From Mobula hypostoma (taxonomy: Eukaryota): a stretch of 64,000 nt of DNA. How positions within the stretch are numbered: position 1 is the first letter of the stretch; each line of letters begins with the position of its first letter. This document shows positions 1 to 64,000 of the stretch, in pieces. The notes beneath the pieces were generated by a model that had not been told where the DNA came from, ran no database searches, and was given only the letters and a program-made list of their open reading frames with translations. Where the stretch lies: NCBI RefSeq assembly GCF_963921235.1, contig NC_086097.1:132496001-132560000 (forward strand). The letters are read 5' to 3'. The position numbers were made by a program, and so were the translations under genes.

Positions 1-745
1 CAGAACAAGTGCTATATCTCCCTCTACACCTCCTCCCTCAATACCTTTCAGGGCACTAAACAGTCCTTCCAGGTGAGGCAACACTTCACCTATGAGTCTG
101 CTGGGGGTCGTTTACTGTGTTCGGTGCTCTCGATGTGGCCTCCTGTATATCGGTGAGACCCGACATAGATCGGGAGGTCGCTTTGCCAAGCATCTATGCT
201 CTGTCTGCCAGAATAAGTGTGAATCTCCCAGTGGCCACCCATTTTAATTCCACTTTCCATTCTCATTCCGATATGTTCATCCATGGCCTCCTCCACTATC
301 GTGATGAGCCACATTTAGGTTGGAGGAACAACACCTTATATTCTGTTTGGGTAGCCTCCAAACTGATAGCATGAACATGGGTTTGTCAAACATTTGGTAA
401 TGCCCTCCACCCCCCACTTCACCATTCCCCACCCCCTTTTCCATCTCTCACCTTATCTCATTGCCTGCCCATCACTTCCCTCTGGTGCTCTTCCCTCCCT
501 TTTTCTTTTTTCCATGGCCTTCTGTCTCTTTCACCAATCAACTTCCAAGTTTATTCATCCCTCCCCCTCCAGTTTTCCCCTATCAGCTTGTGTATCTCTT
601 TCCCCTCCCTCCACCTTTTAAATCTACTCCTCAGCTTTTTTTTTCTCCAGTCCTGCCAAAGGTTTTCGGCCCAGAACGTCGACTGTTCTTTTTTCCATAG
701 ATGCTGTCTGGCCTGCTGAGCTCCTCCAGCATTTTATGCATGTTG
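1..745 (+). mobile_element. Penelope-like element (PLE) 3' fragment: decayed GIY-YIG endonuclease plus terminal pLTR region
   Basis: Around 60-200 the sequence reads FQVRQHFTYESAG...VYCVRCSRCGLLYIGETR (frameshifted), a GIY-YIG signature. It is followed by a pyrimidine-rich tract, a degenerate hammerhead motif at 648-685 and the terminal GATGCTG(T/C)CTGGCCTGCTGAG..CCTCCAGCAT block shared with other copies. Confidence 0.85.
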
Positions 746-834
746 CCCACATATCCCCTTTAAACTTTCTTCTACTCACCTTAAAGCTATGCCCACTAAT
801 ATTCGTCAATTCTACCCTGGGGGAAAGATTCTGA

Positions 835-1875
835 CAGCCAGCATAACCAAAGACCCCTCCTACATTGCACATACTCTCTCTCTCTTTTCTTCCACCTCCA
901 ATTGGCAAGAAGAGTAGGAATCAGAATGCAGGTTTTCATCACTAACATACATTATGAAATTTGTTGTTTTGTGGCAGCTAGACATAAAAATGACCGAAGC
1001 TGCAAGAAAATAAATAAATAGTGCAAAACACAAATAACAAGGCAGTGTTCAACTGCTCACGGACTGTTCAGAAATTTGATGATGGAGGGGAAGAAGTTGT
1101 TCCTAAAATATTGAGTGTGGATCCTTAGGCTCCTGTACCTTCTCACTGAGGTAGTAATGAGATGAGGGCATGCCCAGGATGGTGAAGGTCCTCAACGATG
1201 GACACTGGCTTTTTGAAGCACCACCTTTTAAGATGTCCTCAGTGGTAGGTAGGCTTAACGTCGTGAAGGAGCTGACTGAGACTGTAATGTTCTGCAGCTT
1301 CTTTCAATCCTGCGCATTGGAGTTTCCATACCAGGTGGTGATGCAACTAGTCAGAATACTCTCCACTGTACATCTGTAAAAAATTAATAGTCTTCTGTAG
1401 CAAACCAAATCTCCTCAAACTTGTCATAAGTATAGCCACTGCCGTGTCTGCTTTGTGATTACATCAACATGTTGGGTGCTGTGAGATGCTGACATCCAGG
1501 AACTTGAAGTTGCTCACCCTTTCCACTGGCGACCCGTCTATGAGGACTAGTGTGTTCTCCGCTGATGTCAAAACATACAAAAGCATGAAACCATGAACCA
1601 CTATATCATAGACAGTTCCATAAAACTATTTATCGGGCTTCTTGTATGATAAGATTGACTTTTGACATCACAATCTACCTCATCATAGCCTTGCACTTTA
1701 TGGTCTGCCGGTATTGTACTTTCTCTGTAATTGTATCACTTTATTCTGCATTCTGTTAATACTTTTGCTTTGTACTGCCTCAATATAATGTTGCAATGGA
1801 AAGATCTGCATTGATGGCAGATCATTTTTCATTACTTCTCTGTACAGGTGACAATAATAAATGAATTTACAAACT
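835..1875. mobile_element. Nested Rex1/Babar-type LINE 3' fragments (minus-strand piece ~920-1560 inside a plus-strand 3' end)
   Basis: Similar to the C-terminal ORF and 3' UTR of the Rex1 copy at 62474-63746. The plus copy breaks at ~910 (GGCAAGAAGA), resumes at ~1575 (ATACAAAAGC) and ends in GTGACAATAATAAA. Confidence 0.65.
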
Positions 1876-1879
1876 TACC

Positions 1880-2120
1880 ACCAAATATCTCCCCCGATTG
1901 TGGCCTTACTCACTTCATGGTCTCCATCACTTCACCACTGGTGGCAACATCTTCAGCTACCTTGGACCCAAGCTCAAGAATTCCCTGAAACTTTCCTCCT
2001 CTCTATTTCTCTAAAGATTCTCGTTAAAACCTACCACCTCGACCAGCCTTCACAAAGCCATTGTTTCTATGGACACCTGGGATTTTTTTAGTGTTAAAGT
2101 TGCTATAGTAAATAAGTGAC
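1880..2120 (+). mobile_element. Old L2-type LINE 3' end remnant
   Basis: Degenerate ...GAATTCCCT...CTCGTTAAAACCTACCACCTCGACCAGCCTT...GTTAAAGTTGCTATAGTAAAT, recalled as resembling L2/Deu-SINE tails. Confidence 0.4.
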
Positions 2121-2814
2121 CTGTTTGTCTTGTTAGATTATCATTGATGTTTTATTTAGAAGTTCCCATATGAGTAGAGACAAAATTGTTCCATGGGTTA
2201 CGTACAGTCTCAACTTTCCCCTCCAATTCAAAAGTGCATAAAATTCATCTTTAATCTGCTAATTGTTGGTTCTGCAGTTACACAATGTCACACTTGTGTT
2301 GTTGAATATTCATAAGATTTTGTTTGAGTGCCGGATAATTATTCCCCGTCCATATGATGGGTCACAGTGAAGGCAGTAATTATATATTCCATACTCTGCT
2401 ATTCCCATCATCAAAAAGCTTTGATTAAAATCTCTTCCTAGGTTGGGCAAATTATACTTGCTGTGCATAGGGAACGATGAAGAGGTCGGTTGGTAACTTT
2501 TGCCTTGTAATTTATGTGCAGCAGACAAGCCTCACAGAGAAGCCTAGCATTTATTATTCATACCTACTTATCTCTGAACTGAGTGACTTGCAGGGCAGCT
2601 ACAACTTATAACAAAAACAGATAAGTTAAGGAATAGGAGCAGGAGAAGGTCATCTTGCTATTTGAGTCTTCTGCGCCATTCATCAAGATCGTGGCTAATC
2701 TACATGTCCACACCAATTCCCTGCACTGTGTCCTCATTCTCCAATTCCCTCAGCGTCTCTGTTGTGAATGCTCTCATGATCGAATCACCTTGGTGAACAG
2801 TTCCAAAGATGCTG

Positions 2815-2960
2815 CACAAGTTTCTCCCGATGCTGGAATATGGAGCAACACTCATAACGCTGGAGGAACTCAAGAAGTCAGGCAGCAGCTGTGGAGAGAA
2901 ATGGACTGTCAATGTTTCAGTTCAAGAGCATTCATCTGGACTGAAAGATTGAGGGGAGAT
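2815..2960 (-). mobile_element. PLE terminal (pLTR) fragment
   Basis: GATGCTGGA...GCAACA...GCTGGAGGAACTCA...TCAGGCAGCA block, with a degenerate hammerhead motif on the minus strand at 2906-2943. Confidence 0.7.
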
Positions 2961-3019
2961 AACAAAAAAGACACCAGCCTTTGTATGAAGAAATTTCTGC
3001 TCAACTTACTATAAATGGC

Positions 3020-3240
3020 GCCAGCTGGTGGCATAGCGGCATCAGTGCCGGACTTCAGAGTGAAGGCTTCAGAGTTCTAATCCAGCCGGCTCCCTTGCAC
3101 ACTTTCCATCCGTGCTGGGTTGAGCGTTGAACTAGCAACTCGGCCTTGTAAAAATAAGAAAACCTGCTAAAAAAAATGCCATTGTGACGGCATCCCGATG
3201 ACTCCACTTGGAGTTAAGGGCTCTCTTATTCTCTTCTTAT
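3020..3240 (+). mobile_element. tRNA-derived SINE with target-site duplication
   Basis: A-box-like TGGCATAGCGG and B-box-like AGTTCTAATCC. TSD TATAAATGGC at 3010-3019 and 3241-3250. Inserted in a minus-strand CR1 3' fragment. Confidence 0.75.
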
Positions 3241-5625
3241 TATAAATGGCTAAATCTTAATTCTGAAATTGTGCCCCTCCCCACTTACTCTGGTCTCTTC
3301 GTCCCTGCAAATACCTTGTCAAATCTCGTAGATTTTTACAAGCTCTAATGACGTCATCTCTCACTCCTCCAGACCTACTACCTTATTGCAGTGGTGTGTG
3401 ATCACATCAAGCACAGACTGGGTAAGGAAAATATATTCCTCATACTGTTTTTTATGATTATCTGATGGTTTCAGGATTACCATGGCCAAAGCTAATTTTT
3501 AATTTCAGATTGAGGAATAATGATGCACAGTAAGTAGGCATGGGCCAGGTCAATTATTGGGTGAGACATCAGCTGAAGTACATGCCTCTATCAGAGCATT
3601 ATCTAGAGAACTAAATAGTCTGGGAACAAGAATTTCAGCCATTTCAACAAGGACCTCACTTATGTTGAAGCAAGAGACTGTAGTCGCTGGAATACAGAGC
3701 AATAAAGTCTTCTGGAGGAACTCAGTGGATCAAGCAGCAACATTGGTGGGAGAGGACACAATGCAAGATTTCGTCCCATTCCCAGCACAGATGTTGATTG
3801 ACCTGCTGAGCTCTTCTAGTAGATTGCTTCTCTCTCATAATAAAGAGAAACTTAGACTGGCTTAATGTATATATACACAGTATTTAACCAAATCCTATAG
3901 CAGGATTAGAACACGAAGATAGTTCAGTCCTCTTGACTGCATACCCTGTAACTAAGTCACTTTTTGTTTCAAAGTAGTATTTGTTAATGGCATAATGTAC
4001 AATGGAGCAGGGTTGTGCCTCAGTTTGAGAGGTAGGGAAACCCTGAGAAGATTGTAATGACTGAAGCATTTGGCCAAGTCTATAATTCCTGAGTGCCACT
4101 CATTCAGGCACCATAGCTATCTGCAGACAGTGCAGACTAGACCATTTTTGCATTGATGCTGGGTCTGAAAAATATTGTTTTCTTTCTGCATTGACAGTTG
4201 GGAATGTCGGGCTGGCTGTTACAATGCTGGCTTTTGTGTTGCTTTGACAAGAGTGCTGACAAGAATTTCCAATTTGTTCTGAGGAGATGCCAACAGCTTC
4301 CAGGAATGAATGACTAGCAGTTGTCCAATCAGAAACATGCACTGTACACAGCAGTCCTCTGATAGGATCACGTTTCAGAGCAAACATGTACAAATGGCTC
4401 AGTAAGGTTCCAATGTAGACCTAAGTAGATGAACATGTCCTGTACATAAACATTGATCAGACGAACTTAAAGCCTTCCAATCACGTCACAATGCTTCTGG
4501 TTAACGTATTTCTCCAGGAGTAATGAAAATTGCAATAAATTGTTTCTAAAATTGTACTTTGCTCGTGAGGTGCAGCATTAAACACAATGCAGTCATACAG
4601 TGTGGTAGCACTTAACTCTCAAAAAGGAATTTGCCTAGAACAATATAATAATGCACCTTGAGCTCCATTATCACCAGGTCACCCCTCTTCACTGATTATG
4701 TCAATTCTGCTGCTTGCAACTATATCCTCAGAAAATATATGAAAGTATTGATTCACAAAGGGATTATGATTTATTTGTTCACAGAACGGTTAAACTACTT
4801 AAATGTTTTATCTTAAACTGATAGTGCAGAGTTTCAGACTATTTTAGAGTGTGGAATTAATACTACTGTATATTATAAATATAACACACATACAGATTCG
4901 CACACATACACACACACCACACCACAATACCAGACTGCATGGTCCCAGCATTCTTTTAATAGTGGGACAGATATTGTTTATCAATGAACACATTTATTGA
5001 ACAACTGTACAAGTCTAATAACTGGTTTTCAAAGTTCTCATCGATTTTACAGAGATTTGTCTGTTGTACCAGCTTTTAAACAATTTGGTTCAGGACATTA
5101 ACTCAAAATACTTCTGCTTTCTTGTCAGATTTGCTTGGATTTGTTCCCTATCTCCTAAAATCTGCACTGGATCTAAATGGGACTCAAAATCATGACCATC
5201 CACTTAGTTTATCGCAGAATCATCCATTCAGACCACAGGAATACCTTGGATGTTGATCACCAGTTTCAAATAAGCATCTATTGCTTCAAATGAAAAATGA
5301 AGAAGATGGCACCAGCGAACAGCACAACCAAAAGCAGCATCCTTCAGACAGTTCACAAAACTATTTCTTTAACTTCTTTTACTTCTTCTTCCTTCAAGCA
5401 TGATCCTGCTACTATTGGAAGCTGTGAGTTACATTTTGATGGTGTGATTGAGCGACCTGGTGCTTTACCGCCTCCGGGGGAGTTCAGTGAAGTTTTGAGT
5501 GGAGTATGTGGCCTGGAGACCATGATCAACTCTATTTCTTGCTGATTAAAGCATCGAGTTTGAAATCCGCAGGGATGAGAGTGGAAAGTGAACGGGTGGT
5601 CGGTGCCATCTGCTTGCACTTGACT

Positions 5626-5627
<2 letters not shown>

Positions 5628-5656
<29 letters not shown>

Positions 5657-5658
5657 AA

Positions 5659-5700
<42 letters not shown>
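5628..5700. repeat. (CT)n microsatellite, interrupted by AAATT
   Basis: Read directly from the sequence. Confidence 0.95.
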
Positions 5701-5701
<1 letters not shown>

Positions 5702-5750
5702 TCCCTCTTGCTCGCTGCTGCCAGAAGAAGGTGCCTGCATGTGACTAGTC

Positions 5751-6280
5751 TAGGGTTGCCAACTGTCCCGTATTTGCCGGGACATCCCGTATATTGGGCT
5801 ACATTGGTTTGTCCCATATGGGACCACCCTTGTCCCGTATTCCCCCTGCTAAGGTAGACCGTTCCTATGAAACCATTCGTAAGCCGAAATGGCGTGAAGC
5901 GAAGAAGCAATTACCATTAATTTATATGGGAAAAATTTTTGAGCATTCTCAGACCCAAAAAATAATCTACCAAATCATACCAAATAACACATAAAACCTA
6001 AAATAACACCGACATATAGTAAAAGCAGGAATGATGTGATAAATGCACAGACTATATAAAGTAGAAATAATGTATATACAGTGTAGTTTCACTTAACAGA
6101 GTCAAAAAGATTAAGCCAAAACTGATTTGTCGAAAAAAATCGGCACGTACACTGATGCACACACAGGTGCCTGCGCAAGGCTTCATGGTCATGGTAGTCT
6201 TTCTCGGGGTAAACACAAGTGTCCCATATTTGACTGTTACTTTTGTCCCTTATTTGGGAGTGAGAAAGTTGGCAACCCTA
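5751..6280. mobile_element. hAT-type MITE (530 bp)
   Basis: Perfect 13-bp TIR TAGGGTTGCCAAC / GTTGGCAACCCTA. Imperfect 8-bp TSD GACTAGTC (5743-5750) / GACTGGTT (6281-6288). Subterminal TGTCCC repeats. Confidence 0.85.
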
Positions 6281-7044
6281 GACTGGTTTCTCTCTCTCTC
6301 TTGCTCGGTGCTGTCAGAGTCTTGGGTCCTGGGCAAGGATTAATCAGCACGGTTCACGCATTAGACTCAGTAGTTATGTTATATGTGTTTCTGATTTCTG
6401 GCCACTCCTTCCTATGTTGCTATTTTGTGCAATTTTGATTGGAGTGGACTGAATCTGAGGTCTTCAGTGAACAAATGAAACAGTGCTAGATTGAACTGAA
6501 CAGAACTAAACTGACCATTCCTAGATTGTTTCAAAGACTTTGTGGTTTGATCTTTTACATTCTGTGCTTTTCACTCATTTTTTTGCCATTTGCAGGATTT
6601 GTTCCTTTTTTATCCATGTTGGATGTTTGATGCTTTCTTTGATTGGGTTCCATAGTGTTTCTTTGTTTCATGGCAGTCTGTGGGAGGATGAATACCAGGA
6701 GTCTATACTAAACATTTTGATAATAAAATGCACTTTGAATCATTGAACATACCTCAACTATCATCACTAATCACTTCAGATGAAAGTGGTTTCCTGGATT
6801 CCACACATTATTAAAAAAGTGCCCTTTGCCTTGTTAATGTGCCACACACTTCTAGCCCAATCTCATATGGGTACATTGCTTTTTTACACAAATGCATCAC
6901 ATTGTTTTACATTCTTGCAAAGTCACATTCTTCTTTAACATCCACAATATTATTTGCTTTAACAAGCATGGATGTTATACTACACACAAGCTGAATACAC
7001 CAAGCTTATCCACACGTACTGCGACTCCAGTGCACCCAGCTGGG

Positions 7045-8270
7045 GGAATCGGATTCAAAATCAGGTTTAATATTATTGGCTTATGTGGTAAAATTTGTTG
7101 TTTTGTGGCAACAGTAAATTACAATACATAATAATAAAAAGCTATATATTACAATAAAAAATATATACAGCATAAAGTATTAAGTCAGTGAGAATAGTGA
7201 AGTACTGTTCATGAGTTCATTGTCCATTTAGAAACTTGATAACAGAGTGGAAAAAGTTGTTCCTGAAATACTGAGTGAGTGTCTTCGGGTTCCGGTGCCT
7301 CTTCTCTAATGGTAGAAATAGGAAGAGGGCATTTCCTGGATAGTGAGGATCCTTAACAATATATACTGCCTTTGTGAATAATTGCCTTTTGAAGGAGCCC
7401 TTGATGCTGGGGATGTTATTGCGCATGATGGAGCTGGCTAAGTTTCCAACTTTCTGTAGCTTTTGTCAATCGTGTGTAGTAGCTCCTTCATACTAGACGG
7501 TGATGCAACCAGTTAGAATGATCTCCACTGTACACCTATAGACATTTATGAGAGTCTCTGGTGACATACCAAGTCTCCTCAAACTCCTCATGAAATATAG
7601 CTGGTGTCGTGCTTTCTTTGTAAATGCATCAGTATTCTGGACCTAGGATAGATCTTCAGAGATGTTGGTAACCAGGAACTTGAAAATGCTCACCCTTTCC
7701 ACTTCTGAGCCCTCGATGAGGACTGGTATGTGTTTCCTCGACTTCCCCTTCCTGAAGTCCACAATCGATTCCTTGGTCTTACTGATTCAAGGTTGTTGCA
7801 ACATCACTCAATCAACTGCTCTATCTCACTCCTCTATACCTCCTTGTTACCATCTGAAAATTCTGCCAACAATAGTTATGTCATCATCAAATTTATAGAT
7901 AGCATTTGAGCTGCGTCAGATCACACAGTTGTGGGTGTAGAGAGAGTAGAGCAATGGACTAAGCACCTTGAGGTGTGCCAGTGTTGATCAAGGAGGAGAT
8001 GTTATTTCTGATCTGCACTGACTGTGGTCTCCTGGTGAGGAAGTCAAGGATCCAGTTGTAGAGGGAGATACAGAGGCTCAGGATTTTGGAGCTTGTTGGT
8101 TAGAACTGAGGGTATGATTGCGTTGAACGTTGAGCTTCAATCTATAAACAGAAGCCTGTTGTAGGTATTGCTCTTGTCCAGCTGAGTAGAAGAGTCAGTG
8201 CAAATGCATCTGCTGTAGACCTATTGTGGTGATAGGCAAACTGCAGTGGATCCAGGTCCTTGTCCAGGAG
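7045..8270 (-). mobile_element. Rex1/Babar-type LINE 3' fragment (decayed RT C-terminus and 3' UTR)
   Basis: Minus strand shows remnants of ...IYKFDDDITIVG..., KVSIFKFL and ...HRNPKTLTQYFRNNFF, collinear with ORF 62598-63563. Confidence 0.75.
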
Positions 8271-8374
8271 CTATGCTGTTCAACTGTGGCACAGCTATAT
8301 TTGGTGCATGTGACAATCCACTGGCAGGTCCATAGTCACAGTGGATTGCTGTATTATCCACTTGCATCAAGTGT

Positions 8375-8640
8375 GGGTGCCACAGTATTGTAGCAGTTAG
8401 CACAACACTATTACAGCTTGGGGCATCAGACTTCGCACGCCATCTGTAAGAAATGTGTACGTCCTTCCCGTGATATGCGGGGGTTTCCTCCAAGTGCTCT
8501 GGTTTCCTCCCACAGTCCAAATATAAACTGATTAGTAGGTTAATTGGTCATTGTAAATTGTCCTGTAATTAGGCTAGGGTTGCCGGGCAGTGTGGTTCAA
8601 TCATCAGAAGTTCCACGCTGTATCTCGAAATAATAAAGAA
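8375..8640 (+). mobile_element. V-SINE (HE1-like)
   Basis: V-domain GGGTTTCCTCCAAGTGCTCTGGTTTCCTCCCACAGTCCAAA...TTGGTCATTGTAAATTGTCC. Confidence 0.8.
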
Positions 8641-8679
8641 ATACCATTAATATGCGCTGAAGTTTTATTGGAAAGACAT

Positions 8680-10110
8680 GTTGTCTCTGAAGAAGGTGCA
8701 GAAGAGATTGACCAGAATATTGCCTGGGATGGAGTGTTTCAGTTATGGGGAGAAATTAGAGAGGTTAAGTCTACTTTTCTTGGAGTGAAGGAGATAGAGG
8801 AGATATGTTTAAGTTATTTAAAACTATGAGGAGTATAGATAGGTAGACAGCAGGAAGATTTTCCCCATATCAGAGATGAATAAAACTAAAGGACCTGGAT
8901 TCAAGATGATGGAATAGATGGCTTTGTTGCGAAGTTTGCAGATGATATGAAGATTGGTGGAGGGGCAGGCAGTGTTGTAGAAACAGGTAGGATGCAGAAG
9001 GACTTTGACAGATGAGGAGAATGGGCAAGAGAGTGGCAAATGAAATTCAATGTTGGAAAACACATGGTCATTCACTTTGGTAGTAGAAATAAATGTGCGG
9101 ACTATTTTCTAAAAGGGGCTCCTAAAATCTGAGATGCAAAGGGACTTGGGAGTCCTTGCATAGAACACCCTAAAGGTTAACTTACAGGTCGAGTCGGTGG
9201 TGAGGAAGGAAAATGCCATGTTAGCATTCATTTCAAGATGTCTAGAAATGAGCAAGGATGTGATGCTGAGGCTTTATAAGGCACTGGTGAGGCCTCACCT
9301 TGAGTATTGTGAACAGTTTTGGGCCCCTCATCTTAGAAAAGATGTGTTGGCATTGGAGAGGGTCCAGAGGAGGTTCACAAGAATGATTCCAGGAATGAAA
9401 CGGTTATCATACGAGTAATGTTTGATAGCTCTGGGTCTGTACTCGCTGGAATTCAGAAGAATGAGGAGGGATATCATTGAAACCTTTTCAATGTTGAAAG
9501 CCCTAGACAGAGTAGATGTGGAAAGGATGTTTCCCATGGTGGGAGACTAGGACAAAAGGGCACAGCCTCAGGATAGAGGGGCGCCCTTTCAAAACAGAAT
9601 TGGGGAGAAGTTTTGTAAGCCAATGGGTGGTGAAATTGTGGAATTTGTTGCTATATGCATCTGTGGAGGCCAGGTCATTGGGTGTATTTGAGGTAGAGAT
9701 TGATAGGTTCTTGATTGGACATGATATCAAAGGTTACAGGGAGAAGGCAAGGAACCGGGGTTCAGGAGGAGAAAAAAATTGATCAGCCATAATTGAATGG
9801 CGGAGCAGACTTGAAGAGCCGGATGGTCTAATTCTGCTCCTATGTGTTATGGTCTTATAAGGGCTAAGGGATTTAGAGGGGGTCTGAGGGGGACCATTTT
9901 CATCCAGAGTGGTGAATTCCTGGAACATACTGTCTGAGATAGTAGTGAAAGTAGAGCCATTGCCAGCATTTAAGAGATATCTCGACAAGCTCATGAATTA
10001 TTTATACAATGAAGGCTGTTGACTAAGTGTTCAATGATGGGATTAATACAGATGGGTGACCACCAGTTCATATAGGTTGAGTGGCTTGATCCCAACTGTA
10101 TGACTCTTAT
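8680..10110 (+). mobile_element. Old CR1 3' fragment interrupted by a younger CR1 fragment (~8905-9858)
   Basis: The inner copy encodes KFADD, LYKALVRPHLEYC and ETRTKGHSLRI and has a TATGGTCTTAT tail. The outer copy breaks at GGACCTGGATTCAA and resumes at AAGGGCTAAGGGATTTAG. Confidence 0.8.
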
Positions 10111-10234
10111 GCCAAATATGATTACAAGTATGTGGTTGCAAAATATCAATTTTGATCCAAAAACCTCAATTAAAACTGTTCATGTGAGACTCATCAATGT
10201 CCTTCAATAATTCTAAAGGAAAACTACAATCCTC

Positions 10235-11040
10235 ATCTGTTCCCGGGATTTGTTGGAGCCACTCTCCCAGTCCAGGTGCCACAGATTCATATGCTCCTAT
10301 CACCAGCGGGCTTACTCTGGCTTTAACCTTCTACATCCTTTCTATCTGCTTTTTCAAGCCTTGGTATTTCTCCAGCTTCTCATATTCTTTCTTCCTGATG
10401 TTACTGTCATTCGGGATTGCCACACCTATTACTACTGCTTTCTTCTGTTCCTTGTCGAGTATTACCATGTCTGATTGGCTGCCCAGTACCAGCTTATCAG
10501 TCTGTACTTGGAAGTCCCCCAGGATCTTAGCTGTCATTCTCCACTATCTTCTCAGGAGTTTCCCTTATGGACTTGGGAGCATCCAATCCATACTCAACAC
10601 AGATGTTTCCGTACACAATTCCTGCAACTTGGTTGTGCCATTCTGTATATGCTATCCCTGCCTGCATCTTGCACCCTATTACTGTGTATGTGCTGGATGG
10701 TTTCGGTGAATTCCTTGCACAGTCTGCATCTTGGGTCATATCTGGTGTGATAGACACCTGCTTTTATTTCTCTTGTGGTCAGCGCCTGTTCTCGTGCAGC
10801 CATGAGCTGTGACTCTGTGCTGTCCCTCAGCCCTGCCATTTCCAGCCATTGGTAGGATTTTCTTATGTCAGCCACCTCTGATATCTGGCGATGGTACATC
10901 CCGTGCAGTGGCTTGTCCTGCCATGGCCTCAGGTCCTCTGGCTCTGCTTCAGCCGCTTCCATTTCCATATCCCCTGCCTGCTGTCTGAGGTAATCTCCTA
11001 GTAGGTCATCCTTAGGGCCATCTTTCTGACATTCTCATGA
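10235..11040 (-). mobile_element. R4/Dong-clade (RLE) non-LTR retrotransposon C-terminal fragment, frameshifted
   Basis: WQDKPLHG...CRLCKEFTETIQHI..GC zinc knuckle, HNQVA, KILGDFQVQTD, SDMVILDK..KKAVVIGVAIP and KEYEKLEKY (restriction-like endonuclease), spread over ORFs 10594-10968, 10527-10757 and 10331-10537. Confidence 0.85.
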
Positions 11041-12414
11041 ATATTTTATATATATGGAATGGCAGTAATATATATTCCTTAGGTAATATTTGTTTGCTCA
11101 CTGTACCTTTTAGCTATTTACATGTTGAACATTTAGGTTGTTGGTGAAGATTGAACAATCCAGATAATCTACCCAAAAAGGGACAAAACATCTCTCCCAC
11201 AGGAGATGCACACTATGTAGACACACACAGATACATCATGAACAGTGCCTATGCCTTAAATTGATCTACAGTTAATCTGATAGCCCTATCCAATATTGAT
11301 AACTACAGGTACCCTCACCATAGGGAGATTGCACTGCATCTACATACTTTTCAAGGACTAACTAATTTCCTTGTCTAGCCTCTGCTGTGAGGTTTAGTTG
11401 CAAGTACCCACTGCTCATTTGGTGGGTTTCCCCTCCCTACCAATGAAGAGATACATCCAGCCAATTAAGCACTTTTTAAACGGAATTACTTACTTTATTT
11501 TTATTGACACGTTTATATTTAGACAAGTAGTTCTTAACACACATTTAACGCTCACAGATGATTTCTAATTTATAAAATATTTCTGAATTAGAGAAGAATC
11601 ACAAACTATGATGTATTTCCAAACACAGGTACAATTCTCATGAACTAGCTCATACCAACAAATTATCCATAGCAGGCGAACAAGTTATTTGTTGCAGAAT
11701 CTGAAGTTTGAGAAATAAATTCCATTTCTTCTTTCTGTAACCCCATCTTTTGGCCGTTCTGCTTGTCATTCCGAACAATATCGGAACTGTGATGGTACTT
11801 ATGCTGTTTTCTACTAGATCACATAATCTGCATGTGATGTTTTCCAGGTACCTTTGCCGGGACAAAGTAACTCACACAGATGGTCTTAAAAGCTTCTGGT
11901 GACAGAGATCCTAAATATCCACAATTAATTCTGTGAGGGCTGTAACCGTGTTTGATGTGCCAAATGACATAACTCCATCGCCCTGCATTTGGCTAATGGA
12001 GACAAGTCTCCTGGCCACTTTACTTTGCTGCTTACAATTTACAACTGGGGACTGGCTCTTGTTTACAACAAAAGGTGAACAAATAATATTTGATAACAGT
12101 TTAACTTTATCACTAACATTTGTGACTCTTTGGAAAGGTCAAACAGCTGTGCTAGAAAGTTAAGTTTAGCAAGAGCCTCTCAGCCATGGGAAGTGAATAA
12201 CTATCACAAAACCAGATGGTCCATGAATTGTTATGTCCTAGAAGTAAGCTATTCAGCCCTTTGTATCTATGCTACCTCTCAGAGCAATCCCACTAGTCTC
12301 GGTCCCCCACTTGCTTCCTGTAACCTATAATTTTACGCATTCTCTGCATCATGTCCAGATTTGGGATATCACCCTGCTGCAATGGAGATATAATTAAAAC
12401 AGTTCATGAAAGAC

Positions 12415-12850
12415 GTGAGGATATGGGTTATAGGGAAAGCTTGAATAGGTTTGGAATTTATTCCCAGAAAAGTAGGAGGATGAGAGGAGATTTAATAGAG
12501 GTGTGCAAAATTATAGATATGGTAAGTTCAAGCAGGCTTTTTCCATTGAGGTGTGGTAAGACTTGAACTAGAAGTCATAGGTTAAGGGTGAAAGGTGATA
12601 TGTTTAAGGGGAACATGAGGGGGGACTTCTTCACTCAGAGGGTGGTGAGAGCGTGGAACACGATATCAGCGGAAGTGGTGGAGCGGGTTCAATTTCAACA
12701 ATTAAGAAAAACTTGGATTAATACATGGATGAAAGCAGTATGAAGGGCTATGGTCCAGGTGCAGGTTGATGACACAAGGTAGAATAATAGTTTGGTAATG
12801 ACTAAATAGACTGAAGAGCCTGTAACTGTACTGTAATGTTCTATGATTCT
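12415..12850 (+). mobile_element. CR1 3' fragment
   Basis: RRMRGDLIEVCKI motif, TTCTTCACTCAGAGGGTGGTGAG and a TTCTATGATTCTA tail. Confidence 0.8.
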
Positions 12851-13714
12851 ACAATACAACCACAATCTACAGACAATTTTTGGCACTATAAAACCTGTAC
12901 ATCTCAGCAGCATATTTGCGACCCACCTGAATTTTGGTGTACAGTACAGGACACAAAATCTGCACCTGAATTCAGAAAAGAGGTTGACAGAATATCCATA
13001 AATAATATTAATCCTTCATTTTCCTCCTTTTGCTGCCAGACTGTTATTTGTATAGGCAAGAGTGCAAAAAGGCTTAAACCTTGCCATTTCTGGAAACAGA
13101 AAGACATCATGTATAGTACCTAGATCTTTTTATTGAATTTCCAGTGTTTGGAAAGTTTACCTCAAACAACGTCAATGGGATTTAAAGAAAATCAGTAAAT
13201 GCTGGGAATGCTCAAAAACTCATAAAGCACGGGGGGAAAGAGAAACAAAATTACTGTTTCAGGCCACTCATATAAAGAAAAGTTCTGTGGATAGGTTCTG
13301 GACTTGAAAAGTTATCTGTTCCTGTCACCGTGGAAACCACCTGTCATGTTAAGTGTTTCTGACGTTTTCTGTTCTAGTTACAGATTTCCATCATCTCTAT
13401 CTTTTTGCTTGATAGTGCAAAACTTTGAGGTATGCCTGTTATATATTACAATATTAACATGGTCTGTTGAATATAATAACATGTTGGAATGAGGGTCCAT
13501 AAATCTGGGCACATGGAAAACCAATTTCATTCATTACTTACTCAATTTTCCTAAATTTATGACTGCACTTGTCCTTAAGTTCTCCTACAGCTGCCCAGAT
13601 GCATCAACACCCTTACCACTGACACGTTAATATCCCCATCACAATTGTTTGGCCAATCAACACTGGCCCAACGTGGGTTATGAAGTGGAATCGGAGTCTG
13701 ATAAGTTCCCTGGA

Positions 13715-14392
13715 AATGGTGTCAGTTAGATAGAGTGGTGAAGATGATTTTGGCATACTGGCCTTCGTTAGTCAGGGTATGAGTATAGAAGTTAGGATGA
13801 TATGTAGCAGTTGTACAAGATGTTTGTCAGGTTGAATTTGGGATATTGTGTCCAGTTTTTCTCACCTCTCCTTTAAAGAAAGAAGCCATTAAGATGAAAA
13901 GAGTGCAGGGGAGATGTACAAGGATGTACTGGTATCCGAGTGACTGAGTTTTAGAGCGAGGTTGAGCAGGCTAGAACGTTACTTATTATTGGACCATAGA
14001 GGAATGGGAGGTGATCTTATAGAGGCATATAAAATCATGAGGAGCTTAGATATGGTGGACACACATCATATCTTTTCCAAGGATTGAGAAGGCAAAAACT
14101 GGATAGTTTCGGTTTAGAGTGAGATGAGAGAGATTTAATAGGAAACCTTGGGGAATTTTTTTTTCACCCAGAAGGTGGTCTGTATATGGAATGAGCTGCC
14201 AGAGGAAGTGGTTGAAGCAGGTAAATTTTATAAAAGCACTTGACTAGGTATATGAATCAGAAAGGTTTAGAGGGATATGGAACAAATTTGCACAAGGTGT
14301 TTGTCAGGTTGCAAACTCAGACAGGTATCTAGGCCAGCATGAACCAGCTGGACTGAAGGGCCTGTTTCTGTCTTATGTGACTCCATGACTCT
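13715..14392 (+). mobile_element. CR1 3' fragment (old)
   Basis: Degenerate ...GATCTTATAGAGGCATATAAAATCATG...CACCCAGAAGGTGGT...GGAATGAGCTGCCAGAGGAAGTGG, with an ATGACTCT tail. Confidence 0.75.
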
Positions 14393-16257
14393 TTGAGAGA
14401 CCTGGGAGTTTGCGACCTTGCCTCAGAGATGGAAAGCCAGGCTACAACTTGGCCATTACCCCTGTTATAATTGGTTCCAAAATGCCTCCAGCACAATTTC
14501 TGAGCATTTTACAGCCAGATGAAGCACAATATTTACATAAATGAGATGAATGAATAAAAGGCCTTTAGCTCAGACCATGGAGCCTGATTATTGAAGTGTT
14601 CATTCACAAACCGAAAAGGCCATTTTCATGTTCTTACTGCCTTGCCAATAAACCTTAATCCCTCTAAATAAGAAATCTGTACTTCCTTTGTAAAAATCCT
14701 TCAACTGAATCCACATTCAGTGTACTTAGTGCCAATGTATTTCACAGATTAACAACCATAAATGTAGGAAGTTAGCTTAAAATAGACTTATTTTATGTTG
14801 CCTCCAGTTTATGGTAATCATAATAATTTTCTTAAGACCTTACTGTATTAACATTTTCCACCATGTTCACCTTCATGTTACATAGGAGTCCCAGGATAAA
14901 CCTGTTAAATGAAATCCCTTTTAACTCTGCTGCCTGTACTGAATCTCACCAAAGGGAACAGTTTATAAGTATAATAACCTTACAGTCTTTACGGAGGAAA
15001 GCAACAAAAATAGACTTCCTTTCAATAAAGGTTGCATCATGTGTTGCTCTTTGTGCCATATTATTAGAACATCAAACCTTTCAAAGCACACTGAATCCTT
15101 CAGGTGCTCCAGTTTCCTCTTACATCTCGGTAGGTTGTTTGGTGACTATAAATTACTCCGAGTGTAGGTAATTGGCAGAAAGAAAATGAGGGTGAGTTGA
15201 CTGGAGCATGAAAGAAAATAAGTTGAGAGGGCTGCAGGGAAATAGGGAAATAGGGAAAGAGAAAGAGACTGATGTGAATGGTCTGCAGGGAAGGGTTAGG
15301 ATTTGATGGGTTCAAAGGCCTCTTTCTTTGTGGTTCTGATCCAAGGTATCTTGCCAAATCAGTACAGACAGAGATGGTTGTAGCCGTGCTGAATCCTTCA
15401 ATGTGTAATCCAACTACTCTTATTCTCCCCTCTCTCACCATATCTCTTCTTCGCCCCCTCAAGCACTTCCTAGTTTCTGTTCTAAAAGGTGCAGGTGAAT
15501 ATACTCCCACTGTATTTTCAGGAAAAGTCTTCCAAGCAACAGGCTGCATATAATTTGCCTCAAAATTTATTTTCAGTCAGAGGCACTGAATGCTCATTTT
15601 TATAGCAACAGGTCATTATACTTCTCTTCTGAAAGTCTGTTCCATTGGACTCTACGGTAGCTGAACTAGTTGCTTTTATATGAAATGTCCAACAAGAATT
15701 CTATGCTCTGAGGCTGTGTTCTGACAGATTGACAATATAACCTATGCTTCAAACCAATAGACTGATAAATGCTCTGCAATTTAATAATAGATGATCTGAT
15801 TGTAACCTCAACTCCACATTCCTGTCTACTCACTATGACATTTGATCCTCTTGCTTATCAAGTATCCATCTACCTGCACCTTAAAGTATTCAAAGGCTTG
15901 GCTTTCACAAGAGTTTCAAGGATTCACTACTCTCTGAAGGAAAGAAGGTTGTCTAATCTCTGAATTAACAGGTGAACTTATTGTTAAATAATGACTGTTA
16001 AAATCACTCAGGATCTTATATATTTCAGTCAAGTCCCTTCTCATTCTTCTAAACTCCAGCAGATACAACCTAGTTTGTCCATCATTTCCTCAAAAGGAAG
16101 CACACCCATTCCAGGTTTCAGTCAAGTAACCTTCTCTGAAAATTTGCCTACACGTTCACATCCTTCTATAAATGAGCAGTGCTCCAGGTGGTTGTCTCAC
16201 TAATGCCCTTTATAACTGAAGGATGATCTCCATTTCCCCTAGCAATATAAATAAATA

Positions 16258-16552
16258 GGCATCTGTTAGCCTCATGAGACCATGGATTTGTGCCTTGGAA
16301 AGGTTCCAGGGCACAGGCCTGGGCAAGGTTGTATGGAAGACCAGCAGCTGCCCATGCTGCAAGTCTTCCCTCTCCACGCCACTGATGTTGTCCAAGGGAA
16401 GGGCATTAGGACCCATACAGCTTGGCACTGGTGTCATCGCAGAGCAATATGTGGTTATATGCCTTGCTCAAGGACACACTCGCTGCCTCAGCCAAGGTTC
16501 GAACTAGCGACCTTCAAATCACTAGACGAACGCCTTAGCCACTTGGCCACGC
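16258..16552 (-). mobile_element. tRNA-derived SINE inserted into a minus-strand CR1 fragment
   Basis: Minus-strand head GTGGCCAAGTGGCTAAGGCGTTCGTCTAGTGATTTGAAGGTCGCTAGTTCGAACC with A and B boxes; same head as 20971. Confidence 0.8.
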
Positions 16553-16959
16553 ACAATAGAAGAACAATATTCTGTTAGCTTACCTAATTACTTGTGATAA
16601 TTGCATACAAGCTTTTTGCAGTGGTGCAGTAGGACACTGGATCCCTTTCAGGCCCAGAGTCATAGGGTCATAAAGCACGGAATAGGTGCTTTAGACAATG
16701 TGATTCATGCTGACTGTGTTGTCCTACGAGCTAATCCTAAATACTGTACAATCACCCGTCATTTAGGGAATATACTTTTTTACTTCCCTTGCTAGAATAG
16801 ATACTTTTACATTTTTCACATTATATTTGATTTGTCAGAACCTTGAGAAACCGAGAGTAGATCAGCTATCAGCTGAAACTGTGGTTATAGTCATATAGAA
16901 GAATAGAAATGTCTGGTACAAGAATTTTGCAACATCAGCTATGGGCAGCTCTGTGTCCT

Positions 16960-17140
16960 TGAGCAGGAATGCTGGGGGAGGGTGGTCGAATCCCACTCAC
17001 AAGCTTGAGACTGAGAACTTGACTGCCTGTGAGAGCACCATACTGTTGGAGATATCAAAAGAAAAACATTAAAGTGGACCCTTGGCTAATTGCTCTGGAG
17101 AATACAAATGAACCTGAGATATCATTTTAAAGAAGAACAT
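16960..17140 (+). mobile_element. Ancient Deu-type SINE remnant (5' part); further pieces at ~18568-18740 (+), ~47590-47790 (-) and ~58130-58340 (-)
   Basis: Degenerate matches, from memory, to the Deu-SINE motifs CCCACTC...CTGTTGGAG...TTTTAAAGAAGA and GGTGTCTTGGCCAATATTTATCC...GTGGGATCTTGCTGT. Confidence 0.5.
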
Positions 17141-19224
17141 TGGAACTCAAGTTTACAGGCACAGTTAGAGTCATTGTAATGCAGCCTTTCAGTGCATTGA
17201 GTCTGTGTCAACCTTCAAGCGTCCATTTTTACTCTAATCCCACACTAATGCACCTTCCCCGCATTCCCGTCAAATTCCACACCACCCACCTTCTTAGGTT
17301 TCATTACTTCCTCATATTGTGGGACGAGTTACAATGGCCAGTTAACGATCCCACAAGCCTTTGGGATGTGGGAGGAAACAGAAGCACATGGAGGAAAACC
17401 ACATGGTCGCAGGAGAACGTGCAAAGTCCACACAGACAATGCCAGAGATCAAGGTTTTCTGGCATGACTTTTTGGAAAGTACAAAAAGTTGGCACTTCAA
17501 AGTTCAAGGTTTAAAGTAAATTTATTATAGAAATTCATATATGACACCATACACTACCCCGAGATTAATTTTCTTGTGGGCATTTGCAGTAAACATGATA
17601 GAATCAATGAGAAACCTCACACAAGATGGACAAGCCACTAACGTGCAAAATACAACAAGCTGTGCAAATACAAAAAGATAAAAAAACAAAATCATAATAA
17701 TAAATAAGCCACAAATAGTGAGAACTTGAGATGAAGAATCCTTGAAAGTGAGTCCATTTCAGAAAGCCTAGCAGCACTACATTCCTGTGAGTGGCCCTCA
17801 GAAATATTTTAGATTGGCAACCTCATAAAAATGTTCTGCTGGAGTTTATATTCAGCTTAGTTTAGAATCCCCTTCATATTTTCACCGGCTTTTTAGAGTA
17901 GCGCAGTTTTTGTTTTGAGCTTGCACAGAAAGAGAAACTGTCTGGAGTCCAGCTTAACTACTACCCATCCACCAGTAGTTACTGCTTTGCACTGCATCTA
18001 AACAGGGGAAGAAGAGGTCTCACAACACATCTTAAGTCATACAAAAAACATATAACAAGCTGTGATCAATCTCTTAGTATCAGTTAATGATGCAGAAATA
18101 TAATCAGGCTCATTTTCCAGAGCAAGGTCACATTTAATTCAATGACCAAATCTATTAAATGATGATCATAATTTGGTTGTAAGTGCATTTATGATTAATC
18201 TTAGCTGAACTAGTAGCCTTCAATGCAACTGAATGCCATCTAGCAAGCTGAATAAAAACAGCCACAGTGAAAGTAGCAAACCACACACAATGAACGCTGG
18301 CATTTAGTTAAGTAAAGAAGAATTTCTGTAACTTGACGTACAATCATCTGAGACGTAAATGGATTTAATTAGCTGCACAGATATGAGGTGGAGCATTAAG
18401 TGTGGAAGAATTGATGGAGAAGCAGGAAATGAGTACAAAGTCAATGGCAAAAGCTTTCTTTCTTCTTAGTCACTTCTCGTAGGCAGAAACATTAAAGGTG
18501 GGCTTTTCAACAGCATCTACATTAACTGTCTAGAATATAAAACTGTTAAAACGGTCATTAGAGCTGTGGTGTCTTGGCCAATATTTATCCTTCAGCCTAA
18601 TGGACTGCCTGATTATTATCGCCATCTTGTTGGTGGGATCTTGCTGTTTGAAAATTAGCTGCCACATTTCCTTCATTGCAAAGTTAGGGAATCAAAACAT
18701 GTTCATTGGCTTTGAAAGTTATGAAAGGCAACACAGGACTATTATAATAATTACACAACCAATCTTTAACCTTATTAGTAGAGGCTCCTGACTGAGTTTA
18801 TGAGGGTTCTTCCATAATATTTCTGCTCTGTGGGCAATGCAATAGCACCTTATCCACACTGCAATTTTCCATTAATTATTAGCTTATTCTGAAAGTGCAA
18901 GGGCAGGCTGAGAATGTGCTCCAGACTGATCATGCTGGCTTGTTAATAACTAAGTCTATCTCCCTCCCTAGGTCTTATCCATTAGTGACTACGAATCATT
19001 CCACTGTATAAAAAAATGAATGGACTGAAATTCTGCCTTGTGTTAAGTTTATGGAACTGATGAAGTAAAACTGTGTGTGGCCAATGGTTCTAATATTCTT
19101 AACCATAGTAAATTTCTCCCCACTATGTTGCTTATACAAAAGTTTGTTGTGTTAATAGCAAACACTTAAACTCCTTGCAGAAGCTGATTGTTAAAGATTT
19201 GACAATGAGCTCAAGGAGGTCATT

Positions 19225-19545
19225 AAGGTGGGTGGCCACTGTTCCCATTTGCCCTCCTGACCTCCCCCCCCTCCTCCTTCCTTTCCAATCAGATTCCATC
19301 AGCTGCAGCCTCTTCCTATCGCCTCCCAGCCTCTGTCACTATGTTCACTCTCCCCTCAACCATCTGCCTGTCATCCCTCTTCATCTGGATCCACTGATCG
19401 CTTGCTCCACCCTTTTCCTTGACCAATTTCTGTCAGTTATTGGCTATCTCTCCTTCATAATTTCGCCCTGATGAAGGGTCAGCCATTTATTTCCCTTCAA
19501 TGATGCTGCCTGACCTATTGTGTTTCTCTAGCATCTTGTGTGTAA
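19225..19545 (+). mobile_element. PLE terminal region (old)
   Basis: Pyrimidine-rich tract, then CCCTGATGAAGGGTC (5' half of the hammerhead), then GATGCTGCCTGACCT. Confidence 0.65.
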
Positions 19546-19568
19546 CCAAAAACTTTCTCAGTGAAATA

Positions 19569-20120
19569 CACTCAGTGGCCACTTTATTAGGTACACCTGT
19601 ACACCTGCTCATTAATGCACATAGATAATCAGACAATCATGTGGCAACGACACAATACATAAAAGCATACAGACATGGTCAAGAGGTTAATTTGTTGTTC
19701 AGACCAAACATCAGAATGAGGAATAAATGTGATCTAAGTGATTTTGCCCGTGGGCTAATTGGTGGTGCAAGACAGGATGGTTTGATTATCTCTGACCTCC
19801 TGGGATTTTCACCCAAAACAGTCTCTAGAGTTTACAGAGAATGGTGTGAGAAACAAAAATATACATGCAGTGAATGCCAATTCTATGGACAAAATTGCCT
19901 TGTTAATGAGAGAGGTCAGAGGAGAATGGCTAAACTGGTTGAAGCTGACAGTAACTCAGATAAACCTGACGTTATGACAGTGGTGTGCCGAAGAGCATCT
20001 CTGAACTCACAACATATTGAACCCTGAAGTGGAGGGGCTACAACAGCAGAAGACCATGAGCATAGACTCAGTGGCCACTTTATCAGTTACAGGGAGTACC
20101 ACTAATAAAGAGGTTGCAAT
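19569..20120 (+). mobile_element. Tc1-like non-autonomous DNA transposon with a transposase N-terminal fragment
   Basis: TA followed by TIR CACTCAGTGGCCACTTTATTAGGTAC. ORF 19641-20027 contains DLSDFARGLIGGARQDG..ISDLLGFSPKTVSRVYREW (Tc1 HTH-like). A second TIR copy lies at ~20065. Confidence 0.8.
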
Positions 20121-20383
20121 ATCTATGTTTTAAGGGAAATAGGTGATGTTTGGAGGAACTCTGGAGCTCAGGGTTTTGACCACTAGTAGTGGGGCAAGGA
20201 AATCCTTGGGATGAGGAAGAAGGCAAATTTGGAGGAATAGAGGACTGCTGTTCGCTTTGGGCAGCTACACCTTATGTGCTTCATTGGCCTTGTTCTGAAG
20301 AGGAGGGAATCAGAAGTGTCTCCTTTAATCTTCAGCTAAAGTTCAAACAAGCTTGAGGATAGAAAACGAAATCGGGATTTCAT

Positions 20384-20830
20384 ACAACATAGAGGTCTAG
20401 AATAAAACCGCACTGCCCAGACCCTTCACCCCATGATGCTGTGTCAATTTTTTAACCTGCTGTAAGGTCAATCTAACCACATAGCCCTCCAGTTTCCTTT
20501 CCATGTGCCTACTTTACAGCTTCTTATATGTCTAATAGATCTGCCTCTACCAATACCCCTGGCAACACATTACATGCACCCATCACTCTGTATAAACAGC
20601 ACCCATATAGTTTCCTCCAATCACCTTAAAATTCTGGCCCCTTATATTAGCCATTTCTGCTCTGGGATAAAAGTCTCTGGCTGTTCACTCTTTTCATGCT
20701 TCTTATCATCTAATGCACCTCTATCAATTCATCATTTGTCCTCTTTCACTCCAAAGTAAAAAGCCCTAACTTGCTCAGCCTATTCTAAGAAGACACACGG
20801 TCTTATCCAGGCAGCAACTTTGTCAACTTT
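20384..20830 (-). mobile_element. CR1 3' fragment
   Basis: Reverse complement of the CR1 ORF2 end and 3' UTR (e.g. CCTCTATCAATTCATCA..TCCTCTTTCACTCCAAAG). Confidence 0.6.
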
Positions 20831-20970
20831 AAAGGCTCCTAAAGAAAAAATACTTTTCTGTAAAAAATGCTTTGATATTGGTGGAAAGAAAATGTATCCC
20901 GCATTGACATTCACATCCTTTACAGCCTGTGAAGTTGTTTCTTGACGTGTTACCATAGGGTCATAGATTC

Positions 20971-21193
20971 AGGCACATGGCCAAGTGGTTAAGGCATTCG
21001 TCTAGTGATCTGAAGGTCACTAGTTCAGGCCTCAGCTGTGGCAACGTGTTTGTGTCCTTGAGCAAGGCACTTAACCACACATTGCTCTAGTGTCTGTGCG
21101 AGGAGTGACGCCCCACACAGACTTCCAATCTGCGCCTTGTAAGGCATGAAAATGCCTGACGCAGGCCTCTCATGGTCTGAGTCAACGTTCCCC
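20971..21193 (+). mobile_element. tRNA-derived SINE
   Basis: TGGCCAAGTGGTTAAGGC (A box) ... AGTTCAGGCC (B-box-like) ... GTGTCCTTGAGCAAGGCACTTAACC. Confidence 0.8.
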
Positions 21194-21194
21194 A

Positions 21195-22550
21195 TAGAGT
21201 CATACAGCAGGAAATCAGACCCTACGACCCAATTGATCCATTCAACCAAGGCACCCACTGTTACATATCCCATGGGTATCTTGTGACTATCTTATGAGTA
21301 TAATGTAATGGTCTTGCGGCAGTCACATGATGTAATTTTCCCGCCAGTATGAGGTCACTTGATGACCTGTTCTCAACAGGTATAAAGGAGACCCCTGGTG
21401 TGACGCAGTTAGTTTCCAGTTTAGTTCTGTGTTCGGTCGTCAGTTACTCCATTATACTGCGCATTGTCTTGATGCAGTTTTGTTTTAAAACAGAGTTTTC
21501 CTTTCTATTTTAAGGTGCAAAGATTGGTGCTCGCAGTTTTGTCTATTGTTGCCAGGTTTGTGTGTTGCATCTTTTCAGTGGTATTGGAGAGTGAAGACTT
21601 TATTAAAGGACGGGAACCTGAAAGATTGGAATAAAGTTGGAGTCATTCAGTGGCTTTATAAAGGATCGACCTTGTTGAGGATTCGTTCATAATATAGTGA
21701 CCTGTATCTGAGATAACTCCTGCAAGAGCGGGGAAGTTGTGCAGTGTTCACTCACCAGGAAAAGGTCAGTTCCTTTAAGTTGTATTATTTCCTTCGTCGT
21801 GAATCCTTTGGAGAATCAGCAGTAACGTCACGTCTTCGAAGAAATCCGTTTCCAGAGAAGTCTCTCCTTATTGACTGTGTAAAACACTTGGACTTTCAAA
21901 TTCACTATTTTAAGACTGTTTTCGAACTTACCACTTTAAGAACTGTTCCAGAGTTGCTGTATAGCAGTTAACTTCCGGTTATGTTAGTCGTTTGAATACT
22001 TTTTGCTATTTGTTGAGCAGAGTTTAATAAATGTTTGTTTGTTTTTATGAAACCTGCCTCAATTGATAATTCATTGTTGCCGATCACGTGACACCACCAA
22101 CACCAGACCCACTTGCTTGCATTTGGCCCATCTCTCTCTAAAGCTTTCCTATCCATGTACCTGTCCAAGTAGCTTTTAAAAACTCTTAAAGCACCTGCTT
22201 CAACCATTTCCTCTGGCAGCTCATTCCATATATGGATCACCTTCCTGGTGAAAATGTTGCCCATCAGTTTCATAGCAGATCTCTTGTCACTCACCTTAAG
22301 CCCACAACCCTTTAGTTCTTGATCACCATCCCCAGGAAAAGGACTGAGAGCTTTCACCCCAACTAACCCCTCATGATTTTATATATCACTGCAAAATCGC
22401 CCCTCATTTTGCTACACTTTGATGAATATAATCCCAGCCTGCTCTCCCTCTCTCCATAACACAGTCTCTTGAATCCCATTAATATCCTAGTAAACTTCCT
22501 CTTCACACATTCCAGCTTAATGCCATCTTTCCAATAGTAAGATGACCAAA
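21195..22550 (-). mobile_element. CR1 3' fragment hosting the solo LTR
   Basis: ORF 21968-22357 contains NIFTRKVIHIWNELPEEMVEAG..FKSYLDRYM; the tail lies at ~21195. Confidence 0.75.
21259..22093 (+). mobile_element. Solo LTR (835 bp)
   Basis: TGTTAC...GTGACA termini and 4-bp TSD CCAC (21255-21258 / 22094-22097). TATAAA at ~21381 and AATAAA at ~22026. Interrupts a minus-strand CR1 3' UTR. Confidence 0.85.
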
Positions 22551-23269
22551 TATTTTAAACGAGTTATCTCTGATATTCTATATGTGGTAAAGGTTGGCCT
22601 ACTGTGGAAATGATGCAATGTCTCTCAGTTCAACTGTGTGTAGAATCCCAGAGTCAGTGGGTACAGAAGCAAAGCAGTTAAGTTCCGTAACTGGTAATAC
22701 AGGGGTCTGGACTAACAAGAAATAAGTATAGAATAAAATCTGGTCTCCATGCAGCAAGTATTGGACAGTGGTAAAAAGTCATTCAGGATAACTAACTCCC
22801 AAAAGGAGAGAAAATCCATCGTCTTTACCCAGCCTCACCTCTGTATGACTATAGCATTGTGGCTCGCTCTCCCCTACCCTCTGAACTAGGCTCATTGTTG
22901 TAATGTAATAAAGACACTGCCCAGAAGAACGCAATGGTAAACCACTGCTATAGAAAAATTTGCCAAGAACAATCATGGTCATGAAAAGACCATGATAGCC
23001 TGCATCATACATCAAAGCACTTAACGAACAAATGAACAAAAGTAATAAACTCATTACAACAAACAGCAATGACTGAGGAAAATGTTTTTTTAAATGTTGT
23101 TTAGGGATAATGTCAATATGGAAGTTGGATGCATATTGACTACTCTTCTATATTTTTATTTATGACCGCTCAGCAGGACATTGTCGTCAGTTTAAGATCT
23201 TATCTTTATCTTAAATGCAATTTTAGCACTGAATTTTCCAAGGCAGGAGAACTGTTCTAAAGATAGGAT

Positions 23270-25320
23270 GATGTGTCCATGGCTGACAAGAGGAAACAAA
23301 GCCAACATAAAAGGCAAAGAGAGCTCATATAGTAGAGTAAAAATTAGTGGGAATTTCGAGGATTGGGAAGCTTCAAAAAACCAACAGAAGGCAACTAAAA
23401 TCATCATAAAGAAGGAAAAGATGGAATATGGTCAAGCTATCCAACAATATTAAAGAGTTCACCAAAAGTTTCTTCAGTTATATAAAGTGTGAAGGAGGGG
23501 CTAGAGTAGGCATTGGACTGTTGGAAAATTATGCTGGTGAGCTACTAATGGGGGACAAGGAAATGGTGGACGAACTAAATAAGTATGTTGCATCAGTCTT
23601 CACTGTGGGAGACACTAGCAGTATGCTAGATTTTCCAGAGTGTCAGGAGGCAGAAGTCAGTGAAGTTGCCAATACCAGGGAAAAGATACTTGGGAAACTG
23701 AACGGTCTGAAATTAGATAAGTGACCTGAACCAGGTGGACTGCGCCCCAGGGGTCTGAAAGAGATAGTTCAAGAGATTGGGGAGGCATTAGTAAGGATCT
23801 TTCAAGAATCAATAGATCCTGGCATGGTTTCAGTGGACTGGAAAACTGCAAATGTCATTCCACTCTTCAAGAAGGGAGAGAGGCAGAAGAAAGGAAATTA
23901 AAGGCCAGTTAGTCTCACCTCTGTGGTTGGGAAGATGTTGGAGTCGATTGTTAAGAATGTGGTTTCAGGGTACTTGGAGGCATATGTTAAAATATGGTGT
24001 AGTCTGCATGGCTTCCTTAAAGGAAAATCTTGCCTGACAGATCTGTTGGAATTTGTTAAAAAAAAATAACAAGCAGGGTAGACAAAGGAGAATTGGTGGA
24101 TGTTTTGTACTTTGAATTTCAGAAGGCCTGTGGCAAGGTGCCAAACATGAGGCTGCTTAAAAGTTAAGAGCTTATGGTATTACAGGAAAGATACTAGCAT
24201 GAATAGGTGAAAGACTGGTTGGGTTGAGGAACCAGAGAGATTGCAGAAGAACTTAAACTGATGAGGGGAATAGGGAAATAAGTGGCAGATAGAATACAGT
24301 GTCAGGAAGTGTGTGCTCATGCACTTTAGTAGAAGAAATAAAATCGATGACTATTTTCTAAATAGAGAGAAAATTCGAAATTCAGAGGTGCAAAGGGTCT
24401 TGGGAGCTCTCGTGTGGGATTCCCTAAAGGTTTATTTTCAGGTTGCGTCGGTAGTGAAGAAGGCAGATGCTTTGTTAGCATTCATTTTGTGAGGGCTAGT
24501 ATACAAAATCAAGGATGTAATGTTGTAACTTTATAAGGCAGTTGTGAGGCCTCACTTGGACTTATGTGAGGGATGTCCATATAGAACAGAAATGAGGAGA
24601 AATTTCTTTAGCCAGAGAGCGGTGAATCTGAGGAATTTGTTGCCACAAGTGGCTGTGGAGGCCAAGTCATTGTGTATATTTAAGGCAGAGTTTGATAGAT
24701 TCTTGATTAGTCAGGGCATGAAGGGATACAGAAAGAGGGCAGAAGATTGGGGCTGAGAAAAAAAATGGATCACCCGTGATGAATTGGTAGAGCAGACTCA
24801 GTGGGCCAAATGATCCAATTTTTCTCTTGTATCTTATGGTCTCATGACTTTGAAAGCACTAGAATATGAAAGTATGGATGTACTGCTGAGGCTTAATAAG
24901 TCATTATCAGTCTGTATTTGAAATCTTGTTTTGGTTCCCACATCTAAGGTAAGATGTTTTAGCCCTGGAGAGGCACCAGAAAAGGTTTTACTGGAATGTT
25001 CTCTGGATTGAAGCTCTTCACATACAAGAAGAGTTAATATTTCCAGAGTTCAGAAAGATGAGGGTTTTTTCATTGAAACCTACTGGATACTGACAGTCTG
25101 GATAGAATTGACGTGGAGAAGATGTTTCTATTGTAGGAGAAACTAGGATCCGAGGACACAGTGGCAGAATAAAGGAAAATCCCATTAGAAATGAAATTAA
25201 GAAAGACTTCTTCAACCAGAGGATAGTGAATCTGTAGATTTCTTTGCCACTGAGGTCTGTAAAGGTCATGTCATCTTGTGGATTTAAGGCAGAGATGATA
25301 GGTTCCTGATAGAGGAACAC
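23270..25320 (+). mobile_element. Two CR1 ORF2 fragments (23270-24845 with internal deletions; 24855-25320)
   Basis: KSFFSYIK..GLLENYAGEL..ELNKYVASVFT and RTEMRRNFFSQRAVNL motifs; TCTTATGGTC tail at ~24835. Confidence 0.8.
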
Positions 25321-26419
25321 AAAAGATCAGGCTGCATCTATGGAGGGAAATTGGCCACCAACATTTCAGCATTTCAGATCAAGGACAGTTAGTCCTTTTC
25401 TCAAGGAAATCATTGAGTATGATGTCTATTAAACACCAAGAGTGACTTTTTTCCTATGTTCACTATGCTGTTAGGTACTTCCCAATATTTAATCCTGCTT
25501 GAGCTCACGGAACAATTGATGTCCCAGACACTTCCATCATGATCCCAGGGAATGCTCTGTCCCAACATTAGGACAGATACCGGTTATCTCCCCTCTGTTT
25601 TCCAGTTCAGATGAATAGTCTTGACCAGCAATGTTAACCGTCCGTTTTCCTCCACAGATGTCACTTGATTTCCACCAGCATTCTGTCTGTTGTACAGGAA
25701 AGAATTGACCCTGGTGGATCAACTGCTCTCTGCTGAAACTTGCCTGTTGGATTACCCGTTACCCCTCACCGCTTCCCATCTCCTTCACTGTATCTTTCAT
25801 TCCTTACTCTTTGTGTTTATTTAGCAACATTTCCTGTGGAAGGAAGTTTCATGTTCATATTACCCAGTTCCTCACGAATACCCTACCAGATGACATCAAT
25901 GGCCCCAAGATATGACCTTCTACCAGATATGGAAAAATTCCTTCCATGGTTGCCCTATCAAACAGAGGTGTTGGTTCACTGCAGATTACATTGTGCATTA
26001 TGAACAGAAAACAACTGGGTAAAGACTGCTTTCATTCAAGCAGCAAAATAAAATCAGATTTGTTATTGATGTTATTTATGACTCTGTAAAACAGCTTGCT
26101 GAGGAAGACAATATATGACTGCAAGTAAGTATTGCATGTTGTATACTATGTATACCCAGTAACACAATAATGTAAGATTCTGGCAGTCAGTGGATAAAAA
26201 AGTTACGGAAAGACACCATTCTCATGGATACAACAATGAAATTATTGGTGCAAATGTCAACCAACAAAAACTGATCAAACAAGTCAAATACAAATGGGAT
26301 GGGTGCTTGTCTTATGAATTCCTTCCCCATCTTCCCAATTCAGGTATTAGCCAAACACCCGGACATAGTGCACCTTCTGTGACATAGCTCAGCACCCAGA
26401 CAGCATTGTCCTTACACAT

Positions 26420-26785
26420 CTCATTGAAACCTACCAAATGTTGAAAGGCCATGGGCATGGAGAGAATGTTTCCAATAGTGGGAGAGTTTAGGATCAGAAG
26501 GCACAGCCTCAGAATACAAGGACATCCACTTAGAACAGAGATGAGGAGGAATTTCTTGAGTCCGAGGGTGGTGGATCTCTGGAATTCATTGCCACAGACA
26601 GTTGTGAAGGCCAAGTCATTGAGTATATTTAGGTATAGGTTATTGTTTAGCAAAGGAATCAAAGGTTACAAGGAGAAGTCAGGAGAATAGGGCAGAGTGG
26701 CAATGAAAATCAGTCATGATCGAATGGCAAAGCAGACTCAATGGGTTGAATGGCATAAATCTGCTCTTATATCTTATGGTGTTAT
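26420..26785 (+). mobile_element. CR1 3' fragment
   Basis: ORF 26451-26690 RMFPIVGEFRIRRHSLRI..RTEMRRNFLSPRVVDLWNSLP; TCTTATGG tail. Confidence 0.85.
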
Positions 26786-26974
26786 CATCTTATGTACCAC
26801 ATATGCTTCAAAAATACATTGGTTTGGGAGAATTTTCGAAGAGGTTTTGAAGTGTGATATAAGCCAGTGAATTATTTGCTTACAGCTTAGTTGTTATTTA
26901 TATGTTGGAGATGAGGAAGATTTCCGTTTAGATTCTTTCCTTGTGGATCGCTCAGAGGCTGAGGTACCTGCAGA

Positions 26975-29550
26975 TACACTGTCCAAATGGTACCAATGCT
27001 CAGATCATCTCACTGAGCAGCAGCCACTTCCCCTGAACTCAATTCTGGCAGCTGATTTGTCTTCTGAGCAGTCAGGTTACAATAAACTTGGGGGATGGAG
27101 TCATCAGGAGCCCCCAATTGATCCACCACTCGCTCCTCGTCCCTGACCAGTCCCTCATGTGCCCGTCAGGACAAAGCATCAGCATCAATGTTCCTGCTTC
27201 CCAGCTGGTACTTCAGGCTGAAATCATAGGCGGACAATGCCACCAACCACCGATGGCCTGTGGCATCCAGTTTCACCGAGGTCAGGATATAAGTTAGGGG
27301 GTTGTTTTCTGTCCTCACCTCAAACTTGGTCCTGTAGAGGTAGTCACTCAGTTTATCCACCACTGCCCATTTCAACGCCAGAAATTCTAACTTGTGCGTG
27401 GGATAGTTTTTCCTCGGAGGGCGACAGACTCCGGCTGACAAACGCAACGGGCTTCAGCCCGGAGCCCTGATCCTGATACAGGATGCCCCGTAAAACCCTC
27501 TCGGCTGGCATCCGTGTGCAGTACATACGATAATCAGGGGTCCGCAAACACCAGCACCGGCATCTGGGTCAGCAGCTCCTTCAGCAACTGAAAGGCATCC
27601 TCATATTTTGCATCCCACCTCAATCCAAAGGGCTCCGATGGGCTAAGATACTCTCCACCCTCCTGTCTTTTTTTCCTCCTCCCTTTCCTCCCCAAGGGAG
27701 GGTAACCACACAGAAGCTGATTCAAAGGGTGACTCACTTTTGCGTAGCCTTTCACAAACCTCCGATAGTAACTACAGAACCCAAGGAACAAGCAAAGAGC
27801 ACTCACAGTCTGGGGCCTTGGCCAAGTGGTAACTGCCTCAGTCTTAGCTGGGTTTTTAGCTACCCCATCCCATAAGACTATGTGCCCAATGTAGCTAAAA
27901 GATGTTTGGCAGCACTGGCACTTCTCCAGGGAAAGATTTAACCCTTCAGCTTTCAGGCAGCCCAGCACCTTCAGCAGCCTCATTTCATGTTCTTGCAAGA
28001 TGGATACAAATACTATGAGGTCACCCAGATATACCAATACCTCAAGCGTTCATATCCCCCACCATCTTCTCCATGACCCACTGGAAGGTTGCAGGAGCTC
28101 CCAAGATGCCCTGGGGCATTCTTTCAAACTGGAAAAATCCCAGGGGACATAAATGCCATTTTCTGTTTGTCGGCCTCACTCATGGGGATCTGGTAATATC
28201 AACTCCTCATGTCCAGCACACTGAACCATTTTGCACCACTCAGGCAGGCCGAAGTGTCTTCAATCCTTGGGACCGTACACTGGTCAGGGATGGTGTGCCT
28301 GTTCAGAGTCCTATAGTCCACACACATCTGTACCTTCCCATTCTACTTTCGGGCCACTACTACAGGGGACACATAGGGGCTTCGGGACTCAGTGATGAAC
28401 CCAGCTTCCTTCAACTTACACAAATGCTGCCGAACGTCCTTCTCTGCAGGGTCCAGGTGCTGTGACCTTTTTCTGAACGGGGTATCCTTAGTCACCTGGA
28501 TAGTGTGACGCGTGCCCTTGAAACAACCCACATCAAACTCGTCAGTGGAAAAGACACCTTCCAGCTTCAATATCTTCTCTACCAGCCTCCTCTTCCAACC
28601 TGCAGGAACTGGAGAATCCCCAAAGTTGAATGAATCAGGGGTCAACTTTCTCCCCTTTTCCAATAGTTTCTTCCTGGCCTTTCTCAACGGGACACTAGAC
28701 ATTACCGTCACCAGGAACAAATGCGCCAGGGGCATCCCCTACCTGAAGGTGAACTCCCTCTTCGTAGTGTTCCTGACCATCACTGCCATCCTGCATTCCT
28801 GTACAACCGAGGGCTTCTGCAATTAGGGCTTCACCAGTACCCCAGCAGGAAATCTCGACTCCCCTTCATGGTCTTCTGGAGCATCCACTAAGAGGGCTTC
28901 ACCCTCAGGCACTCTGGGAAATTTGGGGGTCCCCATCACTCTTGCTACTTCCCTAAGCCGTACTACCATTGGCTTCGACTGGGTGAACCACACAGTCCCT
29001 TATTTAAATTCGGTATCTGGCCCAATGCTACCAGCACTTCCTCATATGCAGCTTGAAACCCTGGGTGCATGGACAATATTCCTAGAAAGCTCTCATCAGC
29101 CTTCTCCTTGCAGGCCCCCATGAGCTTCTTCAAAAAAGGGGTGTTGGTCCCCACCAGAATTGAAATGCCGCCCTTCTCAACAGGGTCCGGACAAACCAGC
29201 ACCAATGTATCAAGGACCTCAGACACTCCCACAACGGCCTCCGAGAACTCCAACTTCACTGACAAATATCCGTCGTATGGATAATCACTAGCACTAAGCC
29301 CCCAGATCTCCACTGCCCTGAATGATGTCAATGGTAAATGCTTCAGATACCAGTTGTAAAACGAATGGTACAACAACGTGACCTGCGACCCAGTGTCGAG
29401 TATGGCTTTAGCATATATACACTCTATTCGCAGCGACCCACTGGAGTATGGACCAACTAAGCCTTCAGGAATTGGGCCTTTCGCTTTCAGGGGTTCCTTG
29501 GTACATTGCTGGGAACGAGTTCCCCCAGAGACACCAGGTCGTTTCCTCAC
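26975..29550 (-). pseudogene. Gypsy pol (protease-RT-RNase H) with multiple frameshifts
   Basis: Protease AILDTGSQVT. RT SRSPYVSPVVVARK, YLGDLIVF (YLDD decayed) and FLGFCSYYRRFV. RNase H NYPTHKLEFLALKWAV..FEVRTENNPLTY..NIDADALS. Confidence 0.92.
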
Positions 29551-30799
29551 TGAGTCTTATCTAAGTTTTCCCAACGACTCTCCCTGCTGAGGTACCTGGG
29601 GGCTCACCCTCTTTCTGGCATGATACCTGCTGCTAGCAGCCCTCCGCATTGTTTGTCCCCCTGGGGAATCCGCTGTCCCATCAACTCCATTATGGGGGGG
29701 GGGGTCACACCCACTGATAACAACCAACATATCTCCGTTCTCAACTCTGCCACAATCTCCTCTACCGCTCCCTGGGGTAGGCTATCTGTGGTCACTTCAC
29801 CACAGGGGACCACTACCGAGGACTGTACCCTGCTGACAGAGTCCTCCCGTGCCTCTGCTGCGTTCTCCTCTTCCCGTACCTCTCTGATCAGCTCAACAAA
29901 AGATGGAAGGGGGCGTGTCTTACGAGACTGTCAGAGACCCCCAGCAATCAGGTCATGGGACTGGGCGCTTCTGTTTATCTGGTCAATTCTTAACTGATCC
30001 ACCACAGCTGCCTGAATGATCCCTCTGTGCTACAAGCAATTTAACCGCCTCTCCAGCCAAAAAATAAAAGCAGAAAGCTTCTCCCCCTTCTCCTGATGCA
30101 TGTTCCGAAACCCCACCATGAGCTCCAATAGGCTTCCAGTCAGACCAAAAGCATTGTCCAGTGCTTGCAGATAATTGACAGCTGTCGCTAAGGGAGGTTT
30201 CAACCTGACAGCTCTCACAAAGTCAGCGGCCCGCCCATTCAAACTTCCAACCAATCTCTGTCGCTTTTCATCATCAGAGTACTGCCACTCATCTAACAAC
30301 TGAGAGGTCCGCTCCGCCCAAGTCTCATATTCCTCCTCCCCTTTAGGGGTGGGCGTTATTCCAGAGGATAGGCGGAGCCTGCCCATAGGCGACCTTAAGC
30401 ATCTGGGGGCCCGTTTCAAGAGTTAATGTGGGGCCCTACCCCCGCTTCCCAAAAAAAAGAAAGAAAAAAGGCAAATATTCAAGTTGGTTTGCATCAATAA
30501 TGGTATAATTTCGGACTTAAATGTTGATGCATTATATGCACTTTCGGCATAATGGACAGACAGCTCAACATAATCCAAGCAATTCTTTTAATTAAAAATG
30601 ACATTTCTTGCTTTGGAGTGGGAAGCCGCGCCCTTTTCAGCAACTAGTCTGCATTGAATGGCACTATGTGTTAGGTATCAGCTGACATAAGAAGAGCTTA
30701 AACAATTTCCCTCTAATTAAATTAATAACAAAAGCAATGTCATATTTAATGAAAATTCACACTTTATTTATTCAATGAACAGTGTCTGAAAGTTAACTA

Positions 30800-30904
30800 G
30801 AACATAGAATAGTACAGCACATTACAGGCCCTTCGGCCCACAATGTTGTGCCGACCCTCAAACCCTGCCTCCCATATTACACCCCCACCTTAAATTCCTC
30901 CATA
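30800..30904 (-). mobile_element. Short CR1-type 3' tail inserted in the hAT 3' region
   Basis: GAACATAGAATAGTACAGCAC..ACAGGCCCTTCGGCCCACAATG is the reverse complement of a CR1 tail. It is flanked by TAACTA at 30794-30799 and 30905-30910. Confidence 0.7.
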
Positions 30905-31151
30905 TAACTACTGGAAGTTTACAACAAACCGCGTCTTGCGCTCTTTCAGCACCACGGACAGCTCACGTAAGGCCTGGAGAGCGAACAGGAGAAGAGTGAG
31001 AGAGAGAGGAGACACAAGTGGGAGAGAGAAATTACGATTTGTGGAAACGCCGCCTAATCGCCTATACACATTTTGAGTGAAATACGTGGTTTATTTTATT
31101 ATTTTAATTATAAACTTTATTTCTGCTAAAAATGTGTTAAAAGACTTACCA

Positions 31152-33708
31152 CTAGAACTTCACCACCCTCCTGTGCTTGAGTGCTGAGAATGCTTTAATG
31201 AGCTCATCTTTGTCCAGCGATCTTGTTATTTCATGCTCAATTGATACCTGAGCAAGAGCTGACAGACGCTCCTGGAGCATAGTTATTCTCACATGCGTTT
31301 TGATGAACATTAGCCTCGAAAAAATTCTCTCTCCACTCGCTACAGTCACAGGCACTGTCAGCATGAGTCTTAGAGCAATGGTGAGGTTAGTATACAGTTC
31401 ATCCAGATTGTTGCTGTTAATATAGCTCAGAATCTGCAGGCCGGTGGTTTCTTTTGCAGGCACGGCACTGACAGCAGCCGACACCTCGCGCAAAAGGTCC
31501 TCAGCATCCATATTACCAAATGTCCTCTCCATGTTTACGCAGCTGTCTTTCAGTGTGCGACTTTGGGTGGCTTTTTTCATTTCCTCTCTACCATAAATGA
31601 AGCCAAACAGACTGTAAAATGACTCCATCAGCTTGAAGCGCTCACTAATGCCTGTGATGGCAGAGTCCACTAGTGGAAGGAAAACTTCTCTCTTGTACCG
31701 TTCCTCGGGTGCCACTGTCAGGGAAGGATCTGCACTTTGGGACTTGTACTGGAACTGGAGTTTTGGTTTTCTGATTCGTGCAGTAGGAAAGACCATTGGC
31801 ATCCCTATCTCTTCAGCTACGTCTCTGGCATCGGTTTGGGTGGATGAAAGGCCGTTTTCTCTATATTCCTTGAGAAATTTCAGAACATATTCCACCTCGC
31901 GCTGTAGCACATCGATTCCCACGTGGGCTCCGGAGCAGCTTGCTGACATGATTCACCTCATGTAAAACGTTGTACCAGATGATAACAGTAAGCAGGAATT
32001 TCCATGACATGATCTCCTGTTCTAGGCCTCTGGCTGCAGATGTGGTTTCACTGTCACCTTTCCGTGTGGCATGTTCAATCAGTGACAGGAGCGCATTGCC
32101 AACATCGGGAAGCTGGTAGCACAGGACTTCCACACTTCCCACATGGCACTCCCATCGCGTGTTGGATATGGCCTTGAGGGTCATCCGTGGCATATTCTCC
32201 TTGAAAAGCTCTCATCTCTGTGTCGATGAGTTGAATAGTGTGTATAGATGATGCAGCACCCCAAAGAAGCTGTTGATTTTGCAGCATCGACAATGATTAG
32301 GTTTAGGCTGTGGCTGGCGCATGGCACGAACAGTGCTTTTGTGTTAATATCTAGCACCCTCTTCTGCACCCAGCTATTGTTCCCCCGCATATTGCTCCCG
32401 TTATCATATGCCTGCCCCCCGCATTTTGAGATATCTAATCCTAATTTCTCCATATGCTTTAAGAAAACGTCAGTTAGGCCTGCACCTGTTGTGTCAAGCA
32501 CTGGTAGGAAACCGGCAAAATGCTTACTGACAGTAGCTCTGACATTTACTTGGCATGTGACAACATGAACTGCTCTATGTGTGCAGCATCAGTGATGCAG
32601 TCCATTATCACCGAGTAGTAATGTGATTGCTTTACTCTCTCTGTTATCACTTCCAGTGTCTTGACTCCAATAAGTGTGATTAACTCATTTGGTATGGTTT
32701 TCCCCATGTAGTGGTCAGCAATCTTTTTTCTCTGCTTGTCTGACATGTTCAGTCATCACTGGGTCGAACTCGGCAAGCAGCTCCACCAGACCTAGAAAGT
32801 TCCCATTATTTGGTTCATGTAGGGTGGAGTTGTGGCCACAGAAAGCAAGGTTTCATTCTGCAAGCTGACAGACTATGGCAATGAACTTCTTCATGACATA
32901 ATTCCAGTGTTTTTTTCCAGCATTTGCGTTCCTTGGTACGTGCTGTCAATGGCAATGTGCGTTCTTAAGCGCGTTTCCAGCTTGCGCCAGCTCTCCATGT
33001 TAGCACAGTGCGCACTTGACTTCTCATGATCCTGGAGTGTGAGAGTGAGTTGCTCCCACGCTCTGAAACCTCCGCAAGTGAGACTGTGATTTCGCTTGCC
33101 AAATAGGGTACAGCAGAAACAGAAGATTGAATCAGATGATTCTGAGTACACTAACCATGACCTACAAATGGTTTCTCCATTTTTCATCTTCATAAGATGT
33201 CCTTGGTAAAACAACGGCCTGATTGGCTCTGTGGAAAGTTAATGTCCTCTAACTGAACGGGACCTCTCCTAACAATGTCGATCCGTTGGTCACTGGTAAT
33301 ATGCGTTGGCCAACGTGCCGGATCGGTCTCTGTGAATGTCAGTGGGTCTTTCTCTCTGTCTGGTGTGCTGGTGGCGGCTTCTCCCTCACCTGTCTCAGTT
33401 GTAGCACTGTCATCATGCTGTGGTGCTTGTTCATCAAACAAAGTTTGGTCATCATTATCACCATCTGTTTGAGTAGAATTGTTCTTCTCATTTTCGTTAC
33501 TCTAATTATCATCTCCTGTACCGGTTACACTGTCACTTGGCACTGCAGTCCCATGCTGTGACGATGGTGCAGCAGCAACTGCAGTTGGCGGGCCTTTTAC
33601 AGATGCTGGACCAAAGAAAGATGTAACTTTTGGGAGACTATGTAGACGTTTTGTTTTGTTGTCTAATATTTTCCATTTTTCAGCACCACTAGGATAGGAG
33701 TGTTTCAT
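31152..33708 (-). pseudogene. hAT transposase, frameshifted into ~7 ORF pieces
   Basis: MKHSYPSGAEK N-terminus, TTF-type zinc finger RSWLVYSESSDSIFCFCC, YYSVIMDCITD, GQAYDNGSNMRG, FVPCASHSLNL, TRW, and dimerisation domain TVPVTVASGERIFSRL..IKT..QERLSAL. Confidence 0.92.
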
Positions 33709-34318
33709 TTTCCTCTCATTGAAAAGTAGCCTTCTTTGCTCAGAGCAATGTTTACAGGTGAATTAAATATTTTAATGTATTTTCTTAGATGTCAGTCAGC
33801 GAGCACCCACTGGTGGTTCGGCTGGCAATAGCAGGAGAATATTGTGGCGTCTGGGAGCTGTGCATTAAATTTTTGCATGTCAGTTGGGGGCCCCTGGGAG
33901 GGCAGGGCCCGTTTCAGTTGAAACAAGTGAAACATAGCTAAAGCTGCCTATGAGCCTGCCACAGCTGGGACTTTGAATCTGATTTTTCCATTTATTCGTC
34001 AGAGAAGTAAGGGCCAATACTAACGCAGAATTCTCACTCTTCTCCGGGGGATGTGGACTAACTAGACATTCGAAATCTGACCACTCTTTCCCCTCACTCT
34101 TCAGAAATGAGAGAACCCTGTCTTTGAAATCTCCGCCCCAGCTACCTCAGTGCTGGTCTGCATTAAAACGAGAGCTGTGCCCACCATTTTATCAAACCTC
34201 CACCCACAATCACAACTTCAACAGTACTTAACAGTGGAATTAACAATTTATCCAGAGTACAAATACCTTCTCCACCGGTTCATTGCTCAGAGTAATCACA
34301 CAGCATCCAACAGAATCA

Positions 34319-34337
34319 ATCCCAAACGTAGCCCCCA
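34319..34337 (-). promoter_or_regulatory. Primer-binding site, tRNA-Pro-like (degenerate)
   Basis: Minus strand TGGGGGCTACGTTTGGGAT versus the canonical tRNA-Pro PBS TGGGGGCTCGTCCGGGAT, 4 nt after the LTR end. Confidence 0.75.
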
Positions 34338-34341
34338 CAAT

Positions 34342-34905
34342 TATAACTCTCTCTTCGGCTAGCGGCTTAATATAGGGGGTGATAGCCCCCGGCCCAGCCA
34401 AACTTAAGAAATCTCGTTTTGGTGGATGCTGCGCGATGTGTCCCCTGTTACAAACCAGTACCCCAAAATAACAAACAGTACACAATATGCGATTAAACAA
34501 TTAAGCTTTATAATTCTTACTTTGACTATACGGTTAGTAAAGAAACGAAGAAAAGAAAAAAAGGGCCCGATCTTATTAAACAGTCTTTTACGCAATGTTG
34601 GAGCTCACTGATAAGTCGATCGTCCACCATCAACCTCTTCCGATCGTTGCTGCCCTTTGGATCCTCGCTCCAAGTCCTCCCCGTCCAGCAGCCTACCAAC
34701 TCTCTCCATTCGCTTCTTCTCTCTTCATCTCTCCCCAGCAAAAGACAGCAAAAAAACTCTCTTCCAACTCACAAGAAAGAACACAGCATTTCAAACCCCG
34801 TTATCTCTAGTCATAACCAAACTTTGCTGCTACAGAGAAACCATTAAATTATCAGTGAAATCTTACAGCATGTTACACAGCAGTGAAACCCTACAGTACG
34901 TTACA
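34342..34905 (-). repeat. Gypsy 5' LTR (~564 bp)
   Basis: Minus strand starts TGTAAC and ends GTTATA (decayed GTTACA), just before the PBS. Confidence 0.8.
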
Positions 34906-34994
34906 GACAAAAAAAGCACACACGTGTCTTTACTTCCTCAGGTAGCTCGAGAAATTAGACCTGTCCCCTTTGATCCTCACCAATATTTTTGATG

Positions 34995-35800
34995 CACTAT
35001 GGAAAACATCCTATTTGGATGCACCATGGCTTGGTATGGCAAGCCTGTGACTGGAAAAATCAGCAAAGAGTTGTGGACACATCTCTGCACATCACGTAAA
35101 CCAGTCTCTTCCCTGTGGGCTCTCTCTACACTGCTTACTACCTCAGTAAAGCAGCTACGATTATCAGAGAGTCACTCACCCCAGGCATTATCCCTACTCC
35201 TCCTCCCATCTAACAGAAGATGCAAAAGCTTGAAAACATGTACCATCAGTTTCAAGGACATCTTCTATGGTTCCCTTGTACGACAAGGTGGGAAGTTCAG
35301 AATCAGAATCAGGTTTAATATCATTGGCATATGCTGTGAAATTATTAACTTTACGGCAGCAGTATTACACAATACATGATAACATAACTCATAAAAACTG
35401 TAAATTACAGGAAGTATATGTACGTATACGAAATAGTTAAATTAAGTAAGTAGTGCAAAAACAGAAATAAGAAGTAGTGAGGTCGTGTTCATGGGTTCAA
35501 TGTCCATTCCAAAATTGGATGGCAGAGAGGAGGAAGCTGAAGCTGAAGCTGAATTGTTGAGTGTGTGCCTTCAGGCTTCTGTACCTCCTTCCTGACAGTA
35601 ACAGTGAGAAGAGAGCCTGTTCAGAGTGGCGAGGGTCCTTAATGATGGACACCGCCTTTTTGAGGCACCGCTCCACCGAGGTTAGTACCCATGGTAACAC
35701 TCTTGACCTCACAGTCGACCTCATTATTGCCCGCGCTTTGTTGTTGGCCTGTACTGAACTTTCTTTTTAAGTGTAAAACTTTATTCTGTATTTAAACTAC
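34995..35800. mobile_element. Nested Rex1/Babar 3' fragments (plus copy interrupted by a minus copy ~35297-35675)
   Basis: ENILFGCTMAWYG and LPSNRRCKSLKT on plus; RCLKKAVSIIKDP..LLLSGRRYRSL on minus. Confidence 0.7.
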
Positions 35801-38334
35801 AACACACTCCATTTAATCTTATATGCTTATCTACCTGCGTGTTACTTAGGTTGTGTTGGCAATTTCACGTGCGCAAAAGATCCTAGTGTTCTTCAGTGCC
35901 ACTAATCTGCCCGGACTAATAAACACTAATTTCCATAGGAAAATCATAGTCAGTCCTTTTTCAAAAAAGTTCCAATAAGTTTTCTTTTACTACTTTCAAT
36001 AATATTATGGGATATTATGGGATCATTGCTTTTTTGAGTTTGAAGTTATGCGATGAAACTTTAGGGAATGGTTTGGTGCAGCAATTCAAGTGCACAGGAA
36101 TGTAAGAGGCTGCAGCGGGTAGCGAGTTCTGCCCAGTACATCACAGGCACATTCCTCCCCACCATCAGAGCTTCAAGATGGCAACACCAATCATTAAAAA
36201 CACCACTATCAGGTCAAGGCCACCTTCCCACAGCTACGATTCAGAGGGGAGAAGACAAGATTGAGGAGTTCCAATGTCTGTCCAAGTGACCTGGGTGAGA
36301 GGGTGGATCGCTCTAAGCAGCGAACCAATTTGGAGAAATCGAGAACAGTTTATTTGGCAGCGGAATCCAGGTCCAAAGTGAACCACTGGGCGGCGTGTTC
36401 TAGGCCCGGAGCAATTTGGCACGGCGAGACCCAGGTCCTAATGTGAGATCCATTATGCTATTTAGACAATCTAAATGCTGGCCCATATAAACTGGAAGGT
36501 CAGCGTGCCCGAAGCTGGGTGAGGTTGGATTGCTCTGGGCACCAGGCTGACTTGGAGAGGTTGTGAGAGGCTTCTCTGCAGCAAAATCTAGACTCGGAAT
36601 GAATCAGAGTGGAAGGGCTTGAGTCCTAGTGTGAGGTTTGGACAACTTAAACACTGGCCAGATAGTCTGACGCTCCTCTCTCCATGATACTAAGGCTGTG
36701 AGATTGCCCCCGGCCACTGTGCTTTATGTCTGCGAACTTTATTGACAACTCGCTCGCTAATATGATGAACTGAATACCAAGGCTTTGGGCTGCTCTGGGG
36801 ATTATGATCTAAGAGCTCAATTTGGTTCGCAATGCTGTTGTTTTTGCTCACTTCCATTGCTTGCACAATTTGTTTTGTTTTTTTCTCTTTCTCTGAGGGC
36901 ACTGGGTGGGTTGGTCTTAATGGCTTCTTTCAGGTTCCTTGCTTTGTGACTGCCTGTTAAGCAAAAAAAATCTCAAGGTTGTAGAATTTATACATTCATT
37001 GATAATAAATGCACTTTGAAAGTTTGAATCTTTGAATTAGAGCAGCAATAAAACAATGAGATCATTAGCAGGTATATAAGCTTGAAGTCCCACATCACCA
37101 GATTCAAGAACAGTTACTTCTCTTTAAACATTTGTTTCTTGAACTAACCAACAGAACTGTAATCAATGCAGTTTAGCAATACTGTGACCACATTAATCTC
37201 TTTGCATTAAAATGTACTGTTCTTTTTGCTTCTTGTGTTCTTTCTTCTAAAAATTATGTACAATGTATGTTTCTTTGTGAATGCTACTTATATGATTCTA
37301 TATACCTATAATGCCGCTGCAAGTAAGTTTTTCGTTGCACCTGTGAGTAGTGTAGTTGTGCAAATGACAATAAACTTACCTTTGCCTTTAAATATATCCA
37401 ACAGTTGGTCATGCTGGTTGGTTATGTTGGTATTAGCAATGCTTCAACCATGTCATGAATTTCAGACTAAGTTAAGGCAGAAGATCTTAAAATTTTATAG
37501 ACACTGGATGAACCTTTATGGATTTGCTAGATTGGGTAGGAGTTAGAGGTGACTTGCAGATTCTTGAGTCCAGATTTGAATTTGAAATCCCCCTGAAACA
37601 CTAAAAGTTACTATTGAGAAACTCTATTCCGAATGGTGTTTCTGTTGTTTGTAACCCATTGCCCTAATTCTAATCAAACAGAACAGTAGGTGGATTGGGG
37701 AGTGGGTCTCTAACATCAGATCGCTTGTCTGCAGCTTTTTGTGTCAGTCAGTGAGATGAGCTTTTTCCAGTCCCGTTACTCATTAGTTCCTTGGAGCTGG
37801 AAGAGTGAGTAATGTTTACAACTGTCTGTTGGCAGTGTCAAGTCTAACCCTCCCAACCTTTCACTATACATGTTTACTCATATTCATCAACATTCACATT
37901 TGTACATAGAAAAGGAAGACATAGTTCCGCTCTTTTATATCTGTCATTTATAACAATAAAGAAATGCCATCCCTTATGAAAATAATCCTCCACCTATTTG
38001 GATTCTGGTGATCCAGTAAACAATGAATCAGCACTGCCTGAGAAAGCTTGATATTCAGCTTCTTGAGGCACTTCTTCCCTTGTCAGTCATTGTCATACAG
38101 CATGGAAAGAAATTCTTTGGCACATCAGATCCATGCCAACCCATAAGCGTCTAACTTGGAATACAACCATTAAGTTTGATCAAGGTTAAAAACTAATCCC
38201 TCATCCCCACACATCAGATCAACAGATGCTCATATAGTTTGTGTTATTCTTCTGCATTAAACTTATACAAACAGTTGTAGGTCATGATCAAATTACCTAA
38301 GTCATATTGTTGGCTCCTATTATAGGATTGTAGG

Positions 38335-38734
38335 CATGTGGGTGTAAATGGAAGAATATGCACGTGTGTGCCAATGCATATGTGTACATGTCTGCTCGTG
38401 GTTGTGTGTGTGTGTGTGTGTGTGTGTTTATTGTGTCAGTTTATTTGCCTGTCTGCCTTAGAGTGTGTCTGTTTTGTTTGGAGGTATTTTGGGTAATGCA
38501 GTTATACAGTTGTGTCTTTGATTGTTTATTTGTGTCTGCTTGTGTTAATGTATTTGTGTGTTTGTGTTCTGGGTGGATATCTGTGGACACAGGGCATTGT
38601 ATCTGATTAAGTGTGCTTGGATTTGTGTCAGTATGTGTACTTTGTGTGCTTGCGTGTGCTTATGCAAGATAGTATGTGTGTGTGTGTACACTTGTGAGAT
38701 TTTATGAATAAGTCTGCATCTGCCTGTGTGTGCA

Positions 38735-38777
<43 letters not shown>

Positions 38778-38865
38778 TTACGTGCACGTGCATGTGTTTG
38801 TGTTTTTGTCTGTGTGTTTCTATGTGTGTGGTGTGCATGTTTATGTACGCGTTCAAATGTGTATA
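38335..38865. repeat. TG-rich low-complexity tract with pure (GT)n runs at ~38403-38427 and ~38738-38775
   Basis: Read directly from the sequence. Confidence 0.9.
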
Positions 38866-39579
38866 CTTTAGAGCTATCAGCCCTCAGCCCCATCTTGGAT
38901 CAGTCCCCAGGCTGTACGCTAACTGCCTTCTCTACAAGCTAATTTACAAGGATCTGGTCATGTTTACATTAGCCCTCTCCCAATGCATGAAAAGAGCAGG
39001 GTGAGGTGCAGAATAGAAATGAGCATTTATGAATAATTCAATCTTCCTCGTGGCTATTAACACATTTTCCTTGAATAAAGTGATAATAGGTTATCATCTG
39101 TGAAATGGAAATTGCATAACAGAGAGTTTCTGGTTACACCAGAGGAAATTAATTTCACAGCACATCTGTTGGGACCTGACTCGCGAATGCTAAGTATGAG
39201 AAAACGCAGGCGTTACACATCACCACTTTTATAATTAGATTAGCATGCCTGCATCTATGCTGGAAGACTCTCACTGGGTGAAAAGAATTACTGTTCCTTG
39301 TTTCAAATGGCTAATATTTATAATAATGAAATGACTGAGGCAATTAAGGAAAGTTAAAAATGCATTATGGGACTTTATTATATTTAGCAGATGCTACATT
39401 AAAGTGATTGTGTGTTTGCATTATCTGTCTAGTTAAATATTGAGCCTGCTATCAATAAATGTAATGTATTAATATACAATTGTGCCCCTCAGCTCTTAGA
39501 GTAGTGGCTGCCTCACTTAACAAGGCTTGGGTTATTATTTACTGACAGGCAAACAGAGAGAAAAAAATATACAGGTCAA

Positions 39580-40405
39580 CACACACACAAAATGATGGAG
39601 GAACACAGCAGGTCAGGCAGCATCTATAGAAATAAATAAACAGTCAAAGTTCTGGGCTTTGACCCTTCATCAGGACTAGAAAGGAAGGGGGAAGTTGCCA
39701 GAATAAAAAGATGGGGGATGGGAAGGGGGACAAGCTAGAGTGTGATAGATGAAGACGTGGGTGGGACAGGTAAAAGGTTGGAGAAGAAGGAATCTGATAG
39801 GAGAGGAGAGTGGACCATGGGAGAAAAGAAAGGAGAGACACCTTGGGGAGGTGACAGGTAGATGAGGAGATGTAAGAGGGCAGAATGGGGAATAGAAGAG
39901 GGAATGGGAAGGGGGAAAGAAAGTCCATTTTCCGAGCTTTACCTGGAACTGCTTCCCAACTTTTTCCACACTGCATAAATGACTGCATTGGTGCTGCTTC
40001 TTGCACCCATGCAGATCTCGTCAACTTAATCAATTTTGCTCCAACTTTCACCCTGTCCTTAAATTCACTTGGTCCATTTTTGACACCTCTCTCTCCTTTC
40101 TCAATCTCTCTGTCTTTATTGCTAGAGTCAAACTGTCTACTGACATCTTTTATAAACCTACCAAATCTCGTGGTTATCTTGACTACACAGTACCTCTTCC
40201 CAACCTGTCACCTGTAAAAATTTTATTCCCTTTTCTTAGTTCCTTTGTCTCCACCGCATCTGTTCCAGGATGAGACTTTCCTTTCCAGGACATCATAGAT
40301 GTCCCCTTTCTTCAAAGAACGAGGTTTCCTTTCCACAATTATTGATGCCTCCCTCACGCACATCTCTACCATTTTCTGGGCATCTGCCTCACCCCATCTT
40401 CCCTC
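39580..40405. mobile_element. PLE fragment: inverted pLTR (minus, ~39580-39920) fused to an RT fragment (plus, ~39925-40405)
   Basis: Plus strand gives CINDCIGAASCTHADLVNLINF, NFHPVLKFTWSIFDTSLSFL and LSTDIFYKPT..GYLDY (PLE RT motif C and thumb). Minus strand carries the terminus with a hammerhead-like motif at 39641-39678. Confidence 0.85.
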
Positions 40406-40714
40406 CTGAAGTCAATGACTATTTCTTTTGTTTTACTGATATTGAGGGAAAGGTTGTTGTCATGACGTTAGTTTAATATGCCCCCAATCTCCTTCCTGTA
40501 CTCCGAGTCATAGTTATGAGAAAGACGGCCCACTTTGGAGGTATCTTCTGCAAACTTAGAGCAGAATATGGCGTCATATGTGTACAGGTGCTTTGATAAA
40601 CTTACTTGCAGCAGTGTCACAGGCACATAGCATTAGAGACACAACATTCACAAGGAAAACATAAATTAAACAATAAGGAATAAAGACCTCTCAAAAGGCC
40701 ACTAAAGTGGGTAT

Positions 40715-41065
40715 TGTTTCATAGTAGTTAAGCTACTGCATTTGCAGCCTGTGTTCTGAACCATTGATTCAGCGATGTGAGTTCAAATCCCACCATCACA
40801 GCTGGGGGCATTTAAATTAAGTTAATTAAATAAATCTTGAACTTTAAAAATAACAGTAAGCACAACACTACTGGATTGTTGTTAAAAAGCTAACTGGATT
40901 GCTCAGAGAAGGAAATCTTCCTCTTTTACCCAGTCTGGCTTGTTCATACATGTAAGCCCCAGACACACCAACATCATTGACTCTTAATTACTACTTCAGT
41001 TGGGCAAAAATGGATGGGCAATAAATGTTGGTATTGCTATCATTTGTCACCATCCTGTCAAGGAT
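40715..41065 (+). mobile_element. Old tRNA-derived SINE
   Basis: GAGTTCAAATCCC B box, GGAAATCTT..TTACCCAGTCTGGC body and GGATGGGCAATAAATG tail. Related pieces lie at ~3390-3515 (-) and ~22800-22860. Confidence 0.55.
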
Positions 41066-42899
41066 AAATTAATACGAAAGAATCAATTTACCTCCATGTC
41101 AGCAATCCAGGATCAAGAAACTCTTAGAAAATATGAATTGATATACTGCATAAGTCCTTTCCTTGTTTGTCCCCATGTTGTAATATACTGTGCAGCTACT
41201 GCAAACAGCTAATTTTCAGAAGCATTTATATCCTGTCAGTAAAAGTAAAGATAATTAACTTCAGGAAGGAGAAGGAGGGCAAGCACTCACTCATCTATAT
41301 TGAGTGATTGGCAGTGGAGAGAGTCACAGCTTTAAATTCAAGGGCATAAACATATTGGATAACCTATCGTGAGCCAGGCTCAACACAGGCACAGTTGCCT
41401 GAAGTACTACCAAGTTCAAGAACAGCTATAATGCTAATCACTACAGATTAGCAACACAATGAACACTTTGTTGTATTTGCACTAAATTGGACTGTTTAAA
41501 TTGTGTTTGTAAAAGTTGCATCTAATTCATGTTTGAATTGTTTTTCTTGCGAATGCTGGTGAGATGGTGCAATCTGCCTGTGACGGTACTGCAATGCACC
41601 TGTGCATTGACATAGTTGCACATATGACGATAAACTTGTGACTTTGACTTTGACTCTGTTTGCATGCCTATGAAACAATACACTTGAGCCTGAACATGAA
41701 ACAAAGGTACTTTCATTTGTTTGTGCCTTTTAAGCATTGGAAGAAAATGAACAATTTCCACAGTAAATTGAATGATGAAACAACGTGGACCAGAATTTTA
41801 CCTGAAATCCAATCAGTAAATCTGACTTAGCCTTCAGCCTCCTGAAAGTTGACCCGTGCCCTCCATGTGCTCAACATAATGAAACACAGAGGTAGCCCGC
41901 TATATGCAAATTGGTGAATTGGTGTCTTGACGAACTATTGCAGGCACTTGCATTGAAGCAAGTCTCCACAGGAGAGTTGAAGGTTGCTTCAGTATTATTA
42001 AAAAGAGCAAATTTACCAGGTTCACTACTGTTAAATTTGAGGCATCTGTTTTTTTTCATTCTTCTGAAGTCTTTCAGGATCCCAGTTGTTGTATGAATCT
42101 ATACCCCAGAACTTAGCCAAGTCCCTTATCTGACCCCCATTGCCAGAACTCTGCAGAAACAATGGTCGAGCTTTTTTTCCCTCTAAATCTATATGCTAAA
42201 AACCAATCGTAGAATTCATTTCTAAAAATCTGAAAATGTGTAAAGTGCCCGTATATTTGGATACACGCATGGTACCCGTGCATCTATGAATTCATAGAAA
42301 GCTTTTCTGCTGAGCATGCAACTTTTACATCCAAAGGGGTCGTGGGCTGCCATCTCAATGAGTGAACACATGGGATATACAGTCAGTTCTATAGTGCCTG
42401 CCTTGTGTCTTTTAGGACATGCCAAAGCACTTTGTTGTCAATTATATGATTTTTTTTTTAGCATAGTCATTAGTTACAACATAGGAAACTCAGCAATCAA
42501 TTTGAAAGCTATTAATAAAGGACAATGAATAAATACATCACTATGCCACAATCAATAATGTAATAATGAGCAAATAACTACCATCTGTGATGTTGATTGT
42601 GCTTGGGAATGGTAGCTCTGGGTAAATATTGGACAGGATTTCCCTATTCTACTTTGAAGCACAGCCATACTATGGCAGATCATAGTCAGTGTGAATGGCT
42701 TAGAGCAGCAAGGATAGCCTGGAATCACCAATTAATTGGGCAGAAAATGAGCTCAATTACAGTCAGTGTTGTATGCTGCATTGTTAAGGTAACCCAGGGT
42801 CTTCCAGGGTGCCTGAAGGAAACAGATCAGGGCCTAAATTGTTCCAACACATTTACTGAATTGGATGGCCGGCTTTCCAGAAGCACAATAGAAAACACA

Positions 42900-43290
42900 G
42901 TCATTCTGTTCCCCTATCCCAGTTTCACTCTGCCCCCTCCCCCAGCTGCCTATCACCTCCCTCATGGTTCTGCCTACTTCTACTACCCATTGTGTTTTCC
43001 CCTATTCCTTCTTCACCTTTCCTGCCTATCACCTCCCTGCATTCCCCCCCCCCACCCCTTTATCTTTCCCTTTACTGGTTCTTCACCTGGAACCTACCAG
43101 CCTTCTCCTTCCCACCCTCCCCCCACCTTCTTTATAGGGCCTCTGCCCCTTCCCTCTACAGTCCTGACGAAGGGTTCCAGCCGGAAACGTTGACTGATCG
43201 TTTCCAGGGATGCTGCCCGACCTGCTAGTTCCTCCAGCATGTTGTGAGTGTTGCTTTGACCCCAGCATCTGCAGAGTATTTTGTGTTTAC
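42900..43290 (+). mobile_element. PLE pLTR terminus with hammerhead motif
   Basis: Pyrimidine tract, CAGTC-CTGACGA-...-GAAA-CGTT-GACTG, then GATGCTGCCCGACCTGCT..CCAGCATCTGCAGA. Confidence 0.85.
43159..43196 (+). ncRNA. Minimal type I hammerhead ribozyme motif (stem II mismatch)
   Basis: Stem I CAGTC/GACTG, CUGACGA and GAAA core, GUU triplet. Confidence 0.6.
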
Positions 43291-44239
43291 AGTCATCCTG
43301 TTTACAGCTCCTGACCAGCATCAGTAAAAATTTCCTCTCTAGGATGATTGAAACGGTACGGAATTCGCTTTGAAAGATGGACTAAAATATTCTTTGAAGT
43401 TTCCAATCTTAAAAGTGCTTGCATTACAAGTGCACTACATAAAGGTGATATATTTTGGAAATGTCCCAGTTGGCAAAATCAATTATGTTCCTTGTCTATC
43501 AATAGTATACATATTAATCAAAGGTAATGAGATTCATAAACTGTGATGTGCTGGCATTTATAAATAAAGAATACAGAAAGACTACAGGTATGGTAATACA
43601 TGCATGAATGAAGTTAGATGAGTATCTGATCAAAGCAGCGAGATTGAGAAGGTGCCATAACTATAAAAGGCAAGCTGAGATCTTTATGAATGTCATTTGT
43701 GCCTGGTATTCGATTACACTCATAAAGTCCTCTCCATCACATTTTTTTATCCTACCTATTAAACAGAGGCTCTCATGAGCATAAGCCAATATGTATGGAA
43801 ACTCAGGCCTGTAAATGACCACCCTAGCATTGCAGGCTTCCAGTACATTCTGCTTCCCTCTGCCCTCCTAGTGAACTTCCTTCTTACGCTCCTGCTCCTG
43901 ACTTCTTAAAGAGACATGGGGGGGGGGGGCGTGGAGTGGGGACGGGCCAAGGTAAAGGTCCTGCTTCCACAGAGGACTAGGAAATTGAGTGAGAAGGTTA
44001 ATGCTCGATCAAGCACATGACTCTGCACATGGTGCAGTAAAATCCGTGCCTTCACCTGATCTGTCAAGGTCAGCAGATACACCTTCAAATACCATCACAA
44101 CCACCACCGACCCAGATATCTCTCACTGCATTTCTCACTATTTCTGAATCACTAGCTACAGGCGGCAAAAGTATTCAGCTCTTACAGAAACACCTCTCCT
44201 CTTGGCTCATGTCTATCATTGCAATGTCTACACTGACTC

Positions 44240-45700
44240 CCAAGAGCTCCCACATTGATAGCATCTACAAGAGGTGCTTCCTCAGGAAGGTAAAATCCAT
44301 CATCAAAGATACCTTCATCTGAGCCATGCCATCTTTCCATAGCTACCATCAGGCAGGAGATCCAGAAGCTGTATGTTTTGATATTGTGATGTACATGTGA
44401 TAAATAAAGCTAATCTTTTTAAATCTCAACAGTGAAAAACTTGCTTGCAGCAGCATCATAGAAACAAAGGTACAGGCAACATATAGAATATTAACCATAC
44501 AAAAAAAAACACTGCCAAACTAGGTATCAGTGCCAAAAGAAAAGCACGATCAGTGACAAGGTCATGGTAGTGTATTCTGTTGATGATGTAGGGTTAGGAT
44601 TGCGGGTCAATTGAAGAATCCGATGGCTGTAGAAAGCAGCTTTTCTTGAACCTGGCGGTGTGGGATGTTGGGCTTCTGTACCTCCTGTCTGATGGTAGCA
44701 GTAAGAAGAGGGTATGACATGGAGAAGTGTGGATCCTAGATGATAGATGCCACCTTCTTGAGGCAGCCACTCCTGTAGATGCTGTCAATAGTGGGGAAGG
44801 CAGTACCTGTAGTAGACTGACCTGTGTCCACTACTTTCCGGAGCCTGTTTTATTCCTGGAATTGTGGTATCAAGCTCCGATGTAACCAGTCAGAATACTT
44901 TCAATAGTGCACCTGTGGAAGTTTGCTAGTGTATTTGTGACATGCCAAATCTCCTTGATCTTCCAGGAGAGTAGGGTGTTGATGTGCCTCTTTGTGATGG
45001 CCCCTATGTAATGTTAACATTACACAGTGTCCCAGCCATGCTGTGCTCCAAAGTGAATGTGCACTAGATGTACCCAAGTTGTGAAGCAGCTACTTAACCA
45101 AAAGTGTTGAAGTGATCAAATGTCACTTAGCACTGGCCATCCTACTTCTTTTTGGCTTTTCCCTTGGAGCAACTTTAGAAAGCACCAAGCAATTGTAGAT
45201 CATGGGTATCTATCATGGGTAAAGCCCTCTCCACCACTGAGCACATCTACATGAAACGTTGTCACAGGAAAGCAGCATCCATCATCAAGGAACCCTACCA
45301 CACAGGACCGCACCCATGCAGGAGTGTTACTACCACACTGTTCTCCTCCATCCTTTCCCCGCCCCCCCCCCCGCCACCATCAGGCAGAAGGCAGAAAAGC
45401 CTGAAAGAGTACACCATCAGACTCAAAGATGGCTTCTATTCCATTACTATAAAACAATGGTCCACTTGCCTGATAAGATGGACTCTTGACCTCACAATCT
45501 ACCACATTACGACCCTTGCACCTTATTGACTGGCTGCACTGCATTTTCTCTGTATCAGTAACAGTTTTCCTGTATTCTGCTACTGCTTTTCCCTTGTACA
45601 AGTTTAATATACTGATGTGATGAAATCATCTTTATAAATAGCATGCAAAATAAAATTTTTCATTGTACCTCAGTGTATTTGACAATAGTAAAGCAAGTTA
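44240..45700. mobile_element. Cluster of Rex1/Babar 3' fragments on both strands
   Basis: Repeated KRCHRKAASIIK.P..PSGRR.KSL motifs in ORFs 45215-45529 (+) and 44594-44788 (-). Confidence 0.7.
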
Positions 45701-46370
45701 CCAAGCAAGAAATGATCAGACTTGGTTGAGGGATGTAGCCTCCATTACACGAGAGAAATCAAACACAGATTTGTGAAACACCATCACTCAGTCAGCAGTC
45801 ATGATCCTGGGCTTTCTACTTCTGACTGCCTGCAGCTTCCTCCACTGCCATAGTGAGGCCCAATGTGAACTAGTGGAGCACATATTCCCTTATGCTAAGG
45901 CCCTTTCCAACCTCCTAAATGAATCCTGAATTCTACAACTTCAAGTCAACATCTTCCCCATCATTTCCCCTTATTATGCCTGTATATTAGAATCCCATAA
46001 GAGACTCCTGGATAGGTACCTAGTGTTTAGGAGAATAGAGGGTTATGGGTAACCCTAGGTAATTTCCAAAGTAAGTACATGTTCGACACAGCATTGTGGG
46101 CCAAAGGGCCTGTATTGTGCTGTAGGTTTTCTATGTTTCTGTTTCTATATTCCATTCTCATCCTATTTCTATAAAGTATCTCCAAAAAAGTCAGTTATCT
46201 TGTTCCTTATCACCTGTTTCATATTAATGTACATAGTTTTTTTTTAATCTTACACCTCACAGCTCCCCCCACCAAACAACAGGAATTCTGCAGATGCTGG
46301 AAATTCAAGCAACACACATCAAAGTTGCTGGTGAACGCAGCAGGCCAGGCAGCATCTCTAGGAAGAGGTG

Positions 46371-46408
46371 CAGTCAACGTTTCAGGCCGAGACCCTTCGT
46401 CAGGACTA
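46371..46408 (-). ncRNA. Minimal type I hammerhead ribozyme motif
   Basis: Minus strand TAGTC-CTGACGA-AGGGTCTCGGCCT-GAAA-C-GTT-GACTG. Confidence 0.7.
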
Positions 46409-47326
46409 ACTGAAGGAAGAGTGAGTAAGGGATTTGAAAGTTGGAGGGGGAGGGGGAGATCCAAAATGATAGGAGAAGACAGGAGGGGGAGGGATAGAGC
46501 CAAGAGCTGGACAGGTGATAGGCAAAAGGGGATACGAGAGGATCATGGGACAGGAGGTCCGGGAAGAAAGACAAGGGGGGGGACCCAGAGGATGGGCAAG
46601 AGGTATATTCAGAGGGACAGAGGGAGAAAAAGGAGAGTGAGAGAAAGAATGTGTGCATAAAAATAAGTAACAGATGGGGTACGAGGGGGAGGTGGGGCCT
46701 TAGCGGAAGTTAGAGAAGTCGATGTTCATGCCATCAGGTTGGAGGCTACCCAGACGGAATATAAGGTGTTGTTCCTCCAACCTGAGTGTGCCTTCATCTT
46801 TACAGTAGAGGAGGCCGTGGATAGACATGTCAGAATGGGAATGGGATGTGGAATTAAAATGTGTTAAAATGAATTAAAATCCACATCCCAATCCCATTCT
46901 GACATGTCTATCCACGGCCTCCTCTACTATAAAGATGAAGCCACACTCAGGTTGGAGGAACAACACCTTATATTCCATCTGGGTAGCCTCCAACCTGATG
47001 GCATGAACATCGACATCTCTAACTTCCGCTAATGCCCCACCTCCCCCTCGTATCCCATCTGTTACTTATTTTTATGCACACATTCTTTCTCTCACTCTCC
47101 TTTTTCTCCCTCTGTCCATCTGAATATACCTCTTGCCCATCCTCTGGGTCCCCCCCACCCCCGTCTTTCTTCCCGGACCTCCTGTCCCATGATCCTCTCG
47201 TATCCCCTTTTGCCTACCACCTGTCCAGCTCTTGGCTCCATCCCTCCCCCTCCTGTCTTCTACTATCATTTTGGATCTCCCCCTCCCCCTCCAACTTTCA
47301 AATCCCTTACTCACTCTTCCTTCAGT

Positions 47327-47364
47327 TAGTCCTGACGAAGGGTCTCGGCCTGAAACGTCGACTG
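47327..47364 (+). ncRNA. Minimal type I hammerhead ribozyme motif (best-conserved copy)
   Basis: TAGTC-CTGACGA-AGGGTCTCGGCCT-GAAA-C-GTC-GACTG. All core nucleotides are present and the GUC triplet ends at 47359. Confidence 0.78.
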
Positions 47365-48869
47365 CACCTCTTCCTACAGATGCTGCCTGGCCTGCTGCGT
47401 TCACCAGCAACTTTGATGTGTGTAGCTCCCCCCACCTATGCTTTGGAAATGGTAAACCCTCCCGTCTCCTTTCAGTTCTGAGGAAGTGCCAATGACCCAT
47501 AATGCTACGGATTTCTCTACCCCCAGATGCTGTTTGACTGGCTGAGTCCTTCCATCATTTTTCTGTGTTTGCTTCAGTGATACTGATGTTGTTTGGCCAG
47601 GATGCTAGGGTAACTCCCATCCTGAACTTCACAGCAGTGTAATGGGATCCCTGTCACCCACTTCACCTTAACTCCTCATCTGGAATGCAGATTTCTCTCT
47701 GTATGGCTCTGGAGTATCAGCCAGAGGCAATTCTCTCAACCTACACCTTCTGACTTAGAGGAAAGCAGGCTTCCAATTCAAGCCACAGCTGAAATCCTGT
47801 AAAAACAATAGCATTATTTGATTATAAGCAAAAACAGTGCAATACACTCACAGGTTAGTCATTGTCTGAGTTTATATAGCCATTTTTTTTGCTAGCTGCA
47901 TAATCCTGATGGACGGGGCCTGTAATTAACCAGGATCATTTTGTCAACAGAAGACATAATTCCAAAGTATATAATTACACTTTTTCTCTCTATTGCAACA
48001 CTTTAGTGAGAACAAGAATGTCAAAAAGGAGTAAAGCTACATCATTTGAGAGCTCTTAAATATGGACTCGGGTCAGCCTGGCCAAGAGAATAAATATATT
48101 CCAGAGACTCCATCCGTTATTCATTTGCAAGTTCATCATATTGCATCTACTTTTAATTTTTGCTGAGAAAAGATGAAAGTGAAATGGTTACTCTATTCAT
48201 GTGTTGAAGATATATGAGATTAATGAATTGGACCTCGATATCAGAGAGCTGAAAACAACAGTGGATAATTACCTGGCAGATGAAATTATCACAATCTTTG
48301 CTTGACTGTGGATTCCATTGTTGTACTCGGTAATCTGTTCCTGAAAGGCTTCCATTAGTCTGCCACTCACAACCTTGGAGGAAGCCCTTCAGCAACCCCC
48401 ATGCCTGTGCATCCAATAAGATCACCTGCACCCTCACTCCTCTATCTCTACAGGTTGCATGGCCTTTAATATCATTACATAACAAGAATAGACCAATTTT
48501 ATTCTTCTTAAAAGATCCACAGTTCTTTTTAAAGTGAGTTGGGGAGGAAACCCAACTATGCAAGCAAGGTTTTCTGACTGCACTCTCGATTATCCCAACT
48601 CTCAATTTCAGGCTCCAATTTGCCTTGCAAAATGTTTCTGGCCACATTGAAGTATCTGATGTCCACCTTATCTTGCGACTACTTGAGGTATGTCCAAGTT
48701 CATTGATCCATTCCTGCATTCAACTTAATTTCTGAAATTGTCTAATTTCTAGAGAAATACAGTATGAGCTCTCTCACTTCAAAGAAATCCACCTTCATAT
48801 TCCTTGATGACATAGACGAAGGCCATTTGGCTCTTCAGAGTATTCCTATCAGTCCCCTTTCCCCACTGT

Positions 48870-49195
48870 GGGCAGCACAGTAACACAGCAGCTAATGGAA
48901 TTGCTTTACATTGCCAGTTATCACTGATTAGGGTTTGACTCCTGCTGCTGTCTGTAAGGAATATGTGTGTTCTCCCCGTGACCATGTGGGTTTGCTCTAG
49001 GTGCCCTGGTTTCAACCACAATCTGAAGATATATGGTTAGAGTTACTGAGTTGTGGGCATGTTACATTGGCACCAGAAACATGGTGACACTTACAGGTGG
49101 CTGCTAGTACAATCCTTGGACATGTTGGGTGTTGACACAAAACAAGTTTTGTTGCTTTGATGTACATATGACAAACAAAGCTAATCTTTACTTAT
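48870..49195 (+). mobile_element. V-SINE; further copies at ~17290-17450 (-), ~50050-50265 (-), ~51165-51500 (+) and ~53900-54130 (+)
   Basis: V-domain TTCTCCCCGTGACCATGTGGGTTTGCTCTAGGTGCCCTGGTTTC. Confidence 0.75.
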
Positions 49196-49439
49196 TTCCT
49201 GATAACCTGTTCTCTCTCACATGCCCATTAACCCCTTCAGAATCTCCTACCACACACTGGGACGAATGTGCCAATTATTCTATCGATCAACGTGTCTTGG
49301 AAACAGTGCACTCAGGGTACCTCGTGTGATATGATCCCATAAAGTAAGAAAGAGTTCTACAGACTGCAGAGGGCCAATTTCCTCCACCCACCTCCTTTGA
49401 ACAATAGCTTGTCACCACACACTCCAACAAACTTCTGCA

Positions 49440-49975
49440 GGTGCATTATAGAAGTTATTTTGATTGATTGCAACATGGCCTGGTATGACAGTTCCAATGC
49501 GCACAAAGGAAAGAGGTTGCAAGAAAGTTGGGAACACAGCCTTGTCCACTATTGACAGGATCTACAGAAGATGCTGCTTCAAGAAGGTGTCATTTATCTT
49601 CAAAGGACCTCCATCATCCATGTCATGCCCTCCCTCGCTGCTACCATATGACAGGAGATACAGAAAGCCTGAATTCTCACATCACGATGTTCAAGTACAA
49701 CTACTTTCCTACAGCCGTCAGCATCTCAAAATGATTTTCGTAACCCTAACCCTACCTCAACAACTGAATATTATGGATCATCTCCTTCATTACCATAGAC
49801 TTCTCTCTTATTGTGTTTTTTTTCCCACCAACAACTTGTTTTACAGAGTCTTTTTTCTTCACAGTCTTGTATAATTTAGGTTCTCTGTGTTGTGCCCATG
49901 ATACTACAGCAAGCAAATTCTTCCTTGTCCAGGTACCTCACCATACATATGCATATGACAATAAACTTGTCTTTA
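49440..49975 (+). mobile_element. Rex1/Babar 3' fragment
   Basis: ALSTIDRIYRRCCFKKVS..LLPYDRRYR; tail ATGACAATAAAC. Confidence 0.7.
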
Positions 49976-50276
49976 AAGTTTAAGATTAGATTAAAGATTA
50001 GATTTAGTTGTCATACGAACGTACATCAAAGCATACAGTGAAATGTATCATTTATGTGTCTGAGGATGTGCTGGGGTCAGCCATACTTTGGCACAATGTA
50101 ACATGCCCATAGTTTACTAACCTTAACCCGTTCGTCTATGGAAGCAAAAGGAAACTGATTTGGTCATGGGGAGAACATACAAATTCCTTACAGTCAACAG
50201 CAGAATTGAACCTGGGTCGCTGGAGCTGTAATAGCATTATGCTAACCACTGGGCTACCGTGCCACCTTTGACTTTG

Positions 50277-50936
50277 ATTAGATTATGAACTCACTCAGTT
50301 CTCGTTTATTGTCACTTAGTAATGCATGCATTAAGCAATGATACAATGTTCCTCCAGTATGATATCACAGAAACACAAGACAGACCAAGACTAAAACTGA
50401 CAAAAACCACATAATTACAACATATAGTTACAACAGTGCAAAGCAGTATCGTAATTTGATAAGAGCAGACCATGGGCACGGTAAAAAAAAGTCTCAAATT
50501 TCCAATAGCCCCATCATCTCACGCAGACGGTAGAAGGAAGAAAAACTCTCCCTGCTGTGAACCCCCAGTGCTGCAAACTTGCCGATGCAGCATCCTGGAA
50601 GCACCTGACCACAGTCTGACCTAGAGTCCGTCTGAAAACTTTGAGCCTCCGACCAGCCCTCCGACACCGAGCACCATCTCTGCCGAGCGCTTCGACCTCG
50701 GCCCCGGCCGCTAAGTAGCAGGCAAAGCCGAGGATACGGGGCCTTCCCCTCCAGGGATTTTGGATCGCACAGTAGCAGCGGCAGCGAAACAGGCATTTCA
50801 GAAGTTTCAACAGATGTTCCTCTGTGCTCTCACGTCTGTCTCCACCAAATCAGCATTGTGCACGGCATCCTACTTGACAGATAACCAATATTCATTCCGG
50901 AGTGGCCGCTGCGCGCTGCGTCGTGCCACCATTTTC
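50277..50936 (-). mobile_element. Non-autonomous LINE-like element with a CpG-rich 5' end and a Rex1-like tail
   Basis: Minus strand starts AAAATGGTGGCACGACGCAGCGCGCAGCGG and ends GTGACAATAAA...AATCTAATC, similar to the tail at 63721-63746. Confidence 0.6.
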
Positions 50937-52207
50937 TTTTGAGGATGTAGACTTGACTTGCCTTTCAACCCTTGATCAATTGCATAGCCCCCAAAATGGT
51001 AATACTCTCCTGAATGGATGTTCCAGGTTTGCGTGCAAAACTAAGTGGTGGCTGATGCATTGAGTACTCAAGGATCCCATTGATGCTGAAACCTTCCAAG
51101 ATCAGTTGAGTAAGTTTTTGCACTAGCTACGCACGTTTTGATCCAAGCCATATCAAGTTGAGTGGAACAGCGGTGCATCCGGTAGAGGTTCTGTTCAGAA
51201 CTCCAGTGAGCCAGGCTCAATCCCGATCGCTGTGTTGTGTTTGCACATTTTCCCTTTGACTGCATGCACTTCCTGCGGGTGCTGCAGTTTCCTTCCACAT
51301 CCCAAAGTAGTGATCGATGGGTTAACTGACCACTGTAAGTTGCCCCTGATGTGCCAATGGTAGAATCTGGGAGGACGTAACGTTAATGGAAAAGGATAAC
51401 ATGGAATTATTGTAAGATTATTGCAAACAGGTGCTTGATAGTTGAAGCATCTCAATGGGTTGAAGGGCCCACTTCTGTGTGGTGTGTTTCTGTGAATCTA
51501 AGCTTTTCATAATTCTGGGAGAGAATCAATGATATATGTAATAGAATATTTTCTTTTAAGTAAGAAAGAGTAAAAACTTATTTAAAGGGACAAGCTAATT
51601 TTTCTGAGCTGTCTCGGACCACTCAAGTTCCGATGAATTTTAGGCTCAATTCTATTTTTATATCTGACACACAAAAGTGATTTCTATTTGTTATTTAAGC
51701 TTTAATCTGTGCTCACTAGACAGTCCTATTCTAGAAAAGTCCCTCCGCATCACACACTTAGAAAATGAAATGTCTGCCTGAGGTAATTAGAATTTAGAAC
51801 TTCTGTTGTACGTCTTAACAATTTCTTATAGTAATATTGCAAGAATACTTGTTTGTTTTCAAGTGATAGTTTTAACCTCACCAAAACAAAAATCTGATTT
51901 ACGTAGTATTTCTTCCCTATCCCTTTAGCACAGCCACAGTCTAGTAGAAGATTAATATTTCAGAACTTGTCATGGGCAGTTTCCCTTGACTCTGTCACTG
52001 CCTATGTGTGACAAGCTATTTATCATGTTGCTGAGTGTCAGCATTAAATTATCCCCGCTGTTATGACAGGAACATTATTCATCAGGATTACAGCCTGGTA
52101 CAAGGGCTGCTTACAGCTGTTACCATCTTCAGTGCCTTATCCATTTCTTTTTCTTTCTTACACACAATGGGGCCATCAACACAGAATTTCACCTTTTGCA
52201 TGTTGAT

Positions 52208-52272
52208 TTGTGTGTGTGTGTGCGTGCGCGTGCGTGTGCGTGTGTATATGTGTGTTTCTGTGTTTGTGTGTG
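52208..52272. repeat. Compound (TG)n/(TGCG)n microsatellite
   Basis: Read directly from the sequence. Confidence 0.9.
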
Positions 52273-55200
52273 CATTTATTTTGGCAGCTTTTTTTCATGA
52301 AAATTCCTTTGAAAAGAAAAATTAAACCGAAGTATTGCTGATGCAGAATTGGGCCAAAGCAAAATGTTATAAGGGAAATAGTCAGTAATATTATGAGTAT
52401 CAGCAGGAAGACAATCTCCTAAGGAGTTATATCAATGTGAGGACAGAAAATTATTCCTCACACCTCAAGTACTTTCAATAATTCATCTGCCTGTCAGGAT
52501 AAAATTATTTTACTCCACCTATATAAGAAATAGTGAATACCTACAAAGGTTTTAGTAGAATGTATCATTGGACTTGTTTCAATGACACTCTTGAACCATG
52601 AGTTCCAGCGAAATTATAAGCAATTTTTTTCATGTTCTATTTAAGTGATGTAGGCACCATGGGTTCAACCATTCTGTTGGCATGTTGGCATTTTGCTGAT
52701 GGCCCAGTTATTGTAATAAAATGCCAGCAGGGCCAGATGGAATTAGTGACAGTTCTCCCATTTAAAGGTGGCTTGGAAGCATTTGGGTAGGTACTTGGAT
52801 TGGATAGAAATGGGTCAAATTCAGAAAAATTTGATTAGCCTACAGTCAGAATGGACAAGTCAGGATGAAAGATCTGTTTCCATGCTGTACAACTCTACAT
52901 CTCCATGACTCTATGACTTACAGTGGCGAACCCACCCAGGGGAACTGTGCCAGGTTAATTGTTCCCATTCTACATACACAAGATCCCACTACCTCTCAGA
53001 TCACCCACTGGAGGAGTGGGTAGTAGCAATCAGAGAGTTTATATAGTTGGTCTACAGTAGCTCCCCCCAGCCCTGCCCCAGTGGCTGAAGAATTACTCCT
53101 CTATTCAGTGTCAATTCAGAGACATGATGGACATGATCTTCAGGAACTGATTTCAGTGAAGACACTCTAAGACAGCATCATTGCCCTGACACATTTTCTC
53201 AATCCCTCTGGATGAACTATTGAATCTAGCCCCCACAAAATGTTTTGCAGGAGTAGAGCTAACTCTCAGAACTGCAGTTTCTATACACTGGAACAAAAGA
53301 ACAGGGGGCCAATATCCAGGAGACGATGTGAAGTTCTCAGGAATAGGAAACAAGGTTTATTCTCACAAGAGTCAACCAACAAACAGGCAGCTTCTTGCTG
53401 TGGTCACAGGTTTTTTATCCTGCTGTTTGATGGGAAGCAGGTGCGTGTAGTTAGTGGTACTTGGGAATGATTAGGATCTAAATGAGGTGATCGAGGCCCA
53501 AATCTTGAGGCAAATGGCAAGGTGGGGGATTGCCAGAAGAGTCCATGACAGGATGTTATTTGAATTGGTGTACACTTACAGGTTGAGCTCCAAGCCAATG
53601 ATGGCTCATTTGCCAAAAAATTTCAGATGATGGGCCTTATACTCAACACTTGCAAGGTGACAAACTCCTACCAACCTCTCCCCAGTTTACTACGCTGCCT
53701 GACAGTTATATTAAACTATAAATGCTCATGGTGAGAATCTGGAAAACCATAACCACCTACCTCCCTCAGGAGCCACTGCACAATGAAGACAAACATCGAA
53801 CATAAAATTCACCACACCCTTCCATACCCTACTAAAGCCCTAGGTTGGCATCACAATCCAGGTTAAATCTTGATTTTGCCTCTACTTTATGAATGTAATT
53901 TACACAATCTTTGTGATTTCATGGGCTTTCTCTGGGTTCCATTGTTACCACTCATTTCCCAATGACAGGCAGGGTGGCTGGTTAACTGGCTTCTCCAAAT
54001 TACTCCTGGTGTTTGTGTGAGTGGTGAATTCTGGCAAGGAGTTGAGGGGAATGTGTGTGAATAAAATAATTGTAAATAAAATACAGATTTCACTGGCAGA
54101 GTGATCTTTTTCCATGCTGTGACTCTATGGCTCTAAACAACAGAGCAATAGGGCAAACTAAACTGTTGGTCAAAGTATTTGGTTAATTCTCAATGGGCTT
54201 TTCCTCTGCTGTGAATAAAACACTAACTCTACTCCCAGCCTTCTGAAAGAAAGGCAGGTCTTTCATACAACATAAAAAAGACCTAAGTACTTCTTATGTT
54301 ACATGACCAAATCTGACTAACATCTATGATTCAGTCCTTTCAATAACACATTGCAAATAAAAAACACAAAGAATTACTGATGCCTACTGGAATAAAAACA
54401 ATATTGTGGGTTTCCCTGAGGTTGGTTGTCATAGTTACACTAAGTCGAGGTTTTCCATTGCAAGTTCCTCAGAAGAGTGTTGATTTCAGTGTCCTACTCT
54501 CTCTCTCTCAATGCACTATAAGTCGTCGCAGTGGCCTAACAGGTGTAATGTCTGCAGGCTGTTCTTGGAGAAACATGCCACAATAGAAGTGACACTCTAC
54601 CAGACATAGGGAATTGTTGCCACTGATTTATTGAAAGGGGTAAGGGGTGGGTGGGTACTCCATAAGGGTCAAAGGCATTGGTGAAGAATAGGGCTGGCAA
54701 AAGTCATGAGCAAGGAGATGACAGAAAGAAGAGCAGACTGCCAGAGGAAGGTTCTAGGGCAGTAGGTGAGAATATGACTGCGTTCTCTGAGTACGTGCTG
54801 TTCAGGAAATGCAGGCAGGCGTCCTATCCACTTTGCTTGCTCCCATGGGCTGCAGATGAATTGTTCTGCCCTGAAAGATTGGCTTCCTTCCTGTCGCAGC
54901 AGTAAGGAGCCTAGAATCATCCGGACATTAGGAGTAGCAGTCTTGAATGGTCCTGAAGCCAGGAAGTTGAGACTGACCCTGACCCTGCTCTCCAAGGGAA
55001 AAACAGTCCAGCTAAAAGTGTGAGCTATTATCCGAGGTTGCAAAATGTCACAGATCCCAGAAAGATCAAAGAATGAAGTATGCGAGTAAGCCCTTTAAAT
55101 GCCATTGTTTCAAAATTGGGTTAATATAACCGGGACGCTCTTTGAATAACTAAAAACTATTGGTCCTCAGATGTGATAAAATGACCAGTGCTGATGAGTT

Positions 55201-55657
55201 TTGTGCGTCTCACTATCATTGATGCCTTATGGAGAAATCTTATGCTGGAACAATGGGACTGGCCTCATGAGTCCCATGCTGAGCAATAAATATACAAGTT
55301 TCCCTACGGCCATTAAGGCAACCAGCACTGAGCTGGGCACCTTAGCCCTCTGGGTCAGCAAGTTTCAATGGCACCATACTATGTTTACTCAGAGTTATGA
55401 GAATAAATTGCTGAGCCACTGTATATCGACCTTCTGGGGTCTCAGATGATGTCACTTCTCTGATGATGTCAGATACAGGAAATCCCTTTGTATTGTATTG
55501 TAATGCAACAACTTTGCATTAAGAATCAACCTAAGTATGGAGCTGCTCATTAATAAGTGCACACTTAAAATTATTTACCTATTGTGATTTATGCATGTAA
55601 ATTAAATGCCTATACAGCTGCCTGTGACAGTGCTACATTGTATAAGAAGCAAGCACA

Positions 55658-57577
55658 TTGGATAGTATCAATTCCAAAGAAGTAGCATACAAATTAGCCA
55701 GAGAAAGTGGCTCACCTGAGGACTGGGAGAAATTCAGAGTTCAGCAGAGGAGGACAAAGGGCTTAATTAGGAAGGGGAAAAAAGATTATGAGAGAAATCT
55801 GGCAGAGAACATAAAAACGGACTGTAAAAGCTTTTATAGATATGTAAAAAGGAAAAGACTGGTAAAGACAAATGTAGGTCCCCTGCAGACAGAAACAGGT
55901 GAATTGATTATGGGGAGCAAGGACATGGCAGACCAATTGAATAATTACTTTGGTTCTGTCTTCACTAAGGAGGACATAAATAATCTTCCAGAAATAGTAA
56001 GGGACAGAGGGTCCAGTGAGATGGAGGAACTGAGTGAAATACATGTTAGTAGGGAAGTGGTGTTAGGTAAATTGAAGGGATTGAAGGCAGATAAATCCCC
56101 CGGGCCAGATGGTCTGCATCCTAGAGTGCTTAAGGAAGTAGCCCAAGAAATAGTGGATGCATTAGTGATAATTTTTCAAAACTCGTTAGATTCTGGACTA
56201 GTTCCTGAGGATTGGAGGGTGGCTAATGTAACCCCACTTTTTAAAAAAGGAGGGAGAGAGAAACCGGGGAATTATAGGCCGGTTAGCCTAACGTCGGTGG
56301 TGGGGAAACTGCTGGAGTCAGTTATCAAGGATGTGATAACAGCACATTTGGAAAGCGGTGAAATGATCGGACAAAGTCAGCATGGATTTGTGAAAGGAAA
56401 ATCATGTCTGACGAATCTCATAGAATTTTTTGAGGATGTAACTAGTAGAGTGGATAGGGGAGAACCAGTGGATGTGGTATATTTGGATTTTCAAAAGGCT
56501 TTTGACAAGGTCCCACACAGGAGATTAGTGTGCAAACTTAAAGCACATGGTATTGGGGGTAAGGTATTGGTGTGGGTGGAGAATTGGTTAGCAGACAGGA
56601 AGCAAAGAGTGGGAATAAACGGGACCTTTTCAGAATGGCAGGCGGTAACTAGTGGGGTACCGCAAGGCTCAGTGCTGGGACCCCAGTTGTTTACAATATA
56701 TATTAATGACTTGGATGAGGGAATTAAATGCAGCATCTCCAAGTTTGCGGATGACACAAAGCTGGGTGGCAGTGTTAGCAGTGAGGAGGATGCTAAGAGG
56801 ATGCAGGGTGACTTGGATAGGTTGGGTGAGTGGGCAAACTCATGGCAGATGCAATTTAATGTGGATAAATGTGAAGTTATCCACTTTGGTGGCAAAAATA
56901 GGAAAACAGATTATTATCTGAATGGTGGCCGATTAGGAAAAGGGGAGGTGCAACGAGACCTGGGTGTCATTATACACCAGTCATTGAAAGTGGGCATGCA
57001 GGTACAGCAGGCGGTGAAAAAGGCGAACGGTATGCTGGCATTTATAGCGAGAGGATTCGAGTACAGGAGCAGGGAGGTACTACTGCAGTTGTACAAGGCC
57101 TTGGTGAGACCACACCTGGAGTATTGTGTGCAGTTTTGGTCCCCTAATCTGAGGAAAGACATCCTTGCCATAGAGGGAGTACAAAGAAGGTTCACCAGAT
57201 TGATTCCTGGGATGGCAGGTCTTTCATATGAAGAAAGACTGGATGAACTGGGCTTGTACTCGTTGGAATTTAGAAGATTGAGGGGGGATCTGATTGAAAC
57301 GTATAAGATCCTAAAGGGATTGGACAGGCTAGATGCGGGAAGATTGTTCCCGATGTTGGGGAGGTCCAGAACGAGGGGTCACAGTTTGAGGATAGAGAGG
57401 AAGCCTTTTAGGACTGAGATTAGGAAAAACTTCTTCACACAGAGAGTGGTGAATCTGTGGAATTCTCTGCCACAGCAAACTGTTGAGGCCAGTTCATTGG
57501 CTATGTTTAAGAGGGAGTTAGATATGGCCCTTGTGGCTACAGGGGTCAGGGGGTATGGAGGGAAAGCTGGGTTCTGA
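55658..57577 (+). CDS. CR1 ORF2 C-terminal part: intact reverse transcriptase domain, no APE endonuclease (639 codons)
   Basis: SPGPDG, NYRPVSLTS, QHGFVKGKSC, YLDFQKAFDKVPH, GVPQGSVLGP, FADD and LVRPHLEYC. The TTG 'start' is the truncation point. Confidence 0.9.
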   Translation: MDSINSKEVAYKLARESGSPEDWEKFRVQQRRTKGLIRKGKKDYERNLAENIKTDCKSFYRYVKRKRLVKTNVGPLQTETGELIMGSKDMADQLNNYFGSVFTKEDINNLPEIVRDRGSSEMEELSEIHVSREVVLGKLKGLKADKSPGPDGLHPRVLKEVAQEIVDALVIIFQNSLDSGLVPEDWRVANVTPLFKKGGREKPGNYRPVSLTSVVGKLLESVIKDVITAHLESGEMIGQSQHGFVKGKSCLTNLIEFFEDVTSRVDRGEPVDVVYLDFQKAFDKVPHRRLVCKLKAHGIGGKVLVWVENWLADRKQRVGINGTFSEWQAVTSGVPQGSVLGPQLFTIYINDLDEGIKCSISKFADDTKLGGSVSSEEDAKRMQGDLDRLGEWANSWQMQFNVDKCEVIHFGGKNRKTDYYLNGGRLGKGEVQRDLGVIIHQSLKVGMQVQQAVKKANGMLAFIARGFEYRSREVLLQLYKALVRPHLEYCVQFWSPNLRKDILAIEGVQRRFTRLIPGMAGLSYEERLDELGLYSLEFRRLRGDLIETYKILKGLDRLDAGRLFPMLGRSRTRGHSLRIERKPFRTEIRKNFFTQRVVNLWNSLPQQTVEASSLAMFKRELDMALVATGVRGYGGKAGF

Positions 57578-57671
57578 GTTGGATGATCAGCCATGATCAT
57601 AATAAATGGTGCAGGCTCGAAGGGCCGAATGGCCTACTCCTGCAGCTATTTTCTATGTTTCTATGTTTCTA
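55658..57671 (+). mobile_element. Young 5'-truncated CR1 LINE
   Basis: Uninterrupted ORF, short 3' UTR with the GGCTCGAAGGGCCGAATGGCC hairpin region, and a (TTTCTATG)n tail. Confidence 0.95.
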
Positions 57672-60017
57672 TTACTTGACTTCACTGCCTATATGAACAC
57701 AATATTAACGCACACAGATAGAGAAGACATCATGTTCATGCTTGAAGATACATCACAAAGATCTTTCACAAAATCAGAGCAACCTGCCTAAAATAACAGA
57801 ATCAGTAGCTGATATATCAATGAGGAAATTTATTTTGATAGCTTTACACAGTTCATATAGTTAGAAGATTTCAACTCCACCCAATAAATGGAACTGATAA
57901 ATAATCTGACCTTTATTGGAATTCTATTTTTTGCACAATTTATTTATTTTTGTTATTTATAGCAACTTTATGTCTTTGCATTTTATTGCTGATTACAAAA
58001 CAACACATTTCTTATCATATGCCAGTGATAATAAATCTGACTCTCATTTCCCGAAGCAATTAACAGGCAATGTAATCAATGAATATGCAGCAAATTCCCA
58101 TAACATAGGCAATATTAACCAGTGTGCATTTTACATAGTAAGTGAAGGGAATGGGATATCTCTCTCATTGTTTTTCACTTGAGAATACAGAAAGGCCATT
58201 GCATAATCTTCTCACATTTGACAGTGCAGACTTTCCTCTTCAATGCACTGATGTTCCAGTTTTGATTGTGTGCTCAGGTTGCAGGAGAAGGTTTTGAAAC
58301 TTCTCCTTCTGCCTCAGGGTCAGCTTTGTTACCCATTCAACCTCATCTAAGTAGCAAATCTGAACAATAAATTGTGTTCGCTCAGTACCTTCCTGCAATG
58401 ATCATTAGGTACTTCACAGGATCACTGTAAACCTCAAACTGGAGGGAATAGGCTGACGTTGAGAGGGGAAAGATTTAACAGGACCTTGAGAAGCAATCTA
58501 TCCGTTGTCAGTTCTACATGATTGGGAGCCTTGTTAACTTACACTATTTGATTTTACAATTACTTTTCCTAAGTGTAACAATATTTCTCCTACTATTTGT
58601 ATTATTGCTATGTTTTGTTTCTATACTTCGAAACTAATAAAAAGATTGAAAAAGAAAGAAAGAAGAGAAGCAATCTGTTTACACAGAGGGTTTATGCAAT
58701 GAACTGCCATAAGAGGTGTTTGAGGCCTATTCAATAACAGACAGTTAGACAGGTACAGTATATGGATAGGAAAGGTTTCGAAGCTCATAGGCCAAATAAG
58801 TGTAAATTGGACTAGTTTAGATGGGCATTTTGGTTGGCATGATTCCAAAACAGGACTTGTTTCTGTGTTGTATGACTCTATGATACTCCGAGCATTTGTA
58901 AGTAAAATTTGTTTAATAGCAATATTTCACTTGGAAATATTGTTGATCACAGTGTGATTTTGAACTGTGCAAAAGTCTTAGGCACATACTGTATATGTAG
59001 TTAGGGTGTCTAAGACTTTTGCACAGCAATACTGTAGTAAAAAAACAACAAATTTCATGACATATGTGAGTGATGATAAACCTGATTCTGATATGGGCCT
59101 CTATTGGGGACTGAGAGTAGGAAGGGGGCACAAAGAGTGGAATCATGGTGGGGAAAAGGGGAAGGGAGAGGGGAGGGAGGAAGAAACACCAGAAAGACAT
59201 TCTGTAATGATCAATAAACGGATTGTTTGTAATCAAATGACTTTGAATGGCGTCTCAGAGGTAGGGGTATCTACACCCCCTTGTCCCTGGTACTGCTTCT
59301 CCGTCACCTATTCCACACCCCTTACAGAGTGGTTCACCCTCACTATTCCCAGCATCTTTTGCTCCCGCCAGATTTATAAACTTGCTCTCCATTCCAAGTT
59401 AACAAGTACAGTACAGTATGTATATGGTCTTTTATAAAGCTAGATAACCAAAAACTTGGACAAGGACTCAGACTTGAGAACTGTTACAAAGAGAAGCAAA
59501 AATACTTAAGGGAAGTATCCTAGAGTTAGAGTCTTGGCAAGTGGAGGCATAGGCAATAATAACGGAACAATTAAATTCAGCGTGTCCACAGTCCTGGAGG
59601 ATGGAGGGGCTGGGGAAGCCTGCACTGGTGTGGACAAGGGATGAGGCCACAGAGGAGTTTGAAATGAAAGATGAATCATATAGTTAGACATCATGGAAAC
59701 AGGCTATTTGGTCCACAACATCCATGCTGACTCATTGATATCCTTCCACAGTAATACTATCAAAGGGCAAGTCTTATTGTTATATACCCAAGTACATGAA
59801 TGTACAGATGCAGTGAAAACTTACTTGTAGCAGCATCATGGGCATATAGGATCATATATACAACATATACAAGAAAGACATAATTTAGACATATGAGGGA
59901 TGATTATAAGTTCCTGGCCTAAGGTAGAAGGAGTCAATTTCAGAAAACCTAGTACATTTATTTTTCAACATAGTCCCCTCCTACATGTACACACTTAGTC
60001 CAGCGATCATGGAGCAT

Positions 60018-62034
60018 ATAGAAGTATAGCATAGCAAAGATGAGTGGGAAGCCGGAGGATTGGAAAACTTTTAAAGAGCAACAGAGATAACTAAAAAGGT
60101 AATACACGGAGAAAAAAATGAGGTATGAAGGTAAACTAGCCAAGAATATAAAGGAGGATAGTAAAAGCTTCTTTAGGTATGTGAAAAGGAAAAAAATAGT
60201 TAAGACCAAAATTGGGCCCTTGAAGACAAAAAAGGGTGAATTTATAATGGGGAACAAGGAAGTGGCAGATGAGTTGAGCAGGTACTTTGGATCTGTCTTC
60301 ACCAGCGAAGACACAAACAATCTCCCAGATATAATAGTGACAAAAGGACCTAGGGTAATGGATGAACTGAAGGAAATTTATATTAGGCAGGAAGTGGTGT
60401 TGGATAGACTGTTGGGGCTGAAGGCTGTTAAGTTCCCGGGACCTGATGGTTTGCATTCCAGGGTACATAAGGAGGTGGCTTTAGAAATCATGGATGCATT
60501 GGTAATCATTTTCCAATGTTCTATAGACTCAGGATCAGTTCCTGTGGATTGGAGGGTGGCTAATGTTGTCCCACTTTTCAAGAAAGGAGGGAGAGAGAAA
60601 ACGGAATTATAGACTGGTTAGCCTGATGTCAGTGGTGGGAAAGATGCTGGAGTCAATTATAAAAGATGAAATTATGACACACTTGGATGGCAGTAACAGG
60701 ATAGGTCCGAGTCAGCATGAATTTACGAAGGGGAAATCGTGCTTGACTGATCTTCTGGAATTTTTTGAGGATGTAACTATGAAAATGGACAAGGGAGAGC
60801 CAGTGGATGTAGTGTACCTGGACTTTCAGAAAGTCTTTAATAAAGTCCCACATAGGAGATTAGTGGGCAAAATTAGGGCACATGGTATTGGGAGCAGAGT
60901 ACTGACATGGACTGATAATTGGCTGGCTGACAGAAAACAAAGAGTAGCGATTAATGGGTCCCTTTCGGAATTGCAGGCAGTGACCAGTGGGGTACCACAG
61001 GGTTCAGTGCTGGGACCGCAGCTGTTTACAATATACATTAATGATTTAGATGAAGGGATTAAAAGTAACATTAGCCAATTTGCAGATGACACAAAGCTGG
61101 GTGGCAGTGTGAAATGTGAGGAGGATGGTATGAGAATGCAGGGTGACTTGGACAGGCTGGGTGAGTGGGCGGATGCATGGCAGATGCAGTTTAATGTGGA
61201 TAAATGTGAGGTTATCCACTTTGGTGGAAAGAACAGGAAGGCAGATTATTATCTAAATGGAGTCAAGTTAGGAAAAGGGAAGTACAACAAGATCTAGGTG
61301 TTCTTGTACATCAGTCACTGAAACACTGAAAGCAAGCATGCAGGTACAGCAGGCAGTGAAGAAAGCTAATGGCATGCTGGCCTTCATAACAAGGGGAATT
61401 GAGTATAAGAGCAAAGAGGTCCTTCTGCAGCTGTACAGGGCCCTGGTGAGACCACACCTGGAGTACTGTGTGCAGTTTTGGTCTCCAAATTTGAGGAAGG
61501 ATATTCTTGCTATTGAGGGAGTGCAGTGTAGGTTCACAAGGTTAATTCCCGGGATGGCGGGACTGTCATATGTTGAAAAATTGGAGCAACTGGGCTTGTA
61601 TGCACTGGAATTTAGAAGGGTGAGAGGGGATCTGATTGAAACATATAAGATTATTAAGGGATTGGACACGCTGGAGGCAGGAAGCATGTTCCCGCTAATG
61701 GGTGAGTCCAGAACCAGAGGCCACAGTTTAAGAATAAGGGGTAGGCCATTTAGAACAGTTGTGGAAAAACTTTTTCACCCAGAGAGTGGTGTATGTGTGG
61801 AATGCTCTGCCCCAGAAGGCTGTGGAGACCAAATCTGTGGATGTTTTCAAGAAAGAGATGGATAGAGCTCTTAAAGATAGTGGAATCAAAGGTTATGTGG
61901 ATGAGGCATGAACTGGATACTGATTATGGATGAACAGCCATGATCACAGTGAATGGCAGTGCTGGCTCAGAGGGCCGAATGATCTACTCCTGCACCTATT
62001 GTCTATTGTCTGTTGATCCCTTCTTTGCAGAAGT
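60018..62034 (+). mobile_element. 5'-truncated CR1 with frameshifted ORF2 (RT)
   Basis: ORFs 60118-60612, 60563-61297 and 61338-61865 are collinear with 55658-57577; FADD motif; (TATTGTC)n tail. Confidence 0.93.
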
Positions 62035-62473
62035 GGGCCACAGCAGGAGTGATTGATAAGTTCGTGGCCCAGGGTAGAAAGAGGTGACTTATTAACTTCA
62101 AACCTTCTGCATTATCACTCAAAGAGTTAAACTGCACGTGCATGTAACAAGAGTGTCTTGGACCTCCAGGTGGTCCACAGCAGGGGTGATTTATAAGTTT
62201 GTGGCCTAAGGTAGAAGGAGCTGAGTTATACAGCTCTTGTTACATGCACGTGCAGTTGAACTCTTTCAGTGAAAATGCAGAACGTTTGAAGTTAATAACT
62301 CATCTCCTTCTACCCTAGGCCATGAACTTATCAATCACCCCTGCTGTGGACCACTTCTGGAGGTCCAAGACGCCAACTTCTACAAAGAGGGGATCCGTAT
62401 GCTCCACGACCGCTGGACTAAGTGTGTAAATGTAGGAAAAATAAATGTGCCAGGTTTTCTAAAATTGATTCCT

Positions 62474-63746
62474 ACTGCCCTCTACCCTGAAGCCCCATCA
62501 ATTTGCCTATCATACTAACAGGTCAACAGAGGATGCCATCTCCACAGCACTTCACTCTGCCCTGACCCACCTGGACAGCCCTAATTTTTACGTCAGAATG
62601 CTGTTCATTGACTTTAGTTCGGTATTCAATACTGTGATCTCCTCCAAGCTGATCACCAAATTTTGCCAGCTTGGTATCAGCATATCCCTCTGCAATTGGA
62701 CTTTGGACTTTCTGATTAACAGACCCCAATCAGTTAAGTTAGACAACCTCTCCTCCTCCACTCTCACCCTGAACACCGGCGTGCCTCAAGGCTGTGTACT
62801 GAGCTCTCTTCTGTACTCCCTTTTCACCTATGACTGCGTTCCTGTACATGGTTCTAACTCCATAATCAAGTTCGCAGACGACACCACGGTGGTTGGTCTG
62901 ATCAGAGGGGATGACGAGACAGCCTACAGGGACGAGGTCCAGCACCTGGCTGCGTGGTGTGCCGACAACAATCTAACCCTTAACACCCAGAAGACCAAGG
63001 AGATCATTGTGGACTTCAGGCATGCTAGGAGCCACACTCTCGTCCCCATCTACATCAACGGAACTATAGTGGAGCGTATATCAAACTTTAAATTCCTTGG
63101 TGTCCACATTTCCGAGGATCTCACCTGGTCCCTGAACTCCTCCATCCTGATCAAAAAGGCGCAACAGCGCCTTTATTTCCTGTGGAGCATCAAGAAAGCT
63201 CACCTCTGTCCCAGGATACTGACGGACTTTTACCACTGTACCATTGAGAGCATACTCACCAACTGCATCTCAGTGTGGTATGGCAATTGTCCCATATCAG
63301 ACTGCAAAACACTCCAGCGTGCGGTGAAAATTGCCCAGTGGATTATCGGCACCCAATTGCCCACCATTGTGAACATCTACCATAAACGCTGCCTGGGCAG
63401 GGTGAAAAGCATTATCAGGGATGCATCAAACCCAAACCATGGACTTCTTACTCTCCTCCCATCCGGTAGATGCTATAAGAGCCTCCACTCCCGCACCAGC
63501 AGGCACAGGAAGAGCTCCTTCCCTGAGGCTGTGACACTGCTGAACCTCTCATCACAGCGCTAAGCAGTATTGCATCTGTATTGTACTGTCTCAGTACTTT
63601 TATATTTGTGTGCTGTAGCACTTTTTTTATTTGCAGTTATTTTGTAAATAACACTATTCTTTGCATTTCTGGTCAGATGCTAAATGCATTTCATTGGCTT
63701 TGTATCTGTACTCGGCACAATGACAATAAAGTTGAATCTAATCTAA
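62474..63746 (+). mobile_element. 5'-truncated Rex1/Babar-type LINE
   Basis: Open RT frame, 3' UTR, AATAAA and (AATCT)n tail. Confidence 0.88.
62598..63563 (+). CDS. Rex1/Babar-type RT C-terminal part (frame open from ~62475)
   Basis: QFAY..NRSTEDA upstream, [55 protein letters not shown] and PSGR.Y.S. Confidence 0.85.
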
Positions 63747-64000
63747 TTCTACCTTAGGCCACAAACTTATCAATCACCCCTCTTACATTATAAACATTCT
63801 TTCTAAGAAACAACACAATTAGAATGGAAAAAGTCCATCTTAGATCAAAGTAATTAAATTCATATAATGTTGCTAAACTGTGGTGATTTGGGTGATGCAG
63901 CTAGATTCAAGAACCAAATGGTTGAAGAGAAGTAGCTGTTCTTGAACCTGGTGATGTGGGATATCTGATGTCTGTACCTCCTCCTCGATGGTAGTGGCAA

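Follow-up and report, generated by a model that had tools for sequence, protein, structure and literature searches.

Here we report that a 64,000-nucleotide window of ray DNA (the window being the whole stretch analysed) carries the minimal type I hammerhead ribozyme (min-HHR) of a Penelope-like element (PLE) terminal repeat twice, on opposite strands of one insertion in which two truncated element ends lie head to head within a 13-bp target-site duplication. We hold this explanation of the locus with considerable confidence, including its second part, that the ribozymes are likely inactive passengers that have stayed intact because the insertion is young. The features of the locus, in window coordinates, are as follows.

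46261..46273, plus strand: left copy of the 13-bp target-site duplication, AGCTCCCCCCACC
46274..46864, minus strand: left arm, an inverted 5′-truncated copy of the right arm's PLE end
46274..46311, minus strand: 38-nt tail, found on the left arm only (34 nt if the final GCT is assigned to the element)
46371..46408, minus strand: twin hammerhead of the other arm, differing from the right-arm motif only by a U at position 17 (window 46376), which gives a GUU triplet
46700..46864, minus strand: matching endonuclease C-terminus of the left arm, 94% identical to protein P0001
46865..46879, no strand: 15-nt filler where the two arms meet, in which short stretches of the neighbouring left-arm end (46851-46861) recur
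46880..47423, plus strand: right arm, a 5′-truncated PLE 3′ end with endonuclease C-terminus, pyrimidine-rich spacer of ∼300 nt, hammerhead and 59 nt beyond
46880..47032, plus strand: GIY-YIG endonuclease C-terminus, 50 codons with the stop at 47030-47032, matching P0001 residues 318-372 at 87%
47327..47364, plus strand: minimal type I hammerhead motif, from sequence reading and the published descriptor (PMC4209133 Fig. S7)
47424..47436, plus strand: right copy of the target-site duplication, an exact 13-bp direct repeat of AGCTCCCCCCACC

Helix I of the right-arm motif is formed by TAGTC (47327-47331) and GACTG (47360-47364), with U-G as its terminal pair. The core CTGACGA (47332-47338) is followed by an extra A (A47339), the helix II region (47340-47351), GAAA (47352-47355) and C15.2 G16.2 U16.1 C17 (47356-47359), which puts the predicted cut after C47359. 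All core positions are present (C3 U4 G5 A6 N7 G8 A9, G12 A13 A14 A15.1, U16.1 and H17), as is the palindromic ACGU without a loop III (47355-47358) that is a trait of PLE min-HHRs. The sequence bears out most of the original prediction, which had read the same helix I, CUGACGA core, extra A, GAAA and C-GUC, a stem III reduced to self-complementary ACGU, a complete set of core bases and a scissile position after C47359. Its helix II (GGGTC with GGCCT), however, is one pair too long and would leave a 2-nt loop; helix II is feasible as 4 bp (G-U, G-C, G-C, U-G) on a CUCG loop, or in a shifted register of 3 bp in which the extra nucleotide that separates position 9 from 10.1, A47339, pairs with U47351.

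The type I descriptor search proposed with that prediction was run by re-implementing the min-HHR descriptor of Cervera and De la Pena 2014 (PMC4209133 Fig. S7), which allows 3-7 bp in helix I, 3-7 bp in helix II, a loop of 3-10 nt and G-U pairs, and requires GAAANNUH. It returned two matches in 64 kb, with C3 at 47332 (+) and 46403 (-). Across 1000 dinucleotide shuffles the mean was 0.004, with one match in 4/1000 and two matches in 0/1000. A looser descriptor of our own found both motifs and one unconvincing match at 55191 (shuffle mean 0.03, 200 shuffles), which was discarded as a hammerhead because it fails the published descriptor.

Each arm first carries a protein's final 50-55 codons with their stop codon, and C3 lies 300 nt after the stop, a placement downstream of the PLE open reading frame and within the terminal repeat that is typical of min-HHRs. 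A search with the left-arm peptide matched 9 proteins among 23 candidates (best identity 94%, E 2.6e-23), the best match, P0001, being a Mobula hypostoma protein, with others coming from Hypanus sabinus. P0001 has an N-terminal part that we read as reverse transcriptase (RT)-like, a CX4CxxC linker and a weak match to GIY-YIG (Pfam E 4.6e-4, below the curated cut-off); by way of this match, the arms carry the C-terminal GIY-YIG endonuclease that follows the RT in PLEs, and Pfam matched 0/2 of the arm fragments (54-57 aa) taken alone. The linker occurs in 4/9 relatives of the arm peptide and lies outside the truncated copy at 46274-47423. According to Craig et al. 2021 (PMC8557442), PLEs in which RT and endonuclease are separated by a CX2-5CxxC linker belong to Neptune or Nematis, and the linker motif of these relatives may point to a Neptune-type or Nematis PLE. 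Three ray gene models (P0003, P0007 and P0009), named after the host proteins ATP synthase subunit C3, VKORC1L1 and ABHD14A, also include this PLE peptide, either as an exonised repeat or as an annotation artefact.

Motifs of the same shape also occur outside the ray. A pattern scan of metagenome contigs gave at least 122 loci with at least 128 matches, and among the matches listed 22/122 loci also had a tblastn match to P0001. We aligned 83 distinct metagenome motifs from the matches listed with the two window motifs, after dropping duplicates and matches near contig ends. Each of the two inner helix I pairs, which the pattern does not fix, holds in 77/85 rows, and both partners have changed together 14 times at one pair and 39 times at the other among the 85 motifs listed; the outer pairs are weak (44/85 and 22/85 rows). 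The helix I covariation score was reached by 0/500 shuffles and all slid controls scored lower, bearing in mind that these are families of other organisms picked by our own pattern, that helix II is fixed by the pattern and that relatedness inflates the score. Core, palindrome and helix I pairing are conserved jointly across distant families, as expected under selection for cleavage. Among the matches listed, 6 metagenome loci on five contigs contain divergent opposite-strand hammerhead pairs (L048/L049, L009, L024, L058 and L071). The two arms at L048 differ at position 11.1, C in one and U in the other, and the sequence between them matches the PLE endonuclease on both strands.

That the ray motif resembles a hammerhead by chance is vanishingly unlikely. 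Such a reading could appeal to the Rfam searches, which gave 0 matches at the gathering threshold over the whole window and, at E<=10 over 46200-47600, 28 matches to hairpin and purine-rich families only, none a hammerhead and all below gathering, and to the ordinary folding energy of the 38-mer, which is not better than that of shuffles (z -1.24). It is refuted by the descriptor shuffles, of which just 4/1000 gave one match, by the PLE peptide match and by the covarying helix I of the same-shape motifs elsewhere; the motif also sits at the published position of the PLE hammerhead. A scan of viral contigs with the motif pattern gave 0 matches.

The original prediction had assigned the motif to a Penelope-like terminus, which stands, and had missed the second motif, the inverted layout, the duplicated target site and the tail. 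The insertion occupies 46274-47423 and consists of two 5′-truncated PLE ends, head to head, whose arms are separated by 17 substitutions over 547 nt (3.1%) and one 3-nt indel and whose 5′ truncation points are ∼12 nt apart. The two hammerheads lie ∼920 nt apart on opposite strands, which rules out the two arms as a cis dimer; the position-17 U of the left twin is consistent with CpG decay. The 13-mer AGCTCCCCCCACC has only 2 occurrences in 64 kb. The left-arm tail is shared by other copies of the family, which run on into it (loose ends behind 47423 and 47427), and one-sided tails have been described for PLEs (PMC8557442, PMC11167929). An inverted truncated copy combined with a one-sided 30-40-bp tail is a PLE signature (PMC8557442), and 46274-47423 displays both. 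The junction filler, with its repeats of the neighbouring arm end, resembles the product of templated repair.

The 34-38 nt between the two element ends, the 13-bp duplication and the ∼12-nt offset of the 5′ ends would be explained if each of the two nicked strands had primed synthesis, with two start sites in use, as the work on the Anolis element would suggest (Frangieh et al. 2024, PMC11167929). The endonuclease would have cut each DNA strand once, the nicks lying 13 nt from one another; ribozyme-uncut RNA would then have been reverse-transcribed from two sites 34-38 nt apart; and both products would have ended near the same point before being joined through the short filler. A snap-back template switch is an alternative origin for the inverted arms. 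In the parent element, a tandem repeat-ORF-repeat transcript would carry two same-strand motifs, whose two ACGU palindromes could pair into a 4-bp helix III with the helix I strands exchanged between copies, and this RNA would be cut after C17, probably with the aid of the element's protein. The insertion as it stands today would appear to have neither an ORF nor an adjacent same-strand partner, and in its read-through RNA the arms would pair over ∼550 bp, a hairpin in which the motif is hidden.

Both arms are uninterrupted across the cut site and for 64-102 nt past it, so the RNA that was copied was uncut or rejoined. This observation also favours a reading in which the motif persists in the family because it serves as a signal, structural or protein-binding, or simply hitch-hikes, while transposition has no need for cleavage. 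Anolis catalytic mutants were likewise unaffected in in vitro insertion (PMC11167929), and Naiad PLEs have spread without hammerheads (PMC8557442). We nevertheless consider it unlikely, given the joint conservation of core, palindrome and helix I pairs in distant families; at the locus it is compatible with our preferred explanation, a passenger ribozyme in a young truncated insertion, because the two differ only for the parent element.

The family to which this passenger belongs is very abundant. Public contigs placed on 47150-47900 (751 nt) at 88% likeness numbered 92,861 in run X1, 46,391 in X5, 6,853 in X13 and 4,087 in X11, with contig depth falling to single-copy level past 47435; summed contig depth is not the same as copy number. 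Among the loose ends listed, many start before 47328-47329 in 4/4 runs and behind 47364 in 3/4 runs, a clustering which indicates that the similarity of diverged relatives extends over the ribozyme and ends at its borders. The module is thus conserved between subfamilies, though no compensatory helix I change was seen among the ray copies in the window, where 8 copies of the PLE terminal region are recognisable and only the two arms pass the published descriptor. Related PLEs have left older and decayed copies or fragments at 1-746, 2842-2959, 19447-19544, 39581-39692, 39927-40388, 43159-43275 and 47473-47570, with remnants of linker and endonuclease in 1-418 and of RT in 39927-40388. Just 3′ of the ribozyme, at 47369-47382, a pyrimidine run ending in AG and followed by ATG resembles a 3′ splice site and is similar in several copies.

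Both arms carry G10.1-U11.1 (G47340-U47351) where the consensus is a G10.1-C11.1 pair. In the four runs, U accounts for 69-81% and C for 19-31% of the depth placed at 47351 (position 11.1), with the reservation that reference bias may inflate U. Since U is the majority among close copies in 4/4 runs, and is present in both arms, G10.1-U11.1 is not a private change and can be ruled out as a private inactivating one. The changes that are private to the right arm, at 47217 and 47262, where 96-100% of the placed depth differs, are neutral decay. With decay of ∼1.5% per arm (half of 3.1%), the chance of zero changes in 38 nt is ∼0.55, and because the arms differ by only 3.1% an intact ribozyme needs no selection.

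A contig from a second organism (organism B, record 32) covers 47394-47900 with 9 differences and reaches 30 bases into the element, one short of the 31-base rule applied, and suggests, without proving, that the insertion is shared with that organism and predates a split of ∼1.7% flank divergence. The two runs guessed to be RNA (X13 and X11) gave no cover on the unique flank of the locus. Their lower CpG-decay shares (2-7% versus 4-12%) were set aside as evidence, as they may reflect contig simplification. Around 47336-47337 and 47399, the CpG at N7-G8 shows no variant of 3% or more in 4/4 runs, whereas neighbouring CpGs show 4-12% variation in the DNA runs, and T stands at the N7-G8 CpG in older copies within the window; the missing variation is probably a tool or filter effect. 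Contigs of X1 and X5 also contain joints that lead from 47358-47365 back to 47317-47329, and the joint from 47364 to 47328, with 3 bases between, occurs in both organisms. These joints suggest that at other places in these genomes a ribozyme unit of ∼40 nt is, on rare occasions, repeated head to tail; such tandems, if true, would be natural cis dimers.

Folding predictions argue against activity at the locus. The monomer is predicted to form a rod, with pairing of the core bases at 47334-47337 to those at 47356-47359; in the predicted read-through fold 37/38 ribozyme bases are paired with the antisense arm; and in RNA of the arm only, helix I and helix II have probabilities of at most 0.003. 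The active dimer is predicted at -11.5 kcal/mol versus -22.0 kcal/mol for two monomer rods, which is weak evidence because nearest-neighbour energies ignore the hammerhead core, and the downstream region with the tail folds no better than shuffles (z -1.22). Cleavage at the locus is unlikely because helix III lacks a loop, the second motif lies on the antisense strand and the motif is predicted to be buried in read-through RNA. A same-strand relative 4.2 kb upstream (43159-43196), with a full core and a G-G mismatch at 10.1-11.1, could serve as partner strand on a long transcript, but a transcript joining it to the motif at 47327-47364 would pass the antisense arm first; a transcript initiated within the right arm would escape the hairpin. 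Among published systems, PLE min-HHR monomers show no cleavage and dimers and trimers low cleavage (PMC4209133), and the Anolis PLE motif cuts only with its protein, has zero RNA-seq reads ending at its site and tolerates catalytic mutations, the mutants inserting normally in vitro (PMC11167929). The original prediction had implied a special copy, likely to cut, and here it is not supported: intactness fits neutral decay, the published monomers are inert and read-through RNA is predicted to pair 37 of the 38 bases with antisense sequence.

It would still be conceivable that the copy cuts in vivo after C47359, if a right-arm transcript paired in trans with a family transcript or were folded by protein. 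The core is complete, the two runs guessed to be RNA are rich in family sequence (6,853 and 4,087 contigs), the Anolis PLE hammerhead cleaves upon protein addition (PMC11167929), and G10.1-U11.1 is found in 8/56 published rows by our own count (PMC4209133). We consider this quite improbable in view of the helix I and II probabilities of the arm-only RNA, the low published activity even of cis dimers (PMC4209133), the lack of RNA-seq read ends at the Anolis site (PMC11167929) and the nearby private mutations, which are neutral decay. Alternatively, what could matter is the long inverted repeat itself, as a source of double-stranded RNA that feeds small RNAs or is edited, with the hammerhead incidental. 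The arms (∼550 bp, 97% complementary, 15-nt spacer) and an insertion that seems common to a second organism would suit this role, but inverted structures are a normal by-product of PLE insertion (PMC8557442) and the 3.1% drift between the arms bears no mark of constraint, making it a remote prospect. An inert passenger remains by far our preferred reading.

The motif was correctly recognised as a member of a class that is not new, as the original prediction itself had said; every trait of it is already in print (PMC4209133), and it is very likely inert at this locus. It shares with the PLE min-HHRs of Cervera and De la Pena 2014 (PMC4209133) the descriptor, the extra nucleotide, the palindromic 15.2-16.2, a 5-bp helix I, a U-rich 5′ flank and a location at the 3′ end of a truncated element. 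Motif pairs on opposite strands are described there too (one case in Fig. S4A), ∼100-700 bp apart in Schistosoma compared with ∼920 nt here. Helix II is short in the window motifs, 3-4 bp with two wobbles, unlike those min-HHRs. G10.1-U11.1 departs from their consensus G-C and is a minority state, seen in 8/56 published rows by our own count from machine-read text, S. mansoni (1) among them; its presence there removes both the possibility that it is a new variant and any bar to min-HHR membership, and in that paper G10.1-C11.1 is an emergent trait and not one demanded by the descriptor. None of the 56 rows is from a cartilaginous fish.

The closest proteins of the arm peptide resemble those of Neptune-type PLEs (PMC8557442) in having CX4CxxC before a GIY-YIG-like motif, and the insertion resembles such elements in its 5′ truncation, inverted copy and one-sided 30-40-bp tail; it differs in keeping only the last 50-55 codons, linker and RT being known from relatives. 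In Anolis Poseidon PAc (PMC11167929) two element ends are likewise split by a 30-40-nt tail and the template RNA is uncut, and two-strand cutting with extension would explain the head-to-head pair. PAc belongs to a different clade, with a different sequence and an AT-rich target preference, compared with the C-rich duplicated target here, and protein-assisted cleavage is a demonstrated property of the PAc element. Non-LTR retrozymes (Li et al. 2026, bioRxiv 10.64898/2026.07.22.740005) similarly place a type I hammerhead in PLE-derived non-coding repeats, and hammerhead retrozymes were reported in the one chondrichthyan genome of that study. They are, however, head-to-tail tandems with a ribozyme per unit, whereas the locus is head to head with coding remnants and its motifs lie on opposite strands. 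A literature search for Penelope or Neptune elements in cartilaginous fish returned nothing on this family and was too limited to show that the family is unpublished.

Several other features occur in the window. RT open reading frames (Pfam RVT_1) lie at 55646-57577, 60114-62006 and 62469-63563, the last also matching ALKBH8_N; the first two are 77% alike, and CR1-type LINE is a putative label. A hAT transposase C-terminus is found at 31152-31952 (-) (Pfam Dimer_Tnp_hAT, E 4.5e-8), an open reading frame with a protease-like LDTG motif and zero Pfam matches at 28963-29556 (-), and a further inverted, internally repeated region of ∼340 nt at 62028-62371.

The motif class is published and has very many copies, of which this is one, and the locus has little significance as such. 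It is a natural record of a PLE insertion, with both ends, the 13-bp duplication and uncut ribozymes preserved, and is consistent with the in vitro model of 2024 (PMC11167929). A more far-reaching scenario, which we regard as very unlikely, is that solitary ray hammerheads meet in trans via ACGU or are folded by protein, creating cutting sites in host transcripts genome-wide, with head-to-head copies silenced by their antisense arm. If solo copies did cut in trans or with protein, this would bear on the role of the PLE hammerhead, of which ray genomes hold very many.
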